NCBI RefSeq assembly: GCF_000143415.4
Contig: NW_003314297.1
Location: 1,155,430-1,219,429, forward strand
Length of the DNA: 64,000 bases
From: Selaginella moellendorffii
Lineage: Eukaryota > Plantae > Lycopodiophyta
Direction of reading: 5' to 3'
Shown: piece by piece, positions 1 through 64,000 of the stretch
Numbering within the stretch: the first letter of the stretch is position 1
How the letters are laid out: each line of letters begins with the position of its first letter
Translations under genes and position numbers: made by a program
The notes under the pieces: model-generated
What the model was told of the DNA's origin: nothing
The model's input: only the letters and a program-made list of their open reading frames with translations
Databases searched by the model: none

Positions 1-527
1 CAGCCCTATATTCTTTATCCTCTACTAGACCCAATTAGAAAATGTAAATTGGAAAACTTCCATATATGTCATTGGCAGTTCAACATTGCAACAATGATCT
101 ACATAGAAAATAGACTTCAAAAAACTCATCTACTGATTGAATCTAATCTTGGGTACCGGCAATCAAAATTATACTCCATATTGATGCATATGCATGTATG
201 GTGATAATGGAAATATGCCATCATGGGTGTATTATGGCCATAAAATTGTAGACTAATTGTAGGACAACATGTGGACGGACAACTTGTGTCTCGTTGTTCA
301 GACACTTCTGACAAACTTCACAACTATTAAACTATCAATCTTGAACAGAGATATTTATACTTAAATAGACTGGGTTTCATGCCCTCTAGACAGTATGAGT
401 GTGGAATTCTAAATTTATTTTTAGAAGTTTGATGATTTGGCTTTAAGATTTACATAGGTGCAAAAGTTTTTCAAGTTTTACATGGCTTTCCTCCTAGTGG
501 TTTTATGCTTTCATGCCAGATCCTTGG

Positions 528-1204
528 CTAATTGCGGAGCCTTGGAGTAGCATAGAGAGTGACTGTATAGAGAACTGTAATACTAGTTCCACTGTCAGTA
601 ACATTTGCTAGTGAAACTTGAATGTCACCAAAGGTTCCAAGGTAACGGCCAATACCACTGGTAATGGAGAAAACAAACTTGGAGGAGAGAGATCCATCGG
701 CTGTGCCAGAAAAGTATATGCTTCCACTTCCATCCTTGAAAGCTATGGTGCCCGTCTGGAATGTAGAAGTGTTTGTGGTGGCACCAATAAAACCCGTGAT
801 TGTCCCTAGCTGGGCTGAGAAATAATCCAGCGCTTTGGTGAACTTTGCGCTGTACGTTGCCTGGTATCCTGGAGTGTAATTGGGGAACTGCTGTACGGGC
901 CCCCCGGATACGGGGAACTCGGTTTGAGTCTTGTTGCCTACGGTACGCCCAACAATTTGCACGTAAATCTACAACAGCCAAAAGCAATGCTTAGCGGGAT
1001 CAGGAAAAAACGAGAGAGAGGGAGAGGGAGAGGGGTTTTTCGACCTTTTTTGTGCCTAGAAGATGATACCGACCAGGAAACGATGCGGTAGCCTGGAAAG
1101 AAAAATAGAAGAATCCGAAAATTATTTGTGGAGCTTTAATGCTTTGGATGTACCCCTGCGATGACAACGCCAATCAGGAGCGCCATGATCAGGAGTTGGG
1201 CCAT
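528..1204 (-). CDS. Secreted dirigent-like / AOC-barrel-like protein (about 3 exons)
   Basis: ATG at 1204 gives signal peptide MAQLLIMALLIGVVIAG. Short GT-AG introns follow. The last exon is beta-strand-rich and has FSITSGIGRYLGTFG, resembling the dirigent 'ITGGTGxF..a.G' motif. Confidence 0.55.
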
Positions 1205-1710
1205 GCTCGGACTGTGCAGTGAGTGACAAAGCTCTCCGATAAAATATCAAGTGCTGAGCGTAGAAAGTCGTGATTGCCAACCGCAGGAGAAGAAAAGTTT
1301 AAAATCATCTCTGTCGGTGCTCAAAGTCAAACTCCTGATATGATCTCTTTATTTTATCTTTTGTTTGACTTCAGAGAAGACATAAGTCAAGGTGGTGTTT
1401 GCTGCAGTTTACAAAGCGCAAGGATGCCTTGACGGGGTATTTGCTATAGTTCACAAAGCTCTAGGATGCCTTTACAGGCTATTTGCTGCATTGTATGGAT
1501 GCTGGTTCCAGTCGCATTGTCTCTGAGTCCAGACATAGCGCAAAATGCGATATGGTCCATCATCCCATCAACACTGGTTGGGGCTTGAGGTCCTCCCAAA
1601 AAGAGCTTGGACGTAATTGCCATAGCGCGCAGTCTGGATATTACAAATTTAGGGTTCTTGGCGGATAGGAGTAGCGAGCTAGGGTTTATTGGCAATGTGA
1701 TCGCCAAGCA

Positions 1711-3785
1711 ATGCAGCTGGTAAGGCAGTTCCTCTCCATAATCTTGCCTAACTTTGTGACGCAGGCACGAACTTTGGAGAATTTCGTGTTTCTCGAGGGA
1801 TGAGTCTATGCAGCTCAACTGCCTTGTAAGCGTTAAGCTCCTCAGTAGAAATGCTTAAAATCTTGGAGTCTCGCAGGCCAGCATCACGAGTATCTGCCAG
1901 CTCCTGGGACAGAGAAATCCCGCAAAAGAATTCCATTAGATTGTTCCCAGGAAGAAGAGGAGCACTGACGGTGTGTAGCGCTCAACATGACAAGAGTGTG
2001 GATGATCAAACTGGTACCAGATGAAATTGAGGTAGAGTGCTGATGCTTTTGCATCTATACAGGTGAAGGCAAGGAGAAAAGCTTGAGCGTGCGTCCAAAG
2101 AGAGTTCCATGGAACAAGGGACTTAAAATGCTGCCGGGGCCATGCAAGGGTCGGACTCCTGAAGAGCAACTCAAGGTGGAAGAGCTGCGGAGGCAACGAA
2201 TCAGTGCCGCGAACAAAGGCCGGCTTCCTTGGAACACAGGAAGAAAACATCCACCAGGTTTCTCGATTTGTTTTGTTACTTTCCAAGCTATCGAGATTTT
2301 TCCTTTCTTTCCGCGACAGAGACTATCAAGCGAATCAGGGAGAGAACGTTACTGGCGATGAGAGATCCCAAGGTTTGGAAAAACATATATGATAGCTGCA
2401 TCTTTTGTCTTCGTTTTTTATGGACAGATCAGGGAGAAGTTGCGGGGGTTCCAGCAAAATTTGAGGTAAAAAATTTCTGCTCTTTTGTTACGCGATGGAT
2501 TGACAAGCTAGATGTTTTACAGCGATGATATTAAAGCCAAGATCAGCATCGGGGTCCACGAACACTGGGTAAGAAAGCTCAAGGAGATAGCGTTGCAGAA
2601 ACAATGCCTGGCCGAGTGGCAAGAATGCATTGCAGAGGCTGCGAGACAAGGAGGAGACGACCAAGAGGAACTGCAATGGGATAGTTACGATGTCGAGAGG
2701 CAACGGGAGAAAGAAGAAATCAGGCAACTCAAGGATGGCATGCGAGTCACGTCCAGAAGCCAGAGGAGGTTGGAATGGAGTGATGAGCACCGCCGGAAAG
2801 TTTCAGAGGCTATCAAAGCCAAGTGGAAATCGGAAGTAAGCTTCAGTTTTTCTTCATTTCCTCGAGGAGCTTAAGATTTCGTGTTTTGGTGTAGGAGTAC
2901 AGGACCAAGGTGATGAAAGCTCTGAAACAGCGGGTAAGAGACACTAAAGTATCCTCGAAGCCCCGGAGGGAACCACGGCCGCCGAGACCGGCAAGGCCTC
3001 CAAAGCCTCCGAAACCTCCAAAACCAGTTGGAATTCCACTCGTTGGTGGTGAACCGCGACGAACAGCCGCGGGGGTACGCGTAAACGAGAAGTTTGTGTC
3101 CGCGGTTATGGCTGGCGAAGATAAAGAAGCTGCGAATGTGCTCAAGAAGAAGCCACCGGTGAAGGTGAATGGCGTTGTGCATTCTAGGCTCGAGAGTGCG
3201 ACCGATAAAGCCAAGAAACTTTCTCCCCCGGTACCAACGTTCGTGGACTTGCGAGCGTCGGAGAAGACCGAGAAACTCCGCGAACTGCGGGCGAGTCGGT
3301 TGCTGGTTGATACGAAGAAGAAAGAGGCCGCCGAGCGAGCAAAGTAAGTGTTTGGGATTCTCCTTATCGTTCCAAAACTCATGGCTGTGTTTTTCACGTA
3401 TAGAATGTTGATGGCTGAGGCTGAAGCCGCTGCTAAAGCTCTGGAAGCCATCGCGTTCAAAGACCAATTCGCAATGGCATCGCTGCTCGAGACACGCAAG
3501 CTGCTAGCCGAGGCCGCGCGATCCATCAAGGCGGTGGAATGCAAGCCCGAGGATGTAAGTATCCTCGCGGGGGATAAGGAGAAGCTTGAGCTCGATCAAA
3601 CAAGCGAAGCTGACGATCAGAGCTCCAGAAAAGGCCACGGCTCGATCGACGTGTCCGCAAAGGCCAACGAGGAAACGTGTACAGATGTCGAGAGGGAGAT
3701 GCTACAAGAGATTCCGGGCTGTGTTTCCAAAAGGGCAAAGAGATGGCACTGTGGGAGGCTGGTTTACAGGGACGAACAAACTTAG
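1711..3785 (+). CDS. NUMOD3 (nuclease-associated modular domain 3) coiled-coil protein, probably organellar
   Basis: Spliced ORFs give RISAANKGRLPWNTGRKHPPETIKRIRERTLLAMRDPKV, EWQECIAEAARQGGDDQEELQWDSY, EHRRKVSEAIKAKW and C-terminal KRWHCGRLV. The 5' exons were inferred from GT/AG sites. Telo-boxes lie at about 1648 and 1680. Confidence 0.75.
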
Positions 3786-3843
3786 ATTGCTAAAAGGACG
3801 AGGTCGGAGCTATTAAAACCTTTGAAGTTGTCTTTTCCCTTTC

Positions 3844-5134
3844 ATGGATCCTGGGAGAGGTCCTCACGACTATCAAGGTTGGGGAGTTTCAAGAAGGATT
3901 GGATGGCATCACCATCACTTTCGGCCCCCAGTTCCAGTTCCTCCGTCTCCATTGCCATTCGCTCCAGCTCCAGCTCCATTCCCATCTCCTATTACTCCAA
4001 CACCATTCCCATCTCCAACTCCATCTCCAACTATTCCAACTCCATTCCCATCTCCAACTCCATCTCCAACTCCAACTCCAACTATATCACCAGCGTCAAC
4101 AAAAACAACAGCGCTTCTATCTTTGATTCCTTTTGTGGTGTTCGTAGGAGTGGTAGCACTAGTAGCGTTCGGGCTTTGGTGGGTCTTTGAGAGAAAAAGG
4201 AAAGATGATGGTGATGGAGATAGGGAAAAACATGAAACTCGAGTCGAGCTAGGTTTTATCAGCTGTCGCAACGAAGCGGAGCTCCAGCAAGCCGAGGATG
4301 GTTTACTAAGAGAAAAAGAGGGAGACTTTGCGATTGACGTTGGCGTGCAGGAATGTTCAGAAGCTCCAATACACCATGTAGATTCTATCCAAACTAGCAG
4401 CAAGGAGAGAGTTGGTGACATCAATAGTTGCCATGCACAAGAATCTTCAGAAACTATCCAAACTAGCAGCGAGGATAAAGCTTGCGAGATAGAAGAACTA
4501 GGTCATGCCAAGGAACAAGGTGGCGGCGGGAACAATAGGTAAACTTGATTTTATTTTTCTCCTTGATGTTATGCATTTGCATGATAGATGTCGGAAGAGC
4601 CAATTCGGGAGGTCTTTGGCCGCAGAGTATGTAGATGCTGCAATGGCTTGCATTCGTAACGATGGAACAGGGACGAATTCCTCGTTTACCGTCGTAAGGA
4701 TGAGGACCGCACTGATAAAACTCACCCGGGCCATGGAGATTCTGAAGGCGGAGAGCAGTGAGCACGAGGGCCTGTTTGAGGTCTTCAACTTGATGGGATT
4801 TGCATACCTGGAGCTCGAAAATATTCCAGTAGCCGCCTCGCACTTCGAGAGGGCAAAGGCGATCGCTGAGAAGAACTTTGGAATGGGGCATCCCAGCATC
4901 TTGGCCGCAGCTCTCAGCCTGGTAGCGGTATACTCGTCCATGAACAGGTAGGTATCTAATTTGGTTTTTCTTTGATTTTTATGTTTTTTTTCTGAAAATT
5001 TTAGATGGAGCCAAGCAATTAGATGCCAGGCCGAGGTTCTAGAGCACCTCCAGGCACAAAACGTGCATCCAGATGTTCTCAAGGAGCACAAGGCCAAGCT
5101 CCAAAGGCTACACGATGAAGAGCTTCAACAGTGA
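3844..5134 (+). CDS. Pro/Thr-rich N-terminus, single TM helix, acidic linker, TPR-like helical C-terminal domain (3 exons)
   Basis: ORF 3844-4538 has PSPTP repeats and TM LLSLIPFVVFVGVVALVAFGLWWVF followed by RKRK. Introns lie at about 4539-4587 and 4948-5004. TPR-like segment FNLMGFAYLELENIPVAASHFERAKAIAEKNFGMGHP. Stop TGA at 5132-5134. Confidence 0.7.
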
Positions 5135-6404
5135 TTTTTAGAAGATTACCCCAGTAGCTCAACAGCCAAGCAATGCTCCTTGAAAACATCTGGTTTGGTA
5201 CTTAGAGAAGCTAAAGAGAAAAAACTTTTAGAATAGAAAATGTGAGATTATTTCAAAACAAAATGACTCATTTGACAATATCAGAGTGACCACACCTTAA
5301 CTTTGGTGGTGGTTTAGAAAGGATATGGATACTGGTTGTATACATGTTATCAACATGTTAAATTCTACATGGAATCCTTACTATAATCTATTATAGTAAG
5401 GATCTCATGCAAGTTGTATACAACCTTTGGTTAAGGTTTTTTGAAAAGGTTAACTAAAAGGGTTGTAGCTTTGTAGTATTGTTGTAAAGTTCATACAAAT
5501 AATTTGGTACGCTATATTATCACCACCGGGTGACATTCACTAATCAAAGGTCATTTTGTTCCTAGTTCATATTTATAGCTAGAAAGAATTACTAATAATT
5601 AAATCAATGAGAAAAAAACTGATAAGATGAAGGCTTTGTTGTGAGAGCCAAAGTGAGGTTCTATATTCTAGGTATATTCTTTACACAAACCAAAACTATC
5701 TTAATAATATAATTTTAGTTATGTGCTACAATAGTGATATTAATATAATTATTTTATTTATATCATACAACAATATCCTCTCTCACTTTTTTTCTCTTCT
5801 AATTTGGAAAGAAAGAGAGAGAAGAATTTATATCCAACCAAAACTATGGCTGAGAATTTATGTCTGACAATAATACACTAGTTTCCCAAGTTTTTCATTG
5901 AAATCACCCCACTAAGATTTGACGGATAAATGTGCTTAAAGGATTACAACAAATTAGAAAAGAATATCCTAAAATATACCTGGATATTCTAGGAAAATTC
6001 CTTGGATAATCTCAAAAAACTAATCTAAATGAATAATAACCATCAGATTGAGCATATACTAGAATATTTATATTTTGAGAATAGTGGGCTGCATGCAGTA
6101 ATAGTCATATTTAGTATTATTTATTAATTTAATTGACCAGATTAATCTTATTGCTAGAGTATACTATATAAATTATAAATACCTGGTAGAATATCCCAAA
6201 ATATCTATTCTAGTATGTTTGCATAAAAATCAATATTCAGAAAACGACATCAGTTTTTTTCAAACATGATCCAATCAAGAGTAGACTTTTTAGCTCTGTC
6301 TGGTGGCTTCAACTTACCATGTAAAGATGTTCACATCAGAAGACATTAAAATCAAATGAAGTTTATTTTGTTCATAATCAAGTAAAGCAAAATGACATTT
6401 AAGC

Positions 6405-8076
6405 CTAGGCCTGCTTAACCATTTCCAATCCCATGTACCTGCAGAGGTGATTTAGTTCAAAACAAGAATAACGAAAATGAGAAATAATACTGTACCTTGC
6501 TAGCATCATGAAAGTCGACTGAGGATTCGTCCCTGGAGAGAAATCAAACACGCTGCTATCAAGCACTCGGAGTTTTTCGACCCCAATAACTCGGTAAGTG
6601 CGATCCACCACCTTTCCCACTCTACAGCTACCATGGTAATGCCACATGGTTGCCAGAGCTGTTCGACAGTATAGTGCGAGTGTTATGTTGATGGTTGGCT
6701 TTAGTAAAGGATTCCTTCGATTTGGAGCAGCCACAATGCCACCAGAAGGCATGGGCTGAAAAGCAGTGATGAAAGGGCTGAAGCTGGAAGTCAGTAAAAC
6801 TTCTTCAAGTGTGTTGGCTCCACTCACGCACGTCTGCATATCAACAGAGTCTTTGAAGTAGTTAAAGGTGACTTGAGGATTATCATCAGCATTCAGAGTT
6901 AAAAGCCGGATCTCTCCACTTGAACGAGGCTTAGCGACCTTCTGCGTGACCACAACGATTGGACTCTTCTGCGGACTGCTTAACCCTTCGAAGTATGTTC
7001 CAGATGGATCGATCCCCACACTTTGAATGAGGGAAACTTCAACTGGGGATGGTGAGCCGATGTAGACTCTGGTGGATGGATTGTCAACTATGTGTTTTCC
7101 AACATCGGGGGAATCCGCGACCACTTTGATTTTCTTAGCTTGAAGGTGGTCTCTGGGACCAATTCCACTAAGCATGAGCAGCTGAGGAGTGCCTATTGCA
7201 CCTGCTGTGAGTATCACTTCACTTTTGGATGAATTCCGGAGAAGAACAGTATACGTTTTCCCAGATAAACGGCCTGTGACTTGAACACCTACAGCTTTTG
7301 GAGTACCAGAACCTATTTAAGAGAAACGAAAACAACGTCAAACTTATAAAAACTGAATAATTACCTGAGAAGATGATCTTCTGAACAAGAGCGTTTATCA
7401 CAACTTGGACGTTGGTCAGATTCGCATACAGGGGCAACAAGTTTGATGCAGGCCTCCGAGTTCCATTCCCATCAAAGAGAGTGCCTCCAACCTTCGCTCC
7501 TGGAAGGTGATCGTAAGTTACACCATTATCGGGCGTCACACCAGCTTGGAGCAGCGCATTCTTGTAAGCGGTCTGAAAGGGTCCAGTCCGAGGTAGCGAT
7601 GATATCCCGTTCTCAAGCCACTCATAAGATGCATTCACTTGAGCGTAGTCATCCAAGCCCACGATGCTGTCTATCTCGGACTTTGGTGCACGAGTCATGA
7701 AGCCACCGTTGATGGAGGTTCCTCCCCCAAGGACTCTTGCTCTTGCATTCAGTACCAGGTCTGTGGTCAGAAATGCTTGAGAATGAGCTAGATCGAGCAT
7801 GCTCACTGCAAAATTCTCCTCTCTCATCAGCACGGGATATCCATACGGGGAGTCGCCTCTTTCCAGCAGCAGGACTTTGAACTTTTGCGACAGAGTTGCC
7901 GCTAGTGCACATCCACAGGCACCTCCTCCAACAATGATGTAGTCATAGCCTTCTGGTGCGAATCTGGCATCTGCTGCTTCTTCAAAAAATGAGAAGTTCA
8001 GAGCCAGAGTAGCGGGAACTGAAAGCAGAGTTAGCACAACTATGAAGCAGCGTGATGGGGAGAAGTGGTCACGCAT
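6405..8076 (-). CDS. GMC oxidoreductase, HOTHEAD / mandelonitrile-lyase-like
   Basis: Signal peptide, FAD motif YDYIIVGGGACG, RARVLGGGTSINGGF, AGAIGTPQLLMLSGIGP, TMWHYHG and PGTNPQST. Two short introns (about 7312-7364 and 6439-6495). TATA-like site at 8113-8120. Confidence 0.9.
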
Positions 8077-8179
8077 GACTTCTTTTTCATTTGCTTCGTT
8101 TACATGCATGGGTATTTAAATTGGTGCATTACCTAATTTTAGGTTGAACAACTCATTATAAGTTTTTCTTTGCCCCTTA

Positions 8180-8600
8180 GGTGCTTTGGTGCTCTTGCTA
8201 AACTCAAATCCAAGTGCTGGAGTTCTATTTCCACGACACGATCGATCTAATCAATTCCAGGAGCATGCATGTGGCTTGTTCACCATGACTAGCAATTGCA
8301 CGGTGGTTTTCGTCCCGGGTGGCAAGTTTGGAGCGATCGACGATGTTCTCACCAAGGGCCCATCGCGTGATCCGAGATTGTGGGACTAGCCAAAGGGACG
8401 TACATCAGAGACGATTCCACCAACACCATCACCCACAACCGGTTTGTTCTTGACTCTTGTGGTGGCTGTATTCGAGGATGGTAAAGAGTAAAACAAGTTG
8501 ATATTCACAAGTCTTTCATGCTCTATATGTAAGTTATTTCCTGACTGATTGGTGCGTGATTCCTAGGGACCTAAGCAGACTAGCAACTGGTACCTTGAGG
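8180..8600 (+). pseudogene. Dirigent-protein pseudogene fragment
   Basis: GGKFGAIDDVLTKGP followed, after a frameshift, by IVGLAKGTY resembles dirigent 'FG...DD.LT.GP....VG.AQG.Y'. Splice-site relics are present and there is no continuous ORF. Confidence 0.5.
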
Positions 8601-9089
8601 TGGAAAAGCTGTGCCTCACCCAACACCTTCGTAAAGATGTCTACTGTTTGTGTGCTATGGTTTTGATGTTGATTACTCCATGCTATTGCATAAGGGAAGA
8701 ATACATATGGTGGAAGTAATTAAATCATGTTATACCAACATTATATGAAAAAATCCTTAGAATCTTTGGCAAGGGCACAAAAGTACCAATGGTGTTATTA
8801 TGATACAATGTCAATAAGCTGATCCGAAGTTTATCAACATCATGTGGCTGGTCTATTAGACCATACAAAATCGAAGCTCAACTTGGTCTACAAATATAAC
8901 AAATGGGTAAGCAACATATAGCACACATATCTCACATTCAACCCATCCATGATATTATCTGGACATGGTTTATCCTGTTTGCCACAAAATTAATCTAAAA
9001 CAAAAATAGACAATTACTCAACGTATTCAAAAAAAATTTTGCACAGAAAATTTCTGAATGCCTAAACGTTAGCGCTGAAATCAGTCACG

Positions 9090-10919
9090 TCACGTGTATG
9101 CAAATGGGAGCTCCGTCTCGTACGCAAACAGGGCCGGCGGTGGTGGCGTTGCAGCGGAGTAATCCGGTTTGCATTCTCGCCGCTCTTCCTCCTGCTTTGG
9201 CACAGCCGTTTCCTCCATCACCATCTCCTCGTAGCTACATCCATCCTCCTCGTTACCATTGCCTCCATCCTCTTCGTTACCATCATGCTCAGCGTTTGCC
9301 ATGTCCTCCTGGACGGGCTCGGCAGCGCCCTACACAGAGAACAACAAAGGCTTCGTAAAAAAGGGGGAAGGAAGAAAAGCCATCCTCACCTTGGTAGCAT
9401 TGATATCCCAAGTGAAATCAAACTCGTCCTCTGCGGTCGCTTCCGCGGCTGCTGCTGCCTTGAGCTTGTTCACAAGCTCCTCATAGTGAGCCAAATCTGG
9501 AACTTGAGATCGTTAACACTAGTTTGATAAAAGATGGAAGGTAAAATGCTCAGTAACACACCTCCCCTGGGTTGGAGAATTGTCTGCGACATACGCCTTG
9601 GATTCTCCTTCTCTTCCTTCTTGTACTTCGCTTTTATCTGTTTGCGTGTCTTCCCCGGAAACAGGCATTTTATGACAGCAAAATCAGTGCCAAACTGCTG
9701 AACAGACTGATCAAACGGATGTTAGACTGGCGCAAGTACTTTGGCTTTTGTACCTTGTAAAACATGTCAGTCTCTTCAGGCTTCCATCTATCCCTTGGGA
9801 TCTTGTCCATGTAAGAATGATAATTTAGTTTCGTTGTTGTCTCGTCTATGCGCCTGTAGGATCCAACGTCGTCTTGGTTGAAAGCCCTCGCGTCTACTTC
9901 CAGGCTCTGCTGATTAATAACGATCTTTCCATCCACGACCTCGACTTGCGGTGCCAGAGGAACCCTGTAGAAACAAGTCAAGAAAAGAAAGCGCAAAACG
10001 AAAGAAACTAAGCACATACGCTTGCTCCTTCTCTCTATCCCGCTGCTCGGTTGCGCCAGCAGAGGCTCGCTGTTCCAGCTTCTTAGCGGCCTCCTCCTTT
10101 TGCTTCTGTTAATGCAGAAGTTCTTCAGCAAAAGAAAGCAGGTCTTCTTTGAGAAAAAAACAGACTAACCTTCCTCTCCTTTGCTTCCGCAAGCTTGATA
10201 ATATCTTTCATAGTCATCGTCGCAGGATCGATGGCCTCGTCAACATTGATATCAGCTGTGGATAAAATGTGTATGTGAGACCCTGAACTGGGATACAAAA
10301 GAAAGACGTACATCTACCTCGCTTTTGGCGTGGAGATGGGCTCCCTGACGCCCTCTTCCTTTTTCCCTTGGAGCTCTCACCCGTCTCGCTGGTGGAGGGT
10401 GGCACCACAGAAGCCGGCCGCTGCCTCTGGCTAGAAGCCGATGGCCCGGCAGAGGTTGAAGGCCCGGAAGGATCCTTCCATGAAAAGCAACCGTCAAGAA
10501 AGAAACAAAGAAAAGAGAAATACTCTTACCAATCGGGCCGATTGAGGCAATGTAGATTGCGCGCTCGACGATGATACCCCTCGAGTTTCTCTCAAGGCGG
10601 CTGGCGGATTACTGGGGGCTGGAGCCCCAGATGTTGCCGCTGCTACTGGAGCCGGAGGAGCTATCGGAGCTACTGGCGCCGCGGGAGTCGGCGATGGAGG
10701 TGGAACAGGCGATGATTCCTGTGTAGGCGCGATATTTTCATCCGCCGCAGCGGCTTTTCGAGCTCGCGGCTTCACCTTTGGCTGGAATGCAGCGGAGCGA
10801 CTAGCTGGAGAGAAGAAAGAAGAAAAAATTCCACGAATTCAATCACAGGAACCATAAGAAACCAAGCACTCACAGGGAGCCGCTCCAGCCGCATTCAGCG
10901 CTTGCAGCGATGACAACAT
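9090..10919 (-). CDS. BDP1: TFIIIB B'' subunit (BDP1-like, SANT domain)
   Basis: Exons give MLSSLQALNAAGAAP|SRSAAFQPKVKPRAR, DPATMTMKDIIKLAEAKE, LAPQVEVVDGKIVINQQSL, LNYHSYMDKIPRDRWKPEETDMFYK and LFPGKTRKQIKAKYKKEEKENP. Telo-box at 11003. Confidence 0.85.
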
Positions 10920-11114
10920 CCTCGCAGCTCGCGCCGCGCACCGCCGGCGCTCCTCTCCCACGCTTCCCTCTGTGTCCCTCGCCCGTGAATTACATAGCGG
11001 ATAAACCCTAACAAGAGAGAAAGATAAGGGCTTTCTTGCAGGCCGTCCGATCTATCTAACGGCTGCGATTCCATGCCAAGTGTATCTTCGTCCTCCTCGC
11101 GCCCTTGATGGCGG

Positions 11115-13466
11115 ATGTCCAAGTCTCTCGGATTTCGCTTTCATCGACGATCGTTTGTCTCTGGGCCTCAACTCGCGAGTCTCGAAGGGGCGCTGAAGGG
11201 GATAGATCCGTCACAGCCCCAAAAATGCCAGGAAATCTACACTGCTTTGCTCAAGAGCTACGCTCACAAGCAATCCCTCGACGATGCGCGGCGTCTCCAC
11301 GCTCACATGATCCAAACCGGCTTCGATCGCCTACAAATCCTGGGAAATCTCCTCATCAGCACATACGGGCGGTGTAGAGATCCCGGGAACTCGCAAAGGG
11401 TCTTCGAGAATTTGGAGAGAAGGAACATCTACTCGTGGATCAGCCTCGTCTCTGCGTATGCCCAGAATGGTCACCTCCCGGAATCCTGGAGAGCGTTCGC
11501 GCTCATCCCCCAGCGAAGCATCCCCTGCTGGAACGCGATGATCACTGCTCTCGGCCAAAACGATCGCGCTCCCGCCGCCAGGGAGCTCTTCGATGCAATG
11601 CCGGATCGAGAAACCGCGTCCTGGAACTCGATGATCGTCGGGTATGCCAAGAACGGGCATAGCCGAGAGGGATTCCACCTCTTTCTCGCCATGACCCTCG
11701 AAGGCGTGGAGCCGGACAGGATAACTTTCCTGGGGGTCATCGACGCTTCCGGGAACCTCGGGAACTTGAAGCTGGCGAGGATGATCCACGAGGAGATTCT
11801 CTTGTCGGGTGAATTCCAGCACGACGTCTTCGTTGGAACTGCGATTGTCGGAATGTATGGAAGATGCCGCAGCCCCGACGACGCACAGCGGAGCTTCGAC
11901 TCCATGTCCGTCAAGAACTCCGTGTCGTGGACATCGCTGGCAGTGGCTTACGGACAAAACGGATGCCTTGAGCGCGCGCTGTCGGTGTTTGAGCAGACAC
12001 CCGACAAGACTGTCGTATCGTGGTCGGCTATGGTGGCGGCGTACGCTCAAAACGGCCACTCCAATCTTGCGCTGCTCGTCTTCAAGCTCATGGATCTCCA
12101 CGGCTTCTGTCCAAACCTCTTGACTTTCACCAGCGCTCTGGATGCCTGCGCAAGCTCCTCCGCGATTGGAGACGGCCGGATCCTTCACTCGGAAGCCGCT
12201 GCACTTGAAGTCGATGACGATGTTCATATCGGAGGCGCGCTCGTCAGCATGTATGGGAGCTCCGGGTGCTGCAACGAGGCGAAGTCGGTGTTTGATCGCC
12301 TCCCCGTGAGGAACGAAGTCGTGGCGACTGCGATGATCGGAGCTTACGCCGAGGCGAGTGACTTTCCTGCGGCTCTGACGATCTTCCGGGGCTTGGACCT
12401 CGACGGCTACAAGCACCGCAGTATAACTTTCGTCACCATTCTTAATGCCTGCGATGATCTTCGCCAGGGAAACGCCTTGCACGAGAGGATCATCGCCGCT
12501 GGGCTCGAATCCCACACCATCACTGCCACTGCGCTTACTTGCATGTACAGGAGATGCAAGAGCCTTAGAGATGCCCGGTCCGCCTTTGACAAGCTGCTGG
12601 ATAAGAATGTCGTCAGCTGGACTGCGATGATCGTCGCCTACGTCGAGAACAACGACGAGAGAGAAGCTCTCGGCCTGTTTAAGAAGATGGACGTCGAAGG
12701 AACCAGTCCGGACGTGGTGATCTTGACCACTGTTCTTGATGCCTGTGCCAACATCTCGGATCTCTCCCAAGGACGAGCTATCCACCGTGCTCTCGAGGAT
12801 GGTAGCGTTCCTCTCACCGAAGTGGCTACCGGGTTGATCGACATGTATGGAAAGTGCGGCAGCGTGGTGGACGCCAAGTTGGTCTTTAATGCGCTGGAGG
12901 AACAACTCGGAGCAGAAATGACATTGCCTTGGACTTCCATGGTGACGGCCTTTGCTCAAAACGGGCACGGTCTGGAAGCTGTGGAGCTATTTCGATCAAT
13001 GGAGCTTCACGGCGTCGAGGCCAATGAGATTTCTCTCGTGAGTGTCCTTTGTGCGTGTAGTCACTCGGGCTTGATCACCGAAGGCTTGAGTTACTTCTCC
13101 TCTATTGAACAGGACCGGGGATTAGCTCTTCTGCCTGAACATCAAGTCTGCTGGATAGATCTGCTAGGAAGGATTGGGAAGTTGGAGTTAGCGGAGAATG
13201 CGATGGAGAGTATACCTCTCTCTCGCGACGAGAAGATCATTGCCTGGACAGCTTTTCTTGGAGCTTGCAAAACTCACGACGATGAGAGGCGAGCAAAGCG
13301 TGCTGCTGAGAAGCTTGTGGAGCTGGATTCCAAACTCTCCTCGTCTTACATAATGCTATCCAACGTTCACTCGCTTTCCTGCGAGCTCACCAAACTTGTC
13401 AAGTCATCCAAGGCAGTGTCGAGCACCGCAAAAACAATAGGAAAAAACATACTGGCCAGGCGATGA
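11115..13466 (+). CDS. PLS-class PPR protein with E domain and no DYW (organellar RNA-editing factor type)
   Basis: Intronless 783-aa ORF. Repeated SW(N/T)AMI..YA.NG and P/L/S motifs, VLCACSHSGL, AWTAFLGACKTH, ending shortly after YIMLSNVH. Arg/Ser-rich transit-like N-terminus. Confidence 0.95.
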   Translation: MSKSLGFRFHRRSFVSGPQLASLEGALKGIDPSQPQKCQEIYTALLKSYAHKQSLDDARRLHAHMIQTGFDRLQILGNLLISTYGRCRDPGNSQRVFENLERRNIYSWISLVSAYAQNGHLPESWRAFALIPQRSIPCWNAMITALGQNDRAPAARELFDAMPDRETASWNSMIVGYAKNGHSREGFHLFLAMTLEGVEPDRITFLGVIDASGNLGNLKLARMIHEEILLSGEFQHDVFVGTAIVGMYGRCRSPDDAQRSFDSMSVKNSVSWTSLAVAYGQNGCLERALSVFEQTPDKTVVSWSAMVAAYAQNGHSNLALLVFKLMDLHGFCPNLLTFTSALDACASSSAIGDGRILHSEAAALEVDDDVHIGGALVSMYGSSGCCNEAKSVFDRLPVRNEVVATAMIGAYAEASDFPAALTIFRGLDLDGYKHRSITFVTILNACDDLRQGNALHERIIAAGLESHTITATALTCMYRRCKSLRDARSAFDKLLDKNVVSWTAMIVAYVENNDEREALGLFKKMDVEGTSPDVVILTTVLDACANISDLSQGRAIHRALEDGSVPLTEVATGLIDMYGKCGSVVDAKLVFNALEEQLGAEMTLPWTSMVTAFAQNGHGLEAVELFRSMELHGVEANEISLVSVLCACSHSGLITEGLSYFSSIEQDRGLALLPEHQVCWIDLLGRIGKLELAENAMESIPLSRDEKIIAWTAFLGACKTHDDERRAKRAAEKLVELDSKLSSSYIMLSNVHSLSCELTKLVKSSKAVSSTAKTIGKNILARR

Positions 13467-13492
13467 CAACGTTGATGGATAAAAAAGCTTCG

Positions 13493-14090
13493 TTACAAAT
13501 CTGCCTCGGCATTGCTAAGGTTTTGCAAAATCTCTGACTTGATATCGTCTGGCATAACCGCTGTTGGTCCAGATTTCAAGTAGAAACTCCCAAGCTGCCG
13601 CAAAGCTTTTTCCAAAACTTGATACGAGCTCTGCACATAAACAATGGGAACGAGAAAAGCTATGAACCAGGCTTACTTGTTCTTGGACCTCTTTGGAATT
13701 TTTCCATTTCGTGAGGTACTCCCGAATGGAATCCTTGGCAGTGTTTGCAGCCTCACGGAACTTCTGCTCCTCCTTGGCTGGATCCTTCTGCAAAGCCTCG
13801 CGCAAATTCTTCACTACATCCCGGGCCGCCTTGAGGTAGCTCTTTGGCAGCTTCTTCCCGGACTTCGTCGTCTCGTTTGGATCAAACACCGACAGAATCC
13901 CATCCAGCAAGCTCTCCTCCTTCTTGACACTAGCCTCCTGCTCTGCCCGAGCTGCAGCTGGAGGCGGCGCTACAATAGGAAGCGCGAGCATCGAAAATGC
14001 GAGCTCTCTGCGGCTCCAGATTCCAGGGAAAGATCGTCCGCTGCGATCCAAGGCCAGGATCATACCTGGAATAGAATTCGCGTGCGCCAT
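13493..14090 (-). CDS. PSB27-2: Photosystem II Psb27-H2 / LPA19-like lumenal protein
   Basis: Tat-type SRRE...PPPAAARA transit peptide, FDPNETTKSGKKLPKSYLKAARDVVKNLRE, AKDSIREYL. After a short intron: SSYQVLEKALRQLGSFYLKSGP...LSNAEADL*. Confidence 0.85.
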
Positions 14091-14152
14091 AAAACCCCTA
14101 TCGCCAAGAACCCTAAATTTCATTTCCCGCCAAAGCCACACTTTAAAGTACC

Positions 14153-15400
14153 TCATTTAACCCCAGAGAGAATGGGCCTGTAAGAGATTCCATTGAGCTC
14201 TTCGAACAGCCACTTGAGCTCTGTCATGTCCTTCACGTTGTAATGCGCATTGAAATGGTTTCCTGGGCGAAGAACTGGCTCCGGAGATATCTGCTGGAAA
14301 TCTGTGAGTTTCTTCCGGAACCATTGAAACATCCCGGTTTGTCTTGGTTTTACTTGGCTGCCCGCAGCGAGTTCCTCAAGATTTCCCTCGACAGCAGCAG
14401 CATTTTTGGCGTCGGTCACGCGGCACTTGAAGATTCCGGCAGGATTCACGAGGTCTGGGATTAAATCTGCCGAGACCACCTATGAAAAATTGGATTTTGT
14501 AAGCTCTAGCAGCGAAATGAGATGAGAATGCTTACCACCATGACTTGATTCGCAGGAAGACACCACGTTGAGCAGAGAGAGCTCACCACATCCTCACTGC
14601 AACAAAGTTTTGTCATCGTTTTCTATCATCAAACCAAAAAATCTAGTCCAACCTCAATCCATCTTCGGTGTTCTTGACGCAGTCGAAGCTAAACTTGTGA
14701 AGCAGCTGATCAAGGTATGCTCGCTCCTGGTTTCCATTGCTTGGAGCCACGAGAGCCTGGAGCACTCCTCGTTCCTACGACCAAGAGAAAATTGAGTCAC
14801 CCAGTGCGATAAACCCGCAAGGAAAAGAGCTCTTACTCGAGGCGAAGAAAAGAGAAAAAAAAATTCTTGCCGAGAAATCGAAGATCAAACTCTTCATTCC
14901 TGATTTCTCACCTGCAAGTATCCCAGTAATTGCATCGACCCTCGCACAGCTTCAAACTTGTTGTCCGAAGATATCGATGGCATGGCAAAATTCTCATCGC
15001 CAGCTTCCACACCAAATCGTCCCTGCTGCTCCCTTCTCGATTCCGCGGCCATTCTCCTCGCCATTAGCTTCTCGGCATACTTTGATCTAATGCTCTGCCT
15101 GGACCCGATCAAGCCCTCCAAAATCTCCTTCTCCTCCAATGTCTCCTTCCGCGGCTGCGAATCCGATACTACCCGCTGCTCCACTCCCGGCAGCATTCCC
15201 CCAATCCCGAGCCCAGCGATCACATCGGCTGCTGCCACGGTCCCCTCCACTTCCGAAATGCTCGATCTCGCGCTCACAGATGCGGACGAGCTGCAATCTT
15301 TGCCGCCGCCACCGGCCACGATCGATTTACCGGACGATGCCAGCTGGAGGAACGCTCGACATTCGTAGATCACGCCACGGATCGCAAAGCGCGCCCCCAT
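14153..15400 (-). CDS. Unknown protein (4 exons), weakly HAD-like at both ends
   Basis: Continuous spliced frame MGARFAIRGVIYEC...LLGYLQ|ERGVLQAL...|...CSTWCLPANQVMV|VSAD...HYNVKDMTELKWLFEELNGISYR. Canonical introns. Confidence 0.65.
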
Positions 15401-15420
15401 TTTGCCCTAGCATACATTTC

Positions 15421-15599
15421 CATGCCACGTCATAGCTACATTTGCATGCCACGTCATACTTACTTTATGTCCACGCGTCGCTCCGTTTCGCACACGTCAC
15501 GCGCTAATTGGCTGTTAATCTTCCTACGTGGCGTTCACGTTTACTCCACGTCAAGCGCTCTTGGCGCCAGGTCATTCGGCTATAAGGAGAAACCCTAGT
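15421..15599. promoter_or_regulatory. Bidirectional promoter with clustered ACGT (G/C-box hybrid) elements, TATA-like site and telo-box
   Basis: CATGCCACGTCATA occurs twice (15421, 15444), with further CACGTCA, TACGTGG, CACGTT and CCACGTCA sites. TATAAG at 15581, AAACCCTA at 15590. Confidence 0.55.
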
Positions 15600-15618
15600 G
15601 CTGGGGGAGCTCGCAGCT

Positions 15619-17280
15619 ATGGCGGAGGGCGAGGAGGAATTCGGCGGCAGCTCCAGCGGCAGCAGCGGCAGCATCGACGTGATCCCGGACAGCATCGTCT
15701 CCTCCATTCTCTCCAAGCTCGTCGAGGCGCGGCGCATTGCCCAGGCGGCGACCGTGTGCCGGCGGTGGCGCTACTCCTCCACGGGCGTCCACGTCCTCCG
15801 CCTCGACTTCTTCGGCGATTTCGACCACCGAGGTACTTGCGGCTCGAGCCTGAATAGCGAATCGAGCAGCGAGATCAGCGGCAGCAGCAGCTGTAGCGGC
15901 AGCGATCACCACCGCGGCGATGGCACCGGGGGGCGGCGGCGATCCACGGGCGAGATGCTCCAGATTTACTCGCGGATGCTGGAGCGCTGCTCGGGCCTCC
16001 GGGAGCTCCTCATCGATCGCCTCGTGTGCCGCAGCTCCAGCGGCGAGCAGTTCCTGTACACCTGGGCCACCAATCTCCGCCACTCCCTCGAGGTGTTCCA
16101 TTTCCGGGGCCGATTCGACTTTAGCGGCGCGCTCGTCCGCGCGCTCGCGAACTGCCACAAGCTCCGCAGCCTCGAGTTCGTGGACGAGATGGGTGGAGTT
16201 TGCGGCTGCCAGTGCTCCAAGTTTGAGATCGAGGATGAGAATGGTGGCGCCATCATCTTCCCGAGCTTGCGAAGGTGCGTCTTCCAGGACATGCTCATGA
16301 ACGACTCCAAGCTGGAGAAGTTCGTGAGCCTGTGCCCGGTGCTGGAAGACCTTGAGGCCCTCCATCTCTTCGGCCTGGAAGCTCCCAGTCTCGCCGCCGC
16401 CACCCTGCTTCACTTCAAGCTCGTGTGGAAGCCCAAGAAGGAGAACTGCTTCTACGTGGACGAGACGCCGCTGCGCTGCCTCAAGCTCGCGTGCCCCAGG
16501 CTCGCCAGCCTCGCGGTCGACTGCGTCAAGGAAGTCCATCTCGACGGAGCCACGCTGGTGGAGCTCCGGGCGCTCTGCTACTTCAAGCCCGTGTTTAAGC
16601 GGCCGCCATCTTTGAAGGTGTTGGAGCTCGCGAGCAAAGGCTGGCCGTCGAACGGGATCTACCAGTTCCTGGACATGGCGAAGCAGGCTCGCGAGATCTC
16701 CATGAGGTTGAAGCTCGGCCACCACCACCGGAAGCAGCCGTTCTCGTTCCCGGATATGTTCGAAGGCTTCACGGCGCTGCGAACTCTCAAGATCGGGCTG
16801 GATATGTTTGAGGTCTGTCGATGCTTTAGTCTTGCTCGGAAGTTACAGCTCTCTGATGTGATTTGCCAGGCCTTGCAAGTCGGTAGCTTGTCCGAACCGT
16901 TGCTCCATTCGCGGCCACCGCTCGAGGACGTTACTTTAGTCGCTGACAGTGGAAACAAGAACGCGATCAGCTTGCTGTCAAGTATTCTCGAGTGCGATAC
17001 CTTGTCGACGTTGCGGCTCAGCTTGCTGGAGCGCCCCAGCGGAACGTTTTGCACGAGCTTGCTCAAGCTCCAGTCGCGGTATAACAAGGTCAGCATCGTT
17101 GTGGACGCGCAGGACACGGATGATGAGGACGACGAGAGCGAGTACGAAGATGATCTCTCTTTCTCGGACGCTGACAACGACGAGGAGGATGAAGGCGAAG
17201 AAGAAGATATAGACGAGGACGATTACGAGACAGAAAGGACTCCAAGTGCATCGGAGACAGATTATGAGGACTTGCCTTGA
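15619..17280 (+). CDS. F-box/LRR (RNI-like) protein with acidic C-terminal tail
   Basis: F-box IDVIPDSIVSSILSKL...AATVCRRWR, LRR-like FPSLRRC and CPVLEDL, and an Asp/Glu tail. A probable short in-frame intron lies at about 16814-16870. Confidence 0.85.
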   Translation: MAEGEEEFGGSSSGSSGSIDVIPDSIVSSILSKLVEARRIAQAATVCRRWRYSSTGVHVLRLDFFGDFDHRGTCGSSLNSESSSEISGSSSCSGSDHHRGDGTGGRRRSTGEMLQIYSRMLERCSGLRELLIDRLVCRSSSGEQFLYTWATNLRHSLEVFHFRGRFDFSGALVRALANCHKLRSLEFVDEMGGVCGCQCSKFEIEDENGGAIIFPSLRRCVFQDMLMNDSKLEKFVSLCPVLEDLEALHLFGLEAPSLAAATLLHFKLVWKPKKENCFYVDETPLRCLKLACPRLASLAVDCVKEVHLDGATLVELRALCYFKPVFKRPPSLKVLELASKGWPSNGIYQFLDMAKQAREISMRLKLGHHHRKQPFSFPDMFEGFTALRTLKIGLDMFEVCRCFSLARKLQLSDVICQALQVGSLSEPLLHSRPPLEDVTLVADSGNKNAISLLSSILECDTLSTLRLSLLERPSGTFCTSLLKLQSRYNKVSIVVDAQDTDDEDDESEYEDDLSFSDADNDEEDEGEEEDIDEDDYETERTPSASETDYEDLP

Positions 17281-17307
17281 TACAAGCTGGGAATGCGAGA
17301 TTCAGAG

Positions 17308-20300
17308 TCACTTTCTTGCTGGTCCCCATTTTCGAGCCTGTGGAAAACCAAGTTATCTGCACAGTCCAGGAAGAAGAGGAAAGAATTCCAACCTGAGAAC
17401 CTCTCGTGGATGTTGTCAGTTGAACATCGCCATCGCTGTCGTGCTCGTTCTCCACTTCGTCGTTGTCCTCGTCGTCCACGGACCTCGACTTGGACGATTG
17501 TGTTCTTCCTCGCTTTGGAGTGCTTTGGCCTCTGCCTCGCCCTCTCGACGTTGATGCGGCCCGCTTTCTTCCTTTGGTCGGAGTCGGCTCCTATCAAACC
17601 ACACTTGTGAGGAGAGAAGAACGAGAAGAAATTGCTACTTACCGCGTCACTCTCTGGGTCTTCGGGGTCGTCATTCGCTGATGATGCAGCGACGTCTTCT
17701 TCATCACTGTCTGCTGCTGTTGCTGCGGTTGCAGCAGCACGACTACTAGACCTGTATGGAAAACCGTCGTAGAAACTTTGATGGAAGAATAAATGTATAC
17801 CGTCTGGGACGTGCTCCAATCGCGGTGTCTAGCGTCGTTTGTTTCATGTTTTGTTTTCCTCTGCCTCGGCCCCTTCCTCGACCACGACCTCGTCCGCGGC
17901 CGGTTGGCGCGTCATCCTCATCGTCGTCATCATCACCAACAGCAGCGGCAGAAGCTCTTGACTTTCTCGTAGCGGTGGCTTTTGTAGCTTTAGCTTTGCT
18001 CGCTTTCGTTACCACTGTAGTTCCCGAGATACCAAAATCGTCATCATCGTCGATATCAACTGTTCGTCTCTGGCCAGAAGTCGAGCCTTTCGATTGTGTG
18101 ACTTGCGACCACGGCCGAACTGCATCCGCTAGTGACACACTAGGTGCTTGATTGCGTGGGTCCTATCACAAAATAGGCATTACAGAGAGTCAAGCTTTGA
18201 GGTTTTAACTACCTGCATGTGTTCGGTGACCTTCTCCACAATCTCGCTTTCATCCATTAGTTCCACCTCTTCGTCCTCGAGAAGCTTTTTCTAGATTACG
18301 ATGAAATGGTGTCACAGCTTTGTCCAGTATGATTTGGTGAAAGTTTACCTGCGTTTCTTGAAGCGTGTGCTCCACACACGACTGGAACGCCTGCTTGTCA
18401 TCTTTGTTCACAAAGTCGTGCAATGCCAAACCAAGGACTGACACCGGTAGAATCTCCATTTTCTGCAATCGACGCGATTGTTAGTAGGCAAATCTGATCT
18501 CTGTGCTACGGCGACCAACCAGATTACTCTCTGCTACCAGAGCCTCAATATTTTGCTGGTTTAGCTCCTCAGGTGCAAGAAGTTCTTTTTCGCTTCCAGA
18601 AGCTGGTCAAGGAAAGCTTTCATTCCCCGACGAGGGAATAACAATAGAGATATTACCGTCAAGTCGCTGTTTTTTCTTTGAAGACTTGGTAAATATCAAA
18701 ATGTCATGCGGATTAGCAACCTGCAATTCGGTGCGTTTTATCTTAGTGAAAAAGAGCTGTAGGACTGCAAACCTTGCCGACAAACTTTTGTCCAAATTTT
18801 TGAGGATTTATAGTAGTGCAATCTGTGTAATCCACCTGCAAAAATATCACAAACTAGTCTTTCGGTGTACTTTCAAAAATAATCCTTTACCCTGACACGG
18901 ATGAGAGGGAGCATGCTCTCTTGAGACTGAGACTTGGCAACAGCAGTAGTAATAAGATCTTGCACCTGTAAAAGGCACTTTCGTAAGCGTCCAAGGCAGC
19001 AAAAATTGAAACACTTGCCACTTCTCCCAGATGAGAAAGAACAGAAGTTTGGTCGCTTGGATCAATGCCTTCTATATCCTTCAAGACCACCTGCAGGCAA
19101 CCAACTTAAAAAATATGACGATTGAAGCACGTTCACTTACATCAGTAAATTCAAAAGGCCTGACGGTTTTGAGTGGAACCTTTGTTGGTCGATATTTATT
19201 TCCCTGCAGAGATATTAGAATTCGAAATACAGATAAGTAAATCTTCAAAACCTTGATTTCCAATTGGAGGACATGCTTAGGCTGAGCTTCACCATCCGTC
19301 AATGCGGTTGCAACAGAAGAACCTGGCTGCGTGACGTGGAATCCCATCCCGGGAACTTCCTGCAGAGTAGAACATAAGTGACGATCCGCAACAACAAATC
19401 AGGGTGATCAACCTGTGGGTCCACTATGCACTCGTGCTCGTGACCCCAGACAACAAAATCCAGAAAACGAGCAAGGAAATGCTCATTGATGGCGTTCTTC
19501 GGATTTGTCTTTACTCTAAAATATACCGGAATTATTAAACCACGCCAGAATTTTGATACCTGTTTTGATGCAGCACAAACATATTGAACCACTCAGATGA
19601 CGGGCAGTCCGCATGATCTGCCGGTCGCTTCCATTGAACACCTTCTGGGGTCTGAAAACCAAAAGAAGATACTTTAGCACTAAAATTAAGACTTCACTTC
19701 TAGACCTGAAAAATCCGATTCAAACGTTCATCACGGATATTACCCAGACCATACAAAGCTATCTTTGTTGAGCCCTGCATAAGAGAAATAGGGAAGAGAT
19801 AATAGTTAAATGAGAGACGGTCTGAAAAAAGTTACCTTTCGAAGAAGAATGGGATGTAGTGCAATTTTTCCAACACCGGAGCCACCAAGGTCGACCTTCC
19901 CAAAGTAGTTCACTAGATTTGAAGACGCCAGGATGTCAATCGCTGATATGTTGTCCTGTACAAAACGTACTTCGTGAAAACCACGAGCTTATGCATCGGA
20001 AACTCTTACCACTCCAGCAGGATCGTCGTGATTCCCATGGATGGTGAACACCGGAAGGCCAACATTGTAGTGCGCATCTTCGTAGTTAACATGGCCAAAC
20101 CTGAGTAAAAGACAATTGTAAGTCTGTTGAGAAAAAGAAAAGAAAGACAAATACTTGTTTGGGAAGTTGATGGTCTGATCGCTCACGACTTGGAATTGGA
20201 CCGGCAGATCGTTGAGGCAATAGCGACGAAGAATATCGATCGTCTTCACCAGCGTGGTAGACGACGGACGATTTTCATGGAACAAATCCCCTCCCAGGAG

Positions 20301-20559
20301 CATAAAATCGACCTGGCCTCCACTCCAAATCAATTCAACTTGCTGCACAAAGTCACATATCTCACCTGGCGCTCGAAAGCAATCCGGCATATTTCATCGA
20401 ATGTCCTGAAAGAATCCTGGCGCCGAATCTCATCCTTCTCCAAATACCCCAGATGACAATCCGTCGCGATCAGGATCCTAAATGTGTCGGGATCGAGATC
20501 CTCCCTAGCAAGCGCGCCGCACATCGATCAACTACGCGAAATTTTCCAGAGACTTACAT
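17308..20559 (-). CDS. MRE11: Double-strand break repair nuclease MRE11 (about 20 exons)
   Basis: RILIATDCHLGY, LLGGDLFHENRPS, VFTIHGNHDDP, VWGHEHEC, HVTQPGSSVAT and a GAR motif RGRGRGRGRGRGRG. Last exon ARKWGPARK* with stop at 17308-17310. Confidence 0.97.
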
Positions 20560-20720
20560 TGGACGCTCCCGCCCAGACGAAGAACCCTAAACCCCCTCTA
20601 CACCCCAATGGAGGAGAATATTCCGCTAGTTACAGTTAAGTCTACTTCCGCCTTTTCCGTTTACACGGTTTGCATAAGGCTATAACGGTAACCAGTAGAA
20701 GCTCCACCCTTCGATGTGAC

Positions 20721-20733
20721 AGATCCAACGGCT
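20721..20733 (+). promoter_or_regulatory. MSA (M-phase-specific activator) element in the MRE11/J-protein divergent promoter
   Basis: AGATCCAACGGCT matches the MYB3R site YCYAACGGYY. A second TAACGGTA lies at about 20683. Confidence 0.45.
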
Positions 20734-21017
20734 AGCTTGACAATCCACTCGTCCAGATAAAGGCTGTCCGATCCAGGCTATCGGACGGAAGAGAGCTCGA
20801 TAGGACGAACACTTCTTCCTAGGTCGATCCACGGCGACAAGGATTGGAAGACGCTCAATCGCGTCGTCCAGGATTCGTGATTCAGGTAGCTCATTCACAG
20901 CACCGGCGAAGGGAAAGGGATGGGCTCCATGAAAATCTTCGCAGCGTCGATGGTGTAGGTTTTCGACTCTAGTATCGAAATATTTCCGAGAATGAGCGCT
21001 GAGGCGTAGATTTAGCG

Positions 21018-22905
21018 ATGGCTGGGAAGATCGAGGACGACTACGCGAGCAGCTTTCTCGAGCAAGCTCGCCACTGCTTGAGGGATGGGAGCTATGACCG
21101 GGCGCTGTCGCTGCTAGGACGAGTCGAGAGGCTCCGGCCGACCATGGGTGGGATCTCTGAGCTCGCCGCGATTGCGCAAGTGTGCCAGGCAGCGAATTGG
21201 AGGTGTTCGTGTAGAATGCAGGTTCCGAGACCGAGAAATCCAGATTGGTACCGCGTGCTCAAGGTAGAAATCGACGCTCCAGTCCCATTTTTTTGACAAA
21301 TCTTTTGTTGTAGGTGGATGAGGAGGCCGATTCCATCGCGATCAAGAAGAGATATCGTCAGCTTGGTATGTTCCTTCGCTTTTTAGGCAAATAAGCAAAT
21401 TGACTTTAGCGTTTTCTAGCTCTTTTATTGCATCCGGACAAGAACAAAAATGTAAAATCGGAGGAAGCGTTCAAGCTTGTCTCGGAGGTAAGTAGTGAGG
21501 AGAGAAAAACCAAACGGGAACTTACTTTTCTTTCGCAGGCATATGCCTGTCTTTCGGACAGAAGTCTGCGTAGATCATTCGACATTGAACGTTCCAAGTC
21601 TTACTGTTCCAGGTGCTACTCACAGGAGTCCTTAAGACGTAAGACGGAGGATGCTAGCAAGTCACAGACCAATTTCCTGAAAACAGAACAGGAAAGGCTT
21701 CAGATGTTTCGGGAGAAGGCGAGAGCGAGAGTTACGTCGCTAACGCAGGATATACGAACGAGGCGATCCAGGTGGAACGCAGACTTAGAATCGGCAAGGG
21801 AGAAGTACCAGAACAAAAGAGTGGACAGGAAAAGTATGTTTTCGGAGGATCGACAAACGCGGGAGAGCGATGTGTTTCAACCGGGTTTGCAAACTGGGAG
21901 GAAGTTTCACGTTACTCCAGAGTCGGACTTGATGAGCATCTTGAGGGGCCGGAGGCCGTTCGAGCGAGAGAGGTCGCAGGTTTCTGAAAGTTTGGATGGA
22001 CTTCTAAGCAGGCTCAGGAAAGACTCGAGAGAAGAATTTAGTTTTAGCAGCTACAGGGCCAAGAAGCCTCTAGCAGAGGAGGTGGACACTCCTGAAAGTT
22101 CTAGGCCACGGGAAGGAGCGGCCGCTCCATTCACAGATGGCCAATTCGGTTACTTCAGGGACAACCACGGCCAGTGTTCTGACATTACCAACAGATTCTT
22201 TTCCAAGCGTGTTTCATCACTTGCTGAAACACTTCCCGCAAGAAAGCTCTTCAAGGAAGAGGACGAGATCGTAGAAGAAAGTCTGGAAACAGCAGCAGCA
22301 GCGTCGGATTTGAGGCGCCACACCAAGGCAGCAGAAGCAACAACGGAGACCTCGTCCCACACCGAAATTCGAAGCTCCATGGCAGCATCCTCCGAGGCAA
22401 CTCCACCGCCAGCGGCAACTCAGGCAGGAATGTGGAGCTCGAGGGGACACCACAACCTGCGAGGCAACTTGGTGAGTTTGACGTGCCTGCTAAGTATGAT
22501 TCTCCTTTACTGCATCAATCGTCAGACGTAAAAGAGTCGAGCATGGAGCAGTCTTCGAAAACTCGATTGTTCTGACCGCTCTCTCAGGTCGGAGACGAGT
22601 CCAGTGCGACGCGAACCGAGTACACCGAGAGTCTCTTTTGCTGCGGCTCCAGGAAGAGTGTCCTCAAGGAACAAAGACAGGTACCTATCGATCTTCTTCT
22701 TTCGTTATCCTTTTGTTTGTTGTTTGGTTTCAAGCTCACAGTCCTAGTTTGTAATGTCTAGAAATCGGAAGAACTGCTGAAGACTCTAGAACGACTCCGT
22801 CAAGAGGCCAAGAGCGTGGCTGCGACACTGGACAAGCTGAAACGAAAGGTCGATTCTCACCCGGGTCCTGGCGAGGAGGCTCTTAGATCACCAATCGTGG
22901 TATGA
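21018..22905 (+). CDS. J-domain (DnaJ-like) protein with long charged C-terminal region
   Basis: PDWYRVLK|VDEEADSIAIKKRYRQL|ALLLHPDKNKNVKSEEAFKLVSE|AYACLSD. HPD motif intact. Final coiled-coil exon ends TGA at 22903-22905. Confidence 0.85.
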
Positions 22906-23054
22906 TCTTGTCTACAAAGTCTTTTGCTTTTTTGAAACAAATAACCATATAGCTAAACTTTTGGTAATCTCATTTCCATTCTTTGTGACATGAATGAGTT
23001 TTTTTGAGTTTACTTCTTTCCTCTTCTGTTTTGTATTTCATACAAATGAAGTTA

Positions 23055-24326
23055 CTAGATTCCCAACAGCGTGTAAGTTCCTGGCAAGAACTTTTGCAGG
23101 AAGCTGGACGTTGGATGAATGGCATCGAAGAAAATGAAAGGCGACGCATTGGAGCACGTCCCAGACGAGAATTTATTGCATCCATCGCCAATCTCCGTGT
23201 AGCCAGATCCACAGCAGCCTCTGTCAACTACCTTCAAACCTTGAAATCACCAAAGATGTTATGTGATACTTTGCCTTTAGAAACAACTTACCGTATTTTT
23301 TAGGGTTTTTCACGGCATCATAGGTAAGGGTGTAAGCATCAAGGGTGAGGTAGAACTTTGAACCGGCCAGTGTGCTTTGGAGATTCTGGATCATTGCCTG
23401 GAGCGCGAGATTGAAAGCGTACACCAGTTGATTCGTGGCCTCGTTACATTTCTTTCTGCAAGGTGGATTTGGAGATGCTCCACACCGGAGAGTGATGGCG
23501 ATTGGAGTGCAGCCGAGAGGCCCAATTGCAAACACGAAGAAGTTTCGAGCGCCAAGCTGGTAGGCAGCCTAGAAAAATGGGTACGGAATTAGACAAAATG
23601 TTCACGCATCCATATACCTGGAGCAGCTTCCTGTACGTGTTTACGAGCAGCTGCCGGTACTGCGCATCGCTAAGGCCAGCGGCTTCCATCTCGTCAGAGA
23701 AATCGTTGGATCCAACGCTAAAGATGAAGAGGGCCCTGGAGATGGTCGAATTGGCCTGGGTGCCTCCCACACAATTTCGGAGGTTCCGGATGTAAGTTTG
23801 GAGCCAGCCCAGCTGAACAGACATGGTGTACGGTGTCTGTGATCAAGGAAGATGCACAAGTTAAAATTACATGAAACAAGCAGGAAAGCCTAAGAAATAT
23901 GTGCTTACAAGAATCAAAGAATTTGAATCAATGATCCCGGCACCTCCAGATGCTAAGTTGGTGCCGCGAGCAAGATTTGTACATGTTGATGCTGGATCAA
24001 GGTAAGCCAGGGGGGGCTGATAACCCTGTCTCGAGGCTAAACAAACGTCTGTACTACCGAGATTATATTGCGGAGAATATACCTATAAAGTCTGGAAGTG
24101 TGTATCCATCAGCATACCGGCCAGTTGGAATTCCATTGTTGATGAGCCTCCCAAATGGCAAGTGATTTGCTCTTGCGATGGTGAAGGGGATTGTGAAATT
24201 GTTATTGTTGCCGTAGTCGACAATGGAATCACCAAGGATTATAATGGCGGGGAACTTTTGTGCGGAGGTTTGGATCACGGCAAACAGCACTAGAAGCACA
24301 ACGAAATAGCTCAAAACTTTCTTCAT
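23055..24326 (-). CDS. GDSL/SGNH esterase-lipase, copy 1
   Basis: Signal peptide, GDSIVDYGNNN, PTGRYADG, NLASGGAG, GSNDF and FFDAIHP. 5 exons in frame. Confidence 0.93.
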
Positions 24327-24645
24327 TCTCTGCTAGTGCTAGATAAGTTGTGATGAGTTTTCTGGTGATTAATAGGATCTGTAATCATTGGTGATTACCA
24401 AACAGAAATTGGTGGGTAAGCCTTGACTTTGGGGTCTCCATATTTGATGCCGCGTGCGGAAATCATGAAAGCAGCTAAAAAGTCTCTTTTATTTTAATGT
24501 GTAAAACTGCTTGTTTCCTTCGTGTCACAAGAGGTATATGGTCACAAATTTAAACATCCTTTTAGCAGAATTTGCTAAGTTTTATTTATTTAATTATTTC
24601 TATATTTATTTAATGAATATACAATATGCTAAAATATTCCACTAC

Positions 24646-25953
24646 TTAGATTCCCAGGAGTGTGTAAGTTCCTGGTGAGAGCTTCTGTGTGAAGCTGGAC
24701 GTTGGATGAATGGCATCGAAGAAAATGAAAGGCGACGCATTGGAGCATGTCCCGAACGAGAATCTATTGCATCCATCGCCAATCTCCGTGTAGCCAAATC
24801 CACAGCAACCTCTATCAACTACCCCCAAACCTTGAAACCACCAAAGATGTTGATAATGTCGTGTGATACTTTGCCTTTAGAAACAACTTACCGTATTTTG
24901 CAGGGTTCTTCACGGCATCATAGGTAACGTTATAAGCATCAACGGTGAAGTAGAACTTTGAACCGGCCAGTGTGCTTTGGAGATTCTGAATCATTGCCTG
25001 GAGCGCGAGATTGAAAGCGTACACCACTTGATTCGTGGCCTCGTTACAGTTCCTTCTGCAAAATGGATTTGGAAATGCTCCACACTGGAGAGTGATGGAG
25101 ATTGGAGTGCAGCCGAGTGGCCCAAGTGCAAACACGAAGAAGTTTCGAGCACCAAGCTGGTAGGCAGCCTAGAAAAATGGGTACGAAATTAGACAAAATG
25201 TTCACGCGTCCGTACGCATAGACATATACCTGGAGCAAGTTCCTGTACGTGTTTACGAGCAGCTGCCGGTACTGCGCATCGCTAAGGCCAGCGACAGCCG
25301 GGTTGAGATTCTTGTAAGAGAAATCATTGGATCCAACGCTAAAGATGAAGAGGGCCCTGGAGATGGTCGAATTGGCCTGGGTGCCTCCCACACAATTTCG
25401 GAGGTTCCGGATGTAAGTTTGGAGCCAGCCCAGCTGAACAGACATGGTGTACGGTGTCTGTGATCAAGGAAGATACACAAGTTAAAATTATATGAAACAA
25501 GCAGGAAAGCCTAAGAAATATGTGCTTACAAGAATCAAAGAATTTGAATCAATGATCCCGGCACCTCCAGATGCTAAGTTGGCACCGCGAACAAGATTTG
25601 TACATGTTGAAGCTGGATCAAGGTAAGCCAGGGGAGGCTGATAACCCTGTCTCAAGGCTAAGTAAACGTTTGTTATTGATACTACCGAGATTATATTGTG
25701 GAGATATACCTATAAAGTCTGGAAGTGTGTATCCATCAGCATACCGGCCGGTTGGAACTCCATTGTTGATGAGCCTCCCATATGGCGAGTGGTTTGCTCT
25801 TGCGATGGTGAAGGGGATTGTGAAATTGTTATTGTTGCCGTAGTCGACGATGGAATCACCAAGGATTATAATGGCGGGGAACTTTTGCGCGGAGGTTTGG
25901 ATCACGGCAAACAGCACTAGAAGCGCAACGAAATAGCTCAAAACTTTCTTCAT
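24646..25953 (-). CDS. GDSL/SGNH esterase-lipase, copy 2
   Basis: Same motifs as copy 1. Introns and promoter are nearly identical to copy 1. Confidence 0.93.
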
Positions 25954-26363
25954 TCTCTGCTAGTGCTAGATTGAGGATTCAGCTGCAGCTAGTTGTGATG
26001 AGTTTTGTGGTGTTTAATAGGGCCTATAATCACTTGGTGATTACCAAACAGAAATTGGTGGAAGATAAGCGTTGATTTTGGGGTCTCCATATTTGAAGGA
26101 AAGGGGGTGCCGCGTGCGGAAAGAGTGGCTTTGGTCGCTAAATGTATAGCTGCTTGTTTCCTTCGTATAGCAAGAGGTATATGGTACAACTTATATCGAA
26201 GAAGTCAAAGTTACCAAACATTATTTCAGAAACGAACTTTCTACCGAAGAGAATTTTATGAAGTTGTATTTAATTAACTATATTTAATTATTTCTTCAAT
26301 GTATGCTAGAATATTCTAGTATACTTATTTTTAAAGTACAAGACAAAACTACATGTCCACTAG

Positions 26364-27651
26364 TCAGATTCCTAGGAGTGTGTATGTTCCTGGTGCCAGC
26401 TTCTGTGTGAAGCTGGACGTCGGATGAATGGCGTCAAAGAAAATATAAGGTGACGCATTCGAGCACGTCCCAAAAGAGTACACGTTGCATCCATCGCCAA
26501 TCTCTGTGTAGCCTAAGCCGCAGCAACCTCTGTCAACCACGCTCAAACCTACACACAACAAGCAAGATTTAGTAATCAACCAGAAACATCAGACAAATGC
26601 CCACCATATTTTCCTGGGTTTTTCACAGCATCATAGGTAACGTTATAAGCAGCAAGACTGTAGTAGAAGGTGGAGCCGGCCAGAGTGCTCTGGAGATTCT
26701 GGAGCATTGCCTGGAGCGCTAGATCGAAAGCGTAAACCAGCTGATTTGTGGTCTCGTTGCAATTGTTTCTGCAAGCTGAAGGATATGGTCCGCACTGGAG
26801 AGTGAGGGTGATTGGAGTGCAGCCGAGTGGACCAAGAGAGAACACAAAGAAGTTTCGAGCACCAAGGTTGTAGGCAGTCTGATAAGTTCATGCGGAATTA
26901 GACAATGCTCCCGGAGTTCACAGGGGACTGTAGACTCATGTACCTGGAGTTCGCTCCTGTACGTGTCTATGAGCAGCTGCCGGTACTGGGCGTCGCTTAG
27001 GCCAGAGACTGCCGGGTTGAAGCTTTTGTAGGAGAAATCGTTGGATCCGACGCTAAAGATGTAGAGTGCGTTGGAGATGATGGAGTTGGCCTGGGTGTTT
27101 CCCACACAGTTTTTGAGGGTTTGGATGTATGTTTGTAGCCAACCAAGCTGAACAGTCATGGTGTACGGTGTCTAGAAGAAATAAAGCCATTAGACGAAGA
27201 TAAACTGAAATTCATTGTCAATTGTCTCACGAGAATCAAAGAGTTTGTGTCGATTATTGCGGCACCTCCGGACGCCAAGTTTGAGCCTCGAAGAAGATTT
27301 GTACATGTCGAAGCTGGATCGAGATATGCCAAGGGAGGCTGATAACCTTGTCTCAAAGCTGGGGAACAAACAAATCCATAGGATTATAACATAGAACAAG
27401 ATCTAAAACTTGAGAACTCTACCTATGAAGTCTGGGAGTGTGTAGCCATCCGCATATCGGCCCGTGGGAACCCCATTGTTGATGAGCCTTCCATACGGTG
27501 AATGGTTTGCCCTTGCAATCGTGAAAGGAATCGCGAAGTTGTTGTTATTGCCATAATCCACGACTGAATCGCCAAAGATAATCAGTGCCGGGAACTTTTG
27601 TGCAATGATCTGGGTGGCCAGGAGCAAAACCATAAACAGATACTTCTTCAT
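26364..27651 (-). CDS. GDSL/SGNH esterase-lipase, copy 3
   Basis: FGDSVVDYGNNN, GSNDF and FFDAIHP. Introns have diverged from copies 1 and 2. Confidence 0.93.
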
Positions 27652-27940
27652 CGTTTAAAAACTAACTCTTCAATATCAAGACTTGATTGATATATTTCTC
27701 GCCCAAATCGATCTCTGCCTTCGCGTTTTATGCTCAATTCGAGACGTCCACGCAATTCCCAAAACCATATCAAATTTCTTGGCGATTTACCAAACAGCAC
27801 CACACCACACGTGGAAGAAAGATAGCTTGGACTTTTGGTGTAGAAACTTTTCGAAGATTGTTGCGCGGGCTCTTATCAGCCGTCGGATGGAGTAATTCAA
27901 ACAGGGGCGTTGGATGGTGCTAGGTTTAGGGTTTATCGCG

Positions 27941-28919
27941 ATGGTGCTCGAAGGGATTGTCGAGCAGGGCGCCGGTGGGGTACTGATCAAGGACAGTGTC
28001 GCTGCGTCTGGTGGATTTGTACTCCACTGGCTCCTGAAAGCTCTTGTTGCCCGAGCGGCTGCTTCTAGCGATGGATCCAGAGTGGTTTTTGTGGCGCTCG
28101 GTGCTCCATTTCCTCACTACGCGAGGATTGCAAGGAAACAAGTAGGTTTTCTTGGGAAATGTAGAGATTTCTTTGCGAATGGTTCGTTACAGGGATGTAA
28201 TCTCGTTTCATGTATGGAGAAGGGCCAGTTAGCGTTTATCGATCTATTCTCTGATCCTGGCACTTGGAAGTACTCTTGCACAGCTCGTAAGTTATAGTTT
28301 TTTTTGTCAGTCCATTTTATCTCTTTTGATTCCTTCAGCGCAAGATGGCGAGAATCCTCTTTTCTTGCTGTTCAAACGGATCAAGGAAGCTGTCAAACAT
28401 ACATCGGGCATGATATACATTTTCATCGATGATGTAGCTCTGCTGGAAGTGATCGTCCAAGGTTCCAGAAATCGCGTTCTAGATTTTCTACATTACTGTC
28501 GAGCACTAGCGTGTGGAAAGCAAAAGGTTCTTTTTCCGTGCAATTGTAGGCATTACCTTTCTTCTTTTCTCTCTCGTTCTTTCAGGGATGTTCCGTCGTG
28601 ATGTTGCTACACGAGGACATCTATGCCGAGGATGAATCGTTGGCATTCGTGCTGGAGCTGGAGCATAGTTCCAACGTCACAGTTCGCGTGGAGCCTTTAA
28701 GCACCGGGCATTCATCCGACGTTCATGGCCAGGTCTCTCTCGCTTTCTTTTCTTTTCATTTCGTGTAGGGAAGTTTCATGATCCAGTGCGTGTGCTTTGC
28801 AGATTACCGTGGAGTATCGAGATGTTTTCTCGACCGAGCAAGCGAACGTCCGGAGACACTTCAGAGTGGCCGAAAGCACTGTCGACTTTTTCTCCCCGGG
28901 AGACCATCTGAAGATTTGA
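27941..28919 (+). CDS. ELP6: Elongator complex subunit 6
   Basis: VLIKDSVAASGGFVLHWLLK, VVFVALGAPFPHYARIARKQGCNL, IFIDDVALLE, VLDFLHYC, VEPLSTGHSSDVHGQ and HFRVAESTVDFFSPG. The start could be 27914. Confidence 0.85.
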
Positions 28920-31071
28920 AACTCTTTACCTGCGTAGAGTTAAGTTTCGTTTCTTATTCCCATGTAAACTTGTTTTGCCTCTCGAAGCGTTCGTTCCTTC
29001 CCCCGGCGACTGGGCTAGCGCTTTGGTCCTTGACCACATTCACTTGTTCCTTCCAGGTTAACTTGAAAAGCGAGAAACATTCTACCAGCGATAAGGGAGC
29101 CGTTGGATGGTACGATTCCTAGACTTGAATATCTGCTGCATAGTGTCTGTTTATGCCATGCATTGTGATTACAGTCCAAGCGCTCCAGGCATCTTAGCCA
29201 CCTTTGAGTTTGTCGTTAGCCATAAATTTTCCCCAAGATCCCAACGTTTGTTTTATACTCCCAGAAAGATTGCCTGTCCTGACACACGAGCTCATGCTTG
29301 CAGGAGGCGACAATGGATCAAACAAGCAACGAGTTTATTCTTTTTCCCTTCCAGTTGGAGCGTAGAGTTTCTCCGACGTCAACATCTTTGCTGAACCGGG
29401 CTTGCATCTGTACCAGGTAAATTTTCTAGCTTTTCCTCGCAGGTCCTTCTAAAACTCGCATTGTCGTGCTTTACAGGTAAGCTGTTTGTTTGTGTACCCG
29501 ATACTTAAAGCGAGTGAACAGATGAAAGCTTCGGGATGGACCGGATTCGTCATGAGTACGTCAGTTGGATGCTCGAGAGTGGACTGGCTTTGCTGGTGAG
29601 TGGTGCATCACAACACACACCAAAAAAAAAGAAGTAAAGCTGCTATCGCGAGGCAGTACTTTGATGCAGATTCCCGTTCGTGGTGGTGGTCTACCTATGT
29701 AAACAAAGCCACTTTCGTCGGGCTGCGAGGTAAGAAGTCGCAATTTGTACATAGTTTTATGCCTTCCTGTCCTTCTTTTGGGCCTGACGCGCTGAGCTTT
29801 GCTTGAGCCGTTCTCAAACGTTTTCGTTTTCTCTTTATCCCGCAGTTTGGAGGCAATGGAGGAGGCTACAGTGATGTTTGCCGGTTGTCTTCTGAATGTC
29901 CGAAGAAATTCTACTCTGCAAATCACACCGGAGAAGGTCATACGATATGGAGATGGCTCGGTAAGTGTGATCTCCTTTCATTCTACCTATTTTATCTCCT
30001 TTACTTGGACTCTAATATAATCAACCGTACGTTGTTCTTACAGGAGTGGAACAGCGATGTGGGGTATGATAATGAAAAGCTGTGATGCGATGCGAGACGT
30101 TCAGTTCTCGAGTCTCCATCGAACGACTGTGGGTAACATGTTATGATTGCAATTAGCAAGCATCGCCATTGTGAAAGTTATGGAGCTTATGATGTTTTCT
30201 CTCCAGATCTAAATGCCGAACTACTTGAGCTTGCCAACAAAAGATGGAAAGGAAGAAAAACCAGAAGGAAGGAAAGGTAGTTTCTTCTGGTTTCATAGCC
30301 AGCAGAGTTTGGCCGATTTACAGGGCGTCCGTATTGACAATTTTGTCTATGTTCGTCACCGACGCTCACAGACAGCTTGCCAAACTTTGTACCAAATATT
30401 CCAAAGGTCAAGATTGGCCACCGGCGAGCTGATTAAGCGAAAGAAAGAAAAAAAAAAATCACGCCGCTACGGAACAAAGGATCCTTTCAAATCGAAAAGG
30501 CCTTGTACGGTATGACAAGCCACAAGAACAAGAGATGTTAACGCGCGGTAAAATAATTCCACTTACCGACGTGCGTGCCGGGTTTTTGCCTGGATCCTTC
30601 TTCTCACACGGAAGAGAAGATTTTTGTTACCCCTGGGGAAAGGGGGAAAATCTCTCCATTTGCCCATTTTTCGGTCGAGGGAGCGGAGCTTTTTTGCTCC
30701 TCGATTTCTTGCTCAGTGTCATTGTCAAAGCCTCGCCCGTGCAGCAGCATTGTTTGTTTGTTGGCATATCGATTCCAAGCCAGTGTTGCTCGGCACCTCT
30801 CCTCGTCGCTTTATAGACAGGGAGAGGAGGACAAGAAGAGAGTGAGCGATTCCTCCAAGTGGGTCGCGGGCGACGCGCAATCCGGGCGCGACCCACATCG
30901 CAGCGCCGCCGGATCGATGAACCCTCGAGCGCGATTGGGCGGCGCAGGTAGGAAATGGATCCGATCGAGCAGCAGGGGATGCGGGATTGATAGAACAGGG
31001 GAAAAATGGAGATGGGCTGAGAAGAGGAATCATGGCTCCTCCACAGCGGAGTCGCGATCCCTGGGCTCGCG

Positions 31072-34000
31072 ATGGGGGCGGCGATGACGCCGAGATCTCG
31101 TAGCCTGGATCGCCGCCATCGAGCGCGGCGGGCGCCTACAATGCTCGTCGCGGCAGTGATTGAGCTCCTCGTCCTCTGGGCGGTTCTTGGGCGAGCGGCA
31201 TTGCCAGGATCCCAGACCCAGAGCCTGCTGCGCCTCCAGAAGCTCCTGGGGGATCCATCGGCGCTGGGCGGGTGGAGCGCCAACACGTCGTTTTGCTCGC
31301 TGCCGCCATCGCCGATGCTCAACGTCTCGTGCGCCTACGCGGATCAGTCGGGAACCCAGACCGTGATCTTGCTCCAGATTGTGGGTGACAAGCTTCCAAT
31401 CACGGTGGAGCAAAAGGAGTCGGCCAACTACACGGAATCACAGGTGGGCCGATTCAAAACCCCGATCTTCTTCTTCTTCTCCTTCTCCTTCTCGTCCTTG
31501 TGTTCTTGGATGGATTTCTTGCTTAGTTTTCCTTGCTAGTAGTGATTTGGCTTGCCTTGGTTTGTGTTCTTTGCCTATGATGGTGGTGATGATGGTTTGA
31601 TGATGTGATCTCTTTCATCTTTTTCTTCATGAATGGCGGATGATGACCTGCCTCTTGATGGTGATATTTCTTTTCTTTTCCTCCGTTCAAAGGTAAGATT
31701 TTCACTTGATGAGTGATCTTCTCCGTGGAATTCTTTTGAGAACCACGTTTTAGTCGATTGATATTTCTTTCTTTCGGATTCATGATCGTTCTTTTACGTA
31801 TGCGGTTCGATTTTATCCATTGTTTTTTCCACGAGCTTGCGTGCAACTCTGCGAAGAGATCTTTGAAAGAGTCCACTCTCAAAATGTGTTTTTTCTTGCA
31901 TGTGTCCACTCGATCGACTGTGGTTTGTTTCTCATACTCGAATGACGATGATGTTTTCCTGATCATTGATTTGCTACGTAAGAACTCTTATGGGAACTTC
32001 CTTCTGGCTTGTTTTTCACAGAACTCTCACTTTGTCTCTTCTCGATCTAGATGTTCTTCCTGATCATTGATTTGCTTTGCTTCTCACGTAAACTTTTACT
32101 CACTTGTTTGTCACAAAACTCTGTCGTTCTTCTCGATCAAAAACGAAACTTTGGTCACCACTAAACAAGTTTCCCATGCATTTCCACAGGTCCGCCTCCC
32201 GGACGACTTCTCGATCATCACTCTGGCCAACACGCTCGTCAAGTTCCCCGACCTCCGCACGCTCACGCTCGTCTCCCTCGGCATCTGGGGCCTCGTCCCC
32301 GCCAGCCTCGACCACCTCCGCTCGCTCGAGCTCCTCAACCTCAGCTCCAACTTCCTCTCCGGCTCCATCCCCGACCGCTTCGCCTCCCTCGGCAGCCTCC
32401 AGTCGCTCGCCCTCGACAACAACATCCTCCGCGGGACCTTCCCCACCGCGCTCAACGTCCTCCCCAACCTCGACACCCTCCAGCTCTCGCACAACCAGAT
32501 CGCCGGCACCATCCCCTCGCAAATCTCCCTCTTCGCCAGCCTCAAGACGCTCGACATGGACCACAACTTGCTCTTCGGCGCGCTCCCGGACTCCATCTCC
32601 AACATGAGGGTGGCGGAGACCATCTCCATCTCGGACAACTTCCTGGCCGGCGTCGTACCAAACTTGAGCCGGGTGGCGAGCCTGCGCACTCTCAACTTGG
32701 CCGGGAACCAGCTCGGCCCCTCCTTCCCGGGCCTCGGCCAGGGCCTCGTCTCCGCCAACCTCGAGAGGAACCGCTTCTCCGACTCCATCCCGGACAGCCT
32801 GCGCGGCCTCTCCCAGCTCAAGCTCCTCAACCTCTCGCTCAACTCCATCCCCGGGGCGCTGCCGGGATGGATCTTCTCGCTGCAAAGTTTGGAGACGCTG
32901 GTGCTGGATCACAACCGGCTGTCCGGGACTCTTCCCAGTGCTGTGACGCTGGCGAGCGGGCTGCGATACGTGGACATCTCCACGAATCTTTTGATGGGGG
33001 AGGTCCCCGCGGAGCTGCGGTCCGGGAGGATCACGTTGCATGTCGAGGAAAACTGCTTCTCCGGGCAGGAGATCCAGCTCCAGCAGCAGCAGCCGCAAGA
33101 GTATTGTCTCAAGGCGCAGAGGATGATACCGGTTGGAAGTGGTGGTGGGAGTGGAGGTGGCGGAAGCTCTGGCGATGGTGGAAGTGGGGGACCGGGCTCT
33201 TCTTCTGGTGGATCCAAGCGGCGGTGGAAAGGTGGCGTTGTAGCTGGGATCGCCGGCGGAGTCATGGCCGTGGGTGCTGCCATGGCTTTACTGCTGGTGA
33301 TACTGCTGCGCTTCTCCAAGAGAGGGAAGCTCAAGCTCAAGCATGCGGCTGCTACTTGTGCGAACAACTCGTGTGCTGATACGGCCTCGGTGGGAGTTCC
33401 CGTGGAGCTCCTCCATAGCACGAGTAAGTTCTTTTAGCTTGTGCTTTCCATTCATTGTTCTTGAGCGTTTTTGGCAGGATACTTGGCTCAATCCGGGACT
33501 GTCGGAGCAACCGGACCAAACCAATGTCGGGTTTTCTCGCTGCTGGAGCTGGAAGAGGCCACGAGTCGATTCAGCCAAGGTTTACTCATTGGAGAGGGCG
33601 AGTATGGAAAGGTAGGAACAAAGTTCTCGATCATAGTTTTCCAGGACTAAAAAGCCGGACTTTTCCTCGCAGGTGTTCAGAGGAAAGCTTGACGATGGAA
33701 CGCTGGTCGCGATCAAATGCCTGGTTATCGATTCGAGGCAGGAGATGAAGCAGCTCAAGGCACATTTGGAGTTCCTGTCGAGGATCCGACACAGGCACTT
33801 GGTCAGTCTCTTTGGCTACTGCCTCGAGCGAGAGAAGGATGGACCCCAGCACCGGCGGCTCTACCTCGTCTCCGAGTTCATCGATAATGGCACTCTTCGC
33901 AGCCATCTCTTCAGTAAGTCCTGCCATTTTTACCTTCCTCTTCCAAAAGTTCCATCGTTTCTCTAGCAAAGTTTCCTCTTCGAATGGTTCCAGCAAGGTT

Positions 34001-34950
34001 TCCTCTTCCAAAGTTCCATCCTTCCTATAGCAAAGTTTTCTCTTCCAACTTCCATCATTTCTCTAGCAAAGTTTCCTTTCCTAGTTCCATCTTTTCTCTA
34101 GCAAACTTTCCAGTACTCACTCTTGGTGGATCGTCCAGAGCGAAAATTGAAGGAGTCTTTAACGTGGCAAAACCGGCTGGTCGCGGCTCTCGGCGCCGGC
34201 CGGGGTATACACTACCTTCACACGGGCGTCGTGCCGGGGATTTTCAACAACGACGTGAGGATCACGAACATTTTGCTGGATCACAATTTTGTAGGAAAAG
34301 TGAGCGATTTTGGATTAGCCAGGCATCCCGAGAGCGAGTCGTACCAGTCGTATGGATCCGACGTAAGTAATTCTTCCAAAGTTCTTGTGATTATACCAAC
34401 TTTGTGGATTGATCGCAGCATGTTTTCACACACAACGCTGTCACATACATCGATTTGGATCACAGTAACAGGTATGGAGGAAAGTTTCCATTCGTTTCTT
34501 CTCTCTCACTCTTTCTTTTCTTTTTTTCTTTCCAGGAAGCTGGCCACGGACAAGAGAGATGTGTATAACTTTGGACTTACATTACTCGAGATTGTTCTCG
34601 GGAGACCACCAACCGTAGACAATCCCATGGCCATGAAACCCAAAGTCCAAGAGCTCGTAAGTTCCTCCTCCTCGTTTTCTATCTGGAGGACTTAGATCTT
34701 GCTTCTTTTCCAGGAGATGATGCTGACGGACAGTGTGTTTCGGACGGAGATGGTGGACTCGGCGATCTCGGGAACTTGTTCCGAGGATTCTCTGTCGACG
34801 GTGCTGGAGATTGCTGCAAAGTGCCTGTCGAGTGACCTCACCGCCAGGCCCTCGATGGAAGACGTCCTGTGGAACCTCCAATATGCAGTCCAAGTCCAAG
34901 ACCAAAGATTTAGTGGAGAGTACCTCGAAGACTCCAGTGGAAGAGAATAA
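31072..34950 (+). CDS. LRR receptor-like pseudokinase (LRR-VI type)
   Basis: Signal peptide, LRRs, Gly-rich stalk, TM, GEGEYGK and VAIK. The catalytic loop reads IFNNDVRITNILLD (HRD absent), followed by SDFGL and RPSMEDVLWNLQYA. Confidence 0.92.
33936..34114 (+). repeat. Degenerate ~35-40 bp minisatellite in an RLK intron
   Basis: About 5 copies of (ctc)tagcaaagtttcctcttcca(a)agttccatc. Confidence 0.75.
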
Positions 34951-35457
34951 ACTCCGTCGGCAAGGAAGAGCAAGGACGCGCACTATTAAATAACACCAAC
35001 ACACGAAGATATTAGAAAAGCAGAGACGATCATAGAGGACTTACGACGCGACGCGGGGAAGTTTTTCAAGAACGTTGGAACATCGTAAGTCTTTCTTCGC
35101 ACGAATGAAGCTCTTCTTATGTGTAATAATTTTGCAGGATGCGAGCATCAATCGAAACACTGCGACAACAAGCAAGTAGAGACGTGCGAACGAAAGTTGT
35201 GTAGAAAGTGTGTCGAATTTAATGCACATCTGGTAGTAGAATACTGTTCACTGTTCTACTCACCGCAAAACGCCAGCAATCTTCTGGACTGTCTGTATGC
35301 TCTTCACGGAAGAGAAGAATGGAGAAAAACGACAGCTGAGGGAAATAGCATCCTGGAGCAGAATTTGGCTGTAACAACACGACAGCTCTTGTAAGAAAGA
35401 TATTTATATTTTTGGTCTTCAAAATGACAGCAACGGCCCATACCTGTCGTTGTGTGA

Positions 35458-36855
35458 CTAATCTGGAAGCGTGGGGCTCCTGGAGCAGGCATCCAGTTGA
35501 TGGACCTCCCTGAGCCTCTGTTCGGGGTTGCACAGCCCTGCTGTGTCAAGCAGAAAAGTTGTAAGTGTAAAGTTAAAGTCATTTTCAAATAAAGCTTGCA
35601 AGAATTTGCACTGGCCTGAGCACTTTGGAATGTCCCAAACGGCAATGGAGGTCGGAGTACACGTCTGTTCACACAGCGCTCGGTTGTCTTCGTGGTTGAC
35701 GTTCATTGCCAACATCCAAGAGCCCAAGGTCACGTCCTCGTTTGTGAACATGCGAAAGCTGTTAAGAAAGGGTTGCAATTAGTCGCGAAACGCGAAGCGA
35801 GCATGGTACCTATCATTGCGAGCAATAGCCAGAGCAGCGACTACCTCTGATGATAACGCATAGATTGGTCCGTAAGCGTGTAAGAAGTATTCGCTGCCAA
35901 GTAAATATGCCAGAGGCTCGTACCTGTATTCCGCGGAACTAGACGCGTAAGCGAAATAGAAAATTTATGAAAGACTCATACCACTTCTGTCTGGAATCTG
36001 TAATGACAGGTCCTTTCTTCATACATCCCAAGTATGTTCTCGGTGTCGATCTATCCTTGGCTAGCAAAGTTGCAAGCCGGTCTGCGCAAGAAAAATAAAA
36101 AGGAAATAGCAAAATGTTTACTTGCATTGTCAAAACAACTTAACATACCGGTTCTCAAATAGATATCATCGTCTGCTTTAACATAGAACTCGGCATCGAA
36201 GAGCATATAAGCGGCCTTGAAATACGCTAGCCTGCGCATGGAAGAACATGGCATAAAAGAAAAAGAAAAAACAAGCTTTGAGCAAGCATACGTCTTGTGT
36301 GTGAGTTTCAAATATTCTTCTTCGATATCGATGCGTATAAAATCCTTGTAAGTTTCGATCTCCTCCTCCAGCTCCTCCATTTTTCTCTTGTCAGCTGTGT
36401 GTCCAATGATAAATCGTATGGCAAGTCCTGTCGATTGCTGTAAGCTGGAAAGCAAATCGGAAAAAAAACATCTAACCGAAGAAAGCAAAACGAGCACGAA
36501 CTTACGAAACCAGTCCCTCCGGAGAATCAGGCATCCAAGTCTCCCTCAGCGCCTTGCGCCTCTCTCGCGATCCAAACCCTGTCTGGATCCCAACCACGCC
36601 CAAAACCTTTGGCCTCGATTCCAGCGGCTCCTGGAGAACACCCGACCTCCACGCCTCGGAGGATCGAAACGTATCCTCGACCTGGTGGCATGGCGCTGGC
36701 CCCCAGCCGAATCTCCCCGGCGCCACCAGCAGCGTTAGCAGCACACCAAGAACAAACGCCGCGAAAATCCCCGCGCCCGATCGCAAGCACACCGCCCTGG
36801 CCCTGTAAATCTGGAATCTCAGCGCGGGGAGCTTCTTCCCTGGAGACGATGGCAT
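35458..36855 (-). CDS. GT31 beta-1,3-galactosyltransferase (type II membrane protein)
   Basis: [73 protein letters not shown] and [13 protein letters not shown]. Confidence 0.93.
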
Positions 36856-37009
36856 CGCGCTTCAGCTGCGCGGGCATTCCTACCCCGGATCCACAAACCC
36901 TAATCGCGCAATGGCGAATATTTGGCATTTATCGAATCGGACGGATATGCTTTGACCACGAGGACCGTTGGAGTTTCCTTTTTAGAGGTTAGGGTTTGGC
37001 GTTTTAGTG

Positions 37010-38848
37010 ATGAGGTTTGCGCTCAAGGCGGGAGGAGGCGATGGCGCGCGCTGTGGCGTCATGAATTTTGGGGCGGCGCTGGCGCCTGTGGACACGCCGT
37101 GCCTGCTGCTCTCCACGCGCCGAGGTTTGCCATCGTTTGTCTCTACGGATTTGCTGCCGGAGCTCCATCCAGATGCGCGCGTTCTTCACGTCAATCCAGT
37201 GCATTTGTAAGCCCCGCATTGATGTTGTTTCGCTTGTGCGTGGTGTTTTCATTTGGCATTCATAGGTTTGTGTTTTCTTGCTTGCTTCTCCATTTGCATT
37301 CATAGATTTCTTGCTCGCTCGCTCGCTTCGCTTGTGTGATGTTGTCAGTGCTGGATAGAGTCTTCTTTCCATGATTTTCTTTTTCTTTCCAAGCCTTGAA
37401 GGTCCACCAGTGAGCACAATCCATGAAATTGGTGGAGGACACAAGCTACTTAACTTGCAAGGCAACGCCCTTGTGTCCCTCGCCAGAGACTCAATCGTAA
37501 GCGAACCCGACGGAGAAGGGAACACCAAACTTGGTGCAGCCTTTAATACATCGTCCGGTCGCCGTGTGGTGAGCATCACGACGCTGGTTCTTTTATTTGA
37601 TCCGTTTTAACTGGTGGGATTTTTTAACTAGATTGGTCCTGCAAAGTACATGGAACTTGTCAACGCATTGAAGCCAAATGTGTGGGCTTCAATAGCGGAC
37701 GAGCTTCCCACCTGGGTTTCCCAAAGGCGGAATAAGCTCTCAGTGGATCGGACTCTGCAGTGGCTTGATAAATGCCTTGGTTTGCAATCTGTATGACTTC
37801 GGACAAGTATTTTACTTAGTAATCTAGTATGATGGTTTGTAGGTTGGCGAAAATACATCTTTTGGAACCATTGTAGGAGGTGCAAGCATAGAAGAACGAA
37901 AGCGATCTGCTTCAGAGACTGCTAAGAGAAACGTCTCAGGCGAGTACATTTTCATATTCTAGAACTTAGTCTCTGTATTCGTTTTGCATTTTTGTGATGA
38001 CTCCTTGACTATAGGCTTTTTCATAGGCGGCTTTGGACTTGGGGAAAGCCCAGAGGATCGTTTGACATTGCTGCAAAGTGTTACTGTAAGCTAAATGATA
38101 TCATTTGATAGATATAGATTTTGATTCATGCAACTGGCGTTTGAGGTGTTTTCTGTGCTCTCTAGGATTGCTTGCCGAAAGACCTTCCACGAATTATCAG
38201 TGGCCTGGGAATGCCAGGTATATCGATGATTTATCGCATTCCAACTTGTGTGACTAATCCATTGTGCCAGAGGAAATTTTGCAAGCAGTCTCTACTGGTG
38301 TCGATATCTTCGACAGCACCTACCCGCATACACTGACCAAAGGAGGCTATGCAATGACCTTTCCACTGTCGATGGACGAAAAGCCGTGGAAATTTTCTCT
38401 GGAAGATGGAGCCGAGCTCGGTGCAGACTTCACGAAAATAAACCTCCGATCAATAGCTTACAGGTATTACTATATGTCCAACTTACGTTATGTCCTAGAT
38501 AGTGTTTTCCGGCTTAAAGTGTGGCTGATGCTTATAGATGCGACGTGACTCCCCTCAAGCCCGGTTGTACCTGCTATACATGCCAAAAGCACACGAGAGC
38601 GTACATCAATCACTTGCTAAACACACACGAGATGGTTGCTCAAACTTTGCTTGACATGTAGGCTTTCTTTTCCTAATTTTCTGGAGCTTGCGTTGACGTT
38701 ATTCCTTTGCAGGCATAACATTCACCACTACCTCTCGTTTTTCCAAGCAATACGCGATGCGATATGTGGCTCTTATTTTGAAGAGTTTCAGCACTGGTTT
38801 ATTGGTCAAAGGCGATATTGTGAAAGCGAGGTACACGCTGTAGTCTAA
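37010..38848 (+). CDS. QTRT2: Queuine tRNA-ribosyltransferase accessory subunit
   Basis: ARCG...[19 protein letters not shown]...[35 protein letters not shown], and Zn site [21 protein letters not shown]...HN. Confidence 0.85.
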
Positions 38849-39225
38849 GCTTATCTGACACGAAAACGCCTTGTTGGAACCTCCCAGTGTTTTGACGTGA
38901 ATGTCAGCTTGCTTACACCGGAAGCCGCTAACATTTTATGAGCGAGGTACAAGATTCTTTCCGGGGCTAGAGCTTACCACGTGTTCTTGTAATTACCAAG
39001 TTGTCGCTGGAATTAAGCTCTGAACACAAAGAGGCAAGAATTGGGTGAAATAGTTTTGTTTGTCGCTCTGCAATATTCTGGACTAAATGCTCTTGTTTGC
39101 TCCTGTTCATTCGTCAGGAATCAGATGGAGGAATGCTAACTAGGCGATTATCCTGAAAGCGTCCCGAGGTACACACACATACTCGAAGGGAAAGAAATTT
39201 GGATCTCTCAAGTGACAAGACAGTA

Positions 39226-39827
39226 ATGATATCAGAGCCTGAAGAAAACGAGACCAGACAGGCCAGGAAATCCGAGGTCGAGCAGTGTAGTCAGGATTTT
39301 GTTGCCGTAGATGTGGACGAAACGGCTCCATCAGCAATTAAGCAAGAACTAGAGAGGCTACACGAGCGACGCCCGGACAGTCTCGAGTCCAATGGAGCAG
39401 CAGAAGGCAGAGTTTGCAGAGTGTGCCATCTTCCACTCGAGGCCGATGTCTCGATCGAGCTCGGCTGCTCCTGCAAGAACGAGCTAGCGGTCGCTCATCA
39501 ACGCTGTGCAGCGACGTGGTTTACGATCAAGGGCAGCAAGTAAGCAAGCTCAAAGCTCTCATTTTCTTCGCATTTCTCTAGTGTTGTTGAAGTTTTCCTT
39601 ACTCCAGGACATGCGAGATATGCGGCCGGGCCGCCGAGAACGTAAGCTTTGATCGCGCCATCGCTCGAAGACCCGATCATCTCGTCATGAGCGTGGAGCT
39701 CAATGTGGAGATGCAAGAGGAGAACTCCTACACCGTCAAGCGTGCTCTTTGCAACTTGCTGCTGTCGCTGTGCGTGGTTATCCCGTTCTTACCGTGGCTC
39801 TTCCGGGTACATTTGCTCAAGCTATAA
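39226..39827 (+). CDS. RING-CH (RINGv/MARCH-type) E3 ligase with C-terminal TM, copy 1
   Basis: CRVCH...LGCSCKNELAVAHQRCAATWFTIKGSK|TCEICG and C-terminal CNLLLSLCVVIPFLPWLFR. The start codon is uncertain. Confidence 0.85.
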
Positions 39828-40413
39828 AACTTTTCATTGCTATCGCCCCAGGGAGGTACTTAAAATCTCGATCGAAGCTTTTCCAATCCATTTCTTTCCA
39901 GCTCGCTCACAGGGACGATCAACATTGCAACAACAGGGACAGTCCAGGAATCTTCTTTGGTTTTTTTGGTTTTTTTTTTCTTTAAACAGCTTAGCTTTTG
40001 TTTTTGGCTCGCTCTGGACAAAACAAGACAGGGACTTTAACAGGAGCGTACGAAAGGCGTGTTGTACTCACGTACTATTCCGTGACACGGAAGAAATGCA
40101 CGGAATCTACGTGGTGGGTTTAAAGTTAATAATGCGGCTTTTCCTAAGTTTATACGCAGAGAAAGAGTTCCAAATAAGTCCTCTTGGAAGAGGTACAAAT
40201 TAGGGTGCTGTGTGGGTAGATCTACTGCTATTTATTTTCCTTCCCTATTTTGACGAGGTAGTTTTTTTTTCGCTCTGCTCTCTTGGATAGGGGATGAATA
40301 TTCTCTCTATCTCGCTACATGGAACCACAACGACGCGAGAAGCATTGATTCTCCTCCTCTTTGCGTGTTCTTGAGGAATCGATCGATGCTTGCGTGCTGC
40401 TGAAGAGGGATTT

Positions 40414-41397
40414 ATGGGTGATTCCCGGCAGGAAAATGCCACAGATTTGCAGCATGCAGTGGAAGAATTGGATGAGAGGAAGGAGAAGATCGGGAGATCT
40501 CCCAGCCAGGAGCTGGAATCAACATCTTTGTCCTTACCAGCGCCAAGTATCGGTGATGTCTCGGCCGGATCAAAAGCGCAGGATCCAGAGGGGGGATTCG
40601 TGGCAATAGAGATCCAATCCCTCTCCACAAATCCTCCGCCTCCACCGACGAAAGGGGGTTTTGAAGAACACAAGCCACCGCAGCCCCTCGGTGGTGGGGA
40701 CGAGGAAGACGCCAGAATTTGTAGAGTGTGCCATCTCTCGCTCGGCCTGAAGCGCTCCAGCGATCACGAGGAGGATCCAGGCGATCCAGTCGACGAGGGG
40801 ATCGCCTCCAGCCCAATTGAGCTCGGCTGCGCGTGCAAGGACGATCTAGCATTCGCGCACCGCCGCTGCGCAGAGACTTGGTTCAAGATCAAAGGCAACA
40901 GGTACGAGACTTAGAAAAAAAGAGTTTTTGCTCCTCGTGTCCCCCGCCGCGATTCAATCCAGCATTGAATTAATGGAATCCCCGATTTGGGTCCGCGGCA
41001 ATCATCATCCCAGCCGGACCCAATTGCGCAGGGCAGGAAATTCGTCTCGCCGGATCGGCGAGCCCGAGTGCCTCCCCTGCTTCCCCGGTTTTTAGGGTTT
41101 ATGTTCTAGTTTATTGGGCTGTTCTTGCGTGTTTCTCCCGCGTTCTAAGGATTTGTTTGCTGGTTTTGCAGGAACTGCGAGATCTGTGGCCAGCTCGCCC
41201 ACAATGTGGCTGCTGGCGCGGACGATTCGAGCTGCGGGCGACACAGCGACGAGCAATCGGACTCCATATTCGAGCGGGCGGGCGATCCCCATCGCCCACG
41301 CAGCTTCTGGCAGCACAGGCCCATTTGCAACTTTGTGCTCGCCTTCATCGTCGTCATCTTGCTCCTGCCCTGGCTCTTCCGGATCCGCCTCTTCTGA
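40414..41397 (+). CDS. RING-CH (RINGv/MARCH-type) E3 ligase with C-terminal TM, copy 2
   Basis: CRVCH...LGCACKDDLAFAHRRCAETWFKIKGNR|NCEICG and FWQHRPICNFVLAFIVVILLLPWLFR. The intron is at the same position as in copy 1. Confidence 0.9.
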
Positions 41398-41517
41398 TTA
41401 CAAGAAGTATGAATCACCCTCCCTTTGTTTAATGGCGTTAAGTTGACATCGATTTTCTCCTTGATATTTTTTGTTTGAATATCTCGTTCGCTAGCGTTAG
41501 ATTACGATCGTGATCGA

Positions 41518-41722
41518 CATCGACGTGGGAGTGTAATTGATATAAGAACAAAAACCTTGGCTTGTCATTAGAATGATCTATTAGTTGAAAGAAAGTTTAA
41601 ATCAAAGTTGAAAAGTAGTTAACCCTAACATCGATGTAGGAGTGTAATTGATATAAGAACAAAAAATTTGAATGATCTATTAGTCGAAAAACTTTTTAAA
41701 TCAAAGTTGAAAAGTAGTTAAC
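41518..41722. repeat. Two-copy ~110-bp tandem duplication, each unit carrying a USE-like motif on the minus strand
   Basis: catcga(c/t)gt(g/a)ggagtgtaattgatataagaacaaaaa...aaatcaaagttgaaaagtagttaac starts at 41518 and at 41629. Confidence 0.8.
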
Positions 41723-41748
41723 TTTAATTTAAAATTCCTTTGGTTCCT

Positions 41749-41790
41749 GCCTAGGGCTTCCAAAAATTCTCGACGGCCTCCCGACGAAGA
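41749..41790 (-). pseudogene. Truncated duplicate of the U4 snRNA 3' domain including an Sm site
   Basis: The minus strand reads TCTTCGTCGGGAGGCCGTCGAGAATTTTTGGAAGCCCTAGGC, versus TCGGGAGGCCGTCGAGAATTTCTGGAAGGCCCGCCCTAGGC in the adjacent U4. Confidence 0.75.
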
Positions 41791-41812
41791 TTTCAACTTA
41801 GATTTAAAATTT

Positions 41813-41962
41813 GTAGGCCCGAGCCTAGGGCGGGCCTTCCAGAAATTCTCGACGGCCTCCCGAAGGAGACACGAAGAGGGGGTTTGGAAATAGTTTTCAA
41901 CCAGCAATTGACGCGTCTCGGTAAAACCTCATGAACTGCGTCATTGCCCCAAGCGCAAAGAT
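41813..41962 (-). ncRNA. U4: U4 spliceosomal snRNA
   Basis: The minus strand reads AUCUUUGCGCUUGGGGCAAUGACGCAGUUCAUGAGGUUUUACCGAGACGCGUCAAUUGCUGGUUGAAAACUAUUUCCAAACCCCCUC..., the plant U4 5' sequence. Sm site AAUUUCUGG, terminal hairpin GGCCCG...CGGGCC, and 3'-box-like AGTTGAA downstream. Confidence 0.96.
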
Positions 41963-41988
41963 AAGATTTCTACCGGGCCGGCGCGGGG

Positions 41989-42035
41989 TTTTATACACCA
42001 CCCCTGGCACAATTCCACGCCCCGGCTAGTGGGAT
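41989..42035 (-). promoter_or_regulatory. snRNA promoter: USE-like element plus TATA box
   Basis: ATCCCACTAGC (42035-42025; consensus RTCCCACATCG) lies about 30 bp upstream of TATAAAA (41995-41989), which is about 30 bp upstream of the U4 start. Confidence 0.75.
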
Positions 42036-42253
42036 AGGTCATGCTGCCGCAGTATATCCCTACGTATATATTCTAGCCAGACCTAGAAGAATATGCCCGG
42101 AAATGTTCTTCGCGCGAGTCATGTGACCGTTGGAATTCTCATGTCCGTCTTAAAAGTATTTGGCTTTTAGGTCTGCGAGAATCCGGAAAGAGGGCTTTGG
42201 GATCGATCGATCGAGAGGGTTTTCTCTGCTAGCACAGGCATCCGGATCCAGCA

Positions 42254-42484
42254 ATGTGTTTCGTGGGCAAGGCGTGCAAGCTCATCTATTGCCTTCTCAT
42301 CCTCGTGATCGTGGTGGTGGCGGTGATGGGCGTCCATTGGGCGAGGCACTGGGCGGATCACGTCAAGCACACCTGCGTCGATGGATACTCCCTCTCCGGC
42401 AAATGCGTTCCAGCGCCGCCCCCCGCCGCTCCTCCCGCCGCGCTCGTCAATTCCACATTGTCCATCCGCCGCGGCCTCCGATAG
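42254..42484 (+). CDS. Small (76 aa) protein: signal-anchor/TM helix, Cys pair, Pro-rich tail
   Basis: MCFVGKACKLIYCLLILVIVVVAVMGV...HTCVDGYSLSGKCVPAPPPAAPP. High GC3 and good Kozak context. Resembles an uncharacterised plant 'MC(Y/F)VGKA.K' family from memory. Confidence 0.7.
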   Translation: MCFVGKACKLIYCLLILVIVVVAVMGVHWARHWADHVKHTCVDGYSLSGKCVPAPPPAAPPAALVNSTLSIRRGLR

Positions 42485-42667
42485 CTAGGGTTTATGCGAT
42501 TGCTTACTGTTTGATCTGTTGCTGGCTGGCCATTCCGCGCCGGAAGTTCTAGTCCCCGACGTAATCTATCGGCAAATCTTAGCCGTCTAAATTTGAAAAT
42601 TCCGAAGCCAATCAAAATTAGGTCTATTTTTTCTTTTCCTTGGTCACTGTTTCTTCGCTTGAGAGAA

Positions 42668-44058
42668 ATGGGACGATGCCGCCAGGGCGGATCGATCGGG
42701 CAGGGCTCCTGGTACTGGATCCGGGACAAGAAGAGCCGCGGCGCCGGCGATTCCAGCGGATTGGTAGTGATGATGGCGTGGATGTTTAGCAACAAGAGGT
42801 ATCATATGCCCTACGTCCATCTCTTCAACGAAATTGGCTGGGAATGCCTCGTTTGTCAAGCGCATTTCCTCAATCTGTAAGCTCTCGCTTTGTTTATCTC
42901 TTTCTTTCGTCGCCAGACATGATTTTGCGTCATTTTGGTAGATGGTTTCCCACCCGAGCTCTTGCAATTGCTGTGAAGATTTTGGACGAGCTTGTAGAGG
43001 TATTCTCCTTCTCCAGGGATGAACTTGAGACCATTTTCTTATATGCAGGAGCTTAGCAAAAGGCCCAGGCCAGTAACTTTTACTTCGTTTTCTGGAGGCA
43101 TGAAAGCTTGCACATATATGATCATCCAGGTGTGTCCTTTCCATTACATTTATTCCTTTGCGATCATCGTCTTCGGGTCACTCAGATTCTACAAGGAAAA
43201 CGTCCACAAGGTTTCACGGGCGATATGGTATGCTGAAAGTTCTTCCCAGCTAAAGGCGGTTTTATTTCAATTCTTTTCTTCAGGAAAAGTACAAGATTGT
43301 GAGAGATTGCACAGCAGGCTACATATTCGATTCCACTCCTATCAACTTTGTGAGTGAGACTGGGATTCGCTTCGCCAGGCGAATGCTTGGGACCAGTGTG
43401 GGGAACAACTTCGCGGTGAAGTTTGGCCTGGAGAAGAGCGGCCGAGCTCTCGAGTCTATGTTTAGCTCCAATTTCGAGCAACAGGGAGTCGAGCTAAATG
43501 ACTCGTTCTACGCCGCCGTGGTATTGTAGAACTTTCGTATCGCATGCAAGTATATCTCATTGTCGTCCATGCAGGAAATGGCACCGGCTTTGTTCTTGTG
43601 TTCAAGAAATGACGATTTAGCTCCATTCGACGTTATCGAAAAATTTGTCTCCGAAGTGCAAGGCCAAACTTTCAAGAAGGTGACTTTAGTTCACTGGGAA
43701 GAGTCTGATCACGTCGGTGAGTTTTTAGTTTCCTTTCACTCTGGATCAAGCTCACTCGCTTTTGTTGTCCGCCACAGCACATTTGCGACACCACACCGAA
43801 GATTACAAACGAGCTGTATCAAAGTTTCTCTGCGAGGTTTCTGGTGGTTCGATGGAACAAACCAAAGGATTAATGGCCCAAGAACAAATAGAAGAAGTTA
43901 AGCAACACCACCTAGAAGAACGGACTGTGAAGAAGCTTGAGGATGTTGCAAGCATGATCGTAGAAGACGTTTTTGATCTGCAGCACGACTTTAAAGACGA
44001 CAGTGCAGTAAAAAAGAGGATCATATTAACGTTTCCTGTTATGCGATCAAGGCTCTAA
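42668..44058 (+). CDS. DUF829/TMEM53-like alpha/beta-hydrolase-fold protein with PTS1
   Basis: GLVVMMAWM, PVTFTSFSGG, GYIFDSTP, LFLCSRNDDLAP and WEESDHV.HLRHH. The C-terminus is -SRL. Confidence 0.85.
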
Positions 44059-44299
44059 AAGAAGCTAAATGATATTTTACATTGTATATAATCAAAGACT
44101 TAACAGCTCCTTATTACCAACAAAACAAGAAGAGGTACCCCCAAACTTCTCCAACACAAACACTTAAATTAGGATACAGTGTGTTTTCATGACCTTTATA
44201 AACAGCTAGATCAACCAGTGTATCGGTTAACATATGGCCTTCCATACAGTGGACAAAGTGTGCTTTATTATTGACTGTTTTATTTGAATCAATCACAGA

Positions 44300-44470
44300 T
44301 TAATTGAATTATAAATGACCTAATCATGAGTTTATTGATCAATTCATGAATTGATTGATCTGTTCATGATTTAATTGATCAATTCATGCTATTGAATTGA
44401 TAATGTTGATTGATAAATTCATGATTTCAAGATTAATCAATTGATTTTATTAAGGTTAATATAATCAATT
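44300..44470. repeat. AT-rich degenerate short tandem repeat
   Basis: Recurring ttgatcaattcatga / attgat units. Confidence 0.5.
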
Positions 44471-44899
44471 AGCACGTGGACTTTACAGTGCCACAAGGGT
44501 TTTATAGCTGCCTGTGTTATGCTTCACTCAGTCCACGAAATTGCAAATGTGGTGCAAAGTTCGTTATTGTACTTTTTTTTATTGGCTGTGGAGACTTGAC
44601 TACAAAAGTCCATCTTTACAAAAGAAGAGACTTTCCAACTCTAATGAAACAAAATCAAATGCCTAAATACCTTGTTGGCCAGTGCTATGGCGGCCATGCA
44701 GCACAAAAACCCAAGCTCAAGCCATTTCTGCAAGTAAAGAAAGCCTCATTTTTGAGATAAAAAAAATGGCTTAAAGAATTCCCCTTCGAGGTGAGCCACA
44801 ACAATCATGCGAGCATGGCCGTGGCTAGGGAAAATGCCATGGCCATGGTGCTGGCCTTGACCCAAAACACCTCAGCCCTTGTGTCCAGCCATTTGTGTG

Positions 44900-47100
44900 G
44901 GTTGGTAGTGCAATAAGATGTTGCTAACACTTGCTTAAGCAATTTGAGTTTCTTTGTATTGTTGACTAGGATTTATTCAGATTGGTTAGCGTGATAGTTG
45001 GCATAATTAATTGTTTGTGGGTTTTATCACATTTATTGATTGTTGCTCGAGTTAGTTATGATAGATTAAGATGTTATTTACTTCAAATGATACATTCACA
45101 AGTATTGTGCTTATCGATTAATGATACTTTGTGTTCTTTAAGTTATCTTTGGTAAGTTGTTTGGCATACTGTCTACAATTTTCGATAGTTAAATTTTCTC
45201 ATTGAGTTTTTTCGATGATACACTGGCTATTGAATTTTGTTGAATGATGAATCCTATGTGTTCTAAACATGATGATCTTGGTGGTTTCTGTACTCTTATA
45301 CTCATTTATCAGATGATAACTTACTTGGAATACTTTTGTGTTCTAATTTAAGATTTCTTCATTGATAATTAAGTCTTTAAGATATCATTGTCTATGACTT
45401 TGATATTGTCCACTATTAATCTTTGAGTTTGGGCCAGTATAGGTAGACTGGCTTTAGCACTTCGTGTGCATGGTGAAATCTTTAATCATGGGGTAGCTAC
45501 TGTCGATTGGTCACATAACCCGCCTCTCTATCGATGTTCCTTATTCCGTTAAAAGGGCGTGACCATATAAACAACTTTAACTGCTTGTTTACAGTAGTTT
45601 ATCTAAACCTTACCGACAAGTTTGGTTTCTTTGCTCAGAAAGTTAGGGCCTCTGGCTTCTCTCTCTATGTCTTTATAGGTAGAGGTGTATCACACTTTTG
45701 TAAGCTGGGTGACACCTAGAGTAGCAAGGGTGGCTAAATTTATTAGACATTTCCTTGTCGGCGACGGCTGGAAGGTGTTTGAGCTAGTAGTGCATCTGCG
45801 TTAGACAAAAAGGTTGCCTCCTAACTTATTTAAGTTGGTGCATTTCTCACATAGTGTGATCACTATGAAATTTTTCTGGAGTTGTTTCTTTGGCAGTGGT
45901 CTAAACTCGAGTATACATCGATGAGGACCTTGATCTTCCCTAGGGGGGGAGAGTGTCGCAAGTGTGACTTCGGGTATCGAAAGTTACCTATCAGCTAGTC
46001 CTTATGAACACTCTTTCCTTACTGCCATGATGGCAAGAGGTCGGTATTGCTGGACCCTTTATTAGTCCCTCTTGTTCACGTGTTAGTAAACTGGACTTTG
46101 CATCTTTATTTGGCTAGACGAGCATAAGGAAGGAATTCCTAAGTGTCTATTTAGCCAAGCATAGCTTCTTAGTTTTCTTTTGCTCTATTTTGCACTGGTT
46201 TGACAAGAACCCTTACGTATTAAGATTAGTCCCTCAATATCGCTGAATGATAGCTTACCGTATCTGTTAAACACCCTCACTATCATGCCCTTTATGTTAG
46301 TCTCATTTCGGTCCCAAATACTATTTATGGAAAGTGTTCAGATTTACTCATTTGGCATATTTACGAAATGTAGAGATTGTCTTGAACACAATGATGTTTG
46401 TCCCGTGTCTAAATTCACAATCTAAAGACATTCCATATTTAATAAGTTTTGAGCTTGTCCCAGAGACTAACTCTTGATACTAAGGGAGGCTTGGGGTGAA
46501 AGCCCAAAGCATGTGTTCCTCAGGGGGGGAGGGTGTGGGGGGTTCCAAATGTATAATAGGGATAGTGGGTAGATTGGGCATAGCTGACCAACCTGAGGCA
46601 TAGTTTAACTCCCGCTTGCGTGCCTGTCCTTGTTTTGCATCCGGCTTGGGTCTAAGCCCAAGTTCCATTCCATGTTAGCTGGTGGAGTACCCATGTCCTT
46701 GCGTTAGGCCACTAGTATGTTGAAATAGCACTATACTCTATTTGGCTCTATTTTGCGTGTTGGTCCTAGCATTAGAATGCTGGTTGCTCTAAGACTGATC
46801 TAAGTTTCTCCGTGCTCTTATTCCTTGCTCCTTGGGCTGTACACTTAGGAGTTGTTCCGTGATCCAGTGCTATTACTCCTTGGCTCCATGCTTGGGAGTT
46901 TGGCACCATTTCTTCATTCAGTGGTCTAAGGCCCTGAAATTTGGGTTCCACACCACTGTCCTTTGAACATGTGGCATGTGATACATGGCATATAACACGT
47001 GGCACATGAAGGGTATAGGTTCTATTTCATGGTTATTCTATGGTATATCACCATAGGATAACCCCCCCCCCCCCCCCCCCCCTCCTTCTGTTGCTATTAA
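44900..47100. mobile_element. Decayed LTR-retrotransposon debris
   Basis: Two polypurine-tract-plus-TGT junctions (AGGGGGGGAGAG-TGT at 45942-45956; AGGGGGGGAGGG-TGT at 46522-46536). No long ORFs and CpG-poor. Confidence 0.5.
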
Positions 47101-47364
47101 GGTGCTTTAGCTATATGGCTAGAGCGATGTTCTTATGAGCCATACAAGGTATCCAAGTAGGTAGTGCCACCCACATTTGGATTAGAAACATCAACCATCC
47201 AATCTCTCAAGGGAATTAAAGTTGACTCTAAAACACTTCACCAAGTTACACTACTTGTCCATAATCACTTTGTCCATAATCACTTTAGTCTTGAACTCCT
47301 TAATAATTATATCATCACCCCCCACGTGGGTGCAGCCTTCCTTGATCATATTAGCCTTTCTTGG

Positions 47365-49410
47365 CTAAATTGGTTCCATTAGAGTCCTCCCTCTTACTAT
47401 CCCACAGGAACTCACTAAACCCCATAGGTTTGGGAGATGATTGCTTTGGGCTTTCACCCTTGAATTCAACTCGGATTTAGACTCAGATTTGGACTTAGAC
47501 TCGGACTCAGTTTTGGACTTAGTCTTGATCTCAGTCTTGGACTCTTTAGACTCCATCTTGGACTCCATCTCAGACACCATCTCAGACTCCATATTAGTTT
47601 CGGAGTTGGACCTGGTCTCAAACTCCATCGTAACCTCCATCTTAGACTCTTTTTCGGACTCCATCTTAGACTTGGTTTTGACACTTCCATGTGTCACAAC
47701 ACTGATCCCTCTTGTATCCTTATCTAGAGATTTACTTATTAATCACTTTATGCTCGTTCCTCGAGCACTTTGTTGGGAGTTCCACTCCTACCTATCAACT
47801 TTCCGAGTCAGAGCTTTTAGTTCAAATGTGTTATGCTTGTTGAACTTCCACTTTAGCCATTATCATATAGCACCCTTTAGCCCCACATTGGGGCTTAGGG
47901 ATTTATGTCTTACACCATCTTGATCATCACAAGATTTGGTATCTATGAATAAAGCCTACAAGATACATTAATAGATCACTTTTTGCATTGATTGCAAGAA
48001 AAACTTGAGGAAAGTAACTCATCTCTTCTTCCTCATAGTCCATATTAACTAATTTGTCAACCCCTTCAGCTTCACCACCACCATCTTCCCTCATAACATT
48101 GACACAAAACCTTGTCTTATGCTTATTAGGATATTTTGAGGATTTATATCCTACCTTTCCACAATAGAAATAATAACCCATACTATCTATTCCACTAGAA
48201 GCAAGTTTTATAGATTGTTATTACTTGTATCTACTAGGAGGAGAAACAAAGCATATAGGACTAAAAGAAGATGGTAGTGGTGGCCAACCACCACCTTTAT
48301 TAATTATCACTTATAAGTCTCTAAAGTGGAATTTCCCTTCCCTCTATTTCTATTCACCTTCTTTATTCCTAAAGTCCAAGGTAGTAGTATACGATTGCTA
48401 ATACTATTCTATGAGTGAGTGAGTGAAGACAACTTGTTATACTACCTCTTTACACTCTAAATATATCTTTAACTTAAACTTCAAAATCTCATGGCAAGAA
48501 AATAAACCCAAACCTTCTAAGAAATAACTTTAAGCATGTTTGTCACTCATATTTACAATCATGATGAATTTATGAGCAAATGCATTAATATAGTGCATAA
48601 GGTCTCTATGTTGTTTTAACCACGTAGCTCTACATGAAGTCTCAAACCAAGATCATCCAGCAAATATTCCTTATAGATATAAGACTACATCTTAGTCCAA
48701 CTTCTAGTTTACCTTTTTTTAACACACATTTAGCACCACCAAGTTTTGGCATGATTGGTGAAAAAGGACTACACACACTTTCATATGATCATCCATATTT
48801 GCTGCTATGAAATTTTTTTTTATATTATAAACTCAGTCTTCCAAAACTTGATAGTCCCATATACCTCTAAAATTGAGTGGTTTCAAGGGTTTGAACTTTA
48901 AAAATCATGCAATTGAGGGCAATTGTAAAACCTCATCATCCTCAGAACTTGAAAAAGATTTTAGTTGTTTAGGTTTAGCTAATTTAGGTGCCTTAGCTTC
49001 TTTCTTCTTCTTCGTGTTTTCTTTTTTCAATTTGTAAACTTTATTTTGCAAATTCTCGATCTCAATGTCTTGAGCTATATGTTGTGTTGTCGCAACCTTG
49101 AGCTCTTTCTTTTTTGACTCCACCTTATCCTCTTCCATAGCATTTCTAGTAGGAGTTTCCTCCTCTTGATTCGCTCGTTTAGAGGTTTTAGTGTCATCAA
49201 TATAGTTCCATTTTACCATCTCACCAGCTATATACATGCCTTTAATAATAAATGAACATATATACAATGTTTTTACCAAATGGTGCAATCTAATTAAATC
49301 TATAAAAGTTGCTTTAGATCTACAAGAAAAGTCTTTATGAATGCAATTAGAGTTAGAAACTTTGATAAAATTTGGATAGGAATCATTGAGATAATTCCTC
49401 TAATACCAAA
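47365..49410 (-). mobile_element. Degenerate Ty3/gypsy-type 5' internal region (PBS, gag, zinc knuckle)
   Basis: PBS-like TGGTATTAGAG (49408-49398, tRNA-iMet type). Broken gag motifs (HAKTWW, LKQHRDLMHYINAF, YFLEGL) and decayed knuckle YFYCGKVGYKSSKYP. Many TAG/TGA stops. Confidence 0.7.
47468..47680. repeat. 12-bp minisatellite (gactccatctca-type; E-S-K/E-M on the minus strand)
   Basis: Periodic ggactc/agactc units. These explain the spurious ORFs 47365-47697 and 47441-47923. Confidence 0.75.
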
Positions 49411-50189
49411 TATAGTCTATATGAATTTGAAGCTAAGCTCTAAGTTTATTACACTCTAAAACAAGGGTCTAGTACATACTTAATATCCCCTATAAGCACG
49501 AACTCCTTATATCCAGCTCTTGGATGCAAAACAGTGTCTAGCATAATTTTGGCAATTGGTGACTTAAAATGAGGAGGAAAGTACCCTATCGACTAAAGTA
49601 GAATAAAGGTTGAGCATAGACTTAATTTGGATGCAAAATAATGAGTAAACATTTTGAGTAAATCTAAACAATTATCATAAATAGTATATGGAACAGAAAC
49701 AGGTAAAGTGAACACAATAAGCTATCATATAGCAATATTAAAGGACTAAACTCATTAGGTGAGGGTATTTGTCATTAACCAATGCAAGATACAATAAAAC
49801 AGGAATTCCTTACTATTAAATATGCTTAGTTAATAGCATGTAGAAATTCCATCTTTATGTTCATCTAATCTAAGTACACTCAAGGTGTCCAATTAACTCC
49901 ACTAGTACAAGATGGGTCGATAAAAAGATTCAACTATACTAAACTTTTGCCATTATGGCAGTAAAGAAAAAATATCCATAAGGATTGGCTAACAAATACC
50001 TTTCAATACCCAAAATTACATTCGTAACACTTGTTTATTTCAAGAGCAACATTACACTAATGGCATGTAAGGAAAAAAAAACTAGTTAATATGAAAATGA
50101 GAGAACTTACTTCTATTTATATTCCATTGGTTGGAAAAGGTTTGTTGGTACATGAGAGGGCCTAAAATTATCTATTGATTGAAATACAC

Positions 50190-51200
50190 AAACCTCATGA
50201 TGATTCTAATGTAGCTACCCAATCTGAAAGATCCATCAAATATGATGTGAACACATTGTAGACTTTGCTTATGTTATGCAAATTACCATCATCCTCCATT
50301 GCTTCAAAAATGTACTTATAATACCAGATAGCACATTCAAAAACTTCCCACTATAGATGCTCTATACATTGCTAAATGAGTGCAAAAAAAAATTAGATTT
50401 CATTTTGAAAACAACATTTCTCACCTAGTTTCAAGTAGAGATGCCACAAATGAATGGTCAGGCTACAACACCCCAAACCTGAATCACATTAGCCTCAACA
50501 GCATTGTGTTCATTAGCATGATCACTACAAATGCATTTTGGTCACCCAAAGTGCTTCATTGCTTTTATGTAAGTGTTAAAAATTGTATGGGCTTCTTTTA
50601 TCGTCACTAGCTTAAATACAACTATATAGTGTGTGGCATTATAGATAATGTCTGCACATAAAATCCATAGGATACAAACTTGCAATATGCTACAACAAAA
50701 AAAGCTTATACACATATGCTAAAAACAAAAGCAAAGAGTATAAGGCTTGGTAATATTGTCAACTTGTCATTGTATCCTGGAAAGCTGTTTGTTGAAGAGT
50801 GTAGCATTGTTCTGTATTGCACGAGCATCTCATATTTGCCATCAGCTGAAACAATACCCAGCTACTTAACAGAATTTAACAATACTCTAAGTTGTTCCAG
50901 ACTTATGCATTAGAATGTTAATTCAAATATGTTGAAGTACCTCACTAGAGGGAATTCTACAATATGCACCTCTCCATGTTGCATTAGCAAGACACATACT
51001 TGTGCGAAGCCGCCCATTCGTGCTGCTTCTTCTAGTTGCCGCTCCGAGAGCATGGGAGACTTGTATACTTTTACAATGTTAGTTGGGAAATTCCAAGTTC
51101 ATTGGAAATGGAGTATAGTGTCTTGGTCTTTAGAGTCTTAAGCTAGACCCAAAGGGCAAAAATACTTGGGCAACTGAAATCTACTTGTGCTAAAAATGCC
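50190..51200 (-). pseudogene. Spliced pseudogene of unknown family
   Basis: Exon-like pieces flanked by AG/GT: PTNIVKVYKSPMLSERQLEEAARMGGFAQVCVLL; LEQLRVLLNSVK*LGIVSADGKYEML; HL*WEVFECAIWYYKYIFE. The CAG>TAG-type stops suggest methylation decay. Confidence 0.4.
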
Positions 51201-51329
51201 ATGAACTGGAAAAACATACAAAGGAAAAAAATTATTCCAGCATTTGGATGACTATAAATTATGTATTATTGCATTAGGCTCATAATCAGAGTCTGAATAT
51301 AAGTTGGAGTCTAAGTCTGATTCACTTTT

Positions 51330-51735
51330 TCCTATTCATTTCTATCTTCTACACCTACAAGAATTTGCCAAGAAATGTATGCATAAAAAATAAGACTAAG
51401 GAATAGCTTACATATGTATCTTCTGTGTGTTTTGAGAAGTCCCTCTGATGATGTTGGGAACACGATAAAGGGACCAAAGGGATTAAGGTTGTCTTTGGTT
51501 GTCTTGCCTAGTCACTAGGCTGTCTTCCAGGTCCCTGGTCCCTAGTTGCTTCCTCCTATTCATTTTTATCTTTTACACCTACAAGAATTTGCTAAGAAAT
51601 GTACGCATAAAAAACAAGACTAAAGAATAGTTTACATATCATGTTTTAAGAAGTCCCTTTGATGGTGTTGGGATTAAACACAATAAAGGAACCAAGAGAT
51701 AAAGGTTGTCTTTGGTTGTCTTGCCTTGCCACCAG
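51330..51735. repeat. Two-copy ~185-bp direct duplication
   Basis: cctattcattt.tatctt.tacacctacaagaatttgc...aaggttgtctttggttgtcttgcct at about 51330-51510 and 51555-51727. Confidence 0.8.
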
Positions 51736-52442
51736 ATTGTCATCATTGCAACCAAGTTGTCACCAGATTAGGTTGTCCTTTATTATAAATTGCCTTACAA
51801 ATTACATGCCATACCCTAGTCCTCTAGAGTGTGGGAGTGCTAGTGTGGAATTCTAAAGTGAGGAGTGAGTGAGGATTATAGAGATTCTCTTCTACAATTC
51901 TTTAAAATGTTTTTAAAGGATTGCCTAGCATAGGCAAATTACTGGTCTACAAGAAAATAATTATTAGCTTAGATAGTTTGTAGTCATTCATTTATATTAT
52001 ATCTAGCTAGTATGATATTTACATAATAGTTGCTCTAGTCCTAATTATATAGCATCCAAAATATTTTTACAGTATTGTTACTCTTATTAATTTTTCTGTA
52101 CTTCTATTCTGATACATCTTAGACATAATTGCTACATATATTCCACCAATTGCACCTCGATCTGGTGCCCGCTGTCAAGCATGGCGAAAGGGATCGATCG
52201 AATCAAATGCGTGCTTTGCATAGGATGTTACACGTGTCACTTGTATCACTTTGCTTGACATGTTCCTTCCACTGTACCAGCACTGAAAGTCACGAGAAAC
52301 ATATGAGAAAAATGAAAGGATGAATCTATTTGATGATGATTTCCCAAGATCACAATTTTGTCCAACTTTGAGACATCTCATGGAATGAGCACAATTCCCC
52401 AGGCTATCTATCGTTTACCATTGAAGAGGACTAGTGAGAAAG

Positions 52443-53249
52443 TCAGGTGCATGATAAAGCCCTAAACTGATGTGTAAATTCGGTTTCCAAGAATCTCCCA
52501 ATGTCAATAAAGGCATCATCCAACTTTTGACCCCAAAAGTTGTCTTGCACATCTCCCCTAACTTGTGGCGCACTTAAAACCTCTTGAGGTTGCCCACAGA
52601 AGTTGTTTTGCACATCTCCACCAACTTGTGCCGCACAATCACCACCAAACTCTAGAGGTTGCACCCAGAAGTCGTTGTTTTGCACATCCCTGCAAACTTG
52701 TGTAGCAAAATCACCACCAAGCCCTGGAAGTTGCCCCCAGAAGTTATTTTGCAAATCTCCGCCAACTTGTGCTGCACAAACACCACCCCAGAAGTTGTTT
52801 TGCATACCTCCGCGGAACTCTTGATCCGGTTGCCACGGAGTTTGAGATGATTCCCCAGCGAATTCGCCCACAAAACCCTGCCCGGCTCTCGTCTCGTTCA
52901 TACTGGCTCCTCCATCGCTGCTGCTGCTCGATGTTTTGGCTTTCCGTTTGCTGGGCGATGTGGGCGATATTACCCTTATCTTGCCACTCTGCGTCCACTT
53001 TTTCTTGCACGGCCGTGCCCTACAAGCGAAACGCGGCTGGTCGCGCTTGTCGTTGTTGTAGTAATCAAATCGCGTGTCGTAAGCTTGGCAGTGTGGGCAC
53101 TGGTACAAGTTGTCCGGAAGGTCGTGAGGCTCCCACATGTTGTACAGCTTTTGCTCCCTCACTTGCTGGGCCGTGAGCTTGCAAGCCCTCTCATTTCTTA
53201 CGCACCACTTCTTCACCGCACCCTTACCTGAGCCCCTTTTCTTCGCCAT
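52443..53249 (-). CDS. Divergent Dof-like zinc-finger protein with C-terminal tandem repeats
   Basis: CPHCQAYDTRFDYYNNDKRDQPRFACRARPCKKKWTQSGKIRV aligns to the Dof consensus. Intronless 268-aa ORF. TATAAATA at 53290-53283. Confidence 0.85.
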   Translation of the reverse strand: MAKKRGSGKGAVKKWCVRNERACKLTAQQVREQKLYNMWEPHDLPDNLYQCPHCQAYDTRFDYYNNDKRDQPRFACRARPCKKKWTQSGKIRVISPTSPSKRKAKTSSSSSDGGASMNETRAGQGFVGEFAGESSQTPWQPDQEFRGGMQNNFWGGVCAAQVGGDLQNNFWGQLPGLGGDFATQVCRDVQNNDFWVQPLEFGGDCAAQVGGDVQNNFCGQPQEVLSAPQVRGDVQDNFWGQKLDDAFIDIGRFLETEFTHQFRALSCT

Positions 53250-54150
53250 ATGTCACTCGTTTAACCCTAAAGGGATGGAGCTTATTTATAGTTTGTAACC
53301 TTTTAGATAATGGTCAACACTTGTGCTAAAGTAAATGTTAATGATAAATAGACCTTTTAGATGCACTAAACTGATGGTTAACACTAAAAAATCTCGGATA
53401 CACGGTCATATTAAAAGCTATTTGTGTCGCTGGAAAAATGTTGAAGCTCTCTTTTGGGTGAGGTGTATCAATCAATCAACTCATTTGCATCAACCTACAA
53501 GTTGTGCAGAACCTGACCACTCAAAGCATGGGAGGATCACCACTCCTTTCTTTCTCAAATATTACCTCTTTCTATACAGGACAATCTTCTGTGAGCGTCA
53601 AAAAGAAACAAAACAAAACTCCTTTTGTTTCAATTTTTTTATCTTTTAAAATCTCCACACTTTTCACTATCAACTCCCAAGCCCAGATGAACCTCCAAAA
53701 GTCACAGGCCGAGAAGAATTCTCTGGATCTATTTTGTAGTGCTGCGAAAAAGCTTTGGCTTCCCTGTGAACAATTCAGTGAACCCAGCCTGTTACACTTC
53801 GCGTACAAGCAAGCGTCACAGCGAAAGACGAGCTAAAAAAGAGAGGGAAAAAAAAAAAGAAAAACAAAGAGAAACACAGAGTGTGGCGGTAAGATATTTG
53901 TGGTGGCCAAAGCGGGTCTAGCTAGGAAGCGATAGGCCTTTCGTCCTTGGCGAGACAATGAAATACTCAAACATCCACGCAGTTAAGTAGAACGGCCAAG
54001 CCAAGACAAGGCAAGAGTTTCGACAAACCTTATGTGTTGTGTGAGAGGGACAAGAGCTTCCTTCTCCAGCGTTGTACATATAACGCATTCCTTACTTCTC
54101 CTCCGCTACGTTTCAAGAGCCCTTTTGTTGTTTTGTTCGCTTGCTCGTCA

Positions 54151-54630
54151 TCATCCACCAGTGTTTGGCTTTGCAATCGCAAGCAGCTTCCTCGTCTCCT
54201 CCATCAGAGCTCGGCAGTGCTTGCCGGTCTCTTGGTGCTTCTCGTACGCCGTGAAGAAGCTCTCATTCTCTTTCTTGAGCTCGTTCCACACTGCAGGGAT
54301 CACAGAAAACTTTCTTTAAGTCGAGCGATACGACTACTGGAAACGAATTTAATTGAGCAACTACTAGTAAAAGACGAAATTTCTTTGCTTGCCTGTGAGT
54401 GTGACAACGGGCTTCACGTTGGAGTGCGTGGACAACGCGGCTACGCATTCGTCGCAGTTCATGTTGAGCAATAGACACTGCTCTATCAAACTTTGCACCT
54501 ACAGGAAGGAAGAGCCGAGGCAAATTACACGCATGGGGAGTCGCGGAATTCTTACTTGAAGAATGTACTCGGCTGACACTGGCTGTGAATCCGATGCAGC
54601 AGCACGCTCCTCCCTCCGCTCCGAGCTCAT
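54151..54630 (-). CDS. A_thal_3526 / TIGR01589 family plant protein (3 exons)
   Basis: MSSERR...SAEYILQ|VQSLIEQCLLLNMNCDECVAALSTHSNVKPVVTLT|VWNELKKENESFFTAYE. The second intron is GC-AG. The C-terminus is uncertain. Confidence 0.8.
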
Positions 54631-54906
54631 CTCGAACGATGAACTTGCAGCTAAAATTTATGGATCACACAAATACCATTTCCTGCATGTTTAAAAAAAA
54701 TCGCTAGCACATTTCTTCAGGCGACTAGAGAGGAGAAAAGAAACAAACGGAACCTCTTTCGACTGCCTCGTGTGGGTTACGGAAGACACCAAAGGAATAT
54801 ACCTCGTGTCAGCTGGAAAATCTCCAACGAATGCAGCTACAACCCTGTCAAGATCAAAGATTCTTACTTCCGATCGAAAAGCAAAACTTAACACCCAAAC
54901 CTTGCA

Positions 54907-57900
54907 TCACTTTCTCATGGCGGTGAAAAGTGGATTATTCGGCGGTTGTGCAGCACCCGGGAGAAATCCACCAGGCGGTTGTACAGAGCCAAATCCAAAG
55001 CCACCAAAGCTTCCGCCGTGGCCAAGCGCTTGAAATCCACCACCTGTCACGCCCATTTAGTTGATTGCTTCCAAGAAAACAAACAATAAAAACTTTTACC
55101 TGTTGCTGCACCGGAGTGCACCACCACCTGGTCAGCTGTTCAGGCCGGCTGCATTTTCCTTGAGCTCTCCGGGAACAGGTTTTACGACCGCGCCAGAAGG
55201 TGGTGCGTTCTCCAAGCCCGCCGCGCCTGCTAGTGGATTTGGTCAGGCTCCTTCGAGCGGCTTCGGACAGCCTGCTGGGAGCGCGCTGGGTAGTGCACTG
55301 GGTGCATTCGGACAGACGAGACAAGTTGGATTTGGTGGTCCAGTGTCAGGTGCAGCTGGTTTCGCAAATGCTTCGCCGGGCGGTGGTTTTGCTCCTGCGG
55401 CAACCGGCAGTGGTTTTGCCAGTGCTACGTCGGCTGCTGGTTTTGCGGCCGCGGCATCAGGTGGTGGCTTTGCAGTTCTCCGAACGAGGTGGCCTGCGGG
55501 CTCTGCGTTACGCCAAAAGGATTCGCCGCTGGCGCAGAAGGCAAGGCCGAGCCCAGGCCGAGATTCCCAAAGCCCGAGAATGCAGTCGAGGGGGCCTCCT
55601 CGTCCACGTCATCTTCCTCTTCCTCTGGTGGCGGCCGCACGGCTTGAGTAGTCTGCTGCTGCTGCTGAGATTGAAGCAAAGCTGGAAAAGGCGAAGGAAC
55701 CAGCTGGCTAGTAGATTCTACCGGCGAGCTGCTGTAACCGCTGGAAGGAACTTTTGTTGTCAGTGTGGACGTAGCAGCTGAGGACGATGCAAACAATAAT
55801 GCAGTAGCGGGAGACGCTGATGGCGGGAAGCTGAAAGCTGCTGGCTTCACTTCTGATGTAGTACGTGGAGCTGCAGGTAGAAGAGCAGCCGAGGTCGACG
55901 AGCTTACAAGCGACTGGGAGGAACCGCTGGAGACGCTACATGTCGCTGCTATATGTGACTCGGCTCCAACTGCTGGAATAATGATGGAGACTAATCTTGT
56001 AGAAACACTGCACGTGGGAGTTGAGGTGATAGGTGTAGCTTTCAGATCTGAAGATAAAAGATGTGGTGACTGGTGTACCCTTCAGCTCCGAAGATGTGGA
56101 AGTTGCTGGTGTAGCCTGCACTGTGGAAGCTGTAGTTTCCACGTCCGAAGGTCTGGAAGACGCAACAGCCGGTGCAGCCTTCAACGTCGACGATGAAGTG
56201 AACGGTGTAGCCTTCAACTCCAACGATGGTAGCCACGTTGATGATGAGTGGTGATGCTTGACGTGACTGTGGCCGGGGCGGTAACGAAACGAATACCATT
56301 GCCAGAAGCTCTTGAGATGTCAGGAACCTTGAGTGCTGAAGCATTAGAGGAAGGCGGCTGCGATCTTAAACCCCAGTCACCAAGAGGAGGCGGAGAATTC
56401 TGTGAAACTATATCCGTCCTAGAAGAAAACGAAGGCCTCGTCGTACCCAAAGATGTCGCTGCAGGTGCTAATACGAGAGTCGTCACTTCTGTAACACTTG
56501 GCTGCTTCAAAGTTGACTGCGGCTGGAAACTACTGGAGGTTGATTCAAGCAGTTTAGCCTTCCGGTTATTGACCACATGTGTGTGCCCAACCATTTGATC
56601 GTGGTTTTCGTTGCTCCAATACCCTGTGAAGTGAACGGACCAAAAGCATAGAAAACGCAAGAAACGCAACAATACTTACGCTATCTAAGGAATCTCTTCG
56701 CCTTCTCGTGCTTTCCACCGGCGCGAAGTCATCACACAAGATAGACTTGGATGGCGTAGAGAAAACACTCTCGGCTTTAGTCTGCGGTGGCTTGGTCTGC
56801 AATAAATACGATTGCATTTTCCGGGGCCTTAGGGAAGTAACACTTGACGATATATCGATTCCATCAAGTCCGCGAGATGTACAGATAGCTTATCAGCTGC
56901 TTCCATCTGAGAGTTGACTGTGCTGTAAAGACTTTGAATAGATTGGAAGTCTCTGTGCCACATACAAAAAATTAGATCAAAATTACTTGCAAAAACCATT
57001 TATACCCAGCAGTAGACCGTTGTTTCGAAGACATATTTTGACGTCGACTTATTTCAAGTGTATGAAGATGAGACTCGAGATCAGAAATTTGTCTTTTCAA
57101 TCTCTACATATACCAAGTCAGATGCATAGGGACGAGTAGTATAAACCTCATCTGCATTGATAACATGCTTTCGCTTGATGTCCATTTCCGGGTGAAGCTT
57201 GCGGTGAACCCAGAGGTCCTGGTACCGCCTAATTATCCATGCGTCAACTAAATTTCCAGCTCAAACTGTTAGTCGTAATAAAGGACAGTAATACCATCAA
57301 GGCTTTGATCCCGAAGCTCCTCAACAAACTGACAGTTCTCTTGCAGTTTTGCTGGATTTTAAAGAATGTAACCATCACACCGAACATTTCCTGGAAGATT
57401 ACCTTAAAACTACGGCATCGCGCTGAAACGGCTACAATTTCGTTTTCCAGCTTGTCCACCCCAGACCTTGTTAAACCGGATCCAAGAGAATCTTTCTCGA
57501 TAATATGCATAAATCCATCAATATCATCAACGATTTTCTTCACCTGCAGAAACAAACTTTGAAGTATAAAAGCCAAAAGTTCAAGTACCTTGTCCGTTTC
57601 TGCCAGAAAGCCTGCTTCCATTTCAGAAACTCCTTGTGATCGTGAAGAACGTTTCTCAACCTCGTCTTCCCTTTTAAACGAAAATGGCTGTCTCTCTACA
57701 GGAATTTGTGATGCTCCGTCTTGAGGTAAAGGCGGCTTTTTCTCCTTTTGATTAAAATCCACCTGAGCTTTATGCAACTGCTCGTTCACAGTTTTTGATG
57801 CAGAAAACACCCTTGGCTGAATGCCATTCATGGTGGTAACCTTGGGCTCCACACGTACAGGAACTGGCGTTACAGTCTTTTTTTCGGCATCCACCTAAAA

Positions 57901-59630
57901 CATAAATCGACCTTACGCATTCATTCCCAAAAATAGGCCACAAACCTTAGGATCGGGAGACTTCGATGCCCACTCCTCAAGACTAGATGGAATCCTTATT
58001 AGGCCAGTGCTATACCAACTCTCACCATCCAACCTGAAAAGTAAACTATAAAAAATGACAAATAAACAATAATCATTCGAAATCACCTCAGGACCGAGTA
58101 TAGCAGAAGTCGTGAGTCAAGTGACGTGCATAACATTACCGGACTTGGAGGAAGAAGTTTTTCTGGATTTCTTGGATCAGGCTGTTTTAACAATGATGTT
58201 CGATCTATCGCCAGCCCAGTTAAGGCATTGTCACTCGAAGAATCTACAAAGATATACAGTATAAGAACTGTTTACTTACAAAACATGTCTACTTACCAAA
58301 CATGGAGATGTCAGCTCTCCACAAATCATCTGACAAAGCAAACACCTTCGGACCGCCAGCCTAGAAGGCCAACATGTGCGTCGATGGACCTTCTACAAGT
58401 TGTCAACACGATTTTCCTAGAAAAAGACTTTAAAACACGATGCCGAGAATATAAATCATACCATGGTTCTAGGTTCTATACAAGCATATACGGACTGTTC
58501 ATGGGTGGAATAATACTAGCTTCAATCGCAGGAAATCTTCGAGTAACCGCTAAAGCAGAACACTCCGTGCTTGCCTGTAAAACGCCAACACAAACGAGTC
58601 AGTATTCTTACCTCGCTAATTGAAATAAGAACCTCATCTAGTTGTTGCCTACCAGACGCTGAAAGCACAAGCAGCGGACAGGTAATTTCTTCATCGTCCT
58701 CCGACTGGACATAGCTAATTACAATGCTTTGTGGCGAAATCCAGCGTAAAGCATCAACTAGAACAAGCTTAAAATCATTAACAGCATGCGAGTTTTCAAT
58801 AAAGACACGTACCATGAGTTTCCAGTCCTTCCTCGCACCCAGGAAATTCTACTCGTGGATTTATGATAAAACTCTTGGCAAAATCAGACGACGCAATCGT
58901 TAGCTTCATGCTTGTTGCATACATGATCTGCTTGCCAAACTGACTCCAACAAGCTGAAAAAGGAATAAGTGAAATGCATTAACAAGAACGATGATAAATC
59001 ATAAATCTACGCACCAGCAGAAACATTTTCCTTCATAAATGTAGGCTCTTCTCCGATTTTTCCGACGAGAAGCTTTCCTTTGTTTTTGTCTTGGTCTAAA
59101 CTACACCACTGAAAATCCTTGATCAAAGCATCGTCGCCGATGTCGCGGATCTCGAACCGTCTAGTGTCGGTCTAGAAAGAAAATCAAAGAAAAATCTACA
59201 ATAAATTGACAACGTAGACGAACCTTGAGTGCCAGAGAAGGGACTCGGTAGAATCGAACAGCGAAGCCGGCACACACAGCAAGCGTGAGCTCGTCCTTTG
59301 AAAGCTCCACAATCGAGACTTTCTCCAGTTCCACGCTCGCTAAGCATTTCTCACTCGCAGAAGCAGGCTTGGGTCCGCTCGAGAGCTCCAAAACGTCTGC
59401 CGTCACGACTCCAAAACCTACAGTGGAAATATTTCGATTTCGCCAGGAGAATGATGGATCGTACCTGCTGGCGTGGCGAAGAACGTCAGGCCGAACCGAT
59501 TGGACACTGAAAGCACCCGCGCTGGATGATAATCAGAACTAGCCTTCGCGCCAGGCGACAGGAGTGATACGCCTCCACCGATCGCCTTGAACGCGATATC
59601 TACATTCTCTTCGGGCGCCTTCTCCACCAT
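54907..59630 (-). pseudogene. NUP214: Nucleoporin NUP214 (LNO1-like), disrupted by several frameshifts, a stop and an internal inversion
   Basis: N-terminal beta-propeller (LSVSNRFGLTFFA, VDALRW), coiled coil (RYQDLW..RKLHPEM), S/T-rich linker, DEEAP..FGNLGLG, FG region and terminal LFTAMRK*. The lesions are listed in findings. Confidence 0.85.
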
Positions 59631-60055
59631 AAACCCTAACCCGGAAAAAACAAACTATTATATAAGAACAACGTTTTCTTACATTTCTAAATGGGAATAA
59701 TCACACCGGCATGGTTCAAGCCTTCTCTAGGGACATAACTAATAGCACGGCTTGGGGGTGCTCTCACAAGAGTTTTGTTCCAATGGTAAGACATAGTGCA
59801 TATGCCACCACTGGGCATTTGCTGCTAGCCTTACGCTTTAAGCCATAAGAATTCTCTCGGGCATTAAACCTTCGATACCTTCCTGTAAAACCTTAACTCA
59901 GACGCGACTTCTAAGACAAAGCATTGGCATAGAGATAAAAAATCCCTCTCGCTCCCTCCAGATTGTTACTGTGAGACAAGGTCAAGCAAGTGTGTTTTGA
60001 AAGCAAGACCTCATCCCCATTCCCATTTAGTGTACTACTCTGTGTCCTTCCATTC

Positions 60056-61230
60056 ATGGATCTTCTCTCCCACCCAATTTTGAGTGCCTTAGTGCTGCTT
60101 GCTGCAGCTCTCTGGTTCTCTTCTACTAGAAGAAGAAATCCTCCAGGAAATCTCCCTCCAGGACCACTCAACTTGCCAGTCATTGCAAGCTCGGCTCGCT
60201 CCCTCACATCTCACTTCACAAACTCTCCAAGAGATATGGCGATGTGATGCTCTTGAAGCTCGGCAGCGTGCCCACAGTCATAATCAGCTCCGAGAGAGCT
60301 GCCAGAGATATTTTCAAGCGCCATGGCCTCGACTTTGCCTCCAAAGCTCCACCGATGTGCGGGAAATACTTTGGCAACGACTACAATGGTCTAGTTTTCA
60401 GCCAATACACTCCGGAAGTGAAGCTCTACAGGAAGCTCATCAACACTCACTTGCTCTCGCCGACCAAGCTCAAAGCTTACGATGGAATCCGTTGCGAAGA
60501 GCAGCGCCGTCTCGCTCGATCTGTCAGTGACGAGTGAGGGAATCGGGTCCTCCTGCGGCAAAAGATCCACGACATGAACATGAACGTGATAACTTACATG
60601 CTATTCGGGAAGCGCTTCTGTGGACACTACAAGAACACTGCGAATGTCTACGAGTTCGCGCAAGCGATAGTGGAGACGGTTAGGCTGGCCGGGATCTTCA
60701 ATGTGAGCGATTACATCCTTGGAATTCGCTGGCTGGACGTCCAAGGCTTGGAGAAGAAGTACAAGCAGCTCATGAACCGGGTAAACAGGCACCCCTTGTC
60801 GATCTTACGAGGCCAGCAAGGGGATCCTCCAGTTTTCACCAGCGAGGAGCCCATGGCTTTCATCGATGTGCTCATCTCCATGAGAGAGAAGCTCTCGGAC
60901 ACCACCAAAATTCAACTTTTGCTCGTAAGTTTCTCTTGGTCAAAGTTGTTCTTCTTTAACGCTGGATGAATCCCATAGGATATGTTGCTGGGTGCTGTGG
61001 ATACTTCGGCTCTCTCACTGGAATGGGCTATGGCTGAGCTTCTTTGGCATTTAGTTGAATTCACAAGAGCTTAGAGCCAAATTAATATAATTGTCGGCAA
61101 AAAAAACCTTGTGAACGAGTTGGACATCACAAAGCTTCCATATGTCAAGGCCATAGCCAAGGAAACAGTGAGGCTCCAGTCAGTGGCTCCACTAGCTCTT
61201 CCCAAGATCGTCCAGCAAAGTTGAACATGG
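60056..61230 (+). pseudogene. Cytochrome P450 (CYP71-clan-like) pseudogene
   Basis: TM anchor, LPPGP, LKLGSVP, I-helix GAVDTS and K-helix KETVR. Frameshift at about 60190, stops at 60535 and about 61071, and no heme-binding FxxGxRxC motif. Confidence 0.9.
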
Positions 61231-61419
61231 ATCAAACATTTGGACTGGTTTGTCAAAAGAGTCAACCTCTTGTGGATATCCCAATCCTCAGGCTGGATTC
61301 TCACGTTTACTAGAAACATTGGTCCATACCAGCTTGCTTCTTCCATAAAGTTTGCTTCCTCTCCAGGAAAACTATCATAATTTCGTGTGTGACGCTCGAG
61401 GAACTATCATAATTCAACC

Positions 61420-61700
61420 ATTGTTTTTCTACCCTTTCAATGATACAACTGATCAATATAACAATGTATCAATTCGCATGGACCATGTGGAAGAGGAATA
61501 ATCTATACAATGGTTCCAAACCAACTGATCTTGGAGGCTTAGAAATGGTGGAACTGGAAATAGAAAGATATTACATGAAAGTGATCACCTCCCGAAGAGG
61601 CGATCAAAGAAACTCGTGGAAGGAGTTCCCGCCCCACCCAGAACGGGCGAGCCGGGTGTTAGCCCGGCGAGGGCGTTCTGGAGGGAAGCCCGTGCCCTAA
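61420..61700 (+). mobile_element. Possible LINE ORF2 3'-end remnant
   Basis: AWTMWKRNNLY resembles the L1-type C-terminal W.LWK.RN motif. A GC-rich hairpin follows. Confidence 0.35.
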
Positions 61701-61829
61701 AGACCGTTAACAGATATGTTATTCGAGGCAACCGGGTTGTCCAGAACCTTGCAGCTGGCAGCCGGTTCTGAAGAACCTGGCAGTTGTCAGCCACGTTCTT
61801 GCGGATCGATCCGACGGCTGCCAGTGGCT

Positions 61830-62522
61830 GGATCGAGTTAACAAGCGAGCCACAGCCGCTTGAGTTTGATTCCAAGCACTCAACGTGAGCATACCTTCCG
61901 AGTTTATCTTTGGAGCGTGGCTCTTTCGATGTGTCGTTGCCACAAACTTTGCATCACTTGTCCACCCATCCAGTTTCAACGTACACACCCTTCACTGATT
62001 GATCACCCAACATCTTGGCATAGAAAAATGAGGACGAAAAATAAAAGAGCCGAGGAGAAAAAAACACTCAAAAGAAGAAAGAGACTTGTAAATACCATCG
62101 ATTGGTTCTTTGACGAAATCCTTGTAGGAGCCACCGATCTTCTGTTTTAGAGCTGCGTACTGCAAAAGTCAAGAAGAGAGAGATGAGAAATTTGGACAAG
62201 TTGGATGTTTTTTCTCAAAGACGTGGTACTTGCTCTCGGGACATTTTCTCGCCTGACTTTGTAGCCTGATGAGCCTCGTCGATCAAATCAGCGTCCCTCT
62301 CCGACCTTGCCTGAGAGAAATCCAGCGCGTCGGTGATGCTAGTCAGAAATGATGTCTTCTCCTGCTTCTGTTCACTCCCCTAGCCGGGAGGAGTTTCATC
62401 CTTTCTATCCTGTGCCAGAAGAACTATACTGACTTTTTTGTGGGGGCTGTGATTAACTGCTGCTGCTTGATGGATCTGCCAAGAAAACTCGCCTTTGTTG
62501 CTGCAACCGAAGCTGCCGCCAT
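61830..62522 (-). pseudogene. Pseudogene of a conserved plastid-targeted protein with a CxxC...HxxC motif
   Basis: Transit-like MAAASVAATKASFLG; SFLTSITDALDFSQARS...SREQ|YAALKQKIGGSYKDF...|YVETGWVDK*CKVC...DKLGRYAHVECLE. Stops at 62380-62382 and 61954-61956, and a frameshift near 62435. Confidence 0.75.
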
Positions 62523-62684
62523 TAGCAACAAGAAAAAACGAAAAAAGAAGATGACCAACTTTGAAAGGATCGGACTGGGACACGCGTTCTCTTTCCCGCC
62601 CCCAGCATTTACATGGTCTTGGAATTTTGGGTCAATGCAGGACCATACCATATTCTTCACATAAACTGTTTTTTCTTTAGTCCT

Positions 62685-62790
62685 TATTTGGAATGGGCCA
62701 TGGCCAAGCTTCCTCTGGAGTTCTCAAGAGTTGTTGGCAATGGACATTGCATAGCTTCAGACTATAACCAAGGAAACATTGTCGGCCTCC
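62685..62790 (+). pseudogene. Second, heavily deleted CYP450 fragment
   Basis: LEWAMAKL...EFSR...ITKETL matches the 61018-61170 exon of the neighbouring CYP pseudogene. Confidence 0.55.
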
Positions 62791-64000
62791 TTGGAATTTT
62801 CCAAAAGCTTTTACAACAAAGAATTTTACTATTAATGCACATTAACACTTAAATAAAATGTTTTAAAGAAAAGTCAAGAAATACAATATATATTGTGAGG
62901 TCTAATTGTACAGTTATGATGCCACATACTAATCTAGTGTAATATAATTTTGATAGCTATTTGATTGATTTCTATTCAAATCACTCACTCTTGCATATAA
63001 GCTAGAATTTTTGGGCTAATTGATATATACATTTCTATATTCCATCCATGCACTTACATTGGTGGAGGTGAGGGGCAATTTTGATTGTTCTTGAGAAGTG
63101 CTTAGATTTAGGATTTTGGTTTTAATTTAACTTTTATATCATCTAGATCTCTCTTTCCTTATAGTTTTTTCAAATTTTTCTCTTTTGTTTTTCCCTTTTC
63201 ATTCATTTTTATGGCAGAGTAACAACTTCCTCCTCTTTTCTTTGGAGTAGTAGTTGGTGCAATTTCTTGATGCTATCTGGTTGCAGTTAAATAATTGGAC
63301 TCAGTTGATGGTAGCATTCATGACGCATGATGCAATTCTTCTTGCTCTTCCTTATGTTCGGCTAAAGTTCTTTCATAAAAGTTCTAGAGATGATGTGTAC
63401 TATTAGTTCAATCACTTTACGATGATTATTATATATTATTCTTGGGATGATAGTGTAAGTAACTAAATTTTTTATTTTATTTTAGTCATTTAATTACACC
63501 TTTTATCACTTGGAGGAGTCTCATTCACAACCTCTATATGTTTTATTCTTGACTTAAGGATATATTAACCCTGTGAGTGGCATCTATACCACTCAGGCTT
63601 TACACTTGGTCCAAGTGTTCTACTTATCCAATCCCAAGTATCATTAACATATCAGCTTGTTACATCAAGGCCATGTCCATTAACCTTTGTCTCATTAGTA
63701 ATCTAAAACCATTTATACCATAACTTAATTTTTCAAAGATTAAGCCATTTGTTCATAAATGGTTCATAAGACCACATTTTAACATCCTTAGGATGCTTAG
63801 AGATATAAGGAACACCATTTCCCAATATTCTTTCTTCAGTCCCCACCAAATCCCTCTTCATTTATAGTTTTGCTTGGTAAAATTGCCATTGGGTTAGGGC
63901 CCAAAAGCCCGACCATTAAGTCCCATTGATCTCTAAAACTTCTTCACTACGTGACTATGCCTTTAGTCACTATACAAGAGGATTATTCTTCTTCCTTTCC

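Follow-up and report, generated by a model that had tools for sequence, protein, structure and literature searches.

A precise 360-bp inversion of FG-repeat coding sequence in a probable NUP214-like pseudogene of Selaginella moellendorffii

The window analyzed here, a 64,000-nucleotide stretch of the Selaginella moellendorffii genome, is 100% identical to scaffold GL377601.1 of assembly GCA_000143415.2. Positions 52492–59654 form a segmentally duplicated block of ~7.2 kb containing three genes: a NUP214-like gene, a member of the A_thal_3526 family, and a Dof gene. Homology to an intact locus ends on both sides of this block. The NUP214-like copy occupies 54907–59630 on the minus strand and consists of 17 exons, from a start ATG at 59630–59628 to a TGA at 54907–54909 that is conserved with the intact locus, and 16 of its 16 introns still have GT..AG boundaries. 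Exon 16 opens with a Ser/Thr-rich linker and the first FG repeats (55474–56623, minus strand), a part that contains a frame-shifted stretch; it continues with a segment of FG-repeat coding sequence lying on the plus strand (55114–55473) and closes with 14 nt (GAAT-G; 55100–55113, minus strand) that the alignment leaves in place beyond the inversion. The sequence-only reading of this DNA had predicted an intron next to the FG segment, and this was confirmed: intron 16 (55044–55099, minus strand; 56 nt, GT..AG) is spliced in transcriptome-like contigs, with loose contig ends at 55047 and 55098 (runs X4 and X20). Exon 17 (54907–55043, minus strand) encodes the last FG repeats and the terminal ...LFTAMRK.

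Family membership was examined through homologous proteins. A Riccia orthologue (P0010) scored 46.7 bits for the NUP159/NUP214 β-propeller family (PF16755), above the 29.6 cut-off, and the N-termini of this protein and of a Diphasiastrum orthologue (P0007) align to 59600–58086 on the minus strand. The match of the window's own model to PF16755 was only "faint," P0007–P0009 themselves had no Pfam match, and Pfam scans of P0001, P0003, and P0004–P0009 returned nothing significant. With the paralogous protein P0003 as the query, phmmer retrieved plant proteins of 1550–1900 aa aligned over residues 65–935. When the FG segment and the Dof ORF served as protein queries in a length-limited search, P0001 and P0002 were the only matches; the long NUP214 models fall outside that length range. 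A central coiled-coil followed by a C-terminal FG tail gives the window copy an order collinear with its orthologues, the flipped segment excepted. A literature search found no paper naming both Selaginella and NUP214.

A second, intact NUP214-like locus is present in the same assembly on scaffolds GL377568.1 and GL377590.1 (hereafter L002 and L003). These copies are collinear at 96–99% identity over ~16 kb, spanning GDSL lipase, 763-aa, and CRS1 genes, and are two haplotypes of one locus. L003 encodes a full-length protein of 1395 aa (P0147), and the name given by NCBI to the intact paralogue is "nuclear pore complex protein NUP214-like." Both haplotypes are collinear with the window over 52492–59654, apart from the reversed 55114–55473; homology to the window is confined to that interval. 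Beyond the 7.2-kb block the window and the intact locus have unrelated flanks, and those of L002 and L003 match each other at 96–99%; the window copy is therefore best described as a segmental duplicate, a paralogue and not an allele of the intact locus. A variant of ~95% identity among sequencing contigs had first been taken for the window locus's second haplotype, but the flank-sharing L002/L003 pair ruled this out. No second allele of this window-type locus was recovered from the assembly; the contigs alone point to its existence.

The FG segment is the only part of the NUP214-like gene on the plus strand. In blastn comparisons, 55114–55473 (360 bp, 120 codons) matches L002 7669–8031 and L003 14399–14761 in the forward direction at 93.4% identity, and both flanks match in reverse. 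A tblastn search gave the same picture: residues 755–875 of P0003 match 55115–55474 on the plus strand (91.7%, E = 2e-61), and residues 332–756 and 876–935 match the minus strand on either side. The opposite-strand placement is far beyond chance. The plus strand reads through 122 codons without a stop at 55115–55480 (SAPPPGQLFR...GGGFAVL), and the minus-strand ORF 55850..55425 terminates ...ATSFGELQSHHLMPRPQNQQPT at a TAG (55425–55427), 22 codons after the minus-strand reading enters the segment. Both features had been recognized from the sequence alone, as had a clean inversion, although its extent had been given as 368 bp (55113–55480). Alignment to both intact haplotypes places the breakpoints at 55113|55114 and 55473|55474, with an ambiguity of 1 nt and no bases gained or lost, and once flipped in silico, the window aligns across the two junctions and neither breakpoint shows a gap. 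Flipping 55113–55480 does restore the reading frame, as had been proposed, but only through a small cggag/ctccg repeat at the ends. The proposed comparison with another haplotype or a paralogue was informative: the FG segment is in normal orientation on both haplotypes of the intact locus. The FG region of P0007 matches the window's plus strand and its residues 13–801 the minus strand, and in L002 the FG regions of the Diphasiastrum and Riccia orthologues lie on the gene strand, whereas in the window they map to the opposite one. Since a single 561-aa ORF continues across the corresponding region in L002, where the orthologous FG regions lie on the gene strand, the inverted state appears to be the derived one.

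The inversion is not the only lesion. Exon 6 contains an in-frame TAG (58476–58478, minus strand) where both intact haplotypes have CAG (Gln303). Relative to the intact locus, exon 7 carries a frame-breaking 8-nt deletion (58330–58345, minus strand), and contigs from DNA run X1 show this window state, with no insertion after 58337, alongside other-locus contigs that have the insertion. Exon 15 has lost 4 nt at 56850–56860 (minus strand), a frame-breaking deletion evident from the ORF list and the intact-locus comparison; the reading changes to ADLMESIYRQVLLP with a stop at 56829. The upstream part of exon 16 has changes of about −10 nt near 56246, +7 nt near 56060, and +5 nt near 56583, with a main-frame stop at 56214. 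No intact reading frame for a NUP214 protein was found in the window copy (TAG at codon 303, −8, −4, shifted exon 16, inversion), and besides the inversion at least five disabling lesions are present in the reference allele. Among window-type alleles some may carry less damage than the reference, as indels are possibly polymorphic there (a contig with +10 nt over 56100–56351, and a TG insertion after 56054). In metazoans, the FG tail of Nup214 binds CRM1/XPO1, and loss of this CRM1-binding domain had been attributed to the inversion. That proposal did not hold: because the nonsense codon and the frame-breaking indels of exons 7, 15, and 16 all lie upstream, the inversion is not what removes the domain, and an intact NUP214-like gene exists elsewhere.

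The sequence-only reading had also noted a short inverted repeat of Pro-Pro-Pro and Gly-Gly-Gly codons near the two ends, and this is present as perfect 10-nt arms: CCACCACCTG at 55121–55130 (Pro codons in the coding sense) and CAGGTGGTGG at 55458–55467 (Gly codons). A hairpin or template switch, its suggested mechanism, was not demonstrated. The arms do not flank the segment with switch points in them; they lie inside it, 7 nt from the left breakpoint and 6 nt from the right. Crossing-over within the repeat was considered and ruled out, since the 6–7 nt between arms and breakpoints are also inverted. In the outside flanks, no complementarity or inverted homology was found beyond the breakpoints, and junction microhomology is ≤1 nt. 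A terminal repeat of 10 nt, as in the window, has P < 0.2% under the null, but the uninverted paralogue's repeat is only 8 nt, and a length of ≥8 occurs in 8–10% of random placements within that exon; the enrichment is weak. The inversion probably arose once, in the germ line, as a two-ended event without gain or loss of bases. Two double-strand breaks with blunt rejoining could have produced it, as could a replication error, and the 10-nt repeat inside the breakpoints may have drawn the two sites together.

An error of the 2011 Sanger assembly or its cloning, with the segment flipped only there, was weighed against Logan contigs, which are not raw reads; the RNA or DNA nature of the runs is presumed, and inferences of strand and depth from them are unsafe. 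A short inverted repeat at the ends can confuse assemblers, and the other orientation does occur at the intact locus, but contigs independent of the assembly bridge the inverted junctions on both sides, well past the 10-nt repeat. In DNA run X1, a 180-nt contig covers the left junction with 0 differences (54968–55147), and a 441-nt contig covers the right (55442–55883). For a 61-mer centered on the right junction, 3 of 3 sampled 31-mers were present in 14 transcriptome-like runs from 5 studies. At 10 nt, the repeat is also far below the k of 31 with which Logan contigs were presumably built. Because contigs from a separate DNA run bridge both junctions and 14 runs contain the right one, an assembly artefact does not account for the inversion; that reading is already largely refuted, and what probability it retains is very small. 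The same contigs bear on a reversible or somatic switch, in which both orientations at the window locus would toggle the FG domain. X1 and the RNA-like runs each contain inverted and non-inverted junction sequences, but every non-inverted contig seen, from DNA and RNA-like runs, bears the SNP/indel signature of the other locus and not that of the window. The 300-nt contigs that depart from the window at 55473 have 10 differences from it, the same as L002 over 55297–55473. A variant contig over 55118–55326 has a CCG insertion and 8 SNPs, all in L002, plus one (55250) absent from L002, and among the 12 loose letters preceding 55114 is the GGACT of L002, where the window has GAACT. SNPs of window type near the junctions include A at 55476 and T at 55117. 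Window-type contigs (not raw reads) have inverted junctions only, so both orientations at the window locus were not found among contigs, the non-inverted ones being of L002/L003 type. With the gene already broken upstream and the repeat arms not coinciding with the breakpoints, as they would at recombination sites, the switch was not borne out and is scarcely credible.

The plus-strand ORF across the inverted segment could instead be a new protein-coding gene, given that a 196-aa ORF is present and that NCBI annotates a spliced product of 311 aa ("glycine, alanine and asparagine-rich protein-like," P0001; 54917–56254, plus strand) covering the segment. Outside the FG segment, however, P0001 is an antisense reading of NUP214-like exon 16, its homologues are NUP214 FG regions only, it belongs to no Pfam family, and the contigs carry no strand information. 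We read P0001 as an annotation artefact of the inversion, and a genuine new gene is very improbable. Another public model, on the minus strand, misleadingly fuses the pseudogene to its neighbor. A proposal with more to commend it is that the inversion was the primary inactivating event in a recently functional second NUP214, with the frameshifts later or allele-specific. The dN/dS of the window copy against the intact gene is ~0.25 (0.28 in the inverted segment), with a dS of ~0.16 for the duplication, start and stop codons and all GT..AG introns are kept, and in-frame indels (n = 19) outnumber frame-breaking ones; the low dN/dS and the excess of in-frame indels indicate that selection acted on the copy during most of its history and that its decay is recent. 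Moreover, an X1 variant contig of 98.2% identity shares the inverted junction, and some indels look polymorphic. Against this, the further disabling lesions of the reference allele must be accounted for, the inverted segment has had no long neutral period of its own (dS 0.13), other exons being alike in this, and the order of events can't be read from one sequence. We regard this proposal as unlikely, though not negligibly so. The interpretation we favor, and consider highly probable, is that the locus holds a duplicated and transcribed NUP214-like pseudogene in which a once-inverted 360-bp FG segment is one neutral lesion among several, with the functional gene elsewhere. The upstream nonsense codon and frameshifts lead to this view of the inversion as neutral and without a role in nuclear-pore regulation.

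The main value of these results is a correction: since an intact gene is present elsewhere in the genome, the apparent loss of the CRM1-binding tail does not characterize Selaginella nuclear pores. Two misleading public gene models, plus-strand P0001 and the minus-strand fusion, are also flagged. In addition, a base-perfect exonic inversion of 360 bp, with breakpoints resolved to 1 nt against two uninverted haplotypes, provides a data point on the origin of mid-sized inversions. A more speculative consequence concerns the transcript. Pseudogene-derived antisense RNAs and endo-siRNAs are known from mouse oocytes and rice, and the transcript of the window copy, which runs through the inverted segment, would similarly contain a 360-nt stretch antisense to the intact-gene mRNA at 93% identity, with a longest perfect run of 62 nt (55118–55179). 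Such RNA could conceivably pair in trans with the functional NUP214-like mRNA and supply an siRNA pathway, adjusting NUP214 dosage. If true, the inversion would have converted a decaying duplicate into a natural antisense regulator of the gene it came from, but we consider this improbable.

Compared with known systems, the inversion falls among ordinary pseudogene lesions and does not represent a new kind of system. The window copy resembles the FG nucleoporins NUP214/Nup159 in its putative N-terminal β-propeller region, central coiled-coil, and C-terminal FG-rich tail, but unlike them it cannot encode the NUP214 protein, given the stop at codon 303, the frameshifts, and the flipped part of the FG tail. 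As in other duplicated (non-processed) pseudogenes, introns are kept, a nonsense codon, frameshifts, and a rearrangement are present, transcription continues, and an intact paralogue persists; it differs from them in its low dN/dS and recent decay and in having a precise intra-exon inversion, a lesion rarer than indels. Human-chimpanzee microinversions of 17–33 nt are flanked by short inverted repeats (PMC8755829), and spacers between inverted repeats can be inverted by template switching (PMC5453318, PMC8604942). Like these, the window inversion is exact: no bases were lost or gained, and a short inverted repeat lies near both ends. It is, however, ~10 times longer than the microinversions, and its arms lie inside the segment, 6–7 nt from the breakpoints, where those of the known cases are flanking.

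The plus strand at 55115–55480 translates as 122 FG-rich codons without a stop (SAPPPGQLFR...GGGFAVL), and the minus-strand ORF beside the inverted segment ends in ...ATSFGELQSHHLMPRPQNQQPT at a TAG (55425–55427). A 56-nt minus-strand intron with GT..AG ends (55044–55099) precedes the final exon (GGFQALG...LFTAMRK, with its stop at 54907), and a perfect 10-nt inverted repeat lies near the segment ends (CCACCACCTG, 55121–55130, and CAGGTGGTGG, 55458–55467). The sequence-only reading had described this flipped FG segment and its surroundings accurately. It was also right in proposing an inversion, but placed it at 55113–55480; comparison with both haplotypes of an intact locus (L002 and L003) located the breakpoints at 55113|55114 and 55473|55474. 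In coding orientation, the intact locus has ...TTCGGAGGACT|GAGCGCACCACCACCTGG... at one of these points and ...GGTGGTGGCTTTGC|CGGTGCAGCAACAG at the other. The window flanks are those of the intact locus and the 360 bases between them are its reverse complement, with no base lost or gained; since the first base of the segment is G and its last is C, the breakpoints can be placed only to within 1 nt. In silico flipping of 55114–55473, a check the earlier reading had proposed for its own interval, restored ...FGELSAPPPGQ...GGGFAGAATG, followed by the intron, and the flipped window aligned with L002 across both junctions. The wider interval also restores the reading, only because of a small cggag/ctccg repeat.

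The intact locus was reached from the neighboring Dof gene. L002, on GL377568.1, contains NUP214-like, A_thal_3526-family, and Dof genes in the same order as the window. In blastn comparisons with L002, 52829–55114 and 55460–59654 aligned in reverse orientation and 55114–55473 in forward orientation (93.4%). Over the whole region, L002 is a single 561-aa ORF, part of P0003 ("nuclear pore complex protein NUP214-like", 935 aa), whose N terminus is cut off by scaffold gaps. The 90% cluster of P0003 also includes P0147 (XP_024535358.1, 1395 aa), encoded on a third scaffold, GL377590.1 (L003). L003 and L002 are collinear at 96–99%, including flanking GDSL-lipase, 763-aa, and CRS1 genes, and are therefore two haplotypes of one locus; the suggested comparison with another haplotype or paralog thus yielded a paralogous locus, uninverted in both haplotypes. 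Window homology with this locus is limited to 52492–59654 and the flanks are unrelated, so the window copy is a segmental duplicate of ~7.2 kb and not an allele. Orthologues from an exhaustive phmmer search included proteins from Diphasiastrum (P0007, 1555 aa) and Riccia (P0010, 1909 aa; PF16755 passed at 46.7 bits). Their residues 13–801 match the window minus strand, and their FG region is on the plus strand in the window and on the gene strand in L002. Judged from these alignments, the inverted orientation is the derived state.

Other differences lie in and around the duplicate. Homology stops ~25 nt before the start ATG (59630–59654), and the upstream region differs from that of the intact locus, yet the copy is present in transcriptome-like contigs. 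Cytochrome P450 (PF00067) fragments (60099–60969, plus strand) lie directly past the block end and have no counterpart on that side of the intact locus. The Dof zinc-finger ORF of the duplicated block (52443–53249, minus strand, 268 aa) is intact, shares just 59% identity with the Dof protein of the intact locus (P0002), contains internal tandem repeats (..GGD.QNNFWGQ..), and has diverged much faster than the adjacent NUP214-like copy. A dispersed repeat (79% identical) occurs at 46636–47061, in AT-rich sequence to the left of this block, and at 4605–5034 of L003, beside a hAT transposase gene.

To assess the window gene, the exon structure of P0147 (17 exons, with introns of 44–60 nt) was derived on L003 and projected onto the window. 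All 16 introns retain GT..AG, as the copy does its start ATG (59630–59628) and TGA stop (54907–54909). Relative to the intact locus, the minus strand contains a nonsense change at codon 303 (CAG to TAG, 58478–58476), a frame-breaking loss of 8 nt from exon 7 (near 58338), a loss of 4 nt from exon 15 (near 56856) that leads to ADLMESIYRQVLLP and a stop at 56829, and a frame-breaking 5-nt insertion near 56583. A stretch of exon 16 is shifted (approximately −10 nt near 56246, +7 nt near 56060); homologous residues 466–509 are encoded in a different frame there, while the main frame runs into a stop at 56214. All these breaks are upstream of the inversion; the copy in the reference is therefore a pseudogene, and loss of the FG tail, attributed earlier to the inversion, is not due to it. 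The dS between window and intact copies is 0.12–0.17, dN/dS is 0.25 across structured exons and reaches 0.28 within the inverted segment, and indels that keep the frame (19) are far more numerous than those that break it; from these values the decay looks recent. An early place for the inversion among the lesions is conceivable but unlikely.

Read evidence came from Logan contigs of one DNA run (X1) and three transcriptome-like runs (X3, X4, and X20); introns in read joints were short (43–57 nt), in keeping with Selaginella moellendorffii. The window state was found at the exon 7 deletion in X1 contigs and over 56100–56351 in one X3 contig; an X4 contig over the latter interval has 10 nt more than the reference, and X1, X3, and X20 contigs have a TG insertion after 56054. 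These indels, with 8 SNPs in an X1 contig (55442–55883), suggest that the window-type contigs (55442–56524) represent several pseudogene-locus alleles with differing lesion sets.

The same contigs bear on whether the inversion is an assembly artefact or, as the sequence-only reading thought conceivable, a reversible or somatic switch. In X1, a 180-nt contig identical to 54968–55147 continues inward for 17 nt past the repeat arm and thus bridges the left junction in inverted form. The right junction is bridged likewise by a 441-nt contig (55442–55883), a 98.2% variant of window type with 8 SNPs, which is not L002-like because it is without L002's 93-nt insertion at 55700. All three words sampled from the 61-mer centered on the right inverted junction were present in each of 14 transcriptome-like runs, which come from five studies, ruling out an assembly artefact; the RNA label of these runs is an automated guess, and transcription of the pseudogene through this junction is suggested. 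Another X1 contig enters at 55114 after GTTCGGAGGACT, the uninverted junction, and spells GGACT as in L002 and L003, where the window has GAACT. In X3, X4, and X20, 300-nt contigs over 55297–55473 show 10 differences, the same count as L002 versus the window there (a match by difference count only, positions being known for L002), and depart from the window for the remaining 123 nt, as spliced intact-locus mRNA would. A variant contig over 55118–55326 differs by nine SNPs and an inserted CCG; L002 has this insertion and eight of the SNPs but not the ninth (55250 C>G), and the differences listed for the contig do not include the change that L002 has at 55261. No contig of the four runs joined window-type SNPs to the uninverted junction. 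Both orientations are thus present in the organism, at two separate loci, and the switch is not upheld.

A protein search with the plus-strand ORF returned one public protein, P0001 (54917–56254, plus strand; 311 aa, "glycine, alanine and asparagine-rich protein-like", Selaginella moellendorffii). The contig encoding it is 100% identical to 48917–62254, which assigns the window to scaffold GL377601.1 of assembly GCA_000143415.2. P0001 consists of the inverted FG segment and of exon 16 of the NUP214-like gene read in antisense, and is very likely an annotation artefact. A public 1089-aa minus-strand model (54364–59630) fuses the pseudogene with the downstream A_thal_3526 (PF09713) gene; the two genes are separate at the intact locus (L002 5112–8276 and 8583–9106). 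A pseudogene transcript would hold 360 nt antisense to functional NUP214-like mRNA, but a role for it in trans, as antisense RNA or as a source of siRNA, hypothesized from this complementarity, is highly improbable.

The inversion event was two-ended and exact, with junction microhomology of at most 1 nt. The 10-nt length that the repeat has in the window would seldom arise under a placement null (P < 0.2%), but in the uninverted paralogue it measures just 8 nt (P 8–10%); the repeat may plausibly have been involved. The earlier reading correctly noted it near the segment ends and proposed a hairpin or template switch. Spacer inversion by template switching between inverted repeats has been described (PMC8604942, PMC5453318), but with switch points in the arms it does not fit as such, nor does plain crossing-over inside them: the arms lie 7 and 6 nt inward of the breakpoints, and the intervening bases were flipped too. 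No inverted homology was found between the outer flanks. Blunt rejoining of two breaks, which may have lain at the base of a short-lived stem made by the 10-nt repeat, is the tentatively preferred model; replication-based models are also tenable.

Collectively, the window contains a small, precisely resolved inversion in an apparently transcribed, recently decayed segmental duplicate of a NUP214-like gene. The inversion is not a regulatory switch, and it does not amount to a loss of NUP214 function. As a pseudogene lesion or a mid-sized inversion, it is of an already known kind. Known inverted-repeat-flanked microinversions span 17–33 nt with the repeats outside the segment (PMC8755829), whereas the window inversion spans 360 bases and has its repeat inside.
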